Assembly (NCBI GenBank): GCA_019058315.1
Contig: JAHPZH010000007.1
Span: 32,001 to 96,000, forward strand
Reading direction: 5' to 3'
From: Candidatus Helarchaeota archaeon
GTDB taxonomy: Archaea > Asgardarchaeota > Lokiarchaeia > Helarchaeales > RDOG01
Length of the DNA stretch: 64,000 nucleotides
The notes under the pieces: model-generated
What the model was told of the DNA's origin: nothing
Databases searched by the model: none
The model's input: only the letters and a program-made list of their open reading frames with translations
Program-made: the position numbers and the translations under genes
In this document: positions 1-64,000 of the stretch, piece after piece
How positions within the stretch are numbered: position 1 is the first letter of the stretch
Layout of the letters: each line of letters starts with the position of its first letter

Positions 1-3000
1 TTCTTAATTTTCTCGCTTTCTACTTCTCTAACGAAATAAGGTATTTTTTTTAAGTTAAATTTCTTTTCTTTTTGTAATTTCAGGATTAAATTCAAATGTA
101 AATAATGATTTAATGTTCTTTTTATTATTTTTCTTATTTCTTTTTCATCATTACTATTAAAATCTCTAATATTTTGAATTAAAGAAGTAAAAAATTCCTC
201 AGTCAAATTAGAATTAAAATATTTCAAAATCTCACAATGCAAATCATACCATTTTGCCCTTATTCCTGGTTTGGTATATATTGATTTTTTAAAAATCTCT
301 ACAACCCTTTTAAGCAACTTTTTTTTAGTTATTGGATGAATCCCCTCTATTAAATCATATCCAATTTTTTCATAATAAGAAATTTTTTTGGATGAATTAT
401 CTTTATTCCAATTAAATTGGAAAAAATTGTAAGAATAACGTTCCAACATATTTAATAAATCCCTAAGAGAAGAAATCTTTTTACAAATATCCGTATTGAG
501 AAAATGTAAAAAAAATTCTTCAAAATTCTTAAAATTATCCTCGTAATTATTTTTAAAGAATCTTATCACACTTGGAATTCGCTTATTACCTCTTTGCTCT
601 TTTTTTACTCTTCCACCAAGATCTTCAAATATCTTTAAATTTATGTTTTTTGAATCTTGGATATAGATATAAAAACTATCTCCATGCCACAGACAAATAT
701 CAATAGATTGCCCATGTTTGGTATTATTTAAGAGCAAGCTTAAATCTTCCTTTTCAATATCTTTTTTAAACTTAAAGAGAACATATTTTACACCGAATTT
801 AGTCATTCCTTCTAAATAATATTGTAATTCAGAAGTTTTAGAATCAAAACTCAATTGAGTTTCCCTGATTAAATGGGGATAGCTGATACCTGAAAAATCA
901 AATTTAGGAAATTTTTTTCGTCTTAAGATGATGTCGCATTTTTCATTAGCATAACCATATAATTTCACATATTTTCCAAAGGATTTTTTTAGAAAAATTT
1001 CTGTATCAAAAACTGGCATGAGTTTATAGGGCTCAAATCTTCTGTTTCTATAAATATTACTATCGTAAACCATTTGTGTTAATATAATTATAGAATTTGT
1101 CTCCCTTGCAATGAATTTTAACATTGTGGTAAAATTTCCTGCAATGCTTGCCCTCTTCCAAGTAGGAGATAGTTCTTCGTTATCTCCATTGATGGGAATA
1201 TTTCTTTGAATCTGAGTAATTAATGAGTTAACTATAATTAATTTGGGATGAAATTTATTCTTAATATCAATTAACCTTTGTAAGATCGAGTCTATATTAT
1301 CATTGTCGGAAAATGGGATGAAATGGACTCTCTTAAGATTTTCAATATTATAATTTTTAAAATTTCTAGAGATATCAGCTAAATTTTTATAAAAAGGGAA
1401 TTTTAAGTTATTTAAACAAACTACACTTTCTGAATTTAACCCATCCTCATGTTGTGCTGCTAACATGAGGTAACAGATTAAATCCATTAACTGTTTTTCT
1501 TCGTTTTTGTGACAAAAAATTAAGTTAAAGGAACCACAATTAAATCCTTCAGCTCGGCTTTTTTTCCAGCCAAATATTTCGATCCTTGTTCCCTTTTGTA
1601 TATTACGACCTAATTCAATTTTACCGTCAGAGATAAGTCTGATTTCATTTTCTTTAGGGATCTTATCAACAACCTCTAACTCTTCCCCTGTCCAATCGAA
1701 CTTTTTCTGAAGTGGAGGGTATATAATAGCCAAATTCATTTTAATTATTTTTTTATTTAATAAAATCTCAGTACCCTCTTTAAATTCCTGAGAAACCTCA
1801 AAAAAGATATGATTTTGTTCAGTTACTAATTTATCAATATCGGTGAATGTAGGAAAACAAGGTTTTGTTTCTGGAATGTGATCTATTGATTTAGAATAAC
1901 CGCTCTCAACCACATTAAAGTAAGTTTTTTTAAGGGAGAAGTTTTCATGATATTCTTCTTCATAATGGGGTAATAAATCACAAATCTTAATCCTACTCAA
2001 GAATTCAATAAAACTAATATATTGACCCAGTTGTAAAAACTGATAACCGCCATCCACACATTTATTCATGGGATCTAATACAGTTAGAGCAGTTTTATGA
2101 CCCATGCTTTTATTAAAAATGTTGTGAAGGTCAATTTTTTTGGATGTTCGTATAGCTATTTCTTTTGTAGTCCAACAAATGATTTTAATATCTATGTTTT
2201 CTGGATTTCTTCCTAAGTTTTTAATCAAGGTATTTATTTTCCTAATTGGAATATCTTTTTTTAATTCAAATGCTGCATAATTAAATCCATTCCGAGTATT
2301 CCCAAATTCGTAAAAATAGAGTAGCTTCTCAGGATTTTTAAGGAGATTTTCTCTCCGTTTTAAAAATTTTTCCAACTCTTTTGTTTTATTTGGCTTTGAA
2401 TATGCACACACTTCACGGAAAAATTTAGCAAAATCTATATTTTTTATAAATCTGAAGATATTATAAAGATAAAATTCATAAAAATCAAACCAATCATTTA
2501 TATAATTATTTTCATTAATGGTCGCAATCCAATTTTTAAAATTCTTAAGATTTGGTCTACCATATTTATTAAAAAATTCATCTTCATCAACAATTTCGTT
2601 AACATATTGAATTGTTAAATCATAAGCTTCCCTTTCTTTGGAATATAAAAACTCCCCATTATGTTCTTCAAATAGACTTTTTATATTATTTAGGTCATTT
2701 TCAGATTCTATTACTGGGTGATGATCAAACCAGATTAATTTGAAATTAAAGTATCTGTCTTCAAGTTGCTCAAAAAATATTTTAAGGAATTTTTCTCGAC
2801 CTGGTAAGAATGGAATGTCTGCAACATAAATATAATTCATCATATCGTGCTTTAAAGACTTTAAAACTTTATTTTCAAGAACCTTTTCAATATAGTTTAG
2901 ACCATATCTATTTGTTGCTGGAAAGATCGATAATATGTTATTTTTTCCTTGATGTAGAAATGTCAAGTTTACAGCAGACTTAAAACCATCCTTATCAACA

Positions 3001-6000
3001 TGAGGAATAATGCAGACATTTATCCAAGGTTCTAACTCAGGAATTCCCTTCTCCTTAGGAGATAAGAAAAAATCTAAGATTGTTAGGGTATCTTGAATCA
3101 TAATATTTCTATAAAATAGATCTTCATCCTCCAACTCAATGTATTGGGGAATATTCCCATTTCCCAAAATAGAGTCAATTATATTTACAATATTAAAAAC
3201 CCATTTTGCTTCTTTTTTTGTTTCAAAGGCACAAAAAGGAATATATTCAATATTATTTTTTGATTTCAAGAATTGAGCAAGATTTTTAGCTTCGAGCTCC
3301 ATAATCTGGAGCATAGATAATTCTTTATTCTTATAATAGAATTTTTTTGAACATACATCTTGGAATAATGTATCTAGTTTTTTCTTTGCCTTACATTTAC
3401 TTGAAACATAAAATAATTCTCTCCCTAATTCGTCCATTCCCCTCCATACGTCTTTTCTAAAAATTCTATTATCTATAAACATTTCAACTAAATAATATCT
3501 TAATGGTGGTCTATAAGCATCCATGAAATCAAAAAGTAACTCCTTATTTTTCTTAGTCATTGCCCCATAAAAGGTCTCATTTCTTTTCCCGCTATTTGCA
3601 CGATAATGCAATATTCCAGGTCCAGGGAAAAATCGATTAAATCCGACTTTACCTAAAGCTTTGCCTGCTTCTTTTTGTAATAAAATATATAGATAATTCA
3701 AGCATGCATTAAACACATCATAAGCCTTTGCACCATAATAAAAAATTGTCTCGGCGTATCTCTGTGCTTGCCGGCCAACAAAGCGAAATTTTGGGGGTAA
3801 AGCCCGTTTGATCACTTCCCAAGCATTTTTTTCTGAATTTCCTTCAGCAGAACGTAATCTATTCATGATATCTATTATTTCTTGTTCATTATGAGGTTCA
3901 TAAGAAGCATTATAAAATAAATATGTTAAAAGCAACCAATCAAGTTGACCATAAAGGAGTTTATCTTGATATTTCTTTATAACCCACGGTTTGTTTAATT
4001 CTGTAATGAATTTCGAGACTAATTTTCTTGTATAAAGCACATTTGACATTATTTTTGCAAAAACCATTTGTCTACCGACTTCCATCAAATCCCCTTTTGC
4101 TCTCCGATCTATTATTTTATTTCTAATCAAACTCTCGGATCTTTCCCTTTTCTCCGCTTCAAGTATTTCTTCTTTGTTATGTTCAATTAATTCTATTCGA
4201 TGTAAGTCAATAAAATTCATTGCTTCTTTACTTATTGTCCCTCCGAATAATTCAATTCTTCCCACCGCATCTATAAAGTAACGTCTTTTATTACCAGATA
4301 TATAAAAACGAAATACTTTATCTTTCGAGTCATAATCAACCCGTAATTCATGTCGCTTTTTCACAATTAGATTGTACGCATAATTTTTAACATTAGCTAT
4401 TAAAAAGCCATTAATTTCTTTGATTTTATTAGTTATTTGTTTATAAATTCCTGTTTTTCCCTCAAACATTCCCCTCTCTCCCATATATACCACTAATTTA
4501 CAATTCTTACAAATTGATGCAACTCCATATATGGGAATTAATAGTGTATTTATTTCACCACATTCAGGGCATTTTGGTTTGTCATCATGAATTTCAAAAC
4601 TTTTAAATTGAATATATTTACGTTCTATTTCTTCAAAATCATCACATATTTTTTGCTTTGGAGAACGTTCTTTTTTCTTAAAATTACATCTATATCTACA
4701 ATTTATTCTCTTTCTTCGATCATGAGGATGTTTTTGCAAGTGTTGGCAATCTTTACATGTTTTTTCTTGAGATTTTTCAAAATATTTCTTTAAAAAATAT
4801 CGATATGGAGGTCTTCCTATTACTTGATATTCTTGAACACAAACAACTCTATCTGAAAGTTTATCTAAGTGTGCTCTAATTTTACGAAGACTAATATCAC
4901 CATAAAGATTCATATACAACTCTTTTACTGTTAGTCCATTTTTACCAGCTATTTCTAATAGCTTTAATATTTCTTCATCAAGCATTGAAGGAGCTTTATT
5001 TCTCCAATTAATCTTGTGACGCCAAATCCCCGGTTTTTTACCTTTCTTTTCGATTTCTTCTTTTTGGTAACGTCTATAGATCTTATTAAGGGTATGAAAT
5101 ATTGTCTTATTTTCATCAAATACTCTAGTAAAATCAACTTCGTAGTAATTTTGTCCCTTCTCTTTAACAATTTTTTCGACATATTCATGGATTCTGCAAC
5201 CTTCACAGAAGAGATATAATGATGCAGCAAGCCAAATACTGGTTTTTCGATAATTTTCAATATCTCCATCATAAAGTCCTTTTTTATAATTCTCTTTTTC
5301 TTCTTGTTCTAGATCCCAGCGATAATTCTGTAATAAATCTCGAATTTTATCTTTCTTTTCTAGTACATAATCCCTTTGAAGTGCTTTTAAATCTTGAAAC
5401 CTAGGGTCCTCTTTAAGAAGAATCTTTGTTGCAGTATTAGTAAGGATATTGATACAAGAGCTGGGCGAGGGCTTATTATTATATAAAAACAAAAATGAAA
5501 ATTCATCAGCAGTTAAAATATCAACTTGCGATTCAACTGCTGCCTCCCCTATATATGTGAGCCCCATCACCTTTTTACTTGATCTTATATAAATTGTGTT
5601 AAGCAGATCATTGACAATTCTCCTAAGTCTATATCGAACATATCTATGTGTTAATCTTGTAAATTCATCACGCGTTATTTTTTTCCTTATATCTTCTGTT
5701 TCTTTTTTATTAATTTTATATAATTCCAAATTTCTTTCATTTTTTGCCCTTAAAATGAGCTTTTTAATATATTTCTTCCATTTTTTAAAAGATATTTGAT
5801 GATAAAATAACCTTTCAATTGCTAACTTTTCAATATCTTTTAAAGTAATTCTGCTTCTAATCTCATCAAGCTTAAAACCTCTAAAACGAAAATTCTTAGG
5901 TATTTTTTCTGATTTTTGATCTTGCTCTTTTATTTTCTTATCCTTGATTAGAAGAATTTTCTCTTCAAAATCATTTTTCAATAATTTCGAAACAAAAAAT

Positions 6001-7292
6001 ATTATATTCCCTTCTTTTTCTCTGGTTCTACCAATCATTTGAGTAAGTTCAACTGAGTTATAAATTTCAGCATCAGTTATTAGTATTGTATGGATGTTCT
6101 TGATATCTACTCCAACTTCCAATACAGGACTGCAAAAAAGGAATCGAATTTTATCATCCTTCATAAATTCGTTAAATTTTCTTTTTCTAATCTCTAAATC
6201 CAACCCTGCATGTATGTAATCAACATGAAAAGCAACTTTTTTTTCATTAATAAATTGCATATATTCTTCAAATTCTCTACCATATTCAGTATCAAGATCT
6301 GAAAATACAGCATTTGCGATATAATTTTTTGGATTAACATATGGAACCTTACCAAAATTTTCCCATACGAACATAGCGAGGGCTTCTGCAATCCTACGGC
6401 TATAGGTGAAAATGAGCATTTTGCCAGAAGTTTTTTTATCATTTTTCACAATATCATATAAAAATTTCTCACAATGTTTCAATGTTCTAAATAGCTTTTC
6501 ATAATATGCCCTAATATTATCAAACTTTAAGCGAGTCTTAATGAACTTTTCAACATCTGAAAATTTGTATTTTTTCAATAACTTTTTTCTTTCCCTCTTC
6601 CATATATGTTTAAAATCACCATATTTCTTTTGAATTATTTCTCCTTTAAAATTTCGTTCATTTGATCTAAAAATAAGTTCACAATTAAATTTTTTAGCCC
6701 AATTTTCTGCTGATTTTCTTTCAAAACTCCCACTTAAAAAACAAAATTGAACATCTTCATGCTCACGCTGAATTTTATATAACATCGTTTCGAGTTTTAA
6801 GCCACGAGATCTTTCTCCTAATTTATGAGCTTCATCAATAATAACCGCTCCAAATATTTTCTTTCCATAGAAATATCTTCTCTTTTGTATCTCAAAAAGG
6901 AATGAGCGAAATGCTTCATATGTTGCGATAATTATTGCATTCCCCATAGCATTTCTTAAATCATCAAGAGCAGGTCTAATTTCTGCTTGTAATTTTAATA
7001 TTTTTATTTCTCTTTGATATTCTCTTTCTAATTCAATAGCTTTTTGATGTAAAAGCATCACTGTCGGAACCAAATATACAGGAATTAAATTTCTGACTAA
7101 AGCCATTGTAGTACAAATTTTTGCAATTTCGGTTTTACCCATACCTGTTGGTGCAACTACAAAAACACTTCGACCTTTAATTACAAATTTATATCCTTTT
7201 TTTTGATATTTATGTAGTTTGCTAAGTAAGAAATTTCTACGCTTCGAACTCTTGTCTGCCTTCTCAATATTTCTAGAAATCGTCTCAAACAT
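1..7292 (-). CDS. Giant multidomain protein (>=2430 aa, 3'-truncated by window): Ski2/Hel308-like helicase + wHTH + Cys/Zn modules + Cas1 + DHH/DHHA1 + degenerate RecA-like + second DHHA1-like
   Basis: Manual translation from ATG 7292 (MFETISRNIE...) to position 3 finds no stop. Helicase motifs: APTGMGKT (7131-7154), IIDEAH (DEAH 6825-6836), LSGS, LIFTYSRR, HAGL, LEVGVDI, QMIGRTR (6021-6041). Cas1 motifs: LRSAEG, FVGR..AYDVFNACLNYLY, GILH, LLFDFMDAYRP (~3230-4380). DHH motifs: HVDKDG (2985-3002), YVADIP, WFDHHP (DHH 2718-2726). Confidence 0.9.
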   Translation of the reverse strand, partial: MFETISRNIEKADKSSKRRNFLLSKLHKYQKKGYKFVIKGRSVFVVAPTGMGKTEIAKICTTMALVRNLIPVYLVPTVMLLHQKAIELEREYQREIKILKLQAEIRPALDDLRNAMGNAIIIATYEAFRSFLFEIQKRRYFYGKKIFGAVIIDEAHKLGERSRGLKLETMLYKIQREHEDVQFCFLSGSFERKSAENWAKKFNCELIFRSNERNFKGEIIQKKYGDFKHIWKRERKKLLKKYKFSDVEKFIKTRLKFDNIRAYYEKLFRTLKHCEKFLYDIVKNDKKTSGKMLIFTYSRRIAEALAMFVWENFGKVPYVNPKNYIANAVFSDLDTEYGREFEEYMQFINEKKVAFHVDYIHAGLDLEIRKRKFNEFMKDDKIRFLFCSPVLEVGVDIKNIHTILITDAEIYNSVELTQMIGRTREKEGNIIFFVSKLLKNDFEEKILLIKDKKIKEQDQKSEKIPKNFRFRGFKLDEIRSRITLKDIEKLAIERLFYHQISFKKWKKYIKKLILRAKNERNLELYKINKKETEDIRKKITRDEFTRLTHRYVRYRLRRIVNDLLNTIYIRSSKKVMGLTYIGEAAVESQVDILTADEFSFLFLYNNKPSPSSCINILTNTATKILLKEDPRFQDLKALQRDYVLEKKDKIRDLLQNYRWDLEQEEKENYKKGLYDGDIENYRKTSIWLAASLYLFCEGCRIHEYVEKIVKEKGQNYYEVDFTRVFDENKTIFHTLNKIYRRYQKEEIEKKGKKPGIWRHKINWRNKAPSMLDEEILKLLEIAGKNGLTVKELYMNLYGDISLRKIRAHLDKLSDRVVCVQEYQVIGRPPYRYFLKKYFEKSQEKTCKDCQHLQKHPHDRRKRINCRYRCNFKKKERSPKQKICDDFEEIERKYIQFKSFEIHDDKPKCPECGEINTLLIPIYGVASICKNCKLVVYMGERGMFEGKTGIYKQITNKIKEINGFLIANVKNYAYNLIVKKRHELRVDYDSKDKVFRFYISGNKRRYFIDAVGRIELFGGTISKEAMNFIDLHRIELIEHNKEEILEAEKRERSESLIRNKIIDRRAKGDLMEVGRQMVFAKIMSNVLYTRKLVSKFITELNKPWVIKKYQDKLLYGQLDWLLLTYLFYNASYEPHNEQEIIDIMNRLRSAEGNSEKNAWEVIKRALPPKFRFVGRQAQRYAETIFYYGAKAYDVFNACLNYLYILLQKEAGKALGKVGFNRFFPGPGILHYRANSGKRNETFYGAMTKKNKELLFDFMDAYRPPLRYYLVEMFIDNRIFRKDVWRGMDELGRELFYVSSKCKAKKKLDTLFQDVCSKKFYYKNKELSMLQIMELEAKNLAQFLKSKNNIEYIPFCAFETKKEAKWVFNIVNIIDSILGNGNIPQYIELEDEDLFYRNIMIQDTLTILDFFLSPKEKGIPELEPWINVCIIPHVDKDGFKSAVNLTFLHQGKNNILSIFPATNRYGLNYIEKVLENKVLKSLKHDMMNYIYVADIPFLPGREKFLKIFFEQLEDRYFNFKLIWFDHHPVIESENDLNNIKSLFEEHNGEFLYSKEREAYDLTIQYVNEIVDEDEFFNKYGRPNLKNFKNWIATINENNYINDWFDFYEFYLYNIFRFIKNIDFAKFFREVCAYSKPNKTKELEKFLKRRENLLKNPEKLLYFYEFGNTRNGFNYAAFELKKDIPIRKINTLIKNLGRNPENIDIKIICWTTKEIAIRTSKKIDLHNIFNKSMGHKTALTVLDPMNKCVDGGYQFLQLGQYISFIEFLSRIKICDLLPHYEEEYHENFSLKKTYFNVVESGYSKSIDHIPETKPCFPTFTDIDKLVTEQNHIFFEVSQEFKEGTEILLNKKIIKMNLAIIYPPLQKKFDWTGEELEVVDKIPKENEIRLISDGKIELGRNIQKGTRIEIFGWKKSRAEGFNCGSFNLIFCHKNEEKQLMDLICYLMLAAQHEDGLNSESVVCLNNLKFPFYKNLADISRNFKNYNIENLKRVHFIPFSDNDNIDSILQRLIDIKNKFHPKLIIVNSLITQIQRNIPINGDNEELSPTWKRASIAGNFTTMLKFIARETNSIIILTQMVYDSNIYRNRRFEPYKLMPVFDTEIFLKKSFGKYVKLYGYANEKCDIILRRKKFPKFDFSGISYPHLIRETQLSFDSKTSELQYYLEGMTKFGVKYVLFKFKKDIEKEDLSLLLNNTKHGQSIDICLWHGDSFYIYIQDSKNINLKIFEDLGGRVKKEQRGNKRIPSVIRFFKNNYEDNFKNFEEFFLHFLNTDICKKISSLRDLLNMLERYSYNFFQFNWNKDNSSKKISYYEKIGYDLIEGIHPITKKKLLKRVVEIFKKSIYTKPGIRAKWYDLHCEILKYFNSNLTEEFFTSLIQNIRDFNSNDEKEIRKIIKRTLNHYLHLNLILKLQKEKKFNLKKIPYFVREVESEKIK

Positions 7293-7594
7293 AATATCAA
7301 ATGAACAGCATCAGTAAAAAATTATAATTTCAAAGAAATCTCTAAAGTGTTTAAAAATTTTTTTAAATTAATTTTTTGAAATTCAAAATTACTAATTTAA
7401 ATTTAAAATTTTAAATAATTTATTAATTTTTGTTAATTCCATTTTTAAATATCATAATTTATTTATAAAGCCGAAGTGCCTAAATATCCGACTATTATCT
7501 ATTAGTCTATACCATTAATGGTAATTAAAGAAAACATATTTTCTAAAATGTAAGTGGAATATAAATAAATTTAAATGAAGTTAAAAATGATAAA

Positions 7595-8620
7595 TCATAG
7601 AAAATTACCAGAATTAAGTTCACTTAATAAAAAATTTTTTTCTATTCCTTTATAATAACCTCTCGTAACAAGGCTACCCTCTAGAAATCCGATTTTCCTT
7701 AAAAAACTTTTTTTATCTTTTTTCCTTACGATTAATAAATGGGTATATTTATCATTGATTAAATAATTGATGTTAAAATGATTATGAATTTCTCCTATTT
7801 CATATAAGAAATCAAGATTTTTTTGAGCCCCAATAAGCCAAAATCTCTTATATTTTTTGGATACAGTTATACCCCCATCATCTGCCCAAAAACATCGAAG
7901 AAACTCTCGTTTAAATTCGGAAGGACCAGCCTTTATCACTTCTGGAACTTGAATATTATTTGATTTACAACTGTAAGATGGTGCATATTTCATTAAATCT
8001 TGAATAGCTAAAATTGAGTTGTAATTAATAGATACGCAATTTTTATGGTTTTCATCAAATATACCATTATTTTCAAGTCCATATACAGTTTTCACATCAT
8101 TGATAAACTGCTGAATTACTTTTGGTGATGAACAGATAAATCTAAAGTAATTATTTCCTTTTCTATCATTGACAGAACCATCAAAAAGCATATGACTAAT
8201 GATTCTTATTTTTTCAATTGTCATTTTCTCTTGTTCCTTTATTGGTTTATATCTACTTTCTTGAAACTCTTTTGACTTCCATTTTTGTTTCATTATACGA
8301 CTAAAATGAATTCGACTTTGTTCTCTTTTAGAGGGGGTTACATTTGCAAGCTTAGCCCCCTTACTACAACCCCAATTTGGGGGGAATACTACAAATTGGA
8401 AGTCATATTTTGATTTACTGATAATTTTCAGACACTCAATAAATAAAGATTCCGGAATTGTAGATATTCCAGATCTATAATTATATAAATTATTCTTTGG
8501 TATATCCATCTTAATTGAAAGTTGCTTAAAAGTAACTTTCTTCCTTAATAAATCAAAGAATTTCTTCAAATCTAGTTTTTCTAATTTAATCCTGTTTTCT
8601 TTTGTATTTCTACCTTTCAT
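7595..8620 (-). CDS. Free-standing double-motif LAGLIDADG (DOD/intein-type) endonuclease with N-terminal HTH
   Basis: IISHMLFDGSV and FLRCFWADDGGI motifs; N-terminal TFKQLSIKMDIPKNNLYNYRSG is HTH-like; no intein splice motifs. Confidence 0.75.
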   Translation of the reverse strand: MKGRNTKENRIKLEKLDLKKFFDLLRKKVTFKQLSIKMDIPKNNLYNYRSGISTIPESLFIECLKIISKSKYDFQFVVFPPNWGCSKGAKLANVTPSKREQSRIHFSRIMKQKWKSKEFQESRYKPIKEQEKMTIEKIRIISHMLFDGSVNDRKGNNYFRFICSSPKVIQQFINDVKTVYGLENNGIFDENHKNCVSINYNSILAIQDLMKYAPSYSCKSNNIQVPEVIKAGPSEFKREFLRCFWADDGGITVSKKYKRFWLIGAQKNLDFLYEIGEIHNHFNINYLINDKYTHLLIVRKKDKKSFLRKIGFLEGSLVTRGYYKGIEKNFLLSELNSGNFL

Positions 8621-8667
8621 TTTAAAACCGAAAATTTATTTCATAAAATCAAATAAAAACATCTAAG

Positions 8668-9969
8668 TCATTTTAGAAAATTCGATAAAAACGTTTGATT
8701 CTTAAAAAAGAGGCGGTAATCAAATTTTTGCATGTTTTGTAATGTTTTTTTAGTTTTTCTCCCATATTTTTTTATAATATAGTTTTGCATCTCATCTGGG
8801 TCTACTGTATAAGGGACTTCAATCAAAATTATCCCATTTTCTTTACATATTTTTCTTTTTATTTGGTCTCTTTTTTGTTGTTTTTTGAATCTTTTTTCAG
8901 TGGAGTGGAAAAATGAGTTATATTCATAATGCTGTAATCCATTATATTCAAATGCTAGTTTTAATTCTCGATTATAGCCATCTAGATGCATTTTTTCAAT
9001 TTTATAATCTCCAAATTCAATTTGATATTTTTCCAAAATTGTTTTATCAAGAAAAACATCATTTAAGGTAGTCGTAGGAAATTCTTTTTCAAATATTGCT
9101 TCAAAATAGCACCGACAAATTCGTTCATTAAATCCTTTCATACAATTAGGACACCAATGCCCCCTTAGAACATGTGTAGGTCTTGCTTCCCAGATATTTT
9201 TACATGCTCCGCATTGCCATTTATATTTCATATTAACATAAATATATTTTTTAGATGTGGATATTTTAGATAAAAATTTCCCAGGATAACCAGTCTTTTC
9301 CAAACCTATATCATATGCTATTTTATGCATCTCTGTTATAGAATGTCTTGCTTTTCCAGAACATCTTGGACACCAAGAATCCCCTCTTCGGATATGATCT
9401 GCAGTTGTTTCCCAAATATAGCCGCATTTCCCACATTGCCACTCATATTTTGTGTCTGTATTAATGTATTCTTTTGATAAGAATTTTCCTGGCTTCCCCG
9501 TGTTTTTTATTCCCATATCATGGGCAGCCTTATACATGTCATCTATACTAAGTTGAAGATTTTTCGCACAATTTGGACACCAAGCCCCCCTTCTCACATG
9601 ATCTGCCCTTGATTCCCAAATATAATTACATTTTCCGCATTGCCATTCATATTTTGTGTTAACATTAATGTATTTTTTTGATAAGAATTTTCCTGGCTTT
9701 CCCGTCTTCTTTAGACCTACTTCATGGGCAGTTTTATGCATTTCATCTATAGTGAGCCTACGATTCCCAGCACAATTTGGACACCAGCCCCCTTGCTTTA
9801 CTGAATCTGCCGTAACTTTCCATATATAGTTGCATTTTCCGCATTGCCACTTGTATTTTGTTTTAATATCAATATATTTTTTTGATAAGAACTTTCCTGG
9901 CTTCCCTGTCTTTTTTATTCCTATATCATGAGCTGTTTTATGCATATTTTTTATATCATATTTTTTCAT
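8668..9969 (-). CDS. Four-repeat Zn-ribbon (treble-clef/DUF4379-like) protein with C-terminal PD-(D/E)xK (Vsr/DUF559-like) nuclease
   Basis: 4x KYxWQCGxCxxIW...WCPxC; C-terminal LDGYNRELKLAFEYNGLQHY...RDQIKRKICKENGIILIEVPY. ATG 9969 preferred over track TTG 9987 because an AGGTG SD precedes it. Confidence 0.8.
   Translation of the reverse strand: MKKYDIKNMHKTAHDIGIKKTGKPGKFLSKKYIDIKTKYKWQCGKCNYIWKVTADSVKQGGWCPNCAGNRRLTIDEMHKTAHEVGLKKTGKPGKFLSKKYINVNTKYEWQCGKCNYIWESRADHVRRGAWCPNCAKNLQLSIDDMYKAAHDMGIKNTGKPGKFLSKEYINTDTKYEWQCGKCGYIWETTADHIRRGDSWCPRCSGKARHSITEMHKIAYDIGLEKTGYPGKFLSKISTSKKYIYVNMKYKWQCGACKNIWEARPTHVLRGHWCPNCMKGFNERICRCYFEAIFEKEFPTTTLNDVFLDKTILEKYQIEFGDYKIEKMHLDGYNRELKLAFEYNGLQHYEYNSFFHSTEKRFKKQQKRDQIKRKICKENGIILIEVPYTVDPDEMQNYIIKKYGRKTKKTLQNMQKFDYRLFFKNQTFLSNFLK
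9140..9960 (-). repeat. Intragenic tandem repeat, 4 units of ~204-207 bp
   Basis: GATAAGAA(T/C)TTTCCTGGCTT at 9476, 9680 and 9884 (204-bp period), with a degenerate copy at 9269. Confidence 0.9.
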
Positions 9970-10220
9970 ATAAACACCTAATTTCAAGATTTTTTTACTT
10001 AATAATATTATAGAATGCGCAGAATATATGTTTTGTTATATATAAAGAAGAGTTTTTGCGCAAATTTAATTTAAGGGTTATTAATTTTTCCATTAATTTT
10101 CATTATCTATTTATAGAATTCCATTAGGTAATTCTGGGTCACTTAAAAGGAGTAATAACAAAATAGATAATATTCAATTAATTATTAAAAAAAAAGTAAT
10201 GGAAAATAAACAGTGAAGAT

Positions 10221-11096
10221 CTAAAAATTGAAAAACTGGGGAGCCATCTTCATTCGAGCAGCTATTTCATAGACTCCCCATGCCCCACAGCCCCCATGGC
10301 CTAAACAATCTACATCATTCCCATAACAACAGAAGGGTTGCTCAAATCCATTATCTCCAAGATACATGGGAACAAAAAATCTCTTTATTGGGCAATTCTT
10401 AATTATTTCTGGTGCATTTTGAGATAACATAAGTTCAAATGCTAACTCTTTATTAAGAATATATTTTGGATATTTCTTTTTTAAAGCAATTACTTTTTTT
10501 ATCACTGGATCTCGTTCTTTTAAAGTTTTCCAGCCCAGATCTGATGTATCGTTCTTTCTCGGAACATAAAAAGAGAAAATAATACCTCTAATAGGAGTTT
10601 CCTTACGTAAAATCTCGATTATTTCTTCAAAGCAATCCTCATTCTTTTTTGTAATTACGCATTGGCTTTGAAGGTCTCCTTCAAAATCGTCTGGTAGATT
10701 ATTTAGATTAGCTATAACTTTTTTAAAGGTCCCTTTTCCCCGAACTTCATCATTTACTTCTTCTGGACCATCTATTGAAACACACCATTTTGTTTTTTTT
10801 CCCAAATTTATTAATGGGAGAGTTCCATTTGTGGTAATAACATTTCTGGAGAATATTTTTATCCCTGGTCTTAATACATCTTTTCTTAATAATGGCTCAC
10901 CCCCCATCCAAACCATTGAGAAGATACCATAGTGGTTTCTGTATTTTTTAATTTCTTTTAACATGACTTCTGTAGGCATTTCGCTTTCTTTAGTTGGTAT
11001 GTTTGGGTTTCCCTCCCTAAAAACAAAGCAATGTTTGCATCTTAGGTTACATCTATTAGTTACATTTATCATAGCCATTGGGCGGAATTCTTTCAT
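10221..11096 (-). CDS. Radical SAM protein with Cys-rich C-terminus
   Basis: CNLRCKHC, GGEPLL, TTNG, VSIDG motifs. Confidence 0.9.
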   Translation of the reverse strand: MKEFRPMAMINVTNRCNLRCKHCFVFREGNPNIPTKESEMPTEVMLKEIKKYRNHYGIFSMVWMGGEPLLRKDVLRPGIKIFSRNVITTNGTLPLINLGKKTKWCVSIDGPEEVNDEVRGKGTFKKVIANLNNLPDDFEGDLQSQCVITKKNEDCFEEIIEILRKETPIRGIIFSFYVPRKNDTSDLGWKTLKERDPVIKKVIALKKKYPKYILNKELAFELMLSQNAPEIIKNCPIKRFFVPMYLGDNGFEQPFCCYGNDVDCLGHGGCGAWGVYEIAARMKMAPQFFNF

Positions 11097-11229
11097 TTTT
11101 TACACCCTTTTAAGTTAAATTTATTATAAATATTTATGATTTGAACTTACTTATCAATTTAAAATAAGCAGAATTCTATTAAATTACTTTTTGTAAATTT
11201 TAAAATTTAGAAAATGTGTTGTAATCTAT

Positions 11230-12393
11230 ATGAGCCAATTAAATTTCACAACCTTATTGCTCCGATATGGAGAGATATCATTAAAGAGTGATAAAGTTCG
11301 AAGAAGGTTTGAAAAGAAATTAGAAGAGAATATAAAGTATGTTCTAGATAAAGAAAAAATTTCATATAAACTTGAACGTCTCCCATTGCAAGGAAGGTTC
11401 TATGTTCACACAGAAAAAATTGAAGAAACCGCAAAAATTCTCTCAGAAACATTTGGAATAGTATCAATAAGTCCGGTTAAAAAAGTTAGCTCCAAACTTT
11501 CAGCTATTTTGGATGAAATATTAAATTTTTCAGACATTTTAATTAAGAATAATAACACATTTGCGATACGTGTAAGACGCTCTGGGCAGCATGAATATAC
11601 ATCGCAAGATGTAGCCAATCAAGTTGGGGATTTTATAAACAAGAAATTTGATAAAAGAAATATTAAAGTGGATTTAACTAAACCTGATGTAACTATTTTT
11701 ATAGAGATAAGGGATGAATGGGCTTATATTTTCAAAGATATTATTGAGGGGTTAGGTGGTTTTCCATATAATTCACAAGATAATCTTGTTTCTCTCTTTT
11801 TTGGTGATTTTAATAGTTTTATCTCTACTTGGCTTATGTTTCGTAAGGGTTGTAGAGTTATACCGATATTTTTTAATTTTTCGATGTTTACAAATCAAAA
11901 TCTTTCAGATCAAATAATAGAAATGGCCCAAAATCTGAAAAAATACATAAATACGGACAAATTTTATATTTACGAAATTCCGGATTGTAAAAAATTAATT
12001 AAATCAAATAAATCTATAGAAAATGTAAATTTTTTTCAAATTAACCTCCAATTAATGTTTCTAGTAGCCGAAAGAATCGCTATTTCAGAAAATGCAAAGG
12101 GAATAGTTACTTATCATACGTTTTCTGATATTTTCAACCTAAAAGATTTAAGTATTATAGAAAATTCGGTAAAATTCCCAATTTTTAAACCTTTATTAGG
12201 AAAAAATTTAGACAATTTAAATGAATTAACTGATAAATTTGAAAATATTCCTTTTATCAATAAAAAAAATCTGCATTTGCATTTCAATGAAAAAGAAAAG
12301 ATAAAATTTCAGCATCTTAACAAATCAGAAATTAATTCAATACAAGATATTGTGGAAAAATTAGTTAAAAGTGCTAAAAAAATAGAAATTTAA
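11230..12393 (+). CDS. thiI: ThiI-like THUMP-domain protein with degenerate PP-loop
   Basis: RYGEISLKS N-terminus, THUMP (TFAIRVRR...VDLTKPD), GLGGFP; SGGxDS replaced by FGDFNS. Confidence 0.75.
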   Translation: MSQLNFTTLLLRYGEISLKSDKVRRRFEKKLEENIKYVLDKEKISYKLERLPLQGRFYVHTEKIEETAKILSETFGIVSISPVKKVSSKLSAILDEILNFSDILIKNNNTFAIRVRRSGQHEYTSQDVANQVGDFINKKFDKRNIKVDLTKPDVTIFIEIRDEWAYIFKDIIEGLGGFPYNSQDNLVSLFFGDFNSFISTWLMFRKGCRVIPIFFNFSMFTNQNLSDQIIEMAQNLKKYINTDKFYIYEIPDCKKLIKSNKSIENVNFFQINLQLMFLVAERIAISENAKGIVTYHTFSDIFNLKDLSIIENSVKFPIFKPLLGKNLDNLNELTDKFENIPFINKKNLHLHFNEKEKIKFQHLNKSEINSIQDIVEKLVKSAKKIEI

Positions 12394-12395
12394 TG

Positions 12396-13256
12396 TTATT
12401 TAGTTTCAATAAATTCTAAATTGATGTTTAAAGATTTGGATGAATGAATTAGATATCCCATAGAGATGACATCAGGACTAAGTTTTGCATATTTTTTGAC
12501 ATTATTTTTATTAATTCCTCCAGAAAATTCGATTGTAACTTTATCACGTAATCCCTTGTCTTCTAACAGCTTTAAAGCTTCTGCAGCTTTTTCTGGGGTA
12601 AAATTATCAAACATTATTATATCAGCTTCAGCGTTTGCGGCTTCCATTACTTGATCAATTGTTTCAACTTCAACCTCAATTTTCTTTGAAAAACTTATTT
12701 CTTTTCTAATTTTTTCAACTGCTTTTTTAATATCCCCAAAAATGCTTAGGTGGTTATCTTTTACCATAATTTCATCGTCTAAATTGAATCTATGTGTATC
12801 ACCGCCCCCTAAGCTAACCGCTCGTTTTTCAAAATATTGAAAACCTGGTGTTACTTTCCTCGTACAGGCAATTCTCGTTATTTTATTTATTCCACGAACT
12901 ATTTTTATTACTGAATTTGTTTCAGTAGCAATTCCACTCATTCTCATAAGTATATTAAGAGCAGTTCTTTCTGCAGTTAAAATGTCTTTAGCTCGTCCTT
13001 TAATTCTTAAGATTGTCTGGTCTTTTTTTACCGCACTACCATCTTTGATATTATCAAGTATTTTTATATTCATTAATTCAAAAACCATTTTTGCCTCTTG
13101 TATCCCGGCTACTACTCCATTTTCTCGAGCTTTAATTTCAGCTGTGGCTTGTATATTATCTTGTATAAGTGTATTGGTAGTGATATCTCCAAATCCTACA
13201 TCAACTTCTAAAAATTCTTTAATAATTTTTCTTAAAATTGTTTTTGGTAATTCCAT
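12396..13256 (-). CDS. nadC: Nicotinate-nucleotide pyrophosphorylase (QPRTase)
   Basis: GDITT, AERTALN, TRKVTPG, HRFNLDD, KDNH, IEVEVE, IMFDN. Confidence 0.95.
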   Translation of the reverse strand: MELPKTILRKIIKEFLEVDVGFGDITTNTLIQDNIQATAEIKARENGVVAGIQEAKMVFELMNIKILDNIKDGSAVKKDQTILRIKGRAKDILTAERTALNILMRMSGIATETNSVIKIVRGINKITRIACTRKVTPGFQYFEKRAVSLGGGDTHRFNLDDEIMVKDNHLSIFGDIKKAVEKIRKEISFSKKIEVEVETIDQVMEAANAEADIIMFDNFTPEKAAEALKLLEDKGLRDKVTIEFSGGINKNNVKKYAKLSPDVISMGYLIHSSKSLNINLEFIETK

Positions 13257-13291
13257 ACTAATTCACTATCCATGCCTTAATATCTCCAATT

Positions 13292-13915
13292 TTAACCCTC
13301 TCCAATATCTCTACGAACAACTTCCCCTTGAGGTGTTTCTTCTTCAAAAATTTCCGCTTGAAAACTTGATATTTTTACATTTCTCTCCTTCCAGGTGTTC
13401 GATGGAAGCCAAGCCTTCTGCATTAAATGAGCCAAATAAGTCTTAACATCCCACTTCCAATCTACAGGAACTTGGGGTAATAATAAACCGCTATAACCAC
13501 CATACTCAACAATCAAACCGTCTCTACCTATCTTAATCTTCTCTAAATATTCATCTGGATTATTTACTTTAATTTCTTCTGGTGGAGTTAAAGCACTTAC
13601 TTCAACTATAATATTGTTTAATTCTTTTTCTTTAACACGTGAAAATCTTGAATCTTTCGTTGCGGAACTTATGCTTGATTCAATAACAGCTTCTATGAGT
13701 GGGTGGTAAGGTAGTGGATAACCTATACAGCCTCTCAATTCCTTTTCAGGACCAGATCCCTTCAACTTTCTTAAAGTTACAAAAACACCAGCTTTCTCTT
13801 TTAATTTTTCAGAAATATCTTGAGGTATCTCAACTTTTTTCCCTGTCTTTATATAGGATTCAATATTCTTTCTGGCCAACTTTACTAAAAATTTTCCCTC
13901 TTCTAAAGAAAGCAT
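13292..13915 (-). CDS. AMMECR1-family (TIGR00296) protein
   Basis: GVFVTL...LRGCIG, DSRF, GRDGL, GLLLPQV, FQAEIFEE. Confidence 0.92.
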   Translation of the reverse strand: MLSLEEGKFLVKLARKNIESYIKTGKKVEIPQDISEKLKEKAGVFVTLRKLKGSGPEKELRGCIGYPLPYHPLIEAVIESSISSATKDSRFSRVKEKELNNIIVEVSALTPPEEIKVNNPDEYLEKIKIGRDGLIVEYGGYSGLLLPQVPVDWKWDVKTYLAHLMQKAWLPSNTWKERNVKISSFQAEIFEEETPQGEVVRRDIGEG

Positions 13916-14104
13916 AATTTATCACCAGAAAAAAACTCTACCGTTTTATCAAATTTAAAATATGACGATTTTTAAACTATAATTTATTCTGAAAATAATA
14001 AAAAGTTCCTAATAAAAATTCAAAAATATCATAAAAATTAAAAAATATGAAGTGATTTCAAACTAAATTCGGAAATAAACGACGATTTAAAGGAGATAGT
14101 TAAA

Positions 14105-14836
14105 CTGAAGATAAATCCCCCAACTTTGGAAGCCATCATCTTCTCAGGTGGTGGCGGACTCGTGATTCGAAAGCAAAAAATTAAAATAACTCCTGGAATG
14201 AATTACTTCGAAATTATGGACGTACCAGCTTCCTATGATCCCGAACAAGTCATCGCTGAATTAGAAGGAGAAAATGTAAATAATGTAAAAATCACCCAAT
14301 TGAGTCTAAAATTGCCAGATAGAACGATTGTAAATATGGTAATTCAACGTGAAAGAAATGCTTCTAATAACATAATATCAAGTGCAACGGATCTTCGAGC
14401 AGAATCCCGAAAGGAAATTTTAGCTATTTGTGAATCAGCATATTATAGACAATATGAAGACATGCTTGGAGAATTAAATATTACAGTTCAATCCGATATT
14501 CAAGGAGAAATAAATTTATCCATTAAATATTTCTTCAATGACACCCGAATTCGCTGGAAACCGGGAGTTCAAGTAGATTTGGACGAAAAAACCAATAATG
14601 CAAGAATAATTGGATATATAAATGTCGATAACAATTCAGATCTTCTTTTAGAAAACGTTGAATTGAAATTTGCAGAATTTGATCTTGCAGAAGCTCCTGT
14701 CGGTGAGAATGAAGATGAATTTGATTTTGAAGGAGAAGAAGAATTTGGTGAAGCACCAAGAGCAGCACCGGGAAGACCAGCGGCTAAGAAAAAGGTTTAT
14801 AAAAGAGTTCAACGATTAAAACAACTTTTAGCGTGA
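14105..14836 (+). CDS. DUF4140-like N-terminal-half protein, paralog 1 (probable CTG start)
   Basis: Highly similar to 14892..15596; in-frame CTG at 14105 gives (M)KINPPTLEAIIFSGGGG matching the paralog start; AGGAG SD at 14091-14095. Confidence 0.7.
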   Translation: MKINPPTLEAIIFSGGGGLVIRKQKIKITPGMNYFEIMDVPASYDPEQVIAELEGENVNNVKITQLSLKLPDRTIVNMVIQRERNASNNIISSATDLRAESRKEILAICESAYYRQYEDMLGELNITVQSDIQGEINLSIKYFFNDTRIRWKPGVQVDLDEKTNNARIIGYINVDNNSDLLLENVELKFAEFDLAEAPVGENEDEFDFEGEEEFGEAPRAAPGRPAAKKKVYKRVQRLKQLLA

Positions 14837-14891
14837 AGAAAAGATGATAAAAATGAGGGAACTTTAAATTGACCAAATGGAGGATCTTTAA

Positions 14892-15596
14892 ATGAAAATT
14901 AATCCACCAATAACAGATGCCATCATCTTTTCTGGTGGTGGCGGACTAGTAATTAGAAAGCAAAAAACTAAGGTTTCGCCAGGAAAAAATAATTTTGAAA
15001 TAATGGACGTACCTGCAAGTTTCGATCCAGAGCAAGTTATTGTAGAAATTGTAAGTGAATTTCAAGATAAAGTCAAACTAAGTCAATTAAGCATTAAACT
15101 GCCAGATAAAACAATTGTCAACATGGGTATTTCACGAGAAAGAACGGCTTCCAATAACATAATCACTAACGCGACTGATTTGAGAGCGGAATCAAGAAAA
15201 AAAATACTTGCCATTTGTGAATCTGCATATTATAGGCAATATGAAGATATGTTTGGAGAGATCGATGTTGTAGTGACCTCAGAAGTAGATACCGAAATCG
15301 ATCTTACTTTAAAATACTTCATTATAGATTTGCGAATTCGTTGGAAACCCGGAGTTCAGGTAGACTTGGATGAAAAAAACAATTCTGCCAAGATAGTAGG
15401 TTACATTAATGTTGATAACAATTCGGATTTCATTTTTGAAAATGTAGAGCTAGAATTTGCGGAATTCGACCTTGCCCCTACTCCTGTCATGCCTGTCGGC
15501 GGTGAAGCTGAGCAAGTAGCATTTGCTCAAATGCAAATACCTGCTAATGAAAATATTTTGAGAAATGTTCGACGATTAAAAAGGAGATTTAAGTGA
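14892..15596 (+). CDS. DUF4140-like N-terminal-half protein, paralog 2
   Basis: AIIFSGGGGLVIR, LxLKYF..IRWKP.V.VDL...GYINVDNNS..FENVEL pattern resembles DUF4140 and the start of DUF4139. Confidence 0.65.
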   Translation: MKINPPITDAIIFSGGGGLVIRKQKTKVSPGKNNFEIMDVPASFDPEQVIVEIVSEFQDKVKLSQLSIKLPDKTIVNMGISRERTASNNIITNATDLRAESRKKILAICESAYYRQYEDMFGEIDVVVTSEVDTEIDLTLKYFIIDLRIRWKPGVQVDLDEKNNSAKIVGYINVDNNSDFIFENVELEFAEFDLAPTPVMPVGGEAEQVAFAQMQIPANENILRNVRRLKRRFK

Positions 15597-15606
15597 GGTT
15601 ATTAAT

Positions 15607-16272
15607 ATGAAAGCAACTTTATATCCCAGAAAAAAAATTAGATTAGAATGGTTTAAATTTGAAAGTGTTCCTTTCGAGATAAACCGAGAAACAGAAATAA
15701 AATATGCTGTTTCCTCGGCTCAATACGATAAATTAACCCATATGACGAAAATCCAGTATATATTTAATAATCTAAATAAAGATATTCCCCAAACTGACCT
15801 AATTGTCATGGAAAAAGGCCTACCAACTCTTTATTCAAGAACACCAGGATCAGTTGCAGGAAAATTATCTTCCGAAAAACATGACGACACTAGTATAGAA
15901 ATAAATGATTTATTAGTTAAAGTTGAGCGAGGAAAAGAAGAAATAAAAAGAGAACCACCAGAACATCCTGATCCAAGGATTAAAGAAATAGAAACCCGTA
16001 GAAGAAAAGATCTCATTCAAAGAAAAATTACCTTAAAAAATATTTCAAATAAGCGCGTTCAAAATTTAAAATTAAAGTATATTGAAGTTAAGGAAGTTCG
16101 CTACGAATCATCTGTTCCAGAACCTACGAAAAAAGACTTACCCGAATATATATGGGAAATTTCTTTGGATCCTGATCAAAGTACCTCAGTAGAATTAAGT
16201 GTGGTCGTAGAAATCGTGAAGACATTCAGGATTGAGAAAGAACCAGTAGTAAGATCTCAAAAATTTGAATAA
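15607..16272 (+). CDS. Hypothetical protein resembling the DUF4139 C-terminal half
   Basis: RKITLKNIS...YIWEISLDPDQSTSVELSVVVE; 10 bp downstream of the paralog pair. Confidence 0.55.
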   Translation: MKATLYPRKKIRLEWFKFESVPFEINRETEIKYAVSSAQYDKLTHMTKIQYIFNNLNKDIPQTDLIVMEKGLPTLYSRTPGSVAGKLSSEKHDDTSIEINDLLVKVERGKEEIKREPPEHPDPRIKEIETRRRKDLIQRKITLKNISNKRVQNLKLKYIEVKEVRYESSVPEPTKKDLPEYIWEISLDPDQSTSVELSVVVEIVKTFRIEKEPVVRSQKFE

Positions 16273-16381
16273 TATTCCAATAAATTCTTTTTTTTTATTT
16301 TAGTCTAGATAATTCCTAATTCTTTTAATTTTCTATAATATTTTTTCGAATTTTATTAAATAGAAAAAAAAGTTAGAGATT

Positions 16382-16972
16382 TTATGATGTTTCCATCATT
16401 TCATGACGTATCCATAGAATCAGAACAACGCATAAAGGAACGCCAAAGATAAGTAAATCCCAAAGGATTGCGGAAATCCAAGAAAACACAAGATATTCAA
16501 TGCTCCAAGTTATAAAAGGAGTATTCCAATTATTTTCAACATAAATTATGATAAGCCACGTTAAAAATATCAGAAACGAGAATACTCCACCACCACTACC
16601 ACCTGTCATTCGTTGGCGATACCCTTTTTTCTTTGGTTCTCCCTTATATTCTTCCTTCTCCTCATCAGGTAATTTTCTCCACCACTGTATGAATACAACC
16701 GCAACAAATACAATAACTGGAATTCCAATGAATAAAAATTCCCAGAGAATCACATTTAATATAAAAGTTATTACAGAACCTATCGTCCATAAGCTTAAGC
16801 TCCGTGGTACTAGTCTAGTTGATAGTGCATTTGGTAGGATGAACCATAAAAATAACAAAAGCCCGCATATAGCAGCTACACTGACTCCAGCTATAATTAT
16901 TAACATCATCTTCCAGTGATTTTTGAAGAATTTTATCCATACTTCATCTTTGATATCTTCATTATTTGCCAT
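16382..16972 (-). CDS. Membrane protein, about 4 TM helices
   Basis: Four hydrophobic segments, Trp-rich, charged loop. Confidence 0.8.
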   Translation of the reverse strand: MANNEDIKDEVWIKFFKNHWKMMLIIIAGVSVAAICGLLLFLWFILPNALSTRLVPRSLSLWTIGSVITFILNVILWEFLFIGIPVIVFVAVVFIQWWRKLPDEEKEEYKGEPKKKGYRQRMTGGSGGGVFSFLIFLTWLIIIYVENNWNTPFITWSIEYLVFSWISAILWDLLIFGVPLCVVLILWIRHEMMETS

Positions 16973-17085
16973 TTAAAATCCCTTCTATTATAAGATTTAT
17001 GACGATTAATATAAAACAAATAATTTACTTAAAAATTATTTTTTGTGCAAAAATGAAAATCTCTAATAAATTCTAATATTGTAAT

Positions 17086-17583
17086 TTAACCTAGAGTTTT
17101 TCTAATTTCTTTAATCTTTTCTAATGTTTTTTCGAAATTTATCCAGTGGTGACCTTTATAGTAAACTTTTTTACAAGAATCATTTGTACAAATCCAAAAT
17201 TCGTCAAAAAGGTCATAAGTGGATTGAGGAACTTGCTCTTTTATTTCTGATTTATTTACTGAAACAATCTCATAATTACATGTAGGACATCGAGATATTT
17301 TAGGGTCAATAATTAGATCAATATCATATTTTTTGGATAAAATAGCTAGATTTTTTATATAATTCCCCTTCAGAAATAAAACTGGTATTTTTTTATTTTT
17401 GGCTCTTTCAACTAATATTTCGTCCTTTGTGAGTAGAATTCTATTTTTATTTTTTGCTATTTCTAAAAATTGGTCGTCATCTATACTATTGTCGTATAAT
17501 GTATCATAACCTAATAGTCGTAGCCATTTAGCAGTTCTTCCAAACATAGAGTCACAAATAAATGTAATAATATAAAACACCAA
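17086..17583 (-). CDS. Mut7-C RNase domain protein
   Basis: DSMFGRTAKWLRLLGYDT, RILLTKD, SRCPTCN, FWIC..CKKVYYKGHHW. Confidence 0.92.
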   Translation of the reverse strand: MVFYIITFICDSMFGRTAKWLRLLGYDTLYDNSIDDDQFLEIAKNKNRILLTKDEILVERAKNKKIPVLFLKGNYIKNLAILSKKYDIDLIIDPKISRCPTCNYEIVSVNKSEIKEQVPQSTYDLFDEFWICTNDSCKKVYYKGHHWINFEKTLEKIKEIRKTLG

Positions 17584-17590
17584 AATTTTG

Positions 17591-18925
17591 TTAATTTTGA
17601 GGTTTAATAATTGATCCCATTCCTTCTTTCGCTAAAACTTCTCTATGATCCATGACTAATTTTCCATTTAAAAATGTCATAATTGGAATACCCTGGACTT
17701 CAAATCCATCAAATGGAGAATGATGAGCCTTGGAAAAGAAATTGGCTGAATTTATTTTATATTTCTTCTTTAAATCCACCACAACAAGATCTGCATCAAA
17801 ATTTGGGAAAATTCTTCCTTTTTGTTTTATATTGAATAATTTAGCTGGATTCTCTGAGCATAATTCAACAAATCTTTTTAAAGTGATTCTTTTATTGTTT
17901 ATATAGGTTAGCATTAATGGTAATAAAGTTTCTAACCCCGGAATTCCACTTGGGGCTTCTAAAAAAGTAGATTTTTTTTCATCTAACGAATGCGGGGCAT
18001 GATCTGTTGCTATAACATCCACAAAACCTGAATTAATTCCATCCCAAAGTGCATTACAATCACTTTTTTTTCGTAAAGGGGGGACCATTTTAGAAAAGGA
18101 CTTTTTAGTTTGAAGTAAATTGGAATCTAATATTAAATGGTGTGGAGTAACTTCAAGCGAAAAATTCAATCCTTTCTTTTTAGCTTCTATAATTCTTTTA
18201 ATAGACTCAGCAGTACTAATGTGAGCGAAGTGTAATTTTATTCCATTATCCTTAATAAAATTAATACATCTTTGTACGGTATCTATTTCACTATTAGCGT
18301 TATGTGCCTTTAAGAATGCTTCAATATCAGGATAATTAGCTTCTTTATATGTTTTAATTAATTTGTTAGTGTCTCTTTTTTCAGCATGAATAGTAACTGG
18401 AAGTTGAGTATTTTGAAGTAATTTGAATAAAGAACTAAGTTGGTCATCATTTGAAAAATCAAAATTAGAATATGGATGATCTGGATAAATTTTAAACCCT
18501 ATCGCCCCTAATTTTGTTATTTTTAAGATATCTTGGAAGTTTTCTGGAATAGCAGAATAAAAACCCACGTTACAAACAATTTTATTTGCTGCCTTTTTTA
18601 ATTTTAATTTAAAAATATCTGGATTATCAGTTCGTGGCTTAGTATTTGGCATGTCTAAAACTGTAGTTATTCCTCCTGCTAATGCTGCACGGGTTCCAGT
18701 TAAAAAATCTTCTTTATACGATAAATCCAAATCTCTCAAATGAACATGAACATCAATAATTCCAGGTAAAATTAAATTGCCATTACACTCTATTGTTTTA
18801 GATGCTGGGGGTAGATTGGGGTCTTTTCCTATTTTAATAATTTTCCCCTTATCAATAGCAATTCCCCCTTCCTTTATTTCTCCTTCTGTGAAAATTTTAG
18901 CGTTATTAAGGATTAAATCTTTCAA
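17591..18925 (-). CDS. pyrC: Dihydroorotase
   Basis: PGIIDVHVHLRD, GGITTVLDMPNT, EVTPHHL, ATDHAPH, GIPGLET. Confidence 0.9.
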   Translation of the reverse strand: MKDLILNNAKIFTEGEIKEGGIAIDKGKIIKIGKDPNLPPASKTIECNGNLILPGIIDVHVHLRDLDLSYKEDFLTGTRAALAGGITTVLDMPNTKPRTDNPDIFKLKLKKAANKIVCNVGFYSAIPENFQDILKITKLGAIGFKIYPDHPYSNFDFSNDDQLSSLFKLLQNTQLPVTIHAEKRDTNKLIKTYKEANYPDIEAFLKAHNANSEIDTVQRCINFIKDNGIKLHFAHISTAESIKRIIEAKKKGLNFSLEVTPHHLILDSNLLQTKKSFSKMVPPLRKKSDCNALWDGINSGFVDVIATDHAPHSLDEKKSTFLEAPSGIPGLETLLPLMLTYINNKRITLKRFVELCSENPAKLFNIKQKGRIFPNFDADLVVVDLKKKYKINSANFFSKAHHSPFDGFEVQGIPIMTFLNGKLVMDHREVLAKEGMGSIIKPQN

Positions 18926-18979
18926 TGACTGATATTCCTTTTATTAAAAAATTGGGTAATAATTAAAGATGGGATCTTT

Positions 18980-19792
18980 TTAATCGACTTTTAAATTGTT
19001 TTTGACTAATTTAACCATGTCCGTTTTAGAAACTATTCCGACTAATTTATTATTAGCATTCAATACTGGTACTGCTCTCATTCCTTCTTCAAGCATTATT
19101 GTAGCTGCTTCACCTATAGAATCATCTTCTTTTAAAGTGGGTGGATCTGTCTTCATAGCATCTGCAACTAAAATATATCTTAAACGTTCTTCTTGATGGC
19201 GACCTGGGACTTTATTTCTAAAATTCGCAAAAGCTCTAGCAATCATTCCTTCAGAAATCAATCCTATAAGATCTTCTCCATCGAGTACAGGAAGCACAGA
19301 AACATTCTTATCAAATAAAATATTACGTGCGTGGATTAATCTATCATTGATTGAAATAGTAATTGGCCTTTTTGTCATTATTTTGTTTAAAGAAATATCA
19401 TCTAATTTTTGACATATTTGGGTCATTTCATTATACGTAATTAATCCCACAGGTTTATCATCTTCCATAACAGGTAGTCCCGAGACTTCTTCTTTAAGCA
19501 TTATCTCCGCCGCTTCACTTAAATCTGTATTTGGATTAACAGTTTTTGGTTTATAATACATTGATGCTGAAACGTGAAGACTCGAAGTCTTTATGGATTT
19601 AGTTTTGCTTGATCCTAATCTATCGGCAAGCTCTCGCTCTGTAAGAATACCTGCGAGTTTATCTTCGTTTGTACATAATAAAGTAGATAAATTTTGTTTT
19701 TTCATCATTTCAATAGCATCAATTAACAATCGATCTTTGTCAATTGATATTTTTCTAATATCTTTTTTTTGCATAATTTCATTGATACGCAT
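18980..19792 (-). CDS. Four-CBS-domain protein
   Basis: Repeated LPV....L.GII(T/S) CBS motifs. Confidence 0.9.
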   Translation of the reverse strand: MRINEIMQKKDIRKISIDKDRLLIDAIEMMKKQNLSTLLCTNEDKLAGILTERELADRLGSSKTKSIKTSSLHVSASMYYKPKTVNPNTDLSEAAEIMLKEEVSGLPVMEDDKPVGLITYNEMTQICQKLDDISLNKIMTKRPITISINDRLIHARNILFDKNVSVLPVLDGEDLIGLISEGMIARAFANFRNKVPGRHQEERLRYILVADAMKTDPPTLKEDDSIGEAATIMLEEGMRAVPVLNANNKLVGIVSKTDMVKLVKNNLKVD

Positions 19793-19900
19793 ATATTACC
19801 CTCAATTCAATAATGAAACTAAATTTTATTAAGATTTTTTATTTGTGCAAAATATAATATTCAATGTAAGGAACAAGGAATTTGTAAAAAAAAGGGTTTT

Positions 19901-21934
19901 TCATATATTTATTTTACCTTTGCCAGTTGGAATTAAACGTTGAATTTCATCAATATTAATTCTTCTTATTTTATTTCGGAGTTTTGAGTCTTTAACATTT
20001 GATAACCAATAAGAAATAATTTCTTTTGCTAGAATTGAACTTTTTAAATCACCTGGGCAAATCTCTACTGGAAATAATATGTCTTTTGACTCAATATTTG
20101 GAGAAATTACGGGATATACATATTCATCTTCGATTTTGAATCCAATTTTGATTGTTGCAGGGATAGATTTCAAAATATTTTTTGTACCTTGGATGATGAA
20201 AGATCCTTTTTTACGATATTCACCTGATGGTGGAGTAAAAGTAACTTGAGAACCCTTAACCCAAAATGCATCAGCCTGACTATAACCTGCTTTCCAAGCA
20301 CCAGAATACGAAATGGCTAATTGAGCTCCCTCTAATATACTCTCTTCTGGAACCTCTTTTCCTTCAGTTTGAATAATAACAGCAGGTGCTCCAGCAAAAC
20401 TAGCATGAAGAAATATATCGTTATCATTCATATATTTTTTTACGATAATTTCATTCGTTTTAACGTCCTTTCCTCCTAAAATCAAAAAACCATTTGATGA
20501 TTTTAACCAATGAAATTTTTCAAACCATTTTTGAGTTCGCTTTTTTCTTGGTTTTTCAATAATTGGTTTCTCTATTGAATCTTCTAATTTTGCAGTTTCT
20601 AATTTTTTTAGAGTATTTTGAATAGCTTTTTCTGCTCCTAACTTTTTCTTCAACATTTTTTTTGATTTTTGATAAAAATTATTTGCAATTTGTGTTGGAG
20701 AATCCGTAAAATCTATTTGAAAACTCGTGTCTCCAATTTTTAACTCAACTAAGGCATTATTTGGTATAATTTTATTCATGATTTGAGCAAAGCTACCATC
20801 TTCCTTTTTCTCTTTCTCAAGTTTTGAAATTATTTCATCCCAAGAAATTTTATTTTTACGAGAAGAATTAACAAATTCGAATAATTGTTGAATTAATCCG
20901 AGATTTTGGTATATTAAATCACCATATTTTTTAAATTTTTCTCCTTTACTAATCAAAGCTTGAAGTTGTTGTTTTTGATCATTTAAAATTCTTTCAAGTC
21001 TCGTTATTTTTGCCTTTGACTCAGAAATTTGTTCTTGAATTTGCTTCTTTTCAATAGTTTCTTCTTGAAGGCTATAAAACTCATCCGCTGCTTCATTAAT
21101 GGTCTTGAATTTCTTCTGTTTAAATTCTTGAAAAATTTGCATATCAATTGGCGAAATTGCATAGAAATCTGAATTTTTATATATTATTTGGGGAGTAAAT
21201 TGTTTCTCTTTAAATGGGCGTAATAAATTCTCGATTTCTATAAAAATTTCTTTACTTTTATCTAATATCGAATTTGAAGACGCTTGAAGGTCAACATTCG
21301 CTCTAATACAAATCTCCTGTGCATAATTTGGTCCAATATTTAAATTACTAACTAAAGTTGGGATAATTCTTTTATTCGAATTCTGAAGCATGTTTTTGAA
21401 ATTCTCTAGCGATAAATTCATAATATTTTGACCAGATGTCGTTGGAAGCGAAAAAGCTCTGTTTGGGATAATTCGGCGATCACGCATTGTTTTATAACGC
21501 GATGCCGAAATGACAATATTATTTTCGTCAGTTAAAATAACATTTCCTTTATCAAAAAACTCGAATATTACCTTAAAAGTTATAATTGGTTTTGAATCAC
21601 TGGTTTCTTCTTCTGATTGAATATATCCTAACTCTAGAACTATAACCCTATCAAAATTATGTTGATAAACATCACAAACACGTAAATTCTTGGTGCTTTT
21701 TCTTAATTTTATACAAAAATTAGGTGGTATCTTTGGTTTACCCCTCTCATATTCAGTGATATGAATACGATTTGGTGTTTCCACTAACAAATTCATTTTT
21801 CCAGTTTCTGTTTTGAATTTAAAAATGAAAATATTCCCAATTTGGTATATTTTTTGAATTCTGGCTTCGATAAGTTTAGATCTTATTTCTGAAATAATTG
21901 CTAAAATATCAAAGTTTGACATGGAGTATTTCAA
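19901..21934 (-). CDS. rqc2: Ribosome quality control Rqc2/NEMF (NFACT) protein
   Basis: MSNFDI, Q.NFDRVI, WFEKFHW..SSNGFLILGGKD..TNEIIVKKY, PSGEYRKKGSFII.G.KN. Confidence 0.92.
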   Translation of the reverse strand: MKYSMSNFDILAIISEIRSKLIEARIQKIYQIGNIFIFKFKTETGKMNLLVETPNRIHITEYERGKPKIPPNFCIKLRKSTKNLRVCDVYQHNFDRVIVLELGYIQSEEETSDSKPIITFKVIFEFFDKGNVILTDENNIVISASRYKTMRDRRIIPNRAFSLPTTSGQNIMNLSLENFKNMLQNSNKRIIPTLVSNLNIGPNYAQEICIRANVDLQASSNSILDKSKEIFIEIENLLRPFKEKQFTPQIIYKNSDFYAISPIDMQIFQEFKQKKFKTINEAADEFYSLQEETIEKKQIQEQISESKAKITRLERILNDQKQQLQALISKGEKFKKYGDLIYQNLGLIQQLFEFVNSSRKNKISWDEIISKLEKEKKEDGSFAQIMNKIIPNNALVELKIGDTSFQIDFTDSPTQIANNFYQKSKKMLKKKLGAEKAIQNTLKKLETAKLEDSIEKPIIEKPRKKRTQKWFEKFHWLKSSNGFLILGGKDVKTNEIIVKKYMNDNDIFLHASFAGAPAVIIQTEGKEVPEESILEGAQLAISYSGAWKAGYSQADAFWVKGSQVTFTPPSGEYRKKGSFIIQGTKNILKSIPATIKIGFKIEDEYVYPVISPNIESKDILFPVEICPGDLKSSILAKEIISYWLSNVKDSKLRNKIRRINIDEIQRLIPTGKGKINI

Positions 21935-22072
21935 GGTATATCCTCGTTATAATAACACATTCTTTTCATATTATCTTATCATAATAAAAATGGTAAATCT
22001 AGAATTTCTTTATTATGTAATAGAACAATTTTTATTTACATTAATTTTAAAATAAATACAAGGGTTTTTGTA

Positions 22073-22423
22073 ATGGTTATTGATAAATTAAAAAGAAAAA
22101 TCGATGAAATGAGTCTAAAGGGCCAAATTTATGTATCAAAAATAATTTTGGCCGCAATTGCAACATTAGGTTGTTTTATCTTAACGCTGACTCAAATAGA
22201 ACACTCACAAGCTTGGGGTGTTGCATTTGGTTGGAGTTTGGTAGCTGTACATTTTTTAGTTGTTTGGAAAGTCGTGAAAGTTGACATAAACGAAATTGGA
22301 GGAAAAGGAAAGATCCTTATGGAAGGATTCGGAACTTATATATTTATGTGGTTACTACTTTGGACGACTGTACATACTATATGGTGGATTTCAGTATATG
22401 GTGTCCCGATTTTTTATCCTTAA
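22073..22423 (+). CDS. EMC6-like three-TM membrane protein
   Basis: 116 aa, 3 TMs, final helix GFGTYIFMWLLLWTTVH resembles the EMC6 C-terminal helix. Confidence 0.6.
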   Translation: MVIDKLKRKIDEMSLKGQIYVSKIILAAIATLGCFILTLTQIEHSQAWGVAFGWSLVAVHFLVVWKVVKVDINEIGGKGKILMEGFGTYIFMWLLLWTTVHTIWWISVYGVPIFYP

Positions 22424-22623
22424 TAAACAAAACTAGTATAATATGACCCAACTTTTAAGTTTCGCCTATAATTTCTAATATTAAATCTGATCATATAATT
22501 TGGAAATTTCGAATTTCTCAAAAATTTTTCTAGAAATTGTTAAATCTTCAAATATAATTAAAAATATTTAATACATAAAAAAAATTAAATTATTATAAGT
22601 GGTAAAAAATCAGATGAAAATTA

Positions 22624-23118
22624 ATGAAAAAACAAGATAGCTCAACTAAGGGAGATATAGACGAATTAGATCATAAAATATTAGAATTTTTACAAGATGA
22701 TTCTCGGATGCCTTTTACGAATATTGCTAAAAAACTTAATGTGCCTGATACGACAGTTCATTTTCGAGTGCGCAAATTAAAAGAGATGGGTATAATCAAA
22801 AAATTCTCTATAGTGATACCTCCAGAGACATTAGGCTTTCGCGTTATTGCATGGTTTACCCTAAAAGTCGGTGGGCATATTGTTGAGGATATTTCCATCA
22901 AGAGACTAAATGAATTAACTGAATACTTATCAAAAATGAATAATGTTAAGTTTGTAGCTAATACATCCGATAATAATATTTGTATTCTTGTATTAACAAA
23001 AAATGAAGCAGAAATGGATCAAATTATAAATGAGCTTAACCATAATCCTGATGTTGGTGAGTTATCTGTTTCGAAAATTACTAAAATTATAAAAGGTGAA
23101 GGTTTTACTAGTTTATAA
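22624..23118 (+). CDS. Lrp/AsnC family transcriptional regulator
   Basis: DELDHKILEFLQDDSRMPFTNIAKKLNVPDTTVHFRVRKL. Confidence 0.93.
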   Translation: MKKQDSSTKGDIDELDHKILEFLQDDSRMPFTNIAKKLNVPDTTVHFRVRKLKEMGIIKKFSIVIPPETLGFRVIAWFTLKVGGHIVEDISIKRLNELTEYLSKMNNVKFVANTSDNNICILVLTKNEAEMDQIINELNHNPDVGELSVSKITKIIKGEGFTSL

Positions 23119-23135
23119 CATATGAGGGTGATTTT

Positions 23136-23855
23136 GTGGCTGATGAACGAGTTAAAACTGGAGTTCCAGGACTTGATGAAATTTTACATGGTGGTTTAAT
23201 TAAAGGACATAATATTTTGGTTACAGGTTGTGCTGGGACTGGAAAAACGATTCTATGTACGCAATTTCTTTATCAAGGTGCAAAAAAATTTAATGAACCT
23301 GGAATTTTAGTAACTTTAGAGGAAATGCCCAATGAGTTGAGGAAAGAAGCGTCATTATTTAAATGGGATGTAAAAGAGTTAGAAGAACAAAAAAAATTCG
23401 CTATAATTGATGCAGCATCAAGTAAAGCGGGTCTTCCAACTGGTGAAAAATTTGCTCTAAGAAGAGGTTTTGACGTTAATACTTTAGCACAAGAGATATA
23501 TCGTACAACAAAAGAAATAGGCGCTAAAAGGGTTGTAATTGACTCAATTGCAGGTTTGGGAATGCAATTTGAGGGTACTATAAATATAAGAACAGCAATA
23601 TTTCGTTTAAGTGCATTGTTACGAGAAATAAATTGTACATCACTTATGACTTCTGAAGTACCCGCAGGAGACGTTTTTACTAGATATGGTGTCGAAGAAT
23701 TTATTGCTCAAGGAGTAATTCTTCTTTATCTTGAAGAGGAAGCAGGAGAGTTAAAACGCAGTCTAGTTGTAAGAAAAATGAGAGGAACATCCCACTCACT
23801 AAAGCGCTATCCATTTGAAATTAATGACGACAAAGGAATAGTTGTAATGCTTTAA
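23136..23855 (+). CDS. KaiC/RecA-superfamily single-domain ATPase
   Basis: TGVPGLDEIL.GG, GCAGTGKT, TLEE, VVIDS, RKMRGT. Confidence 0.92.
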   Translation: MADERVKTGVPGLDEILHGGLIKGHNILVTGCAGTGKTILCTQFLYQGAKKFNEPGILVTLEEMPNELRKEASLFKWDVKELEEQKKFAIIDAASSKAGLPTGEKFALRRGFDVNTLAQEIYRTTKEIGAKRVVIDSIAGLGMQFEGTINIRTAIFRLSALLREINCTSLMTSEVPAGDVFTRYGVEEFIAQGVILLYLEEEAGELKRSLVVRKMRGTSHSLKRYPFEINDDKGIVVML

Positions 23856-23934
23856 TATTTTTTTCTTTTATATTCTAAATATATTTCTTTATTTAAAATG
23901 TATTTTTACAATAAATAGGGAATAATTAATAGTT

Positions 23935-24837
23935 CTATTTCTCTTCTTCTGGTTCTTCCCAACCCAATACTTTTAGAGCTTCAAGCACAGCTTCTTTATC
24001 ACTTATTTTAAAAAGCTCATCATCACTTGCTTCGGCAGCTGTAAAAGGTTTTGTGGGGGGAGTTGAGATAGTTGGGGTGGGTTGAGTTGTTACAGGTTTT
24101 GGACCCAGTGCTGTTCTCAAAGCCTCAGTATCAATTTCTACACTTCCTGAAGTAGGCTGTGCAGGAGTTGGAGTTTTTTTACTTTCTAATGACTGTAAAG
24201 CATCGAATAATGCCCTTTTATCAAAACTTTCTTCCACTTCCGAAACTGAAGCTGGTGCTGGGATTGAATCTACTGAAACTGGGGCAGGAACTTCTTCTAA
24301 TCCAGTTGAAGCTGTTAATTGATCTACAGTAATAGGTTCGGGAACCTCTTCAGTGGTGATTGTTGTAGGTGTTGTAAGTGTTACTGGAGCAGATTGAGAT
24401 GAAACAGGTGCTGCTATAGTAGGCTCAGCTGTAGCTGGAAGAATTGCTGCTTCATATCCTAAGGTGTGCGCCACTTTATTACTAAATCTATGTAAAAGTG
24501 CGAGATAATAGCCCATTCTACTCATTTTTTTACAAGAACCTACGACCATATGTCTAGGTCCAGCTTGAGTGAGTATAGTATAACCATCTTCTCCTCTTAC
24601 GATGATTTCCTTCAATCCTCCATGTTTTAATTGGCGTAGACTAGTTTCTCCCAAATTTACAAGGGCAGCAGATGCTGCTGAATATACATCTGCATCAACA
24701 TCAGCAGAAACTGCACAAGCTATACGTAATCCTTCCTTTGTAACAACTGCACACGCTTCTAATTCAGTTCTAGCTTCCAATTTATTTAATAAATTGGTTA
24801 AAGTATCTTTCTGGTCTTCAGAAATCTCCAATTTCAA
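23935..24837 (-). CDS. Roadblock/LC7 domain protein with P/T-rich linker and repeated C-terminal helices
   Basis: ACAVVTKEGLRIA...SAASAAL...GGLKEIIVRGEDGY. Confidence 0.85.
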   Translation of the reverse strand: MKLEISEDQKDTLTNLLNKLEARTELEACAVVTKEGLRIACAVSADVDADVYSAASAALVNLGETSLRQLKHGGLKEIIVRGEDGYTILTQAGPRHMVVGSCKKMSRMGYYLALLHRFSNKVAHTLGYEAAILPATAEPTIAAPVSSQSAPVTLTTPTTITTEEVPEPITVDQLTASTGLEEVPAPVSVDSIPAPASVSEVEESFDKRALFDALQSLESKKTPTPAQPTSGSVEIDTEALRTALGPKPVTTQPTPTISTPPTKPFTAAEASDDELFKISDKEAVLEALKVLGWEEPEEEK

Positions 24838-25092
24838 ACCTTCTTTAAAAATATCTCAAAAAGCTATTTCCAATTAATAATTTTTATAGATTTTAGCCTT
24901 ATTTAATTATGGTTTCTAGTTATTCTTATATTTTATTTCATTAATTTGAGTTTATCAATCAAGGTCATAATAAGAAATTTCTTAATTTATTGAATATAAT
25001 TTGAAAATTCATAAAAATTTTATAAAATTAGTTAAAAGAGTAATTATTTTAAATAAAATTTAATATTCTAAAATCAGTAAGGATGTTTTAAA

Positions 25093-25308
25093 ATGATAAA
25101 TGAGAAATTGATATGTTTAAATTGTAAAAAAGAAATTCCTTCTAATGCTTCATATTGCCCCCATTGTGGTTTAAAATTAAAAATGTCTATTCAAGCTAAG
25201 AATACAAGAATTTGTAAAAAATGCGGTACTAATATTTTAACATCAAAATTATCTTATTGTCCAATATGTTCAACTAATTTAGAAAGCACCCGAGTTCAAA
25301 AAAAGTAA
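25093..25308 (+). CDS. Double zinc-ribbon protein
   Basis: CLNC...YCPHCG and CKKC...YCPIC. Confidence 0.85.
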   Translation: MINEKLICLNCKKEIPSNASYCPHCGLKLKMSIQAKNTRICKKCGTNILTSKLSYCPICSTNLESTRVQKK

Positions 25309-25417
25309 AATTAGCATTTTTCAATATTTCTGAGGATTTTAATTCATTTTTTGGTAAATCTAAATTAATTCTAATGGAATTAAGGTTATTTTTTTTACTA
25401 TTTTAAAAATCTAGGTC

Positions 25418-25615
25418 TTACAATGATTTTGCTCTCTCTTCTACTTCAGTAGCTTTATCATCAAGACCAGCTTTTCTATACCACTCTGCTGCACTTAATA
25501 AAAGTCTCTTAGCTATTTCTGGTTCACGGCTTTTTATATGACTCTCAGCAAGTTCTATATGATATTTGGCTTTCTTTTCTGCATATTCAATTAATTGATC
25601 ACTTGCTTTAGGCAC
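25418..25615 (-). CDS. Small TPR/SNAP-like helical protein
   Basis: AESHIKSREPEIAKRLLLSAAEWYRKAGLDDKA; GTG start with GAGG SD. Confidence 0.7.
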   Translation of the reverse strand: MPKASDQLIEYAEKKAKYHIELAESHIKSREPEIAKRLLLSAAEWYRKAGLDDKATEVEERAKSL

Positions 25616-25771
25616 TAAAATCCCTCATATTTCTTTATTTTTAGTAATTGTTCTATCTAATTAAAAAATAAAACTTATGTATATTAATATTTTTTTAATT
25701 TTAAAAATGGGATAGAAAATTCTGAATATTTAAGTTAATTTGGGAATATTTTAGGTTAAAATAAATAAATA

Positions 25772-26674
25772 TTATTTTTGGAATTTAATCTTATATGCTT
25801 CGACTTGTGCACTAGATAGAACTTCAGTTGATCCTTTAAGTAATTCAACAGCCATTATTCGACCTTCATTAACAATCATTCGAGCAGTATAGTCCTTAGC
25901 GAGAAAATCACCCTCTGGTAAATCTGCGAAAATTTCCCATTTACGCTCAATCTTTTCTTGACCAAGAAAAGTTTTCTTACTCTCTACCATGCTGAAAACG
26001 TATGGACCGATTACCACAATCTCCCTCTCATAATTTGGTGGAACTGATTTTTGATCAATAATTGCGATAATTTGCTTTACACTATCTTCAACTGGAAGGG
26101 ATTGAATCCCAGTACTAACTACTGCCTCAGCTGGAACTGTTTCTGGTTGAGAAATAGGTGCAGGTTGAATCGTAGGTGTAGGTTGAAACGTAGGAGCTGG
26201 TTCAATAGTAGGAGGAGTTTGAACTATCGCGGGTTGGGGTTGAGTGGGTTGAATAATTGTAGGTTGAGCAACTGGCTGTGGTGGAGAGGCAACCGTTGGT
26301 TGAGGAGGTAATGCTGGAGGTTGGGCTGCTGGCTGCTCTGCCGGTATAAATTCTTCGATTTCAGGAGCAGTGGGAACAGGACCGCCAATTAAATTAATAA
26401 ATTCACTTGGTTCTGAACCTTGGTCAACAGAATCCACTTTAAAAGTTAAACCTAATTGCCCACGCAAGTCTTGACTTTTGCGTGCTGCAATAAACTTCCG
26501 ACGAACCCTTGCATTCTCTCCTTTCCAAATATATATTTTCTTTTGTATCTCATCAACAACTAAAACTACCATATCTGATTTTAACATAACATTAATTGGT
26601 CCAGATATTGGTACTTGTTCTAAATCGCCTTCGTCTAAAACATTGTGTAGTTGAATGCTCATAATAAACGCCAC
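25772..26674 (-). CDS. Asgard single gelsolin-domain protein with Pro/Gln-rich linker and C-terminal domain (1DGelX-like)
   Basis: VVLVVD....IYIWKGENA....KFIAA...VDQGSEPSEF gelsolin signature. Confidence 0.8.
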   Translation of the reverse strand: MAFIMSIQLHNVLDEGDLEQVPISGPINVMLKSDMVVLVVDEIQKKIYIWKGENARVRRKFIAARKSQDLRGQLGLTFKVDSVDQGSEPSEFINLIGGPVPTAPEIEEFIPAEQPAAQPPALPPQPTVASPPQPVAQPTIIQPTQPQPAIVQTPPTIEPAPTFQPTPTIQPAPISQPETVPAEAVVSTGIQSLPVEDSVKQIIAIIDQKSVPPNYEREIVVIGPYVFSMVESKKTFLGQEKIERKWEIFADLPEGDFLAKDYTARMIVNEGRIMAVELLKGSTEVLSSAQVEAYKIKFQK

Positions 26675-26933
26675 ATTTTGGAATAAGACATAAAATAATT
26701 GGAAATTTTTTCTATTTTGAATTATTAATAACTAAATAGTTTAATAAATTCTATACATAATGTAAAACATTTTAACTAATTATTATAATTTTCGTCTATT
26801 GAAACTAAAAACAAAAAGGAATATAATTGAAATAAACATTTTTTTATGAATAAATTATTTTTATATCGATGATTTTGTCGTTTTTTTTAATAAATTGAAG
26901 TTATACTCATTTTTAATTTAATATTACTATATT

Positions 26934-28490
26934 TTATACTTTCATTGCTTCAGGAATTAGTTCAAGTAAATCAGTTGCCATTATATGGTTGCCAAAATAT
27001 TTTTTAGAAGCCAATTTCCCGGCTTTTCCATTGATAAATGCAGCTGAAACAGCTGATTCAAAAACATCTACTTTTTGTCCTATTAAACATGACGAAATAC
27101 CTGTTAATACATCCCCAGTGCCTCCAACAGTCATCGCTGGGCATCCTGTTAAGTTAATTTTAAACTTTTTTCCATCCGAAATTATATCTTCATGACCCTT
27201 AAGTAAAATGGTAACCCTCATCTCCTTAGCTGAGTCAATGACTTTTTGGATTTTTGTCGATAACGACAAATCCTTTAAATCAATTCCAGTTAATATTTTA
27301 AACTCTCCTTCATGAGGAGTTAAGATTATATGTGATTTTGATAAAACTTTCAAATCAAGTGCGATTGCCTTTAAAGCATCGGCATCTATTACTAAAGGAA
27401 TATTAATTTTTTGAATTTTTTTAACAATTTCTACTACAGTTGTTAAAGTTGAGCTATCATTTCCTAAACCTGGTCCAATTGCAACTGAAGTCGCCCAAGG
27501 TAATAAATTATCTATATGTGGTATAGATTCTTCGGATAAAATATCTCCTGGAAAATCTCTAACTATTAAATTTGGAGAATAACTTCTTAAATTAGAAGCA
27601 ACTTTTTCAGGTGTGGCAATGATTACAAGATCTGCCCCAGTTCTATATGCTGCTAAACCTACCAAAGCTGGTGCTCCAGTATAATATTTTCCCCCTCCTA
27701 TTACTAATATTTTTCCAAAATCTCCTTTGTGGCTATGAGGATCTCTTGATCTTTCTAAAAATTTTACATCTCCAGTTCCTACTATGAATTCTGCTTCAGG
27801 AGGAATGCCAATTTCTGAAATTACTAATTTTCCTACAAATTTTTCATTATTTTTTAAACCAATTTTCAATTTATGGAAAGTTATAGTCAGATTTGCTTCA
27901 ATAGCTTTATCATGGATATTTCCATTTAAGGGATCCAAGCCAGAAGGAACATCAATAGCCACTTTAAGAGCTTTAGATTCATTAATAAGGTCTATTGCTG
28001 TAGATATTGGTTCACGTAATTTTCCCTTAACTCCAGTTCCTAATAAACCATCTATTATAATATCAGCTGACAATATTTTTTCTCTTATTGAATTTAGTTG
28101 ATTTGGATTAATAATTTCAAACTTAGAAATTGAAAATTTCATTTGTTCTAAAGCATTCCAATTCCTCTTAGAAATCTCTGTTCTGATTTGAGAGCTATGT
28201 CCTAATAAAAAGACATTTATTTTTGGTTTATAATATGATAGATGACGCGCTGCAACAAAAGCATCGCCACCATTATTTCCCGTTCCTGCAAAAATAAAAA
28301 TAGTTTTATTACTAATATCTGAAATCTCTCTAATTATTTCTTGAGATATCGCTTTACCAGCATTTTCCATTAATAATTCTGTTGGGACTCCTAAATAAGA
28401 GCAATTTTCATCAATCACTGCCATCTGCTTAGGCGTAATTTCCTTTATTCCATATTTTTTAAATAAGGATAAGAATGGTAAATTTTGCAA
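26934..28490 (-). CDS. nnr: Bifunctional NAD(P)H-hydrate epimerase/dehydratase
   Basis: LMENAG, GTGNNGGDA, DGLLGTG, DVPSG, HKGDFG, LTPHEGEF, GGTGDVL. Confidence 0.95.
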   Translation of the reverse strand: MQNLPFLSLFKKYGIKEITPKQMAVIDENCSYLGVPTELLMENAGKAISQEIIREISDISNKTIFIFAGTGNNGGDAFVAARHLSYYKPKINVFLLGHSSQIRTEISKRNWNALEQMKFSISKFEIINPNQLNSIREKILSADIIIDGLLGTGVKGKLREPISTAIDLINESKALKVAIDVPSGLDPLNGNIHDKAIEANLTITFHKLKIGLKNNEKFVGKLVISEIGIPPEAEFIVGTGDVKFLERSRDPHSHKGDFGKILVIGGGKYYTGAPALVGLAAYRTGADLVIIATPEKVASNLRSYSPNLIVRDFPGDILSEESIPHIDNLLPWATSVAIGPGLGNDSSTLTTVVEIVKKIQKINIPLVIDADALKAIALDLKVLSKSHIILTPHEGEFKILTGIDLKDLSLSTKIQKVIDSAKEMRVTILLKGHEDIISDGKKFKINLTGCPAMTVGGTGDVLTGISSCLIGQKVDVFESAVSAAFINGKAGKLASKKYFGNHIMATDLLELIPEAMKV

Positions 28491-28513
28491 ATTTATTCAT
28501 CCCCTATAAACCT

Positions 28514-31500
28514 TTAAAAAACTGAAGGTGCTTTTTTTCTTTTATCCTTATCTTCTTCCTTTTTCTTAACAGGTTGTTCTGAGACTAATTTTTTCTTTTC
28601 CACTTCTTTTATCTTTCTCACTCGATTTAATAATAGAACCATTATTAATATAATTGAAATAAATGGGAGAACATAAAGTAATAAAATGTTAGGAATGGAC
28701 ATAATTACTTCTGTTATATAAAGCCTTGAATATTTCAATTCAAGTCCATTATCTGAGAATAGATAAACTTGGATATGGAGATATTTTAGACCTATATCCC
28801 ATGGTAAGGTTTTAAATAGACAAGGAATTGCCATAACTTTAGAAGCAAAAGCATCAATATGTGAACTTATGAGCATTGGTTGAAATCCACCAGTGCCAAA
28901 AACACCAATTACAACACGAACTGGTGTAGATCGATAATTTTCAATCTCTACTGTAAGTAAAGTGGTTTGATCTTGGTAGAGGGCCACTGGAGTCACTATT
29001 GTACCTACTTCTAAGTCAGGAGTAACCTTAATTGAGAAATAATAATCTATTGAATAATTAACCCAAGAAACCTTAATATTTCCTGAATATTCACCATAAG
29101 GAACTAAATTTTTTACAGATAAAGGAATATAAAAATAAGATTCGGCATTTGGGGATAAAGTCTCATTCATTTCAACGTAATCTAAAGCCTCTGGCAGAAA
29201 TATCTCTAATGTAAAATTTAAATCTACTAATAATTTTTGATTTTTTACTTTTATAATTGCATAACGTAGATCTCCCTCTGCGATTTGAGTTGGAATTCCC
29301 ATTCTTTCTGGATCTGTAGAATTTTTAACATCTACTAAAAGAGTTTCATTACTTATGTATTTATCTTGAAAATACAAATTTGTTATTAATTTATAATCTT
29401 CTTTAGGAATTGTTCTCTCATCTAATTTTACAAGAACAATTTGTTTAGTATATCCTACGTCTACTAAATAATTAATTAGTGATGAATTTGTGATAAAAAT
29501 ATCCCCATGAGCAGTCAAATTAACCACTGCAGCCTCTCTTCTATCATTTTTTAGAGTAAGATTGCATTGTAAAAAGTCTCCTTGAGCCACATCATCAGTT
29601 AGACTGTCTATATAGGCAATATAAATTCCATAACCTACTTGGATATACATTTTAGTCACTGCACTAGCGTACCACATTTTAGGTTCAGTATTTGAAGGTC
29701 CACTTGTTGCAGTAATTGTAACATTATAAATTCCGATTGCCTCATCTATATTCCTAGTAGGTCCAAATGATATTGTTGCTACTCCATCCTTAGTAGTTAT
29801 GAACGTTCTATTAACATAAAGAGAACCATCAGGATTTAAAACTATAAAATTTACTCTTGCATTTGGGATTGGGGTAGAAGGTTTTCCTAGAAAAAAATCA
29901 GAGCTTCCATATGTCACATTTATAGTGATTCTATCCTCTCCTAAAATAAATTCCTTCCAACGTAAATAATTATCTTCATGAATTACTACATCTGATAATA
30001 CTCTTTTATTTTTTATAGCAATTGGTGAAGTCGGAAAGCCAAGTAGTTGATAATCTAGAGTGGTTTCTAATCTTTGTAGATATCGAACGTTCCATAATGC
30101 AGGACTAGAAGAATTAATTCCAAAAATACAAAAAATAATTTTTTCTGCATTTGAAATATTGATATATTCACCAATATAGAAATTATTACCGCTTGAGTTA
30201 AAGGTAGCATTCACTCTATAAATAAAACTCTGGTAAGTTATGCCTTCTATTGTATCAAGACCTATTATATTCAAAGTTACATTTGCATCTGTTATATTAT
30301 CTGTAAGATTATAATACAAAGATAAAGTCACATTCATAATTTCTCCATTAGGAGGATCTGTACTAGGAATAAAATCTGTGTCATCAGTTAACCAAGGTGT
30401 AGTAGTATCATTCCAATAAGTTGAATTAATTAAATTAAAGAATTTTACTAAACATTTAATTAATAAAGCGTTTGAATCAAGAATAGAGTATGAATATTGT
30501 GGTCTGATAAAATTTGTTTTATTGACGTTGTCTCTATACCCGAAGAAGTATATTATTTCATCTTGAAACTGAAAATTGAGATAGAACGAATTTATATTAT
30601 TCATAATCTTTTCTGCTTGATAATATATTGTATGATTTTGAGTAATTTTAAAAAGTTCAATAAAAGCTAATAGTGCCCAAGCATTTGATATGGAATTTTT
30701 AGATGTTTCCTGCTCTGAAAGAGGTAAAGACCAATTTGCAAAAAGATATGGATAAAAACCAGTATCATTAGAATCCCAGAGATATCTGAACATTAAATTT
30801 GCGAGATATTCAGACTGATTCAGAAAAGCTGTATTGTTTAAAATTTCATAAAATTTTATTAGACTTAGAATTCCGAGAGCATTAGCTTGAGTTTCTTTAT
30901 AGCTTAATGTAAGATTCCAAGCTCCTTCTGAATTTGGATTTAATGAAAGATAACCTCCTCCATTCGATGCATTCTTATCCCAGATTTCTTTAGTGGTATT
31001 TAATAAATAAAAAGTTTCATTTGCCATTTTAAAAGCATTTTGTGTAATATTCGAATTAATTTCACTAGTCTGATTTATTTGTAAGGCAGCTAAAATCGTC
31101 AAAAAATTACCAGCTATATCCCTTGTCTCATTCGAAAACGATTTATTTGTATTTATGTAACCATAATTTATAGGATCCCAAAATGTAGCATTAAGATATA
31201 ACCAAGTTTCATTTGCCCTCCTTAAATAATCCGAATTTCCAGTCTGATTATATAACTCTAATAAAGTTAAGACTGCAAACGCATTATCAACTAATCGAGT
31301 TTCATTTAAAGGATTTTTTAGATCGGTACCACATCTTTCTATAAATCCAGTCACATTAGCTTCGACAATACTATTATTAATATAAACACTTTGATTAGCT
31401 CTTAATTTGATATTTAAAAAACTATAAACCCTATCAATAAATGTGTCATAAGTGTTATTTTCATACCAGGAACGGGCATACATAATAGGACCCATTAGCT

Positions 31501-34500
31501 GATATAAGCTGGAAATTGATTCTAAAATCATAAAATTATTGTAAGCATATTTATTTTCTGTATCTAAACCTTGAAGAAATCCATCAGCATAATCTTCATC
31601 TGTCCAAAAAGTTTGTGTCAACCAAGTTAAAGTATCTTGAGCAATTTGGATGTAAGTCGGAAATTTTCTATAGAATTTAAAAATATAAAATCCCGCTGTG
31701 AAACTTGATTTATTAAAAATTAATATATTAACAGAAATAGTATAGCTTAATCTTGATACATTTATTGTAGTTTTATAGATATTATCCACAATATTAACAA
31801 AATTAAAAACCTGATCTATACCAATTATAATTGCAAAGGCAGTTGCATTTTGAAGTGGAATACCCTCATCATCAAAAATTTCAATTTCAATTTCATATAA
31901 ATCTTCAATTTTTCCTGTTATTTTCTGTTCAACTATAAAATTATTTGCTACTGGTGGATCTTTTAAATTCAATCGTATTTTATATAAATTAGTTAACGCT
32001 CTACATATGGAAAGCGAAGAATAAATATCCGCTTGGGGTGGATTAATAAATCCATTAAACGATGATTTATTTGCGTATGCACCCGCAAGAAAGTCTGGTG
32101 TCCAAAAAAAAGTATTAATAAAAAATGAAATATTTTCTGCCATAATATAGTGCGTATAGTTATTTGAAAAATCATAAAGATCTGAAAAAGCTAAAATTGC
32201 AAAGCTGTTATCTTTTAATGTTTTATTAGTATTAATAATGCCAAAAGTACCATTATAATATGAATAAAATCCTAAAAATCTCGAATCCCATAAATAATTC
32301 AACATAAAATCTGAAGTTTGATTTATTGTGGTATAATAAGTATCATTATTTACATCATTAGGATACTGTTTGAGATATTCTAATATGGTAAGAATTGCTA
32401 AAGAATTAATTAATGTTGATTTTTCATCTATTTCATGTAAAGGTTGCCAAGTATAATTGAATCTTGAGTAAAAGCCATAATTAATTGAATCCCAAAGCTT
32501 ATCTATAGTCTCATTTAATGTATAATTCGCCAAATTTAAAGCTTGAGTTCTGATTGTTTGATTTATTTGGTCATTACTTGCAATTCCTAAATTTGCTAAA
32601 ATAGCTAATAAATTATCATATAAATTCTTTGTATTATCAGTTGAGGAATTAGTTGAATTATATCCACCATTTACACTATCCCAAAATGTAAAATTCAAAT
32701 ATTTCCAAGTTGCATTAGCCAGTTCCAGATAACTAGTATCATTTGTGATATCATATAATTTTAGGAATGTAATAATTGCCCATGCATTATCTTTACATAA
32801 TGTAAGATTTGAAATTTGAGTTCCATTTACATCGGTTTCTGAAATAAAACCCAATGAAGTCATATTTCCAACTTTAAAATTATTAATGAGAAAATCTGTA
32901 GAATTTAAAGAATAATTTAACATTATTTGATCAATTGCAATTTTTGACCAATCAATAGCAGTATTCAACCCTGTAGATTCAATAAAATCTAAAATTGTAT
33001 AAATTGCATAAAAATTTTCTTCGGCAGATTTATTTAAATTGGTCCCATTAGTATTATAAAATCCAGAATTTAAAGAATCATAAAAACCTAATGTAAGTGA
33101 ACTTAAAGTAGTAAATAATCTTGACTCATAGGTTGAAAATGTTCTATTAGATAATATCAAATTCCATGATGCACCATATGATTCATTTAAAATAAGGTGA
33201 TTTAAATATATTTTTGCATAATATGGCGAGAAATCCAAATTGAAATTATAAATATTCGAATTTTTAGAGGTAAAATTAAATTTCTGACCTAAACCAAAAA
33301 TAGGACTTAACCCAGTATTATCTACAAATCCACTCAGAAAGATCATTGCATCTGCGTTTTCTAATTTATTTCCATCTGTATCATAAACAACGAGATTTGC
33401 ATCGAAATACCTTCCTAATGAGTTTAATTTTGAATTATTGACTTTTATATTTACTAAGGGAGAAAGAGATAATTTATCTTGACTTTGGGATACAGCTATT
33501 AATGCTCTAATCGCCATAAATTCAGAAAATGGGGTTTTTAATTCTCTAATATCAACTTCTTGCTTATAATAACCAGTAAAATACCCTCCAGTTTCATAAT
33601 CCCACAAGTAAAGATTAAGAAAATTCAATATTTCTTCAGATTTACTATAATATGTATAATTATTAGTATCTTCAAATAATTTACTATATGCTAAAATTGC
33701 CCAACTATTGTCTGATGTGGATTTATTCAATCCAATAATAGTTCCATTATGATTGGAATAATCAAAGAATCCTCCTAAATCGTTATCCCATAGAGAATTT
33801 TGGATGAAAATCAATGTTTTATTAATTCTGTCATAGTAAGTTGAATTATATATATCATCAGGAAAAAGCTCAAGATATCGTGAATGGACTAAAATTGATA
33901 AGCTATTTGAATCAAGCCTTTTTGCATCAATTCTATTTTGATGACCTGAAGAAATTCCCCATGACTCATTGGCTGAAGTATAAAATCCCCAAGAATCATT
34001 ATCCCACGTATTATTATTAATTAACTGTAGTGTAATATTCGCCATCTTTGTAGCATTACCTTGAAGTGATGGGTAAATGCTACTTATATTCGCTACCTCT
34101 AAATTTGCAAGAATTGTTAGGAAATGATCAAAGGTATAACGATTGATTTGGTTATTGAATGGTGAAGATTTATTATAATATCCTCCAGTAGCGTTATACC
34201 ATAATGTATTATTAATATAATGCCAAGTTTTGTTAATTTCTTGCAAATAAATTGTATCATTTGTTATTTTATAAAGTTCTGATAATGCAAGAAGTGCATA
34301 GGTATTTTCAATTAATGAGCTTGAATTTATTAAATCTCCATTTTTATCCGTTCCAATATAATAATAGCTTTCAGTAGAATTATTAAATGTTGAATTATAA
34401 AACGTTGAATTAATACGATTATAAATCTCAATAGAATTATTATAAATATAATTAGTCAGATTTGTCTCTGCACCCAATTCAAATAATGTTAGCATTGCTA

Positions 34501-36001
34501 GAAAATTATCTATAACCGTTTCATATTCCGAACCTTGGTATTGATCGTGATCACGGGTCAAAGACGTGTAAAAACCAATATCCTCTGGCCTTATATGCTC
34601 TAATAGAAGTCTCATTGTAGTATTAGCTCGTGTTAAATAAATATCAGGAAAACGAAATTCTAACAATCCTAAGATCGCAATAGAATTTGCTCTTGTACTT
34701 TTTTTAGTAGAGTTTTGAGCACTTGCACCAGAATCCATAGAATAATTATATATCTTATTATTGACGTCCCACAAATGATTATTAAGGAAATAAGAAATAT
34801 TTCGCCCCTGAAGATAATAAGTTATATTATTAGTTTTTTCATAAAGTTTTAAAAACGCTTGCATCGCCCATGAATTAGTTTCTAAATATTTAGTTGTGTC
34901 AGTAATCGAATAATTTAATCCTTGTAATACTATATCATAAAAATTATTCCATAGGAAATTAGAGATGTTTTCAGCTATTCTAACATAAGTTTCATTAAGT
35001 GTGGACTGGGATAATTCTAATAAAGAAAGAATACCAAGTGAATTTACATGAGTTTGATTTCCAAAATTCTTTATACTCCAATTTCTACTATAATTTAGGA
35101 CTAAACCGTTTGAAATGTTAAAATCCTCTAAAATCTTACTCATTATGGTCTCGGACCTTCTTAATGCATTTATTTGATATTCGTAATCGTATTCATAAGT
35201 CCGATATACCTCTAGATTCATTAAAATTGAAATTAAATTGTCTATTGTGTATTTAGAAAGATCATTAGTATCATTACTTTTAAAATAACCATAATATTCC
35301 GAATCCCAAAGTTCCTCATTCATATAAGTTAAAGTTTGATTGGCAATCTCCAGTAATGTAATATTCTCTGTAACTTCATATAACTTTAGTAGTGCCAAAA
35401 TTGCCATAGCATTGTCTGAACTATAGGTTTCATTTGAATAATTTGTTTCATTATCAAAATAATTAATAAAACCTGTTAAACCACCAGTTGAAACATTAAA
35501 ATAACAATTATTTAACAAGAAATCCATAGTTTGATTAGCTATTTGCAAATAATTCACAGATTTATTACTTAAATAAACATCAACAAGGTTAATTATCATT
35601 AATGCATTAGTTAAAGTATACTTTCTTGTGTTATTTTGGCTACCATTTAAATATACATACTCATAAAAACTCCCTTCACTCGAATTCAACAAATTTCTAA
35701 AAATGAAGTCGAATGAATTGTTAATATTATCAAAAACAAATTCCTTGTAGCGATAATAATAATTTGATAAATAAATATCTTCTTGACTCTCTATGTCGCT
35801 AGGTTCTTCGGGATATGGTTCTTGGGCTGAAGTTCCTAAAGGGGGAAGTTCATCAAGAACTGGTAAATCATCTGGCATAATTCCTGCATTATTTTCAGTA
35901 TAATTCGAATCTGGGGGAATATACTGATTTTGGGCAGTTATGAAAAAATTCATAATTATAACTGAACAAACGACTAAAATCGCTAGCGATTTTCTTCTCA
36001 T
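28514..36001 (-). CDS. Giant membrane-anchored surface glycoprotein with four (alpha/alpha)6 six-hairpin-glycosidase-like repeats and Ig-like domains
   Basis: Signal peptide; repeated LLxLYxxTxNxxYLxxAxxT...LWD....GFY motifs; dense N-x-S/T sequons; C-terminal TM with basic tail. Confidence 0.75.
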   Translation of the reverse strand: MRRKSLAILVVCSVIIMNFFITAQNQYIPPDSNYTENNAGIMPDDLPVLDELPPLGTSAQEPYPEEPSDIESQEDIYLSNYYYRYKEFVFDNINNSFDFIFRNLLNSSEGSFYEYVYLNGSQNNTRKYTLTNALMIINLVDVYLSNKSVNYLQIANQTMDFLLNNCYFNVSTGGLTGFINYFDNETNYSNETYSSDNAMAILALLKLYEVTENITLLEIANQTLTYMNEELWDSEYYGYFKSNDTNDLSKYTIDNLISILMNLEVYRTYEYDYEYQINALRRSETIMSKILEDFNISNGLVLNYSRNWSIKNFGNQTHVNSLGILSLLELSQSTLNETYVRIAENISNFLWNNFYDIVLQGLNYSITDTTKYLETNSWAMQAFLKLYEKTNNITYYLQGRNISYFLNNHLWDVNNKIYNYSMDSGASAQNSTKKSTRANSIAILGLLEFRFPDIYLTRANTTMRLLLEHIRPEDIGFYTSLTRDHDQYQGSEYETVIDNFLAMLTLFELGAETNLTNYIYNNSIEIYNRINSTFYNSTFNNSTESYYYIGTDKNGDLINSSSLIENTYALLALSELYKITNDTIYLQEINKTWHYINNTLWYNATGGYYNKSSPFNNQINRYTFDHFLTILANLEVANISSIYPSLQGNATKMANITLQLINNNTWDNDSWGFYTSANESWGISSGHQNRIDAKRLDSNSLSILVHSRYLELFPDDIYNSTYYDRINKTLIFIQNSLWDNDLGGFFDYSNHNGTIIGLNKSTSDNSWAILAYSKLFEDTNNYTYYSKSEEILNFLNLYLWDYETGGYFTGYYKQEVDIRELKTPFSEFMAIRALIAVSQSQDKLSLSPLVNIKVNNSKLNSLGRYFDANLVVYDTDGNKLENADAMIFLSGFVDNTGLSPIFGLGQKFNFTSKNSNIYNFNLDFSPYYAKIYLNHLILNESYGASWNLILSNRTFSTYESRLFTTLSSLTLGFYDSLNSGFYNTNGTNLNKSAEENFYAIYTILDFIESTGLNTAIDWSKIAIDQIMLNYSLNSTDFLINNFKVGNMTSLGFISETDVNGTQISNLTLCKDNAWAIITFLKLYDITNDTSYLELANATWKYLNFTFWDSVNGGYNSTNSSTDNTKNLYDNLLAILANLGIASNDQINQTIRTQALNLANYTLNETIDKLWDSINYGFYSRFNYTWQPLHEIDEKSTLINSLAILTILEYLKQYPNDVNNDTYYTTINQTSDFMLNYLWDSRFLGFYSYYNGTFGIINTNKTLKDNSFAILAFSDLYDFSNNYTHYIMAENISFFINTFFWTPDFLAGAYANKSSFNGFINPPQADIYSSLSICRALTNLYKIRLNLKDPPVANNFIVEQKITGKIEDLYEIEIEIFDDEGIPLQNATAFAIIIGIDQVFNFVNIVDNIYKTTINVSRLSYTISVNILIFNKSSFTAGFYIFKFYRKFPTYIQIAQDTLTWLTQTFWTDEDYADGFLQGLDTENKYAYNNFMILESISSLYQLMGPIMYARSWYENNTYDTFIDRVYSFLNIKLRANQSVYINNSIVEANVTGFIERCGTDLKNPLNETRLVDNAFAVLTLLELYNQTGNSDYLRRANETWLYLNATFWDPINYGYINTNKSFSNETRDIAGNFLTILAALQINQTSEINSNITQNAFKMANETFYLLNTTKEIWDKNASNGGGYLSLNPNSEGAWNLTLSYKETQANALGILSLIKFYEILNNTAFLNQSEYLANLMFRYLWDSNDTGFYPYLFANWSLPLSEQETSKNSISNAWALLAFIELFKITQNHTIYYQAEKIMNNINSFYLNFQFQDEIIYFFGYRDNVNKTNFIRPQYSYSILDSNALLIKCLVKFFNLINSTYWNDTTTPWLTDDTDFIPSTDPPNGEIMNVTLSLYYNLTDNITDANVTLNIIGLDTIEGITYQSFIYRVNATFNSSGNNFYIGEYINISNAEKIIFCIFGINSSSPALWNVRYLQRLETTLDYQLLGFPTSPIAIKNKRVLSDVVIHEDNYLRWKEFILGEDRITINVTYGSSDFFLGKPSTPIPNARVNFIVLNPDGSLYVNRTFITTKDGVATISFGPTRNIDEAIGIYNVTITATSGPSNTEPKMWYASAVTKMYIQVGYGIYIAYIDSLTDDVAQGDFLQCNLTLKNDRREAAVVNLTAHGDIFITNSSLINYLVDVGYTKQIVLVKLDERTIPKEDYKLITNLYFQDKYISNETLLVDVKNSTDPERMGIPTQIAEGDLRYAIIKVKNQKLLVDLNFTLEIFLPEALDYVEMNETLSPNAESYFYIPLSVKNLVPYGEYSGNIKVSWVNYSIDYYFSIKVTPDLEVGTIVTPVALYQDQTTLLTVEIENYRSTPVRVVIGVFGTGGFQPMLISSHIDAFASKVMAIPCLFKTLPWDIGLKYLHIQVYLFSDNGLELKYSRLYITEVIMSIPNILLLYVLPFISIILIMVLLLNRVRKIKEVEKKKLVSEQPVKKKEEDKDKRKKAPSVF

Positions 36002-36187
36002 CTATTAGAATTCTCCAGAAACTTAAACTATAGTAGTTTTACTTTTTAGGTTTTAAAATGTTATTAATAAAAATAATTTAATTCTAAATGAAATAAATAA
36101 GATTTGGTATTTTTAATTCAATAAAAGATACCGTTGTTTTTCTTAAAAAACACAAATTAAATATGAAATTGACTCTAATTATTAGTA

Positions 36188-37351
36188 TTATTCATCTCTA
36201 AACTTAGTATTTCTACCAATTCCTGTTGAAATAATATTAGATGGCTCTAATCTTTCGTTTATCTGAGTTTGATGATTAATATTTAAAAAAACACCGTCAA
36301 ACAGTTCATCAAGAGATAAATTAAGCTCTTCAATAGGATTAATCCATTTTCCTTTTGGATAATTTTGTTGAAACCGGTTCTCAGGGTCGGATTTATTTTT
36401 TATATTTGGTAACTCTGTATTTAAAGTTTGAATCGGATAGGGTATTCCTCTTTTTATAACTCGATTTACAAACCAATCCCAAATCTCTGCATGGATGTTT
36501 TTGAACATTTCTCTATTTTTTTCTTCAAATGGTTGTAGATACATCATATGCTCTGTTGTGAGTCCTGTGACTTTAACTGTGAAATCCGAACGACCCATAT
36601 GCATGAAAGTGTTCAACATTGACGGCCATGGTGCTTGGGCAAATATATAGTCAGGAAGTTTATAAATTTCCTTTGCTCCCCAACCATCCCATCCCATAGC
36701 AACTGATTCATAATTTGAAGGTTCAAATAGTAAATTAAGTGCAAAAGTTTCATAGGCGTTAATACAATAGTAATCTGCTAAAGCCCATTGTGGAGTCCTT
36801 TCATTTCGAATATCTTTTAAAATGTCGATTAAGCGTAAACTGGATTTTTTAATCTCTTTAATTTTTTTAGGAAGTTCTCTTATTTTATATCCTAATTTCA
36901 TATGCCTTCTATCTAATAATTCATCTTCAGGGTGCACAAACCACCAATCTACCGGAAGTCCATCCTCTAAGTGTCCGTTAAGCAGTCCAAAAACTTCTTT
37001 TGTGTCATGTTTTAAAATAATATATGTAACATCCGCAGAATCCCCACTAAATAGTTTTTGAGTACCTTGAAGCAAATCTGCTCGTATTGAGACATTAGGT
37101 AATATAATAGTATATGAAAGGATTTTCTCAGGATTAGTCATTTCTTGGGTAATAACACTTTTTGAGGTCTTTATCGATTCATTAAATCGAGTTTCAAAAA
37201 AATCATAACAGGTGTCCTGACTATCTTTCGAAAATTTTGAAAATCTTTCAAAACCAAACTCTTTAAAAAGCTCCCACATATTATGAATTAAAGGTAAATA
37301 TGGTTTAATAGAAATTTCTTCGGGAATATCACCATATGTATATTTTGACAT
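36188..37351 (-). CDS. Hypothetical protein
   Basis: 387-aa ORF with GGAG SD; no motif recognised. Confidence 0.8.
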   Translation of the reverse strand: MSKYTYGDIPEEISIKPYLPLIHNMWELFKEFGFERFSKFSKDSQDTCYDFFETRFNESIKTSKSVITQEMTNPEKILSYTIILPNVSIRADLLQGTQKLFSGDSADVTYIILKHDTKEVFGLLNGHLEDGLPVDWWFVHPEDELLDRRHMKLGYKIRELPKKIKEIKKSSLRLIDILKDIRNERTPQWALADYYCINAYETFALNLLFEPSNYESVAMGWDGWGAKEIYKLPDYIFAQAPWPSMLNTFMHMGRSDFTVKVTGLTTEHMMYLQPFEEKNREMFKNIHAEIWDWFVNRVIKRGIPYPIQTLNTELPNIKNKSDPENRFQQNYPKGKWINPIEELNLSLDELFDGVFLNINHQTQINERLEPSNIISTGIGRNTKFRDE

Positions 37352-37553
37352 ATTAGAAACTCCTAAATCTAAAATTCACTTTTTTTGAATTTATCTTCTT
37401 CAATAAGGCAAATTTATTTATCAAAACATTTTTGTCTCTTATAGTTAATTTTTTCCTTTTAATTAAACCAAAACTTATTTAAAATTGGTAATAAAGGAAA
37501 TATTTTGAAATAGTAAAGCATAAAATTGGACTTCAAAAAAAGGAGAATATGAA

Positions 37554-38501
37554 TTGCCCAAGGGTTTGGCTTTGTTTGGTTGGACTAATAAAGAAGGCTT
37601 TTTTCTCATTGACTGTGTACCAAATGACATTAGACGCTTATTAGATGACGAAACAGTAATGAGAATAGGGTCATTACATAGACTACGTAAATTAGACCCA
37701 AATTTTCTAACTTTAAATTTACCTAATTTTAAGATAGCTAGCTTTTTTTCAGGAATGAAGACTGCTAGATTTATAATTACTCCAAACTTTACTCTAACAT
37801 TAATTTTAGATTTAGAGGAAAATCCACATAAATTTTCAGCAATTCTCCCTACTGCTGCAAAAGCAGTTTTAAATACTTTAAGCGGAGAAAAACAACGATT
37901 TGATACAAGAACTGCGAGAATGGGGGATGTTTTAGCCGCTATCGGTAAAGAATACAAAGATGTATTGCCTAGAATTTTTGATGATATTTGTAATGATCGC
38001 GTTCAACATGCAATGAGTGTAGAAGACTTATTAGATGAAGCTGGATATGTTGAAGAAGAAATTTCTGAAGCTGAAAAACAACTACAACAATTAAGAGATA
38101 TTATTGAAGAAAGGGATGGGATGATTAAAATGTTACAAAAAATGCTTTCAGAACAAGAAAAATCTGCTGGCGATACTTTTGGACCGTCCGTTTCCGATTA
38201 TACTTCAATGATTCAAGATTTACAAAACAAATTAACTGAAGAGAAACGAATTAACAAAGATTTATTAGATAAAAAACAAAAACTTGAAGCTCAAATTGAA
38301 CGATCCCCTTTGATGGAAAATAAATTACGTTCTTTACAAGCAGATTTAAGAGAAAGAGAGGGAATAATTCAAGAACAAAAAGATAAAATTCGGGAACTAG
38401 AAGAAGCTTTAAAAGGTGGAGGAGCTGTAAGTTCAACATCAACTACAACATCTTCCACTTCAAGTACGTCGGGGGGTAAAAGTCGCTATATACCACTTTA
38501 A
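37554..38501 (+). CDS. Longin/uDENN-like N-terminal domain + coiled coil
   Basis: LALFGWTNKEGFFLIDCVP pattern, then heptad-rich region and S/T-rich tail. Confidence 0.6.
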   Translation: MPKGLALFGWTNKEGFFLIDCVPNDIRRLLDDETVMRIGSLHRLRKLDPNFLTLNLPNFKIASFFSGMKTARFIITPNFTLTLILDLEENPHKFSAILPTAAKAVLNTLSGEKQRFDTRTARMGDVLAAIGKEYKDVLPRIFDDICNDRVQHAMSVEDLLDEAGYVEEEISEAEKQLQQLRDIIEERDGMIKMLQKMLSEQEKSAGDTFGPSVSDYTSMIQDLQNKLTEEKRINKDLLDKKQKLEAQIERSPLMENKLRSLQADLREREGIIQEQKDKIRELEEALKGGGAVSSTSTTTSSTSSTSGGKSRYIPL

Positions 38502-38535
38502 AATTAATAATTTTGTTCAAACACTTTTTAATTAA

Positions 38536-39780
38536 ATGTATTTAAAGGCATCTTTCATGAAAGAAATAAATCTTGACGATTTGTCAGAATGGTTCGAAAA
38601 TAAAACTAAAAAACAAATTGAACCTATAAAAAAAGAAGCACAAAAAAAAATATCTAAATGTGAATCAATATTTAATGAGCTTAGAGTTGCATGTCATACT
38701 CTTGAAGAACAACCTCCAACAAGTTCAGATGAATTAATAACAAAGTCAGCAAAACGTTTTTCTGAAAAACTGGTAAAAAGTCTAGATGATTTTGAATTCC
38801 CAGAAAAAATAACTTATGAAAAAGTTGATAATTTTAAAGATAGGCTAGCAAATCTATTAAGAACAATTGCGCAATATGCTAATAGGTGGGTTTCAAAATT
38901 AGGAAGGGATAAATCGTATTTACAAATTATCCGTAATATTAATTACTTACTAAGAGACATTCAGAACCTCTTTAGAAAATTAAATACTTTCCTTGAAAAG
39001 AAATATCGTAGAGTCATGAATATAGAAAATATTGAGGAGTTAATCGAAAAACTGGAAGAATTAATACAAAATGCAAAAGATATAAAGGTCTTTGAATCAG
39101 AAATTGAAAATGAACTAAAAGAAAATGAATTGGAATTAAATAAAATTAAAGAAAAAATTCAAACTTTAGAAAAAAATGACATTATAAACCAAATAAATTT
39201 ACTTGATAACGAATTAGAAAAAATAAATGGAAAAATAAGGAATTTAATAGGTCCAATTCGAAAATCCTTAAAAAAATTTTTGAAATTAATAGATGATGGT
39301 GATTATAATCCAAGACCTGATTCAGTTTCATTTATTTCTTTGTATATTAACGATCCAATAAACACATTTCTGTCAGAAAATAATGAGTTTTTACATTTAA
39401 AATCAATATTTTTAGATTTATTAGATGCAATTAATACAAACAAATTGAAATTAAAAACAAGTTCCGAAAAAAAAATTAAAATAAAAATTAAAAATATTGA
39501 AAAAAGAGATTTAAAATCATTAAAATTGCGATTTGATCAATTATATGATAAAAAACAATCAATTCTTTCAAATCCAGATTATAAAAGAAAACTTGAAGAA
39601 TTAGCTGAAATCCTAGAAAAAAAAGAGATCATAACGAGAGAAAATGAAGAAATAAAATTAAAATTTGATAAAAATAATGAAGATTATAATAGGGCATTGA
39701 CTAAACTCGGAGATTATAAATCTAAAATAGAAAATTCAGTATTAGAAATCACTAATACTCAAATTAAACTCCTTTTATAA
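38536..39780 (+). CDS. Coiled-coil hypothetical protein
   Basis: 414-aa K/E/L-rich heptads. Confidence 0.75.
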   Translation: MYLKASFMKEINLDDLSEWFENKTKKQIEPIKKEAQKKISKCESIFNELRVACHTLEEQPPTSSDELITKSAKRFSEKLVKSLDDFEFPEKITYEKVDNFKDRLANLLRTIAQYANRWVSKLGRDKSYLQIIRNINYLLRDIQNLFRKLNTFLEKKYRRVMNIENIEELIEKLEELIQNAKDIKVFESEIENELKENELELNKIKEKIQTLEKNDIINQINLLDNELEKINGKIRNLIGPIRKSLKKFLKLIDDGDYNPRPDSVSFISLYINDPINTFLSENNEFLHLKSIFLDLLDAINTNKLKLKTSSEKKIKIKIKNIEKRDLKSLKLRFDQLYDKKQSILSNPDYKRKLEELAEILEKKEIITRENEEIKLKFDKNNEDYNRALTKLGDYKSKIENSVLEITNTQIKLLL

Positions 39781-39793
39781 TGAAGTTATCTGA

Positions 39794-40459
39794 ATGATGA
39801 TAAAAAAATTAAATGATAATTTAAAAAAAATTCAATCTAAACTAGAGATAATATTTAATCTCTTAAAAATCCCATTTTTACAAAAAATTGACACAATAAA
39901 TCCGATAACAGAAGAAATACTTAACCCTCACAAATCTAAAATATTAAATAATCTCAAAGAAGTCCTCATTATTTTTAAGGAGATTCAATCTGATAAATTA
40001 GTCCAAATTACAGATTTCAAAGCATTTTCAGAAAAGATGATTCCAATTATTGAAGATATTAAGGTAAAAATTGAAAAATCACAAAGTAATGAATATAATA
40101 ACTTATATATTATGATAAAACTATATTGGTTTATTGAATATTTTATCAAACATGAATTAGAACTTAAAAATAACGAGTTTTTTAATGAAGGGTGTCATTA
40201 TAAATGGATTATTGATGATATTTGTCTAGATTTTTTAATTAATCTTGAGAATAACCCAAATTCATCAATTAATGTTTTAGCTGAAATTGATGATAAGCGG
40301 AGAGGAACTATAAGAAATACGAAATTGATAGAAATTAAGGATAAAACGGTAGGTTTAACATCATTAGGACAAATACTTTGCGATATAGCAAAAATTGGAG
40401 ATATATACTGCTATTATCTAGATGAATTTGATGAAATATTGGAAGAATCAGAAGAATAA
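39794..40459 (+). CDS. Hypothetical protein, possible C-terminal winged helix
   Basis: 221 aa; LIEIKDKTVGLTSLG wing-like motif. Confidence 0.65.
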   Translation: MMIKKLNDNLKKIQSKLEIIFNLLKIPFLQKIDTINPITEEILNPHKSKILNNLKEVLIIFKEIQSDKLVQITDFKAFSEKMIPIIEDIKVKIEKSQSNEYNNLYIMIKLYWFIEYFIKHELELKNNEFFNEGCHYKWIIDDICLDFLINLENNPNSSINVLAEIDDKRRGTIRNTKLIEIKDKTVGLTSLGQILCDIAKIGDIYCYYLDEFDEILEESEE

Positions 40460-40491
40460 ATATAATTAAAACAAATTATTTAATTATTAAA

Positions 40492-40644
40492 TTATTTAAT
40501 AATTTGCCTATGGGCACAACCTCTAGCTGTACATTGATTTTTTGATTGAATTGATTTACAACATTCATCACATATAATTTTCATACTCTTGAACTCACAA
40601 AGATGTATATGCTTTTTATTTTTTTCACAAATAATACAAATCAT
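40492..40644 (-). CDS. Cys/His-rich microprotein (50 aa), not in ORF track
   Basis: MICIICEKNKKHIHLCEFKSMKIICDECCKSIQSKNQCTARGCAHRQIIK*; 8 Cys. Confidence 0.65.
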   Translation of the reverse strand: MICIICEKNKKHIHLCEFKSMKIICDECCKSIQSKNQCTARGCAHRQIIK

Positions 40645-40970
40645 TCCCAAAATTATTTCCTTCTTTTATAATGTTTGATTTTAATGATTCATACATTTAA
40701 AACACGGTATATTAGGATTTTATAAATAAATTCTTATAATTAAGATTAAAGATTAATTGGTTTTTGTACCAGTTGAAATTAAATTAAAATTAAATATTTT
40801 TGAATATTCCATTTAATTATTGGATATTTTAAGCATATTTATTTCATTCAATAAACCCCTACTATAACTCTTAAATCAATGACAATTAATTTTATATCTT
40901 TTTTCTTTTTTATTAATGTGAATTAAGAAATTAGAATAAACTAATTTTTATTATATAAATGGTGTAAAAT

Positions 40971-43226
40971 TTGGAAAGAATGGTGTTTCCCTTCACAGCA
41001 ATGGTTGGACAAGAGAAAATGAGGCTAGCTTTGATATTAAATGTCATTAATCCACTTATTGGGGGAGTTCTGATTCGAGGGGAACGTGGTACTGGCAAAA
41101 GCACTGCTATCCGTGCCTTAGCTCAATTATTACCGGATATTGAGATAGTAAAAGGCTGTTGTTTTAATTGTGATCCATATGATACTGATCATTTATGTGT
41201 TGAATGTGCAGATAAATATGGGAATAATGCATTAATTACCGAAAAAAAGAAGCAAACTGTAGTAGAAATTCCATTAAGCGCAACAGAGGATAAAGTTGTA
41301 GGTTCTCTTGATATTGAACGTGCAATAAAAGACGGTATAAAAGCCTTAGAACCCGGAATACTGGCTAATGCAAATCGTAATATTCTTTATGTTGATGAAA
41401 TAAATTTATTAAGTGATCATATTATTGATGATCTTCTAGATTGCGCAGCTATGGGTGTCAATCTTATCGAAAGAGAAGGAATCTCGGTTAGTCACCCTTC
41501 AAAGTTTGTTTTAGTCGGATCTATGAATCCCGAGGAAGGAGAACTGAGACCTCAAATTCTAGACCGTCTTGGATTATCTGTAGATGTCGAATCTATAAAG
41601 GATTTTGACCTTAGATTACAAATCTTAGAAAGGGTAGAAGATTTTGATAAAAACCCTCAAAGATTTATCGATTTGTATAAGAAAAGTGATTTCGAATTAC
41701 AAGAAAAAATAGTAAAAGCAATGGGGATCATGGAACAGGGTGTTTTAATTCCAGATTATTTAATGCAGACAATTGTCACTATATGCATTGATCTGCGAGT
41801 TCCAACACATCGTGGAGAAATTACTATAGCGAGATGTGCCAAAGCATTAGCGGCATTTGACGGACGAAGTGAAGTTAATGAAGCTGATGTTTTAACTGCC
41901 GCACAATTAACTCTTCATCATCGCTTAGCTGATATGGGAGCAACTCAGGAAGAAATCGAGAAAAAAATTAATGAGAGTTTTAAAAAAGCATTATCACAAG
42001 CTAAAGAAGATGAACAAAAAAAAATAGATGAAATGGGGCAGGATAAAAAAAAAAGCCCAGTAGATGAAGAAACAGCGCAAGAAAAAAAAATTCCTCAAAC
42101 AGGTATGTCTGAACAATTAAAAACTGAGTATGGAAAATTAGATCAACAGCAAATGGACAATCCTGATGAACAAGAATTTAAAAACATCGACGATCAAAAA
42201 CAAAATTATGAATTTGGTCAAGATGGCAGACCATTTAAAAAAGAAAAACTAAATCCAAAGCAAAATATTAAGGATAATTTAAATACTTTTAAAAAATTCC
42301 CAGAAGTCGCGAAAGTATTTAATTTTGATAAAAAAAGAGTTAATGAACCAAATAAAATGCCATTAATGGGGAAGCGATTTAAGAAAAAGGGACCGATAAA
42401 TAAAGGAAAATATATTACTTTTAAACTACCTAGAGAAAAAACTAGAAGTATTGCACTTGATGCTACTATAAGAGCCGCCGCTCCTTATCAAAAAAGACGA
42501 AAAAATAGAGGGCTAGCAGTAAATCTCGAAATGCAAGATATTCGAGAAAGGATATTTGAATATCAAGCACCACTTTCGATTGTATTTGTTCTGGATGCCT
42601 CTGGTTCAATGTTTAGAATGTTAAAGCAAATGAAAGATGTAATTATGAACCTTCATGAAGATGCATATAAACATAGGGACCGTGTGGGATTAGTTACCTT
42701 TCAAGGATATGATGCTATAGTCATACAACAACCAACGGTTAATTTAGACCTTGTTATTAATCGATTATCCTACGTTCAATCAGATTCATGGACTCCGCTT
42801 GCAAGTGGCCTTCAAATGGGCGCAGAAGTATTGAAGCATGAAAAACAAAGGAATAAAGAAATTATCCCAGTGCTTGTAGTACTAACTGATGGTGGGGCAA
42901 ACGTTCCTATTAGTTCTATCCCACCACCACCGTTTCATAATTTTCAATATTATCAAATGCTGGAGGAAGAGATTCAGCAAATTTCCTTAGTATTGAAAAA
43001 AGAAAATATACACACCATAGTACTTTGGCCAGAAAATGCATCGATGAGAGGCCCTAGACACAAAAGGATTGCTTTGTCAATAGCGAAATATTCTGAAGGT
43101 GTATTTTATCAAATCAAAGCAGGTGCAAAATTAGGCCAAATATTTTCTAGAGATACTTTTAGACCTCAAAGATTAGGAATGGTTTCGAAGAATAAAAATT
43201 ATATCCGTACGTATTTTAATAGTTAA
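40971..43226 (+). CDS. Magnesium/cobalt chelatase ChlI/ChlD-like AAA+ ATPase with VWA domain
   Basis: [60 protein letters not shown]. Confidence 0.92.
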
Positions 43227-43227
43227 T

Positions 43228-44193
43228 TTAACCATATTTCGTGAACTTCTTTCTTTTTCTTTTAAAATCTTTTAATCTTGTTTCAACTGAAGCAAGGATT
43301 ATTGGTAATGCAATAGTAGCATCACAAATCACATCAACTACATACTCACTCTCGGGATTCACTTTTTTCCAAGATTTAGCTTCTTGCAGGCTTGCTCCAG
43401 ACACACCACCTGGTTCTGGACGATCTGTTGTAATTTGAATTGCATAATCCAATCCTTGAGAAGTCACTTGCATAGTTAATGCTATAAAATGCTTAGGTAC
43501 GCTACCTCCTATTATTAATGCACCCCGTTTCTTAGAATCATAAGCTATATCCATCATGATTCTCTGATCATCAAAAATATCGATTAATAGATTATGTGTC
43601 TGGCTAAACATCCAAATTTGAAATCCTAAAATCGAATCTAACAGTCCAGGGCAAAAAATTGGAATTCCTTTTTTAGCAGCTGAAGTGATAATAGAATCTT
43701 TATTTAACTTTAAACCTAATTCATGTAAAAACTCATTCGCACTGATTTTTTCCGTCTTAATTTCGTTCAAAATTGATTGAATATTATCTTCGAAGTTCTC
43801 ATAGGCTTCATTTGGTAATAAAACATTATATATTCGATTCAAATTCTTTTCAGCAAGAATCTTATCATCAACATGAGCTGATCCATGAATATGTTGAAAG
43901 CCATAAGCTTCGATAATATCATGAGTCAATGTGGCTCCTGTGCAAATTAAAACATCTATATAATCTAATTCTATTAAATCTATGATTACTTGTCTCATTC
44001 CACCTGGAACCATCGCACCTGCGACTCCTAGAAAAATTGTACAGTCATTATCTTTAATCATCTCACAAGAAATATCAACAGATTTAGCTAAATTTCTCGC
44101 TCCAAAACCAGCACCATAGCGCATTTGTTGAATAAGTTCATCAACTTTCATATCAGGCTTTACTTTTACATGTGATATTTTTTTAAATTCCAA
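43228..44193 (-). CDS. dys: Deoxyhypusine synthase
   Basis: GAMVPGGMR, TGATLTHD, GGSVPKH, SGASLQEAKSWKK, DATIALP. Confidence 0.93.
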   Translation of the reverse strand: MEFKKISHVKVKPDMKVDELIQQMRYGAGFGARNLAKSVDISCEMIKDNDCTIFLGVAGAMVPGGMRQVIIDLIELDYIDVLICTGATLTHDIIEAYGFQHIHGSAHVDDKILAEKNLNRIYNVLLPNEAYENFEDNIQSILNEIKTEKISANEFLHELGLKLNKDSIITSAAKKGIPIFCPGLLDSILGFQIWMFSQTHNLLIDIFDDQRIMMDIAYDSKKRGALIIGGSVPKHFIALTMQVTSQGLDYAIQITTDRPEPGGVSGASLQEAKSWKKVNPESEYVVDVICDATIALPIILASVETRLKDFKRKRKKFTKYG

Positions 44194-44382
44194 ATTCTTT
44201 CATCTCAGATTTTGAAAATGATAATCGTATAATTATAAATTGTATTAAAATAAATTAATCTAAAACGTTATGTTAATAAGATAGGGTGCCTTTTTTACTT
44301 ATACAATATATTTTGAATCATTAAAATATGAAATTATTCCATTTCTATAAAAGAATAGGATAAAAAAAACAGGTTTGATACG

Positions 44383-44892
44383 ATGACAGCAGTAAAAAAT
44401 GTTTATACAGTTATAAAAATAATAGCCTTAATCTATGGTCTAAGTGTTTCTGGTCTCTCCTTTATGATTGGCTATGATGCTTCTCAATTAAGCTTTCCCC
44501 CTTCAACTATTCCTCATCCTCAATTGTTGGAGAATTCTACACAATACTACCTTAGAGGTACTCCAGAACAAATATATTTGATGTCAAATAATGGAATCCT
44601 TTACAAATTTATCGTACCTACTCTAATTATTATTCATAATGGCTCGTTTGGAAAAGATATGCAAATTCTCGTTCCCGAGATATACAATTTGACTATAGGA
44701 CCTATAATATTACCACCAAAATCCTCTATGTTTTTCACAGTTCATCCACCAGCAAATATATCAAATCCATTATTTCAGTTTATTGTTATGCCCCAAGTAT
44801 GGCTAGGCGGTATTAAAATAATGGAATTCCAAATAAATACGTTCACATTTCCAACATTTGAAATATATAGACAAAATCAATCCCTCTATTAA
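44383..44892 (+). CDS. Hypothetical protein with N-terminal TM
   Basis: N-terminal hydrophobic helix, beta-rich remainder. Confidence 0.65.
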   Translation: MTAVKNVYTVIKIIALIYGLSVSGLSFMIGYDASQLSFPPSTIPHPQLLENSTQYYLRGTPEQIYLMSNNGILYKFIVPTLIIIHNGSFGKDMQILVPEIYNLTIGPIILPPKSSMFFTVHPPANISNPLFQFIVMPQVWLGGIKIMEFQINTFTFPTFEIYRQNQSLY

Positions 44893-44920
44893 TGTAAGAT
44901 TTATATAAATGTGAGTTAAA

Positions 44921-45415
44921 ATGAAAGCAAAAACAGTGATAAAAGCAATTTTTTATGGCTTGATATATTTTTTCATTTCTGGATTAGTGCCATTGATATC
45001 ACAAGCTGTAACCCAACTATTTGGTGCTGCATTAGACTTTGAACCTAGAACAGTAAATTGGTTGCTCATGGTAGGGATTTTTATTGGGATTTTTGTCTTT
45101 TGTGAAAAATTGCTAGAAGAAAATCATCCAACTGGATCGGGAGTTTTCGGTATTGCACGTTACGTAACAGGTTTAATCGATGTAACCTTATATTATAATT
45201 TATTACTCCATGTTGGCTTTGTTGTTCCTACAATTTTTCCTAATATGGGCTTTGAATTTCCCGATATTGTTTTTACTCTTAATTTAGTGTTTAACAACGT
45301 GTTCTTTGCGCTTTATCTTGTAACTTTGGGATTACTAATTTATGGTGGTTATATAATTAACTTTTTCCGCTATATCTATCAAATGGCTGCAGGTTTCAGA
45401 TTAACAGAAGAATAA
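44921..45415 (+). CDS. Membrane protein, about 4 TM helices
   Basis: Hydrophobic segments throughout. Confidence 0.75.
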   Translation: MKAKTVIKAIFYGLIYFFISGLVPLISQAVTQLFGAALDFEPRTVNWLLMVGIFIGIFVFCEKLLEENHPTGSGVFGIARYVTGLIDVTLYYNLLLHVGFVVPTIFPNMGFEFPDIVFTLNLVFNNVFFALYLVTLGLLIYGGYIINFFRYIYQMAAGFRLTEE

Positions 45416-45427
45416 GAGCTCTTAAAT

Positions 45428-46429
45428 TCAAATTTTTTTTTCTTTTGTCTTATTAATTATGATCTTACCCTCTTTATTAATTATTTCATCTACTTTATGA
45501 CGCTTCACTCCGTTTGTTGTTCCTATAGCATTTATACATGCGGCACTAGCTGCTTGACTTCTCATTAGAATTTCTTTTAGTTGATTACAATACAGATTTT
45601 TAATTTCTGAAGTAATAATATTTTTCACCGCTTCTCTTGAAAATTCGTATATAATATTTGCACAAAATGCATCCCCCGCACCGGTAGGGTCTATAATTTG
45701 AATTTTAAATGGAGGTTGAGATATTATTTTATTTTTAAAAAAGGCTATAACACCTTTCTCTCCAAGGGTGATAATTGGAAGTTTAACACCTTTATCTGCT
45801 ATTTTTTTGATTGAATTTTCTAAATTGTCCATTTCTAGAATTCTTTTAAGTTCATAATCATTACAATGAAATATATCTATATATTTCAAAGCAGGAATTA
45901 TAAAATTCCAATTTCTTTTGTAGGGAGCAACAATATCGAGAAAAATTAACCAATTATGCTTCTTTGCTTCTGCACAAATTTCTTCTAATTCATCATCAAA
46001 TTTTCCCAATAAGCCGGCTCCACCTATGTAAAAAATGAATGGTTTTTCAGTTCTGATGAATTTTTTAACAAAATTCACGTCTAAGAATAGATTTGCACCT
46101 GGCTCTGCGTGATATCGTCTATCTTGATTTTCCAAAATAATAATAATATCTTTTGAGGTTCTAGTGTTTATTTTTTGTAAATTAATATTTTTTAAATAGA
46201 ATCTTAAAGTTTTTTCTATAAATTCACCAAAAAAATCATTTCCAACAGGTCCAATCACTATAATTTCATCATTTGACAATCCTAATTTTACTAAATTAAT
46301 TGAAACATTAGCCGCATGCCCACCAATATGCAAATCTGATTCACAATATATTAATTCACCCGGATCTGCAATTTTATTCAAACTATGAACAATAATATCT
46401 GCAACCATTATTCCAGAAATTAATATCAT
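45428..46429 (-). CDS. PfkB-family carbohydrate kinase
   Basis: GGHAANVS, VGNDFFG, ITLGEKG, DPTGAGDAF. Confidence 0.93.
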   Translation of the reverse strand: MILISGIMVADIIVHSLNKIADPGELIYCESDLHIGGHAANVSINLVKLGLSNDEIIVIGPVGNDFFGEFIEKTLRFYLKNINLQKINTRTSKDIIIILENQDRRYHAEPGANLFLDVNFVKKFIRTEKPFIFYIGGAGLLGKFDDELEEICAEAKKHNWLIFLDIVAPYKRNWNFIIPALKYIDIFHCNDYELKRILEMDNLENSIKKIADKGVKLPIITLGEKGVIAFFKNKIISQPPFKIQIIDPTGAGDAFCANIIYEFSREAVKNIITSEIKNLYCNQLKEILMRSQAASAACINAIGTTNGVKRHKVDEIINKEGKIIINKTKEKKI

Positions 46430-46589
46430 GATAATTTTTCCCCGTTACTTTCAAGTTTCTTTAATTTTTCTTGAAAATTGCTCAAAACTATTATAATTTC
46501 AAATAATTTTAATTCCTAATTAATACATAATAAAAAAATAGTGGAATATTCAAATTAATATCATTAGTAAAACAAGGAGTAAAATTATT

Positions 46590-47234
46590 TTGCCTTATTT
46601 AACAGATGAAGAGGGTAAATTTCTCCATAAACTTGCAAGAAAAACTGTTGAGGAATGTGTAAAAACAGGAAAACCTATAAAAATAGCAATCCCAGAAGAT
46701 ACTCCTAAAAAATTGTTAGAAAAGGCTGGAATTTTTGTTACATTAAACACAAAAAGAGGGGTTGTAGAGAAACAATTACGAGGGTGTATAGGTCGAGTTC
46801 TACCTAATGTTTCTTTAGCACAAGCCACAATTGATTCCGCTATTGACTCAGCTTTACATGATCCAAGATTTTCTACTGTTAAACCCAATGAATTAGAAAA
46901 TATTGTAGTAGAAATTTCGGTATTAACTCCTCCTGAATTAATTAAAGTTGACAACGTAAAAAACTATCCTAAAATGATTAAAGTCGGTAGGGATGGATTA
47001 ATAATTGAAAAAGGTTGGAATAGGGGACTTTTACTACCTCAAGTGCCAATAGAGCAAGATCCACCTTGGGATGAAGAACAATTTCTCGGTTGGACTTGTT
47101 GGAAAGCAAATCTTACTATGGATCAATGGCTCGATTCAAAAACGAAAATATTTAAATTTCAAGCGGAGATTTTTGAAGAAGAAGAACCTAATGGTAAGAT
47201 AAAAAGAAAAGATATTAGTGAAGAAACTAAATAA
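46590..47234 (+). CDS. AMMECR1-family (TIGR00296) protein, second copy
   Basis: GIFVTL...LRGCIG, DPRF, GRDGL, GLLLPQV. Confidence 0.92.
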   Translation: MPYLTDEEGKFLHKLARKTVEECVKTGKPIKIAIPEDTPKKLLEKAGIFVTLNTKRGVVEKQLRGCIGRVLPNVSLAQATIDSAIDSALHDPRFSTVKPNELENIVVEISVLTPPELIKVDNVKNYPKMIKVGRDGLIIEKGWNRGLLLPQVPIEQDPPWDEEQFLGWTCWKANLTMDQWLDSKTKIFKFQAEIFEEEEPNGKIKRKDISEETK

Positions 47235-47387
47235 AAAAGTAGATTATTAAAAAACATTAAAATTTTTTGCTTATTTTAAAAAAAAATTCGAATTTCACTA
47301 AAATTTATATCTAAAAATACAAATACAAAATTAAATTCAATAAAAATTAGTGTTTATTAAACTCAAAATATTGGTGAGGGCAAAAAT

Positions 47388-48479
47388 TTGAAAACTCGAA
47401 TAACGGAAATGTTCGACATTAAATACCCGATATTATCTGCTGGTATGGGACCATTTTCAACCACCAAGCTTGCTACTGCCGTAACTAATGCGGGTGGTCT
47501 TGGCTTACTCAGTCAGTGGGGAAGCGGTTTGAAAATCGATCCTGATACTTTGGAATATATTGATGACCCAAAAAGAGCAAAAACATTTATGTCTTGGGAA
47601 AAATTAGAGATGGATATTAATTATATAATGGAACATAGTAAGGGTCCATTTGGATGTAATATTAGAGTCGCAAGAGTTCAAGTAGATTATCCTAAATGTC
47701 TAGAAACTATCATAAAGATGCGTAATGAAAATCCTGAAGTTAAGGAACGCCTTAAGATTGTTGTGACTAGTGCAGGAAACCCCGCACCACCAGACAAACA
47801 ATTAAAAAAAGGCGCTCCCGATCTTAAACATTTTCATGTTTCCCCTTCTCTTAGATTGGTCCATAATACATTCAAAGCAGGATGTGATGGTGTTGTAGCT
47901 GTTGGTTATGAAGGGGGCGGGCACCAATCTTATGAAAAAGTCCATACGTTAGTATTAATACCTGAAGTTCGAAAACACTATCCCGATAAAGCTATTATTG
48001 CAGGTGGCGGATTTTATGATGGATCAGGATTGGCTGCAGCATTTTCCATGGGCGCAGATGGAATACAAATGGGATCTCGCTTAATAGCAACAAAAGATTG
48101 CGAATTTCACCCAAATTATAAACAGATGGTAGTAGATGGTAAGGACGAAAGTACACAAGTCTGTCAAGGTGCATTCGGTCCTATAAGGCTTCATAAAAAC
48201 AAATATACTGAGAGTCATGATCAAATATTGAGTAAAGAAGAGAAAATGAAGCAAGAGAAAGAAGAAGGATTATTGGACCCAAAAAAGTTAATGGAAAGAC
48301 AAGCAAGAAAAGAAGCAAAAGCTTATGCTTTAGTATATATGGGTGATATAGAACATGGCGCCGTTCTCTTGGGTCAATCAATTGGCGGTGTCGATGATAT
48401 TCCTACGGTAAAAGAATTATTGGATCGAATGGTTTCCGATGCAGAAAAACGAATAAAAGAAGTTACTAAAATGTTTTAA
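47388..48479 (+). CDS. Nitronate monooxygenase / FabK-like flavin oxidoreductase
   Basis: KTRITEMFDIKYPILSAGM, GYEGGGH, IAGGGFYDG, GADGIQMGSR. Confidence 0.9.
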   Translation: MKTRITEMFDIKYPILSAGMGPFSTTKLATAVTNAGGLGLLSQWGSGLKIDPDTLEYIDDPKRAKTFMSWEKLEMDINYIMEHSKGPFGCNIRVARVQVDYPKCLETIIKMRNENPEVKERLKIVVTSAGNPAPPDKQLKKGAPDLKHFHVSPSLRLVHNTFKAGCDGVVAVGYEGGGHQSYEKVHTLVLIPEVRKHYPDKAIIAGGGFYDGSGLAAAFSMGADGIQMGSRLIATKDCEFHPNYKQMVVDGKDESTQVCQGAFGPIRLHKNKYTESHDQILSKEEKMKQEKEEGLLDPKKLMERQARKEAKAYALVYMGDIEHGAVLLGQSIGGVDDIPTVKELLDRMVSDAEKRIKEVTKMF

Positions 48480-48503
48480 ACTTTTTTTTATTTTTTTAAT
48501 TTT

Positions 48504-49130
48504 CTACATTCCCCATGAAGAAACCTGTTTTGCGAATTGATATGACATTTTAACATGTTTATTTCCATTTTTTACAGCATCCATATGCCCTGGACATAAA
48601 ACTTCTATATCTAATTTAAGCAACTTTTCTATACTGTTAATTAATGCGTGGATATCTCCACCAATATCTGTTCTGCCTATATTTCCATGACTAAAGATTG
48701 TGTCTCCAGAAAATAAAATTTTATTTTTCTCATCATATAAACAAATACCTCCTCTACTATGTCCTGGAGTAAAAATTACTTGAAGTTTTAAATCTTCATT
48801 GACTTTTAATACATCTCCTTCAGTTAAAATCAATAATTTGTCCTTTAAATATCCATATCGTTTCGCCAATTTTTCATGAACACAAACTACTGCATTAAAT
48901 TCCTTTTGAAAAATATCCACATTAGAACTATGGTCTGGATGATTATGAGTAAGTACAATTTTCTCAATCTTTATATCATAAGATTTTAGATGTTTTATAA
49001 TATCTTCAGCATAATTGCTACTATGACCTGTATCAATGAGAATTTTTTTCCCATAGATGTAAATATTTGAGTTGAAAGTTTGACTCGCTATATAATATAC
49101 GTCTGGGGTTATGTATGAAAATTTAAACAC
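48504..49130 (-). CDS. Metallo-beta-lactamase fold hydrolase
   Basis: THNHPDH, TPGHS, FSGDT, PGH. Confidence 0.93.
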   Translation of the reverse strand: MFKFSYITPDVYYIASQTFNSNIYIYGKKILIDTGHSSNYAEDIIKHLKSYDIKIEKIVLTHNHPDHSSNVDIFQKEFNAVVCVHEKLAKRYGYLKDKLLILTEGDVLKVNEDLKLQVIFTPGHSRGGICLYDEKNKILFSGDTIFSHGNIGRTDIGGDIHALINSIEKLLKLDIEVLCPGHMDAVKNGNKHVKMSYQFAKQVSSWGM

Positions 49131-49340
49131 CTCTAAATTGCCATTTATTTTTTTTCCAAATCTGATAAAAGTTAAAGCAAATTTAATTCAATATATAATG
49201 TTTTTTAAAAAATATTACTAACTTTTTCCTTTTTTTCTACTTTTAATGATTTTGTTTACATTTTTTTTCAAATAGTAATTTCAAATTATGTCATGGTTCT
49301 ACCGTAATGTTTTTATTTAATTATATTGTATTTTTGTTAA

Positions 49341-49444
49341 GGTGAAAAATAGTGTGGGATTGCGTTCTCTGTCCCGGTTCGACAAAATAAAACAAGAAGA
49401 CTACTTTTTATAACCCAAGAGTACGGGATAGAAGCAAAAACACC
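49341..49444 (+). promoter_or_regulatory. Putative structured 5' leader of leuA
   Basis: TTGC-g-TTCT-ct-GTCCCG (49360-49376) pairs with CGGGAT-AGAA-GCAA (49424-49437); locally GC-rich in an AT-rich spacer. Confidence 0.4.
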
Positions 49445-49488
49445 GAAAATATCTATATTTTTAAACAATTTAAAAGAGATGATTAGTT

Positions 49489-51120
49489 TTGAGTGAAGAA
49501 TCTAAAAAGATATTCGTTTCTCCGCATATCGGAAAAATTGCTAAGGACCTAGATCTTCCGGAGAGAGTTTATATGTTTGATACGACTCTACGAGATGGCG
49601 AGCAAACTCCCGGTATATCGTTTACACTACAAGAAAAAATTCAAATAGCCACTCAATTGGATAAGCTAGGTATCGATATAATTGAAGCAGGAATGCCAGT
49701 AGTTTCTAAAGGTGATTATGAGGCATGCAAAAAAATTTCGAAACTAGGTTTAAATGCAGAAATAACCGGATTAGCTAGAATAAATCGTGTAGATATTGAT
49801 AAAGTTATTGAATGCGATATGAACTCAATTCATGTGTTCATAGCAACCTCTGATCTTCATTTAAAAGAAAAATTAAAAATGACAAGAGATGAAGTATTGG
49901 AAGCTATAACTAAAGAGACCGAATACGCTAAAGAACATTATTCAACTGTAGAATTCTCAGCAGAAGATGCTACACGAACTGATTTAGACTATTTAATAAA
50001 AGCAAACAATACAGCCGTTGAAGCAGGGGCTACTCGAATAAATATTCCTGATACTGTAGGAACCATCACTCCTCAAGGGTACGCTTATATCATTAGAGAG
50101 CATAAAAAAGTGCTACCTAAAAATGTTCGCATCTCAGTTCATTGCCATGATGATTTTGGATTGAGTACTGCGAATAGTATCGCTGGAGTAGAAGCTGGTG
50201 CAAGTCAAATCCATTCTACAATTCTGGGAATTGGAGAAAGAGCCGGTAATGTCTCTATGGAAGAAGTGGTAATGTCCTTATATGCATTATATGGAATCAA
50301 AGGTAATATGAAAATCAAATATCTTTACGAAACTGCAAAAATGCTTGAAAGAATGACGGGTTTTGAGATATCTCCAAATTTTCCACTAGTTGGTTCAAAT
50401 GCATTTAAACATGAATCTGGTATCCATGCCCATGCTGTCATTATGAACCCGCGCACTTATGAACCTTTGACTCCTGAATTAATCGGAGTACCACGTACTG
50501 ATAAACTTTCAGACATTATTGAAAAGTCGATATCAATAGGAAAACATACTGGAGGACATAGTCTAGGGGCTAAGCTTGAAGAATTTGGATTTTCAAATCT
50601 GTCTAAATCCCAATTCAATGAGATAAGAACTGAAATTAAGGAAATCGGAGATAAAGGGAAGCAAATATCAGATGCCGATTTGTTCGCGATCGCCACATCT
50701 GTTATTGGAGAAGTACCAGAGGAAGAAAAAACGATGAATTTGGAAGAACTGTCTGTTATGTGTGGTATAAATGTAACACCAACAGCAACAATTCGACTCC
50801 AAATAAAAACTAATGGTGAATGGATAGAACAAGTAGGATCTGCAATCGGAGTAGGACCAGTAGATGCAGCTTGTAATGCCTTACAAGAAGTTTATAATAA
50901 ATTTGGCTATGGAATAATTAAATTAAAAGAATATAACATTGAAGCAATAACAGGAGGAACTGACGCACTAGGACAAGTAAAAGTTTTGCTTGAAGATCAC
51001 AAAGGAGAACAATTAAAAGCCAGAGCAGTAGATCCTGATATTGTAAATGCCAGCATAAAAGCAATGATTAACGGTATGAATCGATATCTTGCCAAAAGAC
51101 GAATAGAAAACAGGAAATAA
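49489..51120 (+). CDS. leuA: 2-isopropylmalate/citramalate synthase with regulatory domain
   Basis: DTTLRDGEQTPG, HCHDDFG, GIGERAGN, HESGIH, GVGPVDA, AITGGTDA. Confidence 0.88.
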   Translation: MSEESKKIFVSPHIGKIAKDLDLPERVYMFDTTLRDGEQTPGISFTLQEKIQIATQLDKLGIDIIEAGMPVVSKGDYEACKKISKLGLNAEITGLARINRVDIDKVIECDMNSIHVFIATSDLHLKEKLKMTRDEVLEAITKETEYAKEHYSTVEFSAEDATRTDLDYLIKANNTAVEAGATRINIPDTVGTITPQGYAYIIREHKKVLPKNVRISVHCHDDFGLSTANSIAGVEAGASQIHSTILGIGERAGNVSMEEVVMSLYALYGIKGNMKIKYLYETAKMLERMTGFEISPNFPLVGSNAFKHESGIHAHAVIMNPRTYEPLTPELIGVPRTDKLSDIIEKSISIGKHTGGHSLGAKLEEFGFSNLSKSQFNEIRTEIKEIGDKGKQISDADLFAIATSVIGEVPEEEKTMNLEELSVMCGINVTPTATIRLQIKTNGEWIEQVGSAIGVGPVDAACNALQEVYNKFGYGIIKLKEYNIEAITGGTDALGQVKVLLEDHKGEQLKARAVDPDIVNASIKAMINGMNRYLAKRRIENRK

Positions 51121-51122
51121 AA

Positions 51123-52274
51123 TTAGAAGGATTTAATTCGACTAGCTATAGCATCTCCGACCTCTGAAGTCTTAGAACTACCTCCTAAATCATAGGTCTT
51201 TATTTTTCCTTCTTTTAATATCTCTTCTATTGCACGTTCTACTTGTTTTGCCCCATTTTTTAAATTTATATCATTATTTCTATTTCCAAGCCAATCTAAT
51301 AACATGTGAGCAGAGAGGATTGCCGCCATAGGATTAGCCTCATTTTTTCCAGCGTGTCGAGGAGCTGATCCATGAATTGGTTCAAACATACCTTTTTCAT
51401 CCCCAACATTACCACTAGCTGCCATTCCCATACTACCTTGTAAAACCGCAGCAAGATCTGTCGCGATATCACCAAACATATTTGGAACCACGCCAACATC
51501 ATACCATTCAGGATTTCTAATTATCCATTGAGTGAATGCATCTATAAATGCATAATCTTGTTCTATTTCAGGATAATGTTTGGCAATTTCTTGATATATT
51601 TGTCTGAATAATTTACAGCCTGCTGTGACATTACTTTTATCAATACAGGTAACTCTTAATTTACCATCGCTAGGAGACCCCTTATTTCTTTGAGTACAAT
51701 AATCGAATGCGAAATTAATTACTCGTTCTGACCCTTTTCTAGTAATTAATCTCGTATCCGTTGCAATCTCCACTTTTCCGCCCCTATCTAACTTTCCATG
51801 TGTATCTGAATACAACCCTTCTGTATTTTCCCTGATAACTACGAAATCAACATTTTCTGGTTTCCAAATCTGTCTAAATTCTCCTGAGATTTTATGTGGA
51901 ACTCCTTCATATAATTTAGTTGGACGAATATTTGCATAGAGATCTAAACCAAAACGCAATCCAAACAGAATATTTAATCCAACCATTTTTCCATCAGGAT
52001 ATGAAACAGTAGTTCCATCAGGATTTGTCCACCCAATTGCTCCTAATAAAATTGCGTCCGATTCTTTTTGACAAACTTCATAAGTTTCTGCAGGCCATTC
52101 TTCTTTTTTTCCATTTTTTAGCCAATATTGTCCGCCACAAGGATATTCAATAAATTCAAAATTAATACCTTTATTTTTTTCTTCTACAGCTTTTAAAGCC
52201 TTCAAAGCTTGGGGAACTACTTCTTGTCCTATTCCATCTCCTGGTAAAACAACTATCTTATATTTTTTTGTCAT
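51123..52274 (-). CDS. Isopropylmalate/isocitrate/tartrate dehydrogenase family protein
   Basis: [45 protein letters not shown]; adjacent to leuA. Confidence 0.88.
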
Positions 52275-52390
52275 AATAAATCACTCAATATATTACACAA
52301 AGTATAAATATTCAATTTCATGATTATTTTAAAATAATATCTTAATCGGGAAGATTGAGAATTGGACTGGAATTAACTTTATTAAGTCTG

Positions 52391-52421
52391 GAACGCCGCA
52401 TGCAAAGGTTTGGCGGCGTTC
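52391..52421. promoter_or_regulatory. GC-rich hairpin in the divergent intergenic region
   Basis: GAACGCCGC (52391-52399) / GCGGCGTTC (52413-52421), a perfect 9-bp stem. Confidence 0.5.
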
Positions 52422-52664
52422 AAAATCAAAATAGAGATACTCTAGCCCAAATTCTGTTTTTAAATTTTAAATTTCTAAATTTGAAATTAAGATTTACTCA
52501 TATTACTGCAACTTTTTCACTATTTTTCTGGTGCTGGCAGTAAGAAAATCTTAAATTTTCAAAGGAAATTTTTATATTTATTTGTTTTTTATCCCGAATA
52601 AGATTTTATTAATAAAAAATAATTATGGATAAAAAAAAAAATTAAAACAAACGGAGGTTAATAT

Positions 52665-53975
52665 ATGAAGGAACCAATTAAAATAATACTCGACCCCGAA
52701 GAACTTCCGAAACAATGGTATAATATGTTATCTGACACACCAGCACCCTTTCCCCCATATCTTCACCCAGGAACAAAAGAACCAATAACAGATCCGTCAT
52801 TCTTAATGGCATTATTCCCTAACGAATGCGTCAAACAAGAAGTGAGTCCAGAACGATATATAGATATCCCAGAAGATATAAGAGAAGCTTATTATCGTAT
52901 TGGGCGTCCCTCACCATTATATAGAGCAAAAAGACTTGAGGAAGCATTAAAAACTCCAGCAAAAATCTTTTTAAAAAGAGAAGATTTATCCCCTCCAGGA
53001 TCCCATAAACCTAACACAGCAATAGCACAAGCTTATTATGCAAAAAAAGAAGGGATTGAAAGACTCACCACTGAAACCGGAGCGGGACAATGGGGAAGTG
53101 CTTTGGCCTATTCTTGTGCATTAATGGGTCTGGGATGTAAAGTCTTCATGGTAAGAATTTCATACCAGCAAAAACCTTATAGAAAATATTTAATGAGTAT
53201 CTACGGTGCTGATATTTACCCAAGTCCATCGGATCAAACAGATTTTGGTAAAAAATTAATGGCAAAAGATAAAAACCATCCCGGAAGTCTAGGAATTGCT
53301 ATTTCGGAAGCTGTAGAGGCTGCAATGAAAGATGATGGCGCAAAATATACCCTTGGTAGCGTTTTAAACCATGTAATACTTCATCAAACAGTTGTTGGTC
53401 AAGAACTTATTAAACAATTTGAAAAAATTAATCTTGTACCAGATATATTAATTGGCTGCGTCGGTGGAGGAAGCAATTTTTCTGGTTTTGCATTCCCCTA
53501 TGCAGGTAAAAAATTACGTGGTGAATTAGATAAGGACCTAAAAATAATTACAGTTGAAGCTTCTGCTTGCCCACATATCACTGAGGGTGAATATAAATAC
53601 GATTATGGTGATACTGCTATGACGGCCCCTTTAGCTAAAATGTATACATTAGGTCATGATTTTGTTCCTCCACCAATTCACGCAGGAGGTTTACGTTATC
53701 ATGGCATGTCTCCAATGGTCAGTTTATTAGTAAAAGAAGGCGTGTTTGAGCCAAGAGCATATCCACAAGAACAAATTTTTGCCTCAGCTAAATTGCTAGC
53801 AGAAACCGAGGGATTAGTAACAGCTCCTGAAACCGCACATGCATTACATGCAACAATACTAGAAGCTAAAAAATGTAAGGAAACAGGCGAAGCAAAGGTT
53901 ATATGCTATAATCATTCGGGTCATGGTATGTTCGATTTGGAAGGATACAAAGAGATACTAAAATTACCCATCTAA
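52665..53975 (+). CDS. trpB2: Tryptophan synthase beta chain, type 2
   Basis: PKQWYN, GSHKPNTA, TETGAGQWG, GSLGIAISEA, PPPIHAGGLRYHG. Confidence 0.96.
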   Translation: MKEPIKIILDPEELPKQWYNMLSDTPAPFPPYLHPGTKEPITDPSFLMALFPNECVKQEVSPERYIDIPEDIREAYYRIGRPSPLYRAKRLEEALKTPAKIFLKREDLSPPGSHKPNTAIAQAYYAKKEGIERLTTETGAGQWGSALAYSCALMGLGCKVFMVRISYQQKPYRKYLMSIYGADIYPSPSDQTDFGKKLMAKDKNHPGSLGIAISEAVEAAMKDDGAKYTLGSVLNHVILHQTVVGQELIKQFEKINLVPDILIGCVGGGSNFSGFAFPYAGKKLRGELDKDLKIITVEASACPHITEGEYKYDYGDTAMTAPLAKMYTLGHDFVPPPIHAGGLRYHGMSPMVSLLVKEGVFEPRAYPQEQIFASAKLLAETEGLVTAPETAHALHATILEAKKCKETGEAKVICYNHSGHGMFDLEGYKEILKLPI

Positions 53976-54068
53976 ACCCCTTTTTTATTTTTACAACAAT
54001 TAAAATTCCTTTTTTTTGTATTGAATATTATTATAATATGTCATTGTAGAATTAATTGGTGAAATTTT

Positions 54069-54215
54069 TTGGTAAAAAAATGTTGTGTTAGTAATTGCCA
54101 AAAAGTGGTTAAAGAGGGAGAATATAAAGAAATTGGAGGAAAAATTTATTGTATTCAATGTGCAGTTCTTTTATATAGGGAGGTATTAGGTAATATGGGT
54201 GTTCAAATCGATTAG
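54069..54215 (+). CDS. Small Zn-finger (LIM-like) protein, 48 aa, not in ORF track
   Basis: TTG start after GGTGA SD; MVKKCCVSNCQKVVKEGEYKEIGGKIYCIQCAVLLYREVLGNMGVQID*. Confidence 0.7.
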   Translation: MVKKCCVSNCQKVVKEGEYKEIGGKIYCIQCAVLLYREVLGNMGVQID

Positions 54216-54219
54216 TTCT

Positions 54220-55104
54220 TCAACTTCTTAGGAAATATAACACTTTCCCCTTTGTTTCATCGTCTCCTAATTTGATTTGTCCTTGAACGTCTATTTTTGC
54301 ATTTTTACTTTTCACAGTGGACCAAGCTCCTAATTTACTTAATCCCTCAAAATTAAATAATATTTCTTGGCGTGATCTTAAATCTTCCATACCTTCTACT
54401 ACATTAGGTCCTTCTACTGTAATACGTTCTACTCCACTAAATCCACCCATTTCACGTGGACATGATACTACTAGTTTTTCAATCGGTTTCATTTGTTGTA
54501 TAAAATCTCTAATTACATAAGAGTAAATAGGAACACCTTCAATTTTAGTTTCTAATAATTCTTCTAGTAGTTTAAGACATAAATTTATTCTTATTTTAGA
54601 AACCCCTGATATTTGGATGTAACCATTATTACCTATCAAACACCTTATCCGTTCAATTGAATGATAAACATGAAATTTAAAACCGAGCTCTTCAGTAATT
54701 CTCGGAGATCCTTCAAAATCAAAAACAATATAAAGTCCCAACCCCTCAAATTTATCAAGAGTTAAATTAAAATCACTTTGGATTTTTTTATTCAATTCTT
54801 GAGTTATTTCTTCTTTAAATTCAACTAGATCTGCGATTTTTTCTATTTTTGAAGAATCATATCGATATAATATCCAATTTCTATTTTTAAGGTAGTTCTT
54901 CTCTTTTAATAACCATAAATCTTGAAACTGTTCAGTTGTTAATGTATTTCCTACTGTACTTTTAATAAGTTCAAATTTAGAAAGATTAGTTTCCTTAATC
55001 TTAAATTTCCAATCTTCTAGTAAATTAATTAAATCTTGGCGGTTGATTAGTTTAACTAAATGTCTTACCAATTCGTCTTTTAACTGTATTTTTGTTGATG
55101 ACAA
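54220..55104 (-). CDS. Hypothetical protein, possibly CENP-N/Chl4-like
   Basis: 294 aa; order of motifs resembles CENP-N/Chl4 (see findings). Confidence refers to the family call; the ORF itself is solid. Confidence 0.45.
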   Translation of the reverse strand: MSSTKIQLKDELVRHLVKLINRQDLINLLEDWKFKIKETNLSKFELIKSTVGNTLTTEQFQDLWLLKEKNYLKNRNWILYRYDSSKIEKIADLVEFKEEITQELNKKIQSDFNLTLDKFEGLGLYIVFDFEGSPRITEELGFKFHVYHSIERIRCLIGNNGYIQISGVSKIRINLCLKLLEELLETKIEGVPIYSYVIRDFIQQMKPIEKLVVSCPREMGGFSGVERITVEGPNVVEGMEDLRSRQEILFNFEGLSKLGAWSTVKSKNAKIDVQGQIKLGDDETKGKVLYFLRS

Positions 55105-55447
55105 TTAAACCACCTTATTTTTGAAATTTATAAATTATATGAGTTTGTAAATTTATTCTTCGAAATTATGTAAATAATTTTGTCGATATGTTAAAAAATT
55201 TAGTATTATCCTCATCCTTATAGTTTAAATTATTCTTAGCATCTTTTCTTAATTCATGAACTCTTATTAGTTTTTAAAATAAGTAATAATAAAATCATTA
55301 GAAAAAGATAAAATATGAAAAAATAATTTCAAATAAAACGAAACAAAATTAATTAGTTATAAATAATTAATGTTTTTAGAAGATCGATATCATTATAAAA
55401 TACCATAAAAATATTTCATATAACCAATTCACAAATAGGTATTAAAA

Positions 55448-55984
55448 ATGGGAACATACAAACTGAAGATGTTGCTTATTGGTGATGCTGCTGTTGGAAA
55501 AACATCACTGATAAAGAAATTCATCAAAGGTGCTTTCCAGAAAGATTACAAAATGACAATTGGTTGTGATATCTTTACAAAAGATGTTGAGTTGAATGAT
55601 GGTCAAGATCTCGTAACTCTATCTATTTGGGATATTGCAGGTCAAGATCGCTTTAAATTTTTCCGATCTTCATTCTATCGAGGTTCTGCAGGAGCTATGG
55701 TTGTATTTGATTTAACTCGTTATACTACATTCAACCCAAACGTTGTGAATTGGTTAAAGGAATTATGGTCATTTACTGGGCGAATTCCGATAGTAATTCT
55801 AGGTAATAAAGTAGATTTAATTAATATGAGGGCAGTACGTGCAAGTGACGCACAAGCTTTTGCAGATCAAGTTCCTTGTAATTATATAGAAACTTCCGCA
55901 AAAGAAGGACAATATGTGGATCAATCATTTGCAGCTTTAGCCATGAACATGTTACAAAATATGAAAAATAGAATGACCCCTTAA
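55448..55984 (+). CDS. Rab-like small GTPase
   Basis: GDAAVGKTS, TIG, WDIAGQDRF, NKVD, ETSAK; no C-terminal prenylation Cys. Confidence 0.95.
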   Translation: MGTYKLKMLLIGDAAVGKTSLIKKFIKGAFQKDYKMTIGCDIFTKDVELNDGQDLVTLSIWDIAGQDRFKFFRSSFYRGSAGAMVVFDLTRYTTFNPNVVNWLKELWSFTGRIPIVILGNKVDLINMRAVRASDAQAFADQVPCNYIETSAKEGQYVDQSFAALAMNMLQNMKNRMTP

Positions 55985-56416
55985 TTATTCATTTTCTTCC
56001 TTTAACTTTTTAGATAATTCAACCGGTTTCTCATCCCCTTGAAACTTTACTTTTATTGTAGGTCCTATCCCTAAAATTTTTCGTTGTAAAACTATGAGAT
56101 CATTTCTTGAAAGTTTACTTCTTAATTGATTTTGAGAAATTAAATAGATCAAAGTTTCAGTAATTCTTTCTGCCACTTTTGGATATTTTGGTTTAAGTTC
56201 GTTTATATAATAAATATAAGCATCTGATTCTAAAACAGCTTTCATTATTTTTAGTTTCGCTTCTTCAGTTTCCCCCTCTTTCTTTTTTCTTTCTTCTTCA
56301 AGTAATTTTTGTTTTGATTCCTCTTCTTTAGCATTTACTAAACGTTTTTGAAATTGTTCTAGCCGTTTTTTACGAATTTTTTCTAATTCGTCATCATCTG
56401 TCATTTTAGTTACCAA
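55985..56416 (-). CDS. PDCD5/TFAR19-like DNA-binding protein
   Basis: DDELEKIRKKRLEQ, VLESDAY, PKVAERI..LIYL. Confidence 0.8.
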   Translation of the reverse strand: MVTKMTDDDELEKIRKKRLEQFQKRLVNAKEEESKQKLLEEERKKKEGETEEAKLKIMKAVLESDAYIYYINELKPKYPKVAERITETLIYLISQNQLRSKLSRNDLIVLQRKILGIGPTIKVKFQGDEKPVELSKKLKEENE

Positions 56417-56563
56417 TTGTAAATTTTCATTTCTTCTAAATATTCAATTTAAATATAGTAATTTAAAGAATTTTATTTGAAATTTTTCTGTTTGAATGAA
56501 AAAGAAATTTTCAGATAAATAATGTAATTTATTATTAAAAAATGCTTATAGGATGGAGATTTA

Positions 56564-57862
56564 TTGTCCCAAAATGAAAAAATTATCGGCTCGGAAAGTC
56601 AAAGAGCCTTGATTAAAATGTATTCTGCTTATGTTAATAAATATAAGGCATCCTTTTTTAAAGATGTTCGGTTGGATATTGTTCAAGGTGAAAGATCCCG
56701 TTTACATATAAAGATGTTAGAAGGAAGAAAAAAAGGGGAAGCTCCCTTAGATTTAATTGATTGCAGAACTAGTGGAGGAGTATTTAATCTTGGACATGGA
56801 CATCCTGAAATAATAAAGACATTAAAAAAAGGAATAGATGCAGGTTTGGATATTGGTGATCATCATGTTATTAGTGAACAAAGGGCTCTTCTTGCAAAGG
56901 AGCTAGCTGAATTACTTCCTGGAGATATCTCAAAAACCCAATATTGTGTTGGTGGCGGAGAAGCTATAGATTTAGCAATAAAATTAGCAAGGGGAATAAC
57001 TAAAAGAAAAAAAATCATATCAGCAGAAGGAGGATATCATGGAGTGACAGGTTTTGCACTTGGTGCAGGAGATCCAAAATTCAAAGACACTTTTCTCTGG
57101 AATCTTCCCGATTTTCAACAAGTTCCATTTGGTGATATTGAAAGTATTAAGAAAGTAATTAATAATGATGTTGCTTGCGTAATTATGGAGACAATACAGG
57201 CAACTGGAGGTATTAAAATACCTTCTGAAGGATATTTCGCTACTATTAGGGAAATATGCGATGATATGGGAGTTATAATGATTGCAGATGAGGTCCAAAC
57301 TGGCCTTGGTAGAACAGGTGCAATGTGGGCTATTCATGGAGGTTTATATGAAACTGAAAAAGTAGTTCCCGATATTATTGTACTTGCTAAAGGGATGAGT
57401 GCTGGTTATTACCCGATGGCGACTTGTAGTTATAAACCATTTATAGAGGAAGTCTTTAAAGATGACCCTTTTTTACATATTAGTACAACTGGTGGCTCTG
57501 AACTTGGCTGTTATGTTACCAGAAAAATGCTGAAAATTATCTCTCAACAAAAATTTCTGAATCATGTAAAAGAAATGGGTATTTTATTTGGTAAAGGTTT
57601 GAACGAATTAATGGAAAAATATTCAGATTTAGTTGTAGATGTAAGGGGACGTGGTTTGATGTGGGGTGTTGAGTTTATTAATGAAATTTATGGACAATTC
57701 TTTACTCTAAATATGATAAAGAGCGGGGTTTTTGCTGATTATTGCGGAAATGATAAGGCTACAAATAAATTAATGCCCCCGTTAATTATTGAACCTGAGG
57801 ATGTTAACGAAATAATGAGCCGTCTTGATAAGGCTCTGAGTTTGTTCCCTAAAAAGAAATAA
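56564..57862 (+). CDS. Class III PLP aminotransferase
   Basis: NLGHGHP, GGEAID, YHG, DEVQTGLGRTG, LAKG, VRGRGLM. Confidence 0.93.
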   Translation: MSQNEKIIGSESQRALIKMYSAYVNKYKASFFKDVRLDIVQGERSRLHIKMLEGRKKGEAPLDLIDCRTSGGVFNLGHGHPEIIKTLKKGIDAGLDIGDHHVISEQRALLAKELAELLPGDISKTQYCVGGGEAIDLAIKLARGITKRKKIISAEGGYHGVTGFALGAGDPKFKDTFLWNLPDFQQVPFGDIESIKKVINNDVACVIMETIQATGGIKIPSEGYFATIREICDDMGVIMIADEVQTGLGRTGAMWAIHGGLYETEKVVPDIIVLAKGMSAGYYPMATCSYKPFIEEVFKDDPFLHISTTGGSELGCYVTRKMLKIISQQKFLNHVKEMGILFGKGLNELMEKYSDLVVDVRGRGLMWGVEFINEIYGQFFTLNMIKSGVFADYCGNDKATNKLMPPLIIEPEDVNEIMSRLDKALSLFPKKK

Positions 57863-57874
57863 TGAGAGGATCAA

Positions 57875-58837
57875 ATGAAAATTAATTCTGATCTAATAAA
57901 AAAATTAGAATATACCATTGATACTATCCATCCAGAAAGAGGAAAAGTCCCAATTAAAGTCCTTGGCTTCGGAGAGATAAGCCTAGTTTTTGAACTTATT
58001 GATGATCCTCAAAATATTGCTTATAAGAGACTTCCAATTTTTGATTCAGAAAGACAAGTAAAAAGGCACATTAAGGCATATAAAGAATACCATAGAATTT
58101 TAAAGGACGAAATTGGAATTAATGTTCCAGATTATGACGCAATATGGATAAAAAATCCAAAGGGAATAATTACATTATACTGTGCGCAAGAAAAAGTTCC
58201 TCCTAATTCAATTGGTAATAAAATTATTCATGAACTCCCAAATAAAGATGTAAAAAAATTAGTTCTGCTTGTTATGAATGAAATGAATAAAATTTGGCAA
58301 TATAATAAACAAAATAATAAGATAGAAGTAGGATTTGACGGGCAAATCTCTAATTTTGCTTTAATTGGCTACGATCCAAGTAATCCTAGTATTCCCAAAA
58401 ACCCTAAATTAGTTTATTTAGACACAAGCACACCGCTATATAGAAAAAATGGAATTGAAGCAATGGATGCGGAATTGTTTTTAAAAAGTGCTCCTTTTTT
58501 TCTGAAATGGCTTCTAAAAGCTCTATTTCTTCAAGAAGTTTTAGACCGTTATTATGATTGGCGATTAGTTACAATAGATTTAATTGCTAATTTCTTTAAA
58601 GAACAGAGATCCGAGCTAATTCCTGGATTAATTAAAGCAATTAACAATTTTTTTGCTCATAATGCAAAAGAATTTGATATTAATCCTATAACTTTGAAAG
58701 AAGTCTCAGATTATTATAAAGGTGATAAACAGATTTGGGAAATATTCCAATTTACGAGAAGGATTGATCGTTTTATTAAAGTAAAATTACTAAGGAAGCA
58801 ATATGACTTTTATTTACCAGAGAAAATTAAGAGGTAA
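57875..58837 (+). CDS. Kinase-like hypothetical protein (DUF6206-like)
   Basis: VLGFGEISLVF, AYKRLP, GFDGQISNF, YLDTSTP; 12 bp after the aminotransferase. Confidence 0.6.
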   Translation: MKINSDLIKKLEYTIDTIHPERGKVPIKVLGFGEISLVFELIDDPQNIAYKRLPIFDSERQVKRHIKAYKEYHRILKDEIGINVPDYDAIWIKNPKGIITLYCAQEKVPPNSIGNKIIHELPNKDVKKLVLLVMNEMNKIWQYNKQNNKIEVGFDGQISNFALIGYDPSNPSIPKNPKLVYLDTSTPLYRKNGIEAMDAELFLKSAPFFLKWLLKALFLQEVLDRYYDWRLVTIDLIANFFKEQRSELIPGLIKAINNFFAHNAKEFDINPITLKEVSDYYKGDKQIWEIFQFTRRIDRFIKVKLLRKQYDFYLPEKIKR

Positions 58838-58889
58838 TCCAGTTCGGTAATAGAATGGAAAATATTAAAAAAAATGAAAGTTTTTTTAT

Positions 58890-59444
58890 TCAAACTCTTT
58901 CACGTAAGGTAATCTTCTTTTTTTGGACAATATCTAATATTTCGTGTCCCCATTTCTCAAAATTCTCTTTCTTGGACGTATACCATTTCTGTTTCGATAG
59001 TAATTCATATAATTTGAGACAATTTTCCACCCCCTTCAGTTCTAGCCGAAGATTCTTACCCTTATTTGTCTCGTAAGGACCATACATGTTAATTCCATTT
59101 TTTTTAAAGAAAATCTTTATTTGATTTACAACTCGAAGGTCATTTTCGTTAAAAGTCAAGAAAAAAGTAGGTCGAGGAAAATAATATGAAATTTTTGGTG
59201 AACGAAGCTTAATTTGGATTAATAAATTTCTAAGTTCTTCTAATGATAATTCTTTTATCTTTTCACTTGTAATATAGTCAAGCTTACCATCATGTATGAT
59301 TTCACGGATGATATCATTTTTCTCCAAACTGTTGATATATGCTAAAGTATATTTCTTTCTAGATGTCGAGATTTTTTGAAGTGGAATGGAAAAACATCCC
59401 TTAGCTTCTACAAAACCTATTAACCATATAATTTCAATATCCAA
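58890..59444 (-). CDS. Single-motif LAGLIDADG homing-endonuclease-like protein, probably inactive
   Basis: WLIGFVEAKGCF, PTFFLTFNENDLRVV..IK.FF, KKENFEKW. Confidence 0.75.
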   Translation of the reverse strand: MDIEIIWLIGFVEAKGCFSIPLQKISTSRKKYTLAYINSLEKNDIIREIIHDGKLDYITSEKIKELSLEELRNLLIQIKLRSPKISYYFPRPTFFLTFNENDLRVVNQIKIFFKKNGINMYGPYETNKGKNLRLELKGVENCLKLYELLSKQKWYTSKKENFEKWGHEILDIVQKKKITLRERV

Positions 59445-59587
59445 ATCGCATTATTCCTTATTTTATAAATTTTATAATTATTTTTTTGTCTATGATTATA
59501 GACAAAACAAGTCTTATATAGATCTCCCCTCAAAAATCAAACAAGAAGAATTACTTATTGAATATTAATAACTTTAAGGTAATTTAA

Positions 59588-61732
59588 ATGCAAACTGGTA
59601 GAAAAGCAAAATGGCTAAGATTGCCTTGTATTAGATGTGCAACAGAAATTCCAGAGTTAATTGAGGGTGTAACCCTTCGATGTTTGCAGTGTGGTTCTGA
59701 CAATACTTTTACAGAGTCGTCTAAATTCTTAGAAAAGCTTTCAAAAGATCATTTAGGCTCAGTTCCAAGTATTGATTTCATCAAAGATCCGGATAAGAGA
59801 GGTACTGCTATACAGACAAGAATGCAAAAATTACAAACTTATTACAATACAATGGATAAAGATTTCGAAGATCTCCAAAAACATGCAATTGTTGCAACCC
59901 CATTAGAGAAATATGGTGTAAGCGGAAGAAAAATTCTTGGATTAACTCAAGGATATAATACAGTTGCAACTTTAATTAGAAATTATGTATTACCCCTAGC
60001 TTTGACTCAAGAAGAATTGGTCCCAGCTCAAGAATTATACTTCAATTCTGCTTATAGAGCATCCCTTAATTTAGGAACATTTCACACAATTGAAGCAAGA
60101 AGAGCTGAATCCAACAAAGATGCAACTAAAAAATACGATAATGCGTCACGAAATTTTAACAAAGCTTCAGAAACAGCACAACATGCTATCGATGCCGGAT
60201 TTGAAGAATTTAGGGCAAAAAAAGCGGTTTCAGATGCTTCATCTAACTATTCCACCGGATTATCAAGTATTACACGTGGTAATCCTGATTATGGCACTCG
60301 GAAATTCAAACAAGTAAGATCTCTATTAGAAGATGTTTTGAGTAGAGAACCCCGTTCTAAGATTGACCATGTTAGAGTAGGAATGATTGTTTCATTACAA
60401 CCATCAGTGAAAATGATCCTTAAACAGCTAAAAGAAGGTAAAAAAGTACGAGAAGCTTCAAAAGTTAGGCTATATCCATTAGATAAATCAAAAGAAATCG
60501 TGGATACTGTTCGTGAAACTAAAGAATGGATTGTAAAACAGAAAGACAGATTTGATGGTATTTTAAAATTTTATTATGATTTAAATTACGGTGAGAAATT
60601 AGACTATACTGATCGATATATTGAAAGGTTTGATGAATTTTTTAAGAACGCACAGACTGTTTTTGATGAAACTGTTCGCGATATCATTACTAATCTCTCA
60701 GATGAATATAATTTCAAGGTAGGTCAATTATACCGGAGGTTAGAAGCAGCTGCAAGAGCAGCGGTATTGCCTGGTGAATCTACTCGTGAACAATTTGAAG
60801 AAGGAAGGCGGGAACTCGAGGCAATTGATGACTTATACAAATCTGTTATGGCAACATTAATTGATGCAACTTATTCTGTCAAAAAAACCGAATTTGCAGG
60901 AACTGCAGACCTCTCCATTAAAAAAGCACACGCTCAATTTGATGACTTAGTTAGAATGGCAATCACGCAACTAATTTTAGATTTTGATGAAAGTACTCAA
61001 CGTGTTTTTGACCGATTGGTACCAATTGCTGATGGAGCAAAGATGCCTGGTGATGAAACAGTTGAATACGTTCGTGATGCACGCGCAGAAGTTGATTCAT
61101 TAGGTTTTACTATATCATCTCTTGTAGATGTTTCCTATACTGTCAAGAGAAAAGAATTCATGGAGAGAATTAAAGCGGTTCAGAAGAAACAAAGAGAACG
61201 ATTCGATACTGTAGTTCGTCGAGCAATACACTCTTTAATTGGAGATTATTATCTCTCAGGTAAAAAAATAGTAGTAACCGCAACACCTATTGCCAGAGCA
61301 GCAGGAGCTCTTGGTGAACGTGCTATAGAGGAACTTACAGAAGCAAAAAAAGATATTGATTCAATTGATGACTCATTAGAAGATTCAATCAATCAACTCA
61401 TTTCATCTGGTTATAATGTGAAACGATATGAATTCCATGAAGATATAATGTTATCACAAATGAATAGAGATCGTGATTTCACAGATTCTATTAGAACTGC
61501 CGTCGAGAGCTTGTTAACATTTACTGCAATGCCTCGATGGAAGATGATTCGCATACGAAAAGACCTAATCTCAAAAGGCGAAACTGCCATGGCAAGAGGA
61601 AAATACGCACTCGCATCTCGTTATTTTGCCGATGCTGCCAAATTATCCTCTGAACTTGGCGAAGTAGACAAAGCAAAAGAGCTAGAAGAACGTGCTCGTG
61701 GTATGGAAAGACTTGCATCTATGATTGGCTAA
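59588..61732 (+). CDS. Zn-ribbon + TPR-like + helical-repeat protein
   Basis: CIRC...CLQC N-terminus; repeated FDxxVRxAIxxL...SY(S/T/N)VK(K/R)xEF units; TPR-like C-terminus. Confidence 0.75.
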   Translation: MQTGRKAKWLRLPCIRCATEIPELIEGVTLRCLQCGSDNTFTESSKFLEKLSKDHLGSVPSIDFIKDPDKRGTAIQTRMQKLQTYYNTMDKDFEDLQKHAIVATPLEKYGVSGRKILGLTQGYNTVATLIRNYVLPLALTQEELVPAQELYFNSAYRASLNLGTFHTIEARRAESNKDATKKYDNASRNFNKASETAQHAIDAGFEEFRAKKAVSDASSNYSTGLSSITRGNPDYGTRKFKQVRSLLEDVLSREPRSKIDHVRVGMIVSLQPSVKMILKQLKEGKKVREASKVRLYPLDKSKEIVDTVRETKEWIVKQKDRFDGILKFYYDLNYGEKLDYTDRYIERFDEFFKNAQTVFDETVRDIITNLSDEYNFKVGQLYRRLEAAARAAVLPGESTREQFEEGRRELEAIDDLYKSVMATLIDATYSVKKTEFAGTADLSIKKAHAQFDDLVRMAITQLILDFDESTQRVFDRLVPIADGAKMPGDETVEYVRDARAEVDSLGFTISSLVDVSYTVKRKEFMERIKAVQKKQRERFDTVVRRAIHSLIGDYYLSGKKIVVTATPIARAAGALGERAIEELTEAKKDIDSIDDSLEDSINQLISSGYNVKRYEFHEDIMLSQMNRDRDFTDSIRTAVESLLTFTAMPRWKMIRIRKDLISKGETAMARGKYALASRYFADAAKLSSELGEVDKAKELEERARGMERLASMIG

Positions 61733-61949
61733 AATTAAATTTTTCTATTTTTAATTTCTTTTTTTTAAAAATTCCTTAAATATGTTATTTTGAAGAATTT
61801 TCTTTTTTTGCTCGAATATTTCACAAATTTTAAATCCAATTTAAATATGTTTATATGCAATAATTCTAAAAGAATTAAAAACCAAAAATAATTGAATAAT
61901 TGAAATCTAAAACTAAAAAAAATTAAAATAATACCGAGACGAGCTGAAA

Positions 61950-63176
61950 ATGGCAAATTTACAAGTCCTTAAGTATAATTACACTCCAATTGAAAAACAA
62001 GAGATTGAAATAGTTGAAAGGAAAGGTAAAGGGCACCCAGATACACTTTGTGATGCAAGTGTTGAGAATTTAAGTCGGAAATTATCCCAATACTATTTGG
62101 ATCATTATGGAGTTATTTTACATCATAATGTAGATAAATGTTCTTTAGCGGGAGGAAGATCTGAACCAGTATTTGCAAATGTTGACCCAAATGGTGGAGA
62201 AATTATAACACCAATCTATATTTGTGTAATTGGTCGGGCTACTGCTGATATTTTAAAGGAAGGAAAGTTAGATAGAATTCCAATTGACGTATTATCCCGA
62301 GAAGCAGTTTTAGAAAATGTTAAAGAGTCTGTTAGGAATTTAGATACCGCAAAACATTTACAAATTGACTCGAAAGTCTTTCAAGGAAGTGGAGATTTAG
62401 TTACGCTTTTCGGTCATAAAGATCAAATTCCTCTAAGTAACGATACTTCATTCGGTGTCGGATTTGCTCCTTTTTCTGAAACGGAAAATTTAGTATTTGA
62501 TGTGGAACAATTTTTAAATTCTCCAAGTACTCATAAGAGAATTCCAGCCATTGGGGAAGATATTAAAGTTATGGGACTACGCCAACGCGATAAGATTCAT
62601 CTTACAGTAGCTATAGCAATGGTTGCAAAAGAATGCGATGATGTAGATGCATATATGAATATAAAAAATCAAATAAAGAATGAAATTTTAGACCTCGCCG
62701 CAAAATCAACGAAATATGAGGTTGCTTGTGATGTTAATAGAGCCGATATCCCGGAAAAAGGAAGTGTATATATAACGGTTACAGGAACATCCTCTGAAAG
62801 CGGTGATGATGGACAAGTAGGACGTGGAAATCGAGTAAATGGAATAATTACACCATGTCGTCCAATGAGTCTTGAGGCTAGTGCTGGAAAAAACCCCGTA
62901 AACCATGTGGGTAAATTATATAATGTATTGGCTAACGAGATTGCTGATGAAATTGTGTGCAAGGTAAAAGGTGTGAATGAAGCTTATCTAAGATTATTAA
63001 GTCAAATTGGCAAACCCATATCTGAACCTCTAGTAGCATTCGCGTCCCTTTTAACAGAAGAAGGTAGCGCATGGAACGTGATTAAAAGTGAATCAGAAGC
63101 AATAATAAATCAAGAACTACAAAGTATTACAGATCTTACAAGAAAATTCTTAGAAAAGAAAGTTACAGTCTGCTAA
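61950..63176 (+). CDS. mat: Archaeal-type S-adenosylmethionine synthetase
   Basis: EIVERKGKGHPDTLCD, HHNVDK, NDTSFGVG, GEDIKVMG, GDDGQVGRGNR, GKNPVNHVGK. Confidence 0.97.
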   Translation: MANLQVLKYNYTPIEKQEIEIVERKGKGHPDTLCDASVENLSRKLSQYYLDHYGVILHHNVDKCSLAGGRSEPVFANVDPNGGEIITPIYICVIGRATADILKEGKLDRIPIDVLSREAVLENVKESVRNLDTAKHLQIDSKVFQGSGDLVTLFGHKDQIPLSNDTSFGVGFAPFSETENLVFDVEQFLNSPSTHKRIPAIGEDIKVMGLRQRDKIHLTVAIAMVAKECDDVDAYMNIKNQIKNEILDLAAKSTKYEVACDVNRADIPEKGSVYITVTGTSSESGDDGQVGRGNRVNGIITPCRPMSLEASAGKNPVNHVGKLYNVLANEIADEIVCKVKGVNEAYLRLLSQIGKPISEPLVAFASLLTEEGSAWNVIKSESEAIINQELQSITDLTRKFLEKKVTVC

Positions 63177-63292
63177 ATTTTTATATTATTTATTCTTACC
63201 CTATTTTTTAAAAATAAAACTAAAAAATTAAGGGGAATTTAGATCAGATTTGATATTATATTTTCTTTTTCAAATTTTAGGTTTAAATAATT

Positions 63293-64000
63293 ATGGGAAA
63301 AGAAAGAAAAATCAAAAAAATTGCGAAAAAATTCTTTGAAACTGTATATGAAAAGTATGGTGACATTGTTCCACCAGGAATACAAGAATTAGATAGTTTG
63401 GAATTTTTTTTTGATAAATTGAAAAATAAAAGAGTATCTAATATTTTGGATGTCGCTTGTGGTCTTGGGTTCTTAACAAAATATCTTAATGAAAGATTTC
63501 ATCCTATTAATATAATAGGTGTTGACATTTCTGACAAACTCATTGATAAAGCACAAATATTGAATAAATCCAAAAATATTAAATTTGAAACAGCAGATAG
63601 TGAGGTTCTTACTTTTCCTGACAAAAATTTTGATTTAATAACGTGTAGATATGCTTTTCATCATTTTCCTTCTCCGATAAAAGTACTTAGAGAGATGAAA
63701 AGAGTATTAAATGATGATGGTGAAATTGTAATAATTGATCCTTCTTTTAAAAAAATAAATAATGATATTCTAATTAATAATATATTTACAAAATTGGAAA
63801 AAGATATCGCTGGTCACATCAAATTTTATAATAAATCCGAATTTGAACAATTTGCAAAAAAAGTAAAATTGGAATTAGTAGAAATTGTGTATATGGACTT
63901 AAATTTCATTCTAGGTTTACCGGGATTTTGTGAAGAATTTCAATCATTTCCAGATAATATTAAAGAAGAGTTTTCAGTTTCTATCCAAGGATCTTCAGTT
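63293..64000 (+). CDS. Class I SAM-dependent methyltransferase (3'-truncated by window)
   Basis: ATG 63293; ILDVACGLG, GVDIS, FDLITCRYAFHHF...LREMKRVL; open to the window end. Confidence 0.9.
   Translation, partial: MGKERKIKKIAKKFFETVYEKYGDIVPPGIQELDSLEFFFDKLKNKRVSNILDVACGLGFLTKYLNERFHPINIIGVDISDKLIDKAQILNKSKNIKFETADSEVLTFPDKNFDLITCRYAFHHFPSPIKVLREMKRVLNDDGEIVIIDPSFKKINNDILINNIFTKLEKDIAGHIKFYNKSEFEQFAKKVKLELVEIVYMDLNFILGLPGFCEEFQSFPDNIKEEFSVSIQGSSV

What the first reader, a model, noticed from the sequence alone, without database searches (positions are those of the whole stretch)
1..7292. Hidden >=2430-aa helicase-Cas1-DHH-RecA-like fusion: a candidate single-polypeptide integration or defence machine
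Seen: one uninterrupted minus-strand frame, absent from the ORF track because its stop lies outside the window. It encodes in order: Ski2/Hel308-type SF2 helicase (aa ~30-700, all motifs plus a LTYIGE winged helix and a GDIENYRKTSIWL ratchet-like segment), wHTH, two Cys clusters, Cas1 (aa ~970-1355), DHH + DHHA1, a degenerate RecA/RadA fold, a second DHHA1-like copy and an unknown helical tail. Established: Cas1 is the integrase of CRISPR adaptation and of casposons; helicases and RecJ-like/DHH exonucleases unwind and trim DNA; divergent non-CRISPR Cas1 homologs are known in Asgard archaea. Inference: one protein could unwind, trim and integrate DNA, as the transposase of a new mobile element or a CRISPR-independent acquisition/defence system. 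I cannot tell whether this exact architecture has been described.
Basis: partly seen in the sequence, partly recalled or inferred. Interest (0 to 1): 0.95.

Follow-up and report, generated by a model that had tools for sequence, protein, structure and literature searches.

The report
Asgard helicase-Cas1 fusion lacking TnpB partner
This is a real 2,766-residue protein of an Asgard archaeon that joins a DNA helicase, a Cas1-type integrase, a RecJ-like nuclease and a dead RadA domain; it belongs to a computationally known but untested family of probable mobile elements, and this copy is unusual because ordinary homing-type nucleases stand where its relatives carry an RNA-guided partner.

Summary
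Observation confirmed. The frame is real and ends 1 kb left of the window (2,766 aa). Hel308-type helicase, wHTH, Zn clusters, Cas1 (catalytic E1150/H1229/D1255/D1258 invariant in 22 homologues), RecJ-like DHH-DHHA1 and a dead RadA fold all pass profile or fold tests (wHTH by predicted topology only). The tail holds a third DHHA1-like unit. Colinear homologues from independent samples exclude misassembly. It is not unique: the genome has four more copies and two deleted remnants at unrelated sites, but no Cas2, CRISPR array or Y1/serine transposase was found. Relatives sit head-to-head with TnpB or with Cas7/Cas5 (ARAMP) genes; both Cas1 pairings are published for Asgard archaea and, as far as I could find, untested. 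This copy has neither. It is preceded by LAGLIDADG and Zn-finger/PD-(D/E)XK nuclease genes behind the same TGCGCA-flanked promoter motif that precedes TnpB in its sister copy. Best reading (0.65): single-chain transposase of an element without terminal repeats, with a swappable homing nuclease. No ends or target duplication were found. Whether the fusion itself is published could not be checked (Makarova 2020 unreadable). The scan reported this family before, on paralogues in this genome.

The parts
1..7292 (-). Giant fusion gene, aa 1-2430 of 2,766; continues 1,009 bp left of the window to G000:C7:30992
5193..7220 (-). Ski2/Hel308-type SF2 helicase, aa ~25-700; Walker A K53, DEAH 153-156, motifs III and VI intact
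4788..4985 (-). Winged helix, aa ~770-835 (three helices and a hairpin in the model; not fold-searched alone)
4500..4757 (-). Two Cys clusters, aa ~846-931; C908, C911, C928, C931 invariant in 22 homologues; weak Zn-ribbon (eS27) hits
3213..4340 (-). Cas1 domain, aa ~985-1360; catalytic E1150 (3843-3845), H1229 (3606-3608), D1255 and D1258 (3519-3530)
1968..3032 (-). RecJ-like DHH + DHHA1 nuclease, aa ~1421-1775; H1431/D1433/D1435, D1492, DHH 1523-1525, GH 1731-1732
915..1652 (-). RadA/Rad51-fold domain, aa ~1881-2126, predicted inactive: no Walker A glycines or lysine-threonine, Walker B Asp replaced by Asn
564..851 (-). Second DHHA1-like unit, aa ~2148-2243 (a third lies at aa 2559-2631, outside the window)
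3..395 (-). Start of the C-terminal tail (aa 2300-2766), shared only with the two closest homologues; mostly unassigned
7595..8620 (-). 341-aa gene, two-motif LAGLIDADG (intein-type) endonuclease with a probable N-terminal HTH, co-oriented upstream
8668..9987 (-). 439-aa gene, four treble-clef Zn repeats + PD-(D/E)XK-type nuclease motif, co-oriented upstream
10016..10062 (-). TATA-like box flanked by two TGCGCA palindromes 41 bp apart; the same motif precedes tnpB at the C6 sister copy and the LAGLIDADG gene of the deleted remnant; likely promoter/operator and approximate outer limit of the element on this side

Best explanation
The protein is the transposase/integrase of an Asgard (Helarchaeota-like) mobile element without terminal inverted repeats. 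SHOWN: intact helicase, Cas1 and DHH motifs; a dead RadA fold; several diverged copies and deleted remnants per genome; a conserved slot for a targeting or homing partner. INFERRED from the known chemistry of each family: two chains dimerise through Cas1, which joins 3'-OH element ends to target DNA; the 3'-5' Hel308-type motor peels off or opens the strands; the RecJ-like DHH domain trims 5' single strands; the wHTH, Zn and extra DHHA1 units bind DNA; the dead RadA domain is a DNA- or recombinase-binding scaffold. The partner nuclease cuts element-free alleles so that recombination restores the element (homing), as established for TnpB of IS605 elements (own knowledge). In this copy the RNA-guided partner is absent and two protein-guided homing-type nucleases occupy the cassette behind the same promoter motif (inferred swap). 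The element may run from about window 10,070 leftward past the gene to an intact radA-like gene at C7:18668, about 24-26 kb in all (inferred, roughly even odds).
For: Five full copies at unrelated sites of one genome. Two C11 copies are 81% identical over 8.1 kb with a sharp boundary and different flanks; internally deleted remnants lie at C2:383-384 kb and C6:230-232 kb. One paralogue's boundary truncates an acyl-CoA synthetase gene after about 90 codons. Found in only 3 of 41 relatives with the single-protein query; four copies of a shorter relative lie at different sites in G077. The giant gene sits head-to-head with tnpB, the place of tnpA in IS605, at 7 loci, and with Cas7/Cas5-like genes at 4 loci. 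Three of the six TnpB genes of the genome are so placed. No Y1 or serine transposase, Cas2 or CRISPR array was found in the 94%-complete genome. The window protein groups with the TnpB-linked C6 copy (100/99), and the TGCGCA promoter motif is shared by C6 tnpB, the window's nuclease pair and the remnant's LAGLIDADG gene (0.008 pairs expected by chance at one spacing, 5 seen). radA-like genes pointing inward close the far side of the C11a and C1 islands and of L092, and lie 11 kb beyond this gene. PMC10691335 reaches the same transposase guess for aCas1-TnpB loci.
Against: No terminal inverted repeat or target-site duplication above shuffled background at any candidate end of this copy. No empty site found; relatives are too distant. 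The TnpB-side boundary motif is the ordinary IS605 right end, also seen on unlinked TnpBs, so it does not prove Cas1 made it. The copies are old (44-57% identical to the nearest two), so recent movement of this copy is not shown. The TGCGCA motif also occurs at three sites without a giant gene. No activity has been measured.
Confidence: 0.65

Rival explanations
1. Guide-writing (adaptation) module: helicase and DHH prepare foreign DNA and Cas1 inserts it behind a scaffold RNA gene as a new guide for TnpB or Cas7/Cas5; this copy is an orphan or works in trans.
For: Cas1 is the CRISPR spacer integrase. Related helicase-Cas1/ARAMP loci carry 2-3 structured ~130-nt scaffolds with covarying stems and variable 3' tails, some copying the element's own promoter region (31/31 nt in L079).
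Against: No scaffold, array or guide-bearing gene found at this locus. Terminal tails simply run into host flank, as at a transposon end. TnpB guides of this genome match nothing in the window island at 14 nt or more. Multi-site copies and deleted derivatives still need a transposase.
Confidence: 0.13
2. Domesticated host defence or DNA-repair enzyme (helicase-nuclease) in a defence island, with Cas1 used as a nuclease or repair factor.
For: Nuclease-rich, low-GC surroundings; a Druantia-like helicase beside the closest homologue; purifying selection on all domains; loss of the TnpB partner here.
Against: Patchy, multi-copy, no fixed position; deleted derivatives; adjacency to defence genes is equally expected of cargo; PADLOC gives only generic helicase and Cas1 hits.
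Confidence: 0.12
3. Passenger gene of a TnpB/IS605-like or homing-endonuclease element that another recombinase moves.
For: The TnpB-side end is a standard IS605 right end; unlinked TnpB copies exist without a transposase.
Against: No Y1 or serine TnpA found. The giant gene is constant while the partners change (two TnpB clades at 26% identity, ARAMP, LAGLIDADG). Cas1 catalytic residues are invariant.
Confidence: 0.09
4. Assembly artefact joining separate genes.
Against: Same domain order in four paralogues and in homologues from independent NCBI, ENA, JGI and Logan samples; P0002 is colinear over aa ~580-2766.
Confidence: 0.01

Closest known systems
Asgard aCas1-TnpB loci (TnpB groups Cas1H-Asgard-1 and -2; Altae-Tran et al. 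2023, PMC10691335)
   Same: Divergent Asgard Cas1 paired with TnpB, two distinct TnpB groups, proposed transposase, GTTCA-type motif downstream of tnpB; the sister copies in this genome fit this.
   Different: This copy has no TnpB. The readable text does not mention helicase, DHH or RadA domains (figure and supplement not held). No flanking repeats found here.
ARAMP with distinct Cas1 (Makarova et al. 2020 CRISPR J 3:156, known here only through PMC8730458)
   Same: Close homologues of this protein lie next to Cas7/Cas5-like operons; no CRISPR array.
   Different: No Cas7/Cas5 genes at this locus. The original paper could not be read, so prior description of the fusion is unresolved.
Casposons (casposase, PDB 6opm)
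   Same: Non-CRISPR Cas1 used as an integrase; second-best profile and third-best fold match.
   Different: No PolB in the element, no terminal inverted repeats or target duplication found; fused helicase, DHH and RadA domains; homing-nuclease partner.
CRISPR adaptation Cas1 and its fusions (Cas4-Cas1, RT-Cas1)
   Same: Fold and E/H/D active site; a processing nuclease on the same chain.
   Different: No Cas2 or array; separate from the canonical ~350-aa Cas1 clade in the tree.
IS605/IS607 elements with TnpB (own knowledge)
   Same: Transposase gene head-to-head with a homing nuclease; no inverted repeats.
   Different: Transposase slot holds a Cas1 fusion instead of a Y1 or serine enzyme; here the nuclease is protein-guided.

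Membership tests
Cas1 superfamily | Cas1 fold | tested here: met
   Pfam above cut-off; Foldseek E 6e-13 to 4n06
Cas1 superfamily | E/H/D metal-binding catalytic residues | tested here: met
   E1150, H1229, D1255, D1258 invariant in 22 homologues and aligned to 4n06/6opm
CRISPR adaptation module | Cas2 partner | tested here: not met
   No PF09827 match in the genome, 94% complete
CRISPR adaptation module | CRISPR array | tested here: not met
   None at the locus; none genome-wide by a simple repeat-spacing scan
Casposon | Family B polymerase inside the element | tested here: not met
   Only two PolB genes in the genome, neither near the window; the one beside the C6 copy lies outside the tnpB end
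Casposon | Terminal inverted repeats and target-site duplication | tested here: inconclusive
   None above shuffled background at candidate ends, but the true ends are not known
Casposon | Placement within casposase clades | not tested
   No verified casposase sequence was in the tree
Asgard aCas1-TnpB elements | Asgard host | tested here: met
   Closest homologue (57%) is labelled Candidatus Helarchaeota
Asgard aCas1-TnpB elements | Divergent Cas1 outside the canonical clade, related to TnpB-linked Cas1s | tested here: met
   Groups with the TnpB-linked C6 copy at 100/99 and the C11 copies at 95/89
Asgard aCas1-TnpB elements | Adjacent tnpB with omega-RNA end | tested here: not met
   Absent at this locus; present at C6, C11a, C11b. 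So the protein is a family member, the locus a TnpB-less variant
Asgard aCas1-TnpB elements | Identity with the published Cas1H-Asgard sequence sets | not testable with these tools
   Supplement not held
ARAMP | Cas7- and Cas5-like genes beside the Cas1 gene | tested here: not met
   Absent at this locus; present beside P0006, P0012, P0014, P0020
Ski2/Hel308 SF2 helicases | Motifs I-VI and best similarity to Brr2/Hel308 | tested here: met
DHH/RecJ nucleases | DHH + DHHA1 fold with motifs I-III and GH | tested here: met
Active RadA/Rad51 recombinases | Walker A and B motifs | tested here: not met
   Fold present but Walker A lost and Walker B Asp replaced by Asn

The most novel reading that the evidence does not exclude
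A Cas1-based class of mobile element without inverted repeats, in which one polypeptide unwinds, trims and integrates DNA and plugs into interchangeable targeting or homing modules: TnpB, Cas7/Cas5 with scaffold RNAs, or, as here, protein-guided LAGLIDADG and PD-(D/E)XK endonucleases behind a shared TGCGCA operator. This copy would show that the integrase works without any RNA guide.
Probability: 0.3. Interest if true: 0.85.

Novelty: new variant of a known kind. Interest (0 to 1): 0.58.

Why it matters
Cas1 is known as an integrase in two settings, CRISPR adaptation and casposons. A third, helicase-driven setting in Asgard archaea has been guessed from gene neighbourhoods; I found no test of it. 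This locus gives a complete, intact protein and a natural control: the same integrase with and without an RNA-guided partner in one genome. It makes testable what the Asgard Cas1 homologues do, and whether TnpB, ARAMP and homing endonucleases serve one role for them.

Tried and rejected
Makarova et al. 2020 could not be read; eight paper searches found no text describing a helicase-Cas1-DHH-RadA fusion, which is weak evidence because most subscription papers are not held. No RNA holder listed; the one DNA run may be the source sample. The search for related loci found nothing. Terminal repeats and target duplications: none above background. Empty site in relatives: flank genes too distant or absent. 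The TGCGCA motif as an element end: rejected as unproven, since it lies inside the C6 element and at unrelated sites. The G077-type scaffold RNA was not found in this genome; no Rfam or tRNA hit at the locus. Tail aa 2300-2766: no stand-alone homologue of near length, no PDB hit, Atlas scores under 0.8; it was not folded. PolB next to the C6 copy as a casposon polymerase: rejected. The sigma-70 scan is uninformative for an archaeon. No complex prediction was run: a Cas1 dimer would pass by likeness.

Full report
Observation. The window is G000:C7:32001-96000. The minus-strand frame starting at window 7292 has no stop in the window and ends at C7:30992, giving 2,766 aa. The same domain order occurs in four paralogues of this genome (2,600, 2,147, at least 2,090 and 1,439 aa) and in homologues from independent samples, the closest labelled Candidatus Helarchaeota (57% over the query region). 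Codon-position identities against two homologues show purifying selection in every domain, tail included.

Anatomy. Helicase aa ~25-700: Pfam DEAD and Helicase_C, best solved relatives Brr2, Hel308 and Pol theta, motifs intact. aa ~770-835 has winged-helix topology in a confident model. Two Cys clusters follow, the second invariant. Cas1 aa ~985-1360: Pfam above cut-off, profile hits to Archaeoglobus Cas1 (E 1e-13) and casposase 6opm (E 4e-12), Foldseek E 6e-13, catalytic E1150, H1229, D1255 and D1258 invariant in 22 sequences. DHH-DHHA1 aa ~1421-1775 matches RecJ-family structures (Z 17.1, rmsd 4.0, 306 aligned) with its metal motifs kept. aa ~1881-2126 has the RadA/Rad51 fold (Z 18.6, rmsd 2.8, 201 aligned) but lacks Walker A and has Asn for the Walker B Asp. 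DHHA1-like units recur at aa 2148-2243 and 2559-2631 (shuffled controls score under 5 bits against 15-21). The helicase-to-Cas1 half is constant in the family; the C-terminal half varies (LRRs in the C1 copy, absent in the G077 relatives).

Family context. At 7 loci the giant gene is head-to-head with tnpB (C6, C11a, C11b, L009, L028, L029, L030), from two TnpB groups only 26% alike. At 4 loci it is head-to-head with a Cas7/Cas5-like operon, and shorter relatives in another Asgard family carry Cas7/Cas5-like genes and structured scaffold RNAs. PMC10691335 describes aCas1-TnpB loci in two Asgard groups and calls aCas1 a likely transposase; PMC8730458 says most ARAMPs include a distinct Cas1 and that the mechanism is enigmatic. 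The primary paper could not be read, so I cannot say whether the fusion was drawn there. In a Cas1 tree (62 rows, midpoint root, no casposase included) the window protein groups with P0002 and the TnpB-linked C6 copy, apart from canonical Cas1s. TnpB- and ARAMP-linked proteins are interleaved, which suggests partner exchange, but the backbone is poorly resolved.

Signs of mobility. The two C11 copies are 81% identical over 8.1 kb with different flanks. Their tnpB-side end, and that of C6 and of a C8 remnant, is a hairpin ending in GTAGTTCAT, the same end as unlinked IS605-type TnpBs. At C11a this end truncates an acyl-CoA synthetase gene. C2 holds an internally deleted copy that shares a 164-bp 3' end with the C6 copy. 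No Y1 or serine transposase, Cas2 or CRISPR array was found in the genome (94% complete). The family is patchy among relatives.

What is special here. This copy has no tnpB and no ARAMP genes. Upstream and co-oriented are a 341-aa two-motif LAGLIDADG gene and a 439-aa Zn-repeat/PD-(D/E)XK gene. Before them, at window 10016-10062, is a TATA-like box between two TGCGCA palindromes. The same motif lies directly before tnpB at C6 and before a 632-aa LAGLIDADG gene at C6:230-232 kb, which is followed by the last 94 codons of the giant gene at 85% DNA identity. That remnant shows that a promoter-LAGLIDADG-giant arrangement existed at a second site. The motif also occurs at three other sites, one before a free LAGLIDADG-like gene, so it may be a shared regulator site and not an element end. 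Downstream lie a 173-aa wHTH/coiled-coil gene whose only paralogue is beside the C11a giant, a 9.4-kb HEAT-repeat block between 39-bp direct repeats (36/39 identical), and an intact radA-like gene pointing inward at C7:18668. An earlier scan note on the C11a copy prompted that last look; radA-like genes also close the C11a and C1 islands and L092. The genome has about eleven RadA paralogues, so this link is suggestive only. No inverted repeat or duplication marks any candidate end.

Mechanism. Most likely (0.65) the protein is the element's transposase: Cas1 joins ends to target, the helicase opens or displaces strands, DHH trims, and the partner nuclease cuts element-free alleles to drive homing. 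Domain identities and genomic patterns are shown; every biochemical step and the homing role are inferred from known families. Rivals are guide acquisition (0.13), a domesticated defence or repair enzyme (0.12), a passenger moved in trans (0.09) and artefact (0.01).

Verdict. Real and intact; a new variant of a computationally known, apparently untested kind. The scan has reported the family on paralogues in this genome and the ARAMP scaffold RNAs in other genomes. What this locus adds is the TnpB-less, homing-endonuclease form, the shared promoter motif and the triple DHHA1. Interest 0.58.

Noticed in passing
L027:4140-6390 (G000:C6:230140-232388): Deleted relative of the window locus: TGCGCA promoter motif, 632-aa HTH-LAGLIDADG gene, then the last 94 codons of the giant gene at 85% DNA identity.
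   Followed up: yes
L026:7290-8600 (G000:C2 end) and G000:C8:1-87: Internally deleted TnpB-type copy sharing a 164-bp 3' end with the C6 copy; the omega-RNA end at the start of C8 may be its other end.
   Followed up: partly
window 10016-10062; G000:C6:304396, C6:232334, C7:1369, C10:11210, C11:793485: TATA-like box between TGCGCA palindromes at fixed spacing, six times in the genome, four times directly before nuclease genes; binding protein unknown.
   Followed up: partly
L001:895-933 and L001:10373-10411 (G000:C7:20895 and 30373): 39-bp direct repeat (36/39) copying the last 13 codons of the 173-aa wHTH gene, flanking a 9.4-kb block of two HEAT-repeat genes (2,543 and 557 aa); looks like an insertion with a long duplication.
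   Followed up: partly
L078-L083 (G077, G092): Multi-copy helicase-Cas1 + Cas7/Cas5-like cassettes with 2-3 structured ~130-nt scaffolds; internal tails match the cassette's own Cas7 promoter region, terminal tails run into host DNA; 21 scaffold matches in G077.
   Followed up: partly
L084-L088 (G145, G244, G267, G196): A distant group with a TnpB-like gene, a 540-aa gene, a ~1,390-aa Cas1-containing gene and a separate ~1,055-aa helicase-like gene.
   Followed up: no
G000:C1:380162-382117 and C11:631601-634922: A stand-alone DHH-RadA fusion and a RadA-DHH-SSB-like cluster; possible sources of the giant's C-terminal half.
   Followed up: partly
L002:16377-16412: Single GC-rich hairpin followed by TCAA, resembling an IS200/IS605 end, just left of the 674-aa low-GC gene.
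   Followed up: no
L008:7636-14714: Druantia DruE-like helicase and unknown genes directly downstream of the closest homologue P0002, with a short tandem array before them.
   Followed up: partly
window 14126-16272: Two paralogous ~235-aa genes in tandem followed by a 221-aa gene; not examined.
   Followed up: no

Follow-up and report, generated by a model that had tools for sequence, protein, structure and literature searches.

The 2766-residue giant protein of an Asgard archaeon (Candidatus Helarchaeota) has the domain order helicase–Cas1–DHH–RadA-like, and structure models together with sequence profiles confirm that residues ~1421-1777 have a real, very divergent, predicted DHH/DHHA1 two-domain phosphoesterase fold. 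We consider it somewhat probable that this divergent and probably active domain pairs with the RadA-like domain in a single module, that attachment of this module to a helicase-Cas1 core gave a CRISPR-independent 'aCas1' giant, and that the domain would process ssDNA ends for the mobility or homing of an element.

The gene lies on the minus strand of the window, that is, the whole 64,000-nucleotide stretch of DNA that was analysed, and runs past its edge (full gene G000:C7:30992-39292 (-), equivalent to L004:6992-15292). In window coordinates, the features are as follows.

3..7292, minus strand: part of the giant ORF in the window, residues 1-2430 of 2766 aa
5973..7220, minus strand: SF2 helicase (DEAD/DEAH + Helicase_C, Hel308/Ski2-like), residues ~25-440; PF00270 E 2.4e-19, PF00271 E 1.4e-13
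3252..4322, minus strand: Cas1 domain, residues ~991-1347; PF01867 E 1.6e-11
2583..3032, minus strand: predicted DHH catalytic domain, residues ~1421-1570; motifs I-III, AlphaFold2 model, Foldseek, VIA, hhalign
2328..2582, minus strand: ~85 aa of helical linker or insert that separates the DHH lobe from the DHHA1 lobe; residues ~1571-1655; model helices 160-242
1962..2327, minus strand: DHHA1 domain, residues ~1656-1777; model, VIA, alignment, hhalign
1068..1448, minus strand: degenerate RadA/Rad51-like ATPase core, aligned residues ~1949-2075; hhalign 75%, E 2.5e-5 against the RadA domain of L021
612..830, minus strand: possible second, partial DHHA1-like segment, residues 2155-2227; weak, 14.4 bits
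7595..8620, minus strand: LAGLIDADG-type protein, 341 aa, upstream neighbour of the giant; PF14528 E 2.2e-7
8668..9987, minus strand: repeated treble-clef Zn-finger protein, 439 aa, with a weak DUF2726 nuclease-like C-terminus, upstream of the giant

The helicase has both Walker A (APTGMGKT) and DEAH. In the Cas1 domain, E (..AEG..), H (..ILH..) and an acidic residue (..DFMDAYR..) line up with the catalytic positions of A. fulgidus Cas1 and casposase (4n06, 6opm). The whole DHH+DHHA1 region (1962-3032, minus strand; residues 1421-1777) is C-terminal to the Cas1 Pfam match (residues 991-1347), which agrees with the fusion after Cas1 reported in the preliminary description. Matches comparably weak to that of the second DHHA1-like segment also occur in the C6 paralogue and in P0004.

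Searches with single sequences do not reach this fold. With the DHH region of the giant alone, Pfam (even at E 10) and PDB sequence searches gave no match. A whole-genome PF01368 scan misses all giant paralogues, and sub-threshold matches to PF01368 are found in four of the eight family members (best E 9e-4). Since the gathering thresholds of PF01368 and PF02272 are not reached by the DHH/DHHA1 region, its membership rests on profile-profile and fold evidence. Profile searching, which the preliminary description had proposed, came out negative with single-sequence Pfam and positive with hhalign. The latter gave 95.8% probability against canonical DHH proteins. Against stand-alone Asgard DHH-DHHA1 proteins it gave 97.5% (E 6.5e-12), with an alignment of 272 columns that spans motif I to the GH motif.

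A DHH fold is also what structure prediction shows. The AlphaFold2 model of the region, built from an alignment with eight homologues, has pLDDT 80.1 and pTM 0.75, and its best 50 Foldseek matches all belong to the DHH family, with NrnA, GdpP, RecJ and PAP phosphatase on top (best match to DHH structures E 2e-8, prob 1.00). The lowest E-values (2e-8 to 1e-6) are those of NrnA-like proteins, DhhP, PAP phosphatase, TM1595 and GdpP, not RecJ. By VIA, the best match is the DHH domain of HAN (5yh1; Z 16.1, 306 aligned residues, rmsd 4.1, 14% identity), followed by RecJ, GAN and RecJ2 at Z 13-14, with Cdc45 and GAN structures at Z 11-14; across the DHH family, Z runs from 16.1 to 10 over 240-306 residues. 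Of the canonical DHH proteins, only two score well with the family HMM, L021 at 42.5 bits and L030 at 35.2 bits, and the RecJ-like proteins of the genome itself score below 5 bits. In the Atlas, the domain comes closest to clusters of generic DHH phosphoesterases. From its sequence we place the domain in a subfamily specific to Asgard archaea, whose signatures are H-x-D-x-DGF and W-x-DHH and whose linker is long and helical; this linker of ~85 aa also occurs in the stand-alone Asgard relatives.

The DHH/DHHA1 superfamily comprises metal-dependent phosphoesterases in which the D-x-D of motif I usually has a preceding His. The four stretches that had been taken for DHH/DHHA1 motifs, IIPHVDKDGFKSA, IYVADIP, WFDHHP and IAIRTSKK...SMGHKTA, are all present in a single minus-strand frame. 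Their key residues are listed here.

3002-2988, minus strand: motif I, H1431-x-D1433-x-D1435-G (span of H1431/D1433/D1435); unchanged in all 12 fusions and both stand-alone relatives
2819-2817, minus strand: motif II, D1492 in IYVAD at the end of a hydrophobic strand; invariant
2726-2718, minus strand: motif III, D1523-H1524-H1525; invariant, aligned with canonical DHH by hhalign
2150-2148, minus strand: DHHA1 Arg, R1715 in IAIR1715TS (SxRS-type strand); kept in most members
2102-2097, minus strand: DHHA1 G1731-H1732 (GGGH cut down to GH); aligned to the GGH of stand-alone proteins that match PF02272

Conservation was assessed in 12 homologous fusion proteins (23-50% identical) and the 2 stand-alone relatives, and the motif I-III residues are nearly the sole invariant columns across these 14 sequences. 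The GH motif is found in 9 of the 12 fusions and is replaced by GF in two distant members. Between the paralogues C11a and C11b, dN/dS is 0.10 for the DHH core and 0.13 for DHH-DHHA1, no higher than the 0.13 of the helicase and the 0.15 of Cas1. Purifying selection has preserved motifs I-III together with the Arg and Gly-His of DHHA1. No invariant counterpart of the motif IV Asp was found in the family alignment, which is gapped at that place; most members have an acidic residue nearby (in the giant, the D1571-E1574 cluster), and the stand-alone relatives retain YGAIGD there. The domain had been called intact-looking, and this holds for motifs I-III, the DHHA1 Arg and Gly-His and not clearly for motif IV. 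We suggest that the domain is probably catalytically active, in view of the conserved motifs and the low dN/dS. Because the motif IV Asp is not conserved and has only a loose acidic residue in its place, this predicted activity could be altered or lost.

The closest canonical relative of the giant's DHH domain is a 651-aa DHH-RadA fusion encoded in the same genome (L021, G000:C1:380162-382114), in which the RadA part has an intact Walker A/GKT (PF08423 E 2.8e-28). In the giant, a RadA-like domain stands directly after DHHA1; no GKT P-loop was found in it and its Walker B reads LIIVNSL (D->N). This region gives a blastp E of 0.014 and falls among Rad51/KaiC clusters in the Atlas (score 0.83, a lead only). 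Because the nearest relative is a DHH-RadA fusion and the RadA-like domain follows DHHA1 in the giant, DHH+RadA looks like one captured module. In addition, the C1 paralogue consists of helicase and Cas1 and has neither DHH nor RadA-like domain, and DHH-RadA stands alone elsewhere in the genome; by these sequence comparisons, the DHH domain appears to go with the RadA-like domain and not with Cas1 as such. Both the DHH-RadA fusion as nearest relative and the degenerate RadA-like domain after DHHA1 are new here. The neighbourhood of the fusion gene contains Schlafen/IrrE and has the look of a defence island.

The giant family has five paralogues in the source genome and three matches in a further genome (G123). 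It is present in 4 of 400 Asgard genomes and has six representatives among 1.84 billion proteins. Three paralogues (C6, C11a and C11b) have a TnpB gene (PF01385/PF07282) immediately upstream in divergent orientation, and in the C6 locus only, a PolB gene stands beside it. The window copy is without TnpB and instead has the LAGLIDADG and Zn-finger genes upstream. C11a and C11b are 81% identical at the nucleotide level across 8.1 kb. On the left, the similarity sets in ~110 nt after the stop codon of TnpB, right behind a conserved GC-rich stretch downstream of that gene; on the right, it is cut off by a contig end. Around the window copy and C11a, no terminal inverted repeats or target-site duplications beyond AT-rich chance were found, the flanking repeat matches being low-complexity only (71-85%, in AT-rich DNA). 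With protein identities of 31-43% the paralogues are old, unlike a recently active transposon. A casposon was considered and rejected for the window copy, which has no PolB beside it and no TIRs. The three paralogues with TnpB resemble published Asgard aCas1-TnpB loci, for which aCas1 was proposed as a transposase (PMC10691335). The P0004 neighbourhood includes a helicase+MZB gene and resembles a defence island.

We hypothesize that the DHH/DHHA1 domain is most likely a metal-dependent ssDNA exonuclease working with the N-terminal helicase. The Hel308-like SF2 helicase would unwind DNA at an end or break, and the DHH/DHHA1 domain, as a two-metal ssDNA exonuclease, would then degrade one strand, as RecJ does with RecQ and HAN with Hef. 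The resulting defined single-stranded 3'-OH end could be delivered to the Cas1 integrase domain or, alternatively, be passed via the ATPase-dead RadA-like domain to host recombination. The end use would be the movement or homing of an element whose partner is a nuclease with site specificity; the candidates are TnpB at three paralogues and the adjoining LAGLIDADG protein at the window copy. We infer the substrate, the polarity and the transfer of the end to Cas1 or RadA. A bolder form of this proposal, which we regard as possible and rather doubtful, sees in the giant an Asgard machine for DNA capture or homing that is complete in itself and independent of CRISPR. In it, TnpB or LAGLIDADG would make the break, helicase and DHH exonuclease would resect it, and Cas1 with the RadA-like domain would insert or copy the element. 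If true, Cas1-based mobile elements would gain a new class, a DHH nuclease would for the first time be seen to serve a Cas1 integrase, and the giant would be a natural counterpart to the set of Cas1, trimming nuclease and helicase out of which CRISPR adaptation could be built.

The preliminary description had instead suggested that the DHH nuclease may trim substrates for Cas1; in CRISPR adaptation, it would prepare prespacers before array insertion as Cas4 or DnaQ/DEDDh do. A nucleic-acid end-processing role beside Cas1 is reasonable, the DHH domain does directly follow a Cas1 domain with aligned catalytic positions, and the top structural match, HAN, degrades 3'->5', the polarity of prespacer trimming (PMC6158738). 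The trimming of prespacers is not supported by the genome survey: PF09827 finds no Cas2 in the whole 94%-complete genome (control genomes were positive), no CRISPR array is present in the window or in the assembled contigs, where a k-mer spacing scan gives only 3-4-copy coding tandem repeats, the Cas1 matches are limited to the five giant paralogues, and no cas genes were called near four homologous loci from other samples. We therefore consider this role highly improbable. Since the genome has no CRISPR system, the DHH domain is probably not a spacer trimmer; its probable task is to process DNA ends for the machinery of recombination or of a mobile element. A defence effector, that is, a giant which alone acts against viruses, its helicase and DHH nuclease degrading invading DNA in a Cas3- or Hachiman-like manner and its Cas1 serving something other than integration, is unlikely in our view. 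The helicase gives a partial match to Hachiman HamB (PADLOC, E 2e-15), the family is patchy and paralogue-rich, and nuclease-rich or defence-like neighbours occur. Makarova 2020 reportedly predicts non-programmable defence for some Asgard Cas1 systems. However, the PADLOC models cover neither the DHH domain, the RadA-like part nor any neighbour, and the TnpB adjacency with the duplicated TnpB+giant unit suits a mobile element better.

Two further readings concern the chemistry of the domain. As a nucleotide or nanoRNA phosphodiesterase of NrnA/GdpP/DhhP/MAD-like type, it would degrade pAp, short oligonucleotides or cyclic (oligo)nucleotide signals, in a regulatory or clean-up role away from DNA ends. 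The lowest Foldseek E-values and the nearest Atlas clusters point this way, the stand-alone relatives are two-domain proteins of NrnA-like size (~320-370 aa), and type III CRISPR systems are known to be accompanied by DHH nucleases active on cA4, which they degrade (PMC8284326). We nevertheless find this quite unlikely, as every partner domain in the polypeptide (helicase, Cas1, RadA-like) is DNA-acting, the nearest relative is fused to RadA, in the VIA ranking HAN, RecJ and GAN stand level with or above the NrnA-type proteins, and domain searches found no cyclase or sensor domain in the giant. The domain might also do no chemistry and serve as a scaffold, in the manner of Cdc45 within the CMG helicase, by binding ssDNA or supporting the helicase. 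Cdc45 is among its structural matches, motif IV is not conserved, and domain inactivation does happen in this protein, because the adjoining RadA-like domain has lost its ATPase motifs. Cdc45 has lost the metal-ligand residues of motifs I-III; these are invariant in all 12 fusions of the giant family, and the DHH core has the low dN/dS given above, so a scaffold is very unlikely. We favour the ssDNA-end processing enzyme.

The giant can be compared with several known systems. Its closest counterparts, the stand-alone Asgard DHH-DHHA1 proteins and the DHH-RadA fusion, have H-x-D-x-DG, W-x-DHH and the helical linker in common with it, and the fusion has the same DHH-then-RadA order. Unlike the giant, they are 320-650 aa long and are not fused to helicase or Cas1, and the RadA part is intact in the fusion, whereas it is degenerate in the giant. 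RecJ, archaeal GAN (RecJ-Cdc45) and RecJ2 share the two-lobed DHH+DHHA1 fold and the D-x-D-G form of motif I, and helicase partnerships are known for them as RecQ-RecJ and MCM-GAN; their OB fold and CID insert were not detected in the giant, which has negligible sequence similarity to the RecJ-like proteins of its genome. NrnA, GdpP, DhhP and PAP phosphatase have the same DHHA1 strand with Arg and G-H motif. NrnA-type proteins, at ~320 aa, act on small molecules or nanoRNA and have a short linker and GGGH, whereas the giant has the long helical linker, GH only and a DNA-enzyme context. HAN (Hef-associated nuclease; PF0399/TK0155) is an archaeal 3'->5' ssDNA exonuclease and partner of the SF2 helicase-nuclease Hef (PMC6158738). 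HAN has N-terminal DnaJ-Zn, S1 and OB domains and is separate from its helicase, while the giant's DHH domain is covalently joined to helicase, Cas1 and RadA-like domains and does not clearly conserve motif IV.

The Asgard aCas1-TnpB loci (Cas1H-Asgard-1/-2; Altae-Tran et al. 2023, PMC10691335) have, like the giant family, a divergent Asgard-specific Cas1 with no CRISPR link, and a DHH domain is mentioned nowhere in that paper. TnpB lies upstream in three paralogues of the genome and not in the window copy. Makarova et al. 2020 in CRISPR J reportedly also treats Asgard Cas1H loci. Finally, Cas4-Cas1 fusions, Cas2-DEDDh and type I-F Cas1 with Cas2/3 use nucleases of the PD-(D/E)xK, DnaQ or HD superfamilies in place of DHH, whereas the giant's genome has no Cas2 or array and its parts are all in one polypeptide. 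These systems couple an integrase to an end-preparing nuclease, and in type I-F also to a helicase, and this is the same logic as in the giant.

A single minus-strand open reading frame occupies positions 3-7292 of the window and extends past its edge. In the source assembly (G000) it lies on contig 7, at G000:C7:30992-39292, and encodes a giant protein of 2766 residues. Its recognised parts, with residue numbers of the protein itself, are as follows.

Residues ~25-440: N-terminal SF2 helicase (Pfam/NCBIfam; DEAD E 2.4e-19, Helicase_C E 1.4e-13)
Residues ~991-1347: Cas1 (PF01867 E 1.6e-11 for the excised region; TIGR00287 E 9.5e-16)
Window 1962-3032: DHH/DHHA1 domain, directly after Cas1 and in the same frame
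H1431-x-D1433-x-D1435-G: DHH motif I
IYVAD1492: DHH motif II
W-F-D1523-H1524-H1525: DHH motif III
IAIR1715TS ... G1731-H1732: DHHA1 motifs

The Cas1 part aligns with A. fulgidus Cas1 and with a casposase at the conserved Glu, His and acidic positions. The motifs quoted in the preliminary description were all found in one frame directly after Cas1, and the span of 1975-3030 it gave agrees with the domain delimited here. A weak second DHHA1-like segment is seen after the RadA-like domain described below (window 612-830, minus strand, residues 2155-2227, 14.4 bits). Similar weak matches occur twice in the paralogue on contig 6 (C6) and also in P0004, a homologue from another sample.

As a single sequence, the DHH region has no Pfam match even at E 10, and searches against NCBIfam and the PDB returned nothing relevant; AlphaFold2 gave an unusable model (pLDDT 41). 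The assignment became clear with eight homologues aligned. From these, AlphaFold2 predicted two alpha/beta lobes joined by a helical linker (pLDDT 80.1, pTM 0.75), and the best 50 Foldseek matches of this model are all DHH/DHHA1 proteins, among them DhhP, P. furiosus RecJ, PAP phosphatase, TM1595, Rv2837c, GdpP, RecJ2, GAN and bacterial RecJ. A DHH fold is therefore predicted, as the preliminary description had proposed. VIA-align gave Z 16.1 over 306 residues (rmsd 4.1) for the DHH domain of PF0399/HAN and Z 13-14 for RecJ, GAN and RecJ2, while unrelated Rossmann-like folds start only at Z ~9.7 and cover one lobe.

Profile searches had been advised, and their outcome was divided. Pfam thresholds were missed: PF01368 matches were below threshold in four of the eight family members, a genome-wide PF01368 scan detected nine other DHH proteins and none of the giant paralogues, and an HMM of the eight sequences found nothing among PDB sequences. 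Profile-profile comparison, on the other hand, gave 95.8% probability against the canonical DHH proteins of the same genome, across motifs I-III, and, with a set of 19 stand-alone Asgard DHH-DHHA1 proteins, 97.5% (E 6.5e-12) over 272 columns that reach from motif I to the GH motif. One of the 19 was checked with Pfam and matches PF02272 DHHA1 at E 7e-9. In a protein-language-model Atlas the domain adjoins DHH phosphoesterase clusters, which we take as a lead only. By its predicted fold, profile-profile comparison, motifs I-III and DHHA1 motifs, we assign the domain to the DHH/DHHA1 superfamily, below Pfam thresholds. It is distinct from RecJ, GAN, HAN and NrnA proper.

In an alignment of 14 sequences (12 fusions with 23-50% identity and two stand-alone relatives), the essentially unchanging columns are H-x-D-x-DG, the motif II Asp and W-x-DHH. 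The DHHA1 Arg and Gly-His are retained by most members, with GF in two distant members and AH in one. C11a and C11b, the two paralogues on contig 11, are 81% identical in nucleotides; comparing them gives dN/dS values of 0.10 (DHH core) and 0.13 (DHH-DHHA1), no higher than those of the helicase (0.13) and Cas1 (0.15). The domain had been called intact-looking, and this holds for motifs I-III and DHHA1. It is unproven for motif IV, since the giants are gapped there and show no more than an acidic residue in a loose position (D1571-E1574 in the window copy); the motif IV Asp is present in canonical proteins and stand-alone Asgard relatives (YGAIGD, LYDS, ISDF). D1558 (EAYD) was rejected as motif IV, because alignment with canonical proteins puts this motif one helix later.

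An HMM built from the fused DHH domains scores well with two canonical DHH proteins, and others fall below 5 bits. One is L030, a stand-alone protein of 353 residues from a related genome. The other, L021, is from the same genome and, of the canonical proteins, comes nearest to the DHH domain of the giant; its 651 residues combine an N-terminal DHH-DHHA1 with a bona fide C-terminal Rad51/RadA ATPase. This protein and the fifth giant paralogue are located as follows.

L032:6162-8114 = G000:C1:380162-382114, plus strand: DHH-RadA protein L021 (PF08423 E 2.8e-28, GKT Walker A intact)
L012:4417-8736 = G000:C1:395420-399841, minus strand: fifth giant paralogue, with LRR and GNAT genes as neighbours

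Directly after DHHA1, the giant aligns with the RadA domain of L021 (hhalign 75%, E 2.5e-5; blastp E 0.014), with Walker B altered to LIIVNSL. In the Atlas, the nearest clusters to the C-terminal 966 residues are Rad51/KaiC (score 0.83, a lead only). The fifth paralogue, of 1474 residues, has helicase and Cas1 but ends right after Cas1, without DHH or RadA-like parts. Thus, the DHH and RadA-like parts appear to behave as a single module joined to a helicase-Cas1 core. The pairing with a RadA-like part suggests that the DHH domain has more to do with single-stranded DNA and recombination than with Cas1 itself.

Among 400 Asgard genomes, an ORF long enough for RadA was found only at the L021 match, and a word-based homologue search with L021 returned only itself. 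Genes near L021 include Schlafen/AlbA_2 and IrrE-like ones. Neighbourhoods of the stand-alone DHH relatives held no informative genes, only unknown proteins and an OPT transporter. A further stand-alone relative, at G000:C11:595284-596216 (plus strand), has 41% identity to the DHH part of L021 and is interrupted by one TAG; about 8 kb from it is a Hel308-like helicase gene (C11:603069-605306).

Cas1 integrases require DNA ends with a free 3'-OH. We suggest that the helicase part would unwind DNA and the DHH/DHHA1 domain would then digest one strand; the processed end could be used by Cas1 for integration, or the RadA-like domain, putatively ATPase-dead, could hand it on to the host's RadA. Such activity would help an element paired with a site-specific nuclease to spread or home. 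DHH exonucleases are known to partner helicases, i.e., RecJ with RecQ, GAN with MCM/GINS and HAN with Hef (PMC6158738, PMC5717133). Other roles are possible for the domain. It may act on small substrates like NrnA, and the NrnA-like protein of H. pylori is among its Foldseek matches (E 2e-8). It may be a scaffold like Cdc45, which aligns with the model at Z 11-13. A defence-effector role is possible too; in PADLOC, neither the DHH part nor L021 nor the neighbouring genes are covered by a model.

The genome (5.8 Mb in 12 contigs, ~29% GC, 94% complete) has no detectable Cas2 and no detectable CRISPR array, and Cas1 matches in it are limited to the five giants. By these searches the DHH domain is not part of a CRISPR adaptation module, and the earlier idea that it may trim CRISPR prespacers is not supported. 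A TnpB gene (OrfB_IS605 and/or Cas12f-like TNB domain) lies divergently upstream of each of C6, C11a and C11b. The stretch common to C11a and C11b, 8.1 kb long, starts ~110 nt past the TnpB stop, just after a conserved GC-rich segment. This segment and a Hop2-like gene are located as follows.

L010:2151-2263 (C11a) and L011:3914-4027 (C11b): GC-rich segment of ~110 nt just downstream of the TnpB stop, divergence following its end, GGTAGTTCAT
L004:6373-6894 (window copy) and L010:10417-10953 (C11a), both minus strand: Hop2-like protein gene immediately beyond the giant gene's 3' end

The GC-rich segment looks like a TnpB guide-RNA scaffold and may mark the element end. GGTAGTTCAT is also present at the TnpB stop in C6 (L009 near 2860-2872). 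The 9-mer GGTAGTTCA at TnpB ends is unusable as an element marker, since its genome-wide count of 24 is close to the ~29 that chance predicts, and the published GTTCACTCA motif was not found at these TnpB ends. Searches for terminal inverted and direct repeats around the window copy and C11a gave only chance-level AT-rich matches and no convincing terminal repeats. A PolB gene (L009:171-2759, minus strand, PF00136 E 7.8e-56) beside TnpB and the C6 giant recalls the casposon pairing of Cas1 and PolB.

The window copy is without TnpB; upstream of it are genes for a LAGLIDADG protein and a multi-zinc-finger protein with a weak DUF2726 match. The gene for this zinc-finger protein, of 439 residues, contains a 204-nt unit repeated 2.8 times (79% match, window 9366-9930), corresponding to repeated treble-clef/CapR-like zinc-finger modules. 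The Hop2-like protein (~175 residues, 173 at the window copy) has a weak TBPIP/Hop2-type winged helix and a coiled coil; at the two loci it shares 55% protein and 70% nucleotide identity, in opposite orientation relative to the giant. To find such a putative partner beside a RadA-like domain is suggestive. Very large HEAT/PBS-lyase repeat proteins, of 1516 and 557 residues, are encoded a short way outside the window locus on its 3' side (L004:82-4632, plus strand; 4606-6279, minus strand). Among the homologues from metagenomes, the gene after the giant is RadA/Rad51 in one locus (L006:9077-10069, minus strand) and, in another, a MerR and serine resolvase gene like TnpA of IS607 (L008:8363-8959, minus strand).

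The giant family is very rare, with six representatives in 1.84 billion proteins, two clusters in a 5.8-billion set and presence in 4 of 400 Asgard genomes; its nearest homologue is annotated as Candidatus Helarchaeota. Stand-alone DHH relatives of ~330 residues are found in 46 of the 400. The motif residues provide a concrete set of candidate catalytic residues that are open to test, and the link to L021, a separate DHH-RadA fusion, suggests that archaeal DNA metabolism includes a nuclease-recombinase module that has gone unrecognised. If the giant really unwinds, trims and integrates alone, this would bear on the origin of casposons and CRISPR adaptation, and the protein could be of interest as a single-chain DNA insertion enzyme.

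Cas1 works with Cas2, and also with Cas4, DnaQ or Cas3-type nucleases. The Asgard archaea may have built a different end-processing solution around a Cas1 integrase, outside CRISPR. We found no literature description of a Cas1-DHH fusion, of a DHH-RadA module, or of DHH/DHHA1 covalently joined to Cas1, helicase and RadA-like domains; a survey of Asgard Cas1 published in the CRISPR Journal in 2020 lay outside this scope, so priority is uncertain. The giant locus is not a casposon. CRISPR-associated DHH nucleases, i.e., MAD and the CorA-associated DHH of type III systems, degrade cyclic oligoadenylates (PMC8284326), a context unrelated to that of the giant's DHH. In published Asgard aCas1-TnpB loci, aCas1 has been proposed as a transposase (PMC10691335, whose text does not mention DHH), and the likeness to these loci lies in the TnpB genes beside the C6, C11a and C11b giants.

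Follow-up and report, generated by a model that had tools for sequence, protein, structure and literature searches.

A Cas1 domain within a giant helicase fusion protein of a Helarchaeon as the candidate transposase of an Asgard aCas1 element

What may be the function of a Cas1 domain that lies in the middle of a very long protein, with neither cas2 nor a CRISPR array in view? The question was raised by a first-pass annotation of the window, which is the whole stretch of 64,000 nucleotides analysed here (contig C7, positions 32,001 to 96,000), from a Helarchaeales-like archaeon with a 5.8-Mb assembly (G000; 94% complete). The annotation proposed an active integrase working without Cas2. The domain is part of a giant fusion ORF of 2766 aa, which starts at position 7292, runs out of the window at position 1 and, 1009 bases further left, ends at C7:30992. 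The giant and all other window features described below are encoded on the minus strand.

The Cas1 domain (aa ~970-1360; 3213-4385) was identified by Pfam, profile alignment, AlphaFold2 modelling, Foldseek and VIA searches, and family alignment. The Pfam Cas_Cas1 match (E 7.5e-10) is above the cut-off, and the AlphaFold2 model, for which 46 homologues were used as input, gave a mean pLDDT of 91.8. The top Foldseek and VIA matches of this model were all Cas1, the best being A. fulgidus Cas1 (4N06; Z 25.5, rmsd 2.8 over 260), and the Methanosarcina mazei casposase also matched well (6OPM; Z 24.3, rmsd 2.5 over 248). The N-terminal beta domain and the helical catalytic domain that characterize the Cas1 superfamily are both present, while the score of the domain stays below the TIGR00287 cut-off and far below every subtype cut-off.

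The Cas1 motifs listed in the annotation all lie in one open minus-strand frame, and the catalytic residues fall exactly at the bases given there. After alignment to 6OPM, E1150 (3843-3845) corresponds to E162 of the casposase, H1229 (3606-3608) to H232, and D1255 (3528-3530) and D1258 (3519-3521) to D244 and the catalytic E247, respectively, so numbered from the start at 7292; E1150, H1229 and D1258 thus provide, by sequence alignment to the casposase, the metal-binding Glu, His and Asp/Glu set of the superfamily. Family alignment agrees well with this assignment: of its 30 rows, all have E1150 and H1229, 29 have D1255 (Glu in the other) and 27 have D1258 (Glu in three). The numbering of 6OPM involves a 17-residue offset, which was worked out in this study and agrees with every residue quoted in PMC6977970. 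As to the structure-based comparison suggested by the annotation, the fold indeed matches both 4N06 and the casposase, and the equivalence of residues stands on profile sequence alignment to 6OPM and 4N06 plus this fold match, not on superposition of side chains. The dN/dS ratio of the domain was 0.15 against the C6 paralogue and 0.15-0.17 among paralogues, and by this measure the domain is under purifying selection. Judged from sequence and model, the Cas1 domain is confirmed as real and its active site as intact, and the domain is probably active.

The annotation also described a basic insertion of about 20 aa between the His and Asp motifs and assigned to it a possible role in target recognition. 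Such a basic loop is indeed present (3531-3605), but its net excess is 14 residues, because the His-to-Asp spacing is 26 residues here versus 12 in 14 of 14 stand-alone Cas1 proteins. The loop ranges from 10 to 34 residues across the fused family, with only its basic character and not its sequence conserved, and the pLDDT drops to 75-85 across it. The His-Asp loop of the casposase holds the single-stranded donor end through K238, N239 and Y243, of which only K238 contacts the element end base-specifically, N239 and Y243 stacking on that end, and it touches the target only through the backbone amide of E233; the target bases are read by R191/R192 in a different loop (PMC6977970). The latter aligns with the loop R1174-D1192 of the giant (3717-3773), in which R1174 and R1178 are invariant. 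Because target bases in the casposase are read by the R191/R192 loop and not by the His-Asp loop, the insertion more likely serves, by analogy, to hold the donor end or to bind DNA non-specifically, and a role in target recognition has become doubtful; variable length and conservation of basic character alone would also suit non-specific DNA binding over sequence reading.

The Cas1 domain is accompanied by several other domains in the same chain. The N-terminal part is a Ski2/Hel308-type SF2 helicase with a winged-helix and ratchet-like part (aa ~25-700; 5193-7220), identified by Pfam (DEAD and Helicase_C) and by profile matches to structures of Hel308 and Brr2 (E 1e-45 to 1e-64); K53, D153, E154, H156, Q418 and R422 are invariant, and the Walker A, DEAH and VI motifs are intact. 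Between helicase and Cas1 (aa ~770-931; 4500-4985), we could read from the sequence a putative winged helix and two cysteine clusters, which likely bind Zn (C846, C849, C869 and C883, invariant in 9 homologues; C908, C911, C928 and C931, invariant in 18). Cas1 is followed by a DHH/DHHA1 phosphoesterase fold (1968-3029), which carries motifs I-III and the DHH motif together with the DHHA1 fold, as in RecJ/NrnA, with invariant metal ligands D1433, D1435, D1492, D1523, H1524 and H1525. Pfam DHH was detected in 7 of 12 homologues, and the profile search against PDB sequences gave no match for this domain, whereas the fold search with VIA did (8A8K, Z 14.4; RecJ 2ZXO, Z 11.1). Next comes a RadA/Rad51-fold domain (918-1892; Foldseek RadA, E 1.7e-10; VIA DMC1, Z 18.8) without the Walker A lysine, the P-loop (GKT/GKS) being absent from every homologue row aligned, and it is predicted to be ATPase-dead. 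The variable C-terminal tail, the start of which occupies 1-917, gave no Pfam or Atlas lead. The core of the family is helicase-Zn-Cas1, the DHH and RadA parts being present in a subset of members; an exhaustive profile search yielded 35 clusters at E < 1e-10, chiefly long fusions or fragments thereof. In the C1 paralogue (1439 aa; L011:8417-12736), leucine-rich repeats after Cas1 replace the DHH and RadA domains. The window contains a second very long ORF (2495 aa; 28514-36001) with dispersed internal repeats and without PADLOC match.

The absence of cas2 and CRISPR array noted within the window was found to hold for the whole genome: we detected no PF09827 (cas2) match, no Cas4 and no CRISPR array genome-wide, two k-mer scans having given only fixed-period coding or tandem repeats. 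No cas operon or array is located left of the window, where the ORFs of C7 1-46000 encode housekeeping, RadA, TPR and HEAT proteins, and neither cas2, cas4 nor array was found in the called genes beside any fetched relative. The proposal of an active integrase independent of Cas2 is therefore in accord, as far as sequence can tell, with the intact catalytic set, the dN/dS of 0.15 and a genome without cas2 or array, even if a Cas2-free Cas1 is in itself not new, being known for casposases and V-C Cas1 (PMC6977970). Since Y1 transposase and serine recombinase were also not found in the genome, the Cas1 domain is the only recognised recombinase at the giant units; a helper transposase could be unassembled, because the genome is 94% complete.

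All five Cas1 matches of the genome are giant helicase fusions, located at unrelated loci. Three of these giants are arranged head-to-head with TnpB, one is near a RAMP trio, and the present copy has neither partner. In the set of 15 close loci with a visible upstream side, to which alignment scans added three loci and single-protein locus scans none, eight carry TnpB or a TnpB-related gene head-to-head (C6, two on C11, L023, L024, L025, L059 and L096), six carry the RAMP trio (C1, L057, L060, L061, L063 and L100), and only the present copy carries neither, although these loci are kin to each other and not independent draws. No tRNA was found at the present copy or at most relatives. Full RadA/Rad51 genes directly adjoin two giant relatives (L061:9077-10069 and L063:21-956). 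In a quick, midpoint-rooted tree, from which domains below 230 aa were left out and which was made without the published aCas1 references, the fused Cas1 domains form a single branch (SH-aLRT 100), separate from stand-alone and casposase-sized Cas1, as expected for divergent Asgard Cas1 outside the CRISPR-Cas1 and casposase clades. The closest named homologues are from Helarchaeota, and the spread is patchy, with a Cas1 match in 4 of 7 genomes of the order (giants in three) and in 8 of 301 in the phylum.

Signs of mobility were recognised in the family. The two copies on C11 share an 8.1-kb unit of TnpB plus giant with 81% identity, while their flanks differ, and further partial copies of this unit are present at the contig ends of C2 and C8. 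At four sites TnpB is followed by a sharply defined, conserved end, past which each copy continues into its own ordinary flanking DNA; the opposite end lies inside the last codons of the giant. Such ends of the C11-type unit, mapped on C11 to 722158 and about 730384, are asymmetric and resemble those of TnpB/IS elements, not those of casposons. Two copies in G006 have in common a stretch of 6.1 kb with 93% identity, which reaches from their promoter across the giant, their TnpBs and flanks being different, and a shorter helicase-Cas1 is dispersed in six copies in G097. At C2:383449-384600 and C8:1-87 of the present genome, TnpB codon 29 is joined to giant codon ~1925, which represents either an internally deleted copy keeping both ends or an assembly artefact. 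Between TnpB and giant of L024 (5858-6131), a duplicated promoter is followed by the start of a second TnpB, and this duplication suggests partner exchange at the promoter.

A different arrangement was observed at L047-L054 of G097 and G112 (for instance L047:5912-7114), where a helicase-Zn-Cas1 gene of ~1330 aa is followed by two genes of ~270 aa, the first with a Pfam RAMP match and each trailed by a repeat of ~130 nt. Each locus has two or three such repeats, 19 in total, and the sequence behind each is more variable. All 19 can adopt a common multi-hairpin fold, in which the changes look compensatory (consensus -27.3; -1.4 after shuffling of columns). The repeat is a candidate for the guide-RNA scaffold or for the element end of an ARAMP-type unit.

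The upstream side of the present copy differs from those of its relatives. About 180 bases upstream of the giant lies a 21-bp motif (7471-7491), a candidate cis site; a genome-wide search gave close matches at no more than two places, ahead of the present giant and of the C6 giant, and a third copy is in the metagenome sibling L096. Beyond this motif are located an HTH-LAGLIDADG gene (341 aa; 7595-8620), a gene for a protein of Zn-finger repeats that ends in a nuclease-like domain (439 aa; weak DUF2726 match; 8668-9987) and a promoter-like site in which two TGCGCA palindromes, 41 bases apart, enclose a TATA-like box (10016-10062), which is the probable right edge of the island. The LAGLIDADG gene is directly upstream of the sibling giant in L096, and it is found without any giant in L095 and L097, a homologue of the Zn-finger gene adjoining it in L095. 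Pairs of TGCGCA 40-41 bases apart occur seven times in the genome versus none for the reversed control pattern, sites elsewhere including C6:232334, C6:304396, C7:1369, C10:11210 and C11:793485, and they were also found in L095, L096 and L097. With the TATA-like box that they flank, such pairs lie upstream of TnpB (at C6), of LAGLIDADG-like genes and of genes for Zn-finger nucleases, and these sites possibly mark a repressor-controlled nuclease regulon; after the C7:1369 site, a short AbrB-like frame was read by eye.

In the sibling L096 the order is TnpB-related gene, the same promoter site, LAGLIDADG gene, 21-bp motif and giant, so that the present copy looks like the L096 layout after loss of TnpB, with the Zn-finger gene under the control of the promoter. 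Because the LAGLIDADG and Zn-finger pair occurs without giant in another Helarchaeon, it may be a separate mobile cassette. In that genome (L095:8410-11310) the pair is located at the 3' terminus of an M24 peptidase gene, and a second copy of that terminus is present, an arrangement like that of an integrative cassette. Two other views of this region lost ground: the TGCGCA pair as an element end, in view of its promoter-like position before several nuclease genes with no giant near, and the two genes as fixed parts of the element, in view of their presence without giant in L095. The sequence CGCA is present in casposase targets as well, a likeness that may be coincidence. At C6:230140-232380 (L090), the promoter site and a 632-aa gene with LAGLIDADG-like motifs are followed by the last 94 codons of a giant, with 74% protein identity to the window-type giant and the same stop codon; this remnant may derive from an element by deletion, or it may be a cassette that took along part of a former target.

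The edges of the present copy are less clear than those of its paralogues. No TnpB was found in C7 1-96000, and neither flanking repeats nor a conserved end like that described after TnpB in aCas1-TnpB elements, a similar form of which was seen at paralogues, were recognised here. Searches for terminal inverted repeats and target site duplications gave nothing above shuffled controls at the candidate edges, the true edges being uncertain, and no family B DNA polymerase is present among the neighbouring LAGLIDADG, Zn-finger, HTH, HEAT, TPR and radical SAM genes. Screening for an empty site through the flanking thiI-like, radA and radical SAM genes was fruitless because the relatives are too distant (~35% protein identity in flanking genes). 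Among sequencing runs, the stretch was found only in its probable source sample, with no RNA run listed. Left of the window are an HTH gene, two HEAT-repeat genes, a TPR gene, a RadA paralogue 11 kb left of the giant, and housekeeping genes. The HEAT-repeat gene pair (2543 and 557 aa; 9.4 kb), just left of the giant, is bracketed by a 39-bp direct repeat (36/39 identical, unique in the genome; L001:6895-6933 and L001:16373-16411, at C7:20895 and C7:30373), one copy of which is the 3' end of the HTH gene. A small HTH gene (55% identical) lies beside both the present giant (L002:6373-6894 = C7:30373-30894) and a C11 giant (L010:13417-13953), in opposite orientations, with a third, partial copy at the start of contig C2; it possibly marks a preferred insertion neighbourhood.

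Taken as a whole, these observations make it moderately probable that the giant is the Cas2-independent transposase of an Asgard aCas1 element, employing casposase-like chemistry without a polymerase. Sequence and model show the fold, the catalytic residues, the fusion architecture, the dispersed copies, the lack of cas2 and array, and the pairing of relatives with TnpB or RAMP genes. The five dispersed giants, duplicated units, patchy spread, own tree branch and lack of Y1 or serine recombinase speak for this reading; against it are the lack of inverted repeats, target site duplication, empty site and TnpB at the present copy, and the C11-type ends, which are not casposon-like.

The proposed transposition may proceed as follows. 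By analogy to the casposase (PMC6977970), the Cas1 domains would oligomerise, the single-stranded element end with its 3'-OH would enter a channel lined by the His-Asp loop, and it would be joined to target DNA read by the 1174-1192 loop. From the families to which the other domains belong, the Hel308-type helicase might unwind element or target and thereby expose single-stranded ends, the DHH domain might trim or resect these ends, the Zn and winged-helix module might bind the element ends, and the dead RadA fold might bind single-stranded DNA or the host RadA, thereby recruiting repair of the insertion. The partner gene would be an exchangeable accessory, TnpB in most relatives, with a role in homing by analogy to IS elements, in which TnpB cuts empty sites and thus favours retention (PMC10055086). 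At the present copy, the LAGLIDADG gene and the Zn-finger nuclease may fill this homing role or may be passengers, and this copy may have lost the capacity to move on its own.

Alternatively, the giant could be cargo, or a domesticated enzyme of DNA repair or defence with Cas1 as a branched-DNA nuclease acting together with the helicase, DHH and RadA folds, its copies having been spread within IS605/IS607-like units that another transposase moves, or with variable islands. This view, which we regard as unlikely, draws on the resemblance of the post-TnpB ends to generic TnpB right ends without inverted repeats, on the repair character of the helicase, RecJ-like and RadA-like folds, on the RadA genes beside two relatives, and on the location of the present copy among TPR and HEAT genes and of P0003, its closest homologue, in the vicinity of genes for TIR-like proteins and helicases. 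Against this view, neither a Y1 TnpA nor a resolvase was found in the genome, the giant is constant while its partner genes change, and PADLOC gave only generic helicase and Cas1 matches.

The pairing of 14 of the 15 close relatives with a predicted RNA-binding effector is what would be expected of a one-protein adaptation machine, in which DNA provided by the helicase would be trimmed by DHH and then integrated by Cas1 next to a gene for scaffold RNA, so that RNA-guided effectors without arrays (TnpB or the RAMP trio) would acquire new guides. The 19 structured repeats of G097 and G112, each with more variable sequence behind it, would fit as well, as would the guide-like hypervariable region described after aCas1-linked TnpB (PMC10691335). 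We consider this distinctly unlikely, since the DNA after the TnpB end is ordinary flank that differs at each copy, as at a transposon end, duplication concerns whole units with the giant in them, G000 showed no tandem spacers, and the present copy has no adjoining effector. More doubtful again is the extended version, according to which the giant captures, trims and inserts foreign DNA by scaffold-RNA genes, thereby reprogramming array-less TnpB or RAMP effectors, and would be a living, Cas2-free intermediate from Cas1 transposon to CRISPR adaptation. Ordinary CRISPR adaptation, with cas2 and array unassembled or elsewhere, is highly improbable, for even if arrays often fail to assemble and the assembly is 94% complete, Cas2, Cas4 and array are missing from 5.8 Mb and from the called genes beside the fetched relatives, and profile scores and tree branch both set the domain apart. 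An inactive remnant accounts for the probability left over from these readings.

To our knowledge, all characterised Cas1 transposases belong to casposons, which have a polymerase and inverted repeats. If the present family indeed moves DNA, Cas1 would drive a second, polymerase-free kind of transposition, by one polypeptide with its own helicase and nuclease. TnpB is the ancestor of Cas12, RAMP genes encode class 1 subunits, and LAGLIDADG nucleases are protein-guided; the pairing of the same integrase with any of these three bears on how the adaptation and effector modules of CRISPR met. The class itself has already been predicted in the literature. Because the fold of the isolated domain is predicted with high confidence and the unit ends of the C11 sibling are mapped, the published aCas1 prediction is now directly testable, the present copy being the less tractable member because its ends are undefined.

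Compared with known systems, the giant shares with the casposase of Methanosarcina mazei (6OPM; Hickman et al. 2020, PMC6977970) the Cas1 fold, an equivalent catalytic set and, under our working model, Cas2-independent integration, but the neighbouring family B polymerase, terminal inverted repeats, tRNA target and C-terminal HTH of casposons have no counterpart here, and Cas1 is placed inside a 2766-aa chain, with a longer His-Asp loop and on a separate tree branch. CRISPR-associated Cas1 of A. fulgidus (4N06) is the best structural match and the same catalytic chemistry is expected, whereas, unlike CRISPR Cas1 and its fusions (Cas4-Cas1, RT-Cas1), the giants are without cas2 and array and occur in several dispersed copies, and the helicase is Hel308-like and not Cas3. 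The helper nuclease and helicase activities predicted for the giant recall the Cas4, DnaQ and Cas3 partners of CRISPR Cas1. Aloposons were rejected as a match, Cas1 not being mentioned in Wu et al. 2022 (PMC8813620). Asgard aCas1 homologues are already catalogued in PMC10691335 and PMC8730458. According to the former (Altae-Tran et al. 2023), aCas1 beside TnpB is the likely transposase of a distinct transposon family, with Asgard aCas1-TnpB loci forming the groups Cas1H-Asgard-1 and -2; these are likewise divergent Asgard Cas1 without cas2 or array, and three paralogues in this genome plus five relatives adjoin TnpB or a TnpB-related gene, whereas at the present copy neither TnpB nor flanking repeats were recognised. 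The helicase-Cas1-DHH-RadA fusion does not figure in the text of that paper. The association of aCas1 with RAMPs is named ARAMP (Makarova et al. 2020, as summarised in PMC8730458), and six giant relatives, namely the C1 paralogue and five others, adjoin a RAMP-led gene trio (diverged Cas5/Cas7-like) without array, while the present copy has no RAMP gene, the only RAMP match of the genome being on contig C1. Both kinds of loci are published predictions, experimentally untried as far as PMC10691335 and PMC8730458 state. In the literature searched, the aCas1 source paper (Makarova et al. 2020) being outside its scope, we found nothing on Helarchaeota Cas1-TnpB or on the full domain set, and the architecture of the giant may already be described in that source paper. 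The present copy thus falls outside CRISPR adaptation modules, casposons, strict aCas1-TnpB units and ARAMP, and within the aCas1-type branch, to which this study adds the survey of partners, the LAGLIDADG-bearing layout without TnpB, the shared promoter site, and the assignment of the insertion to the loop that binds the donor.
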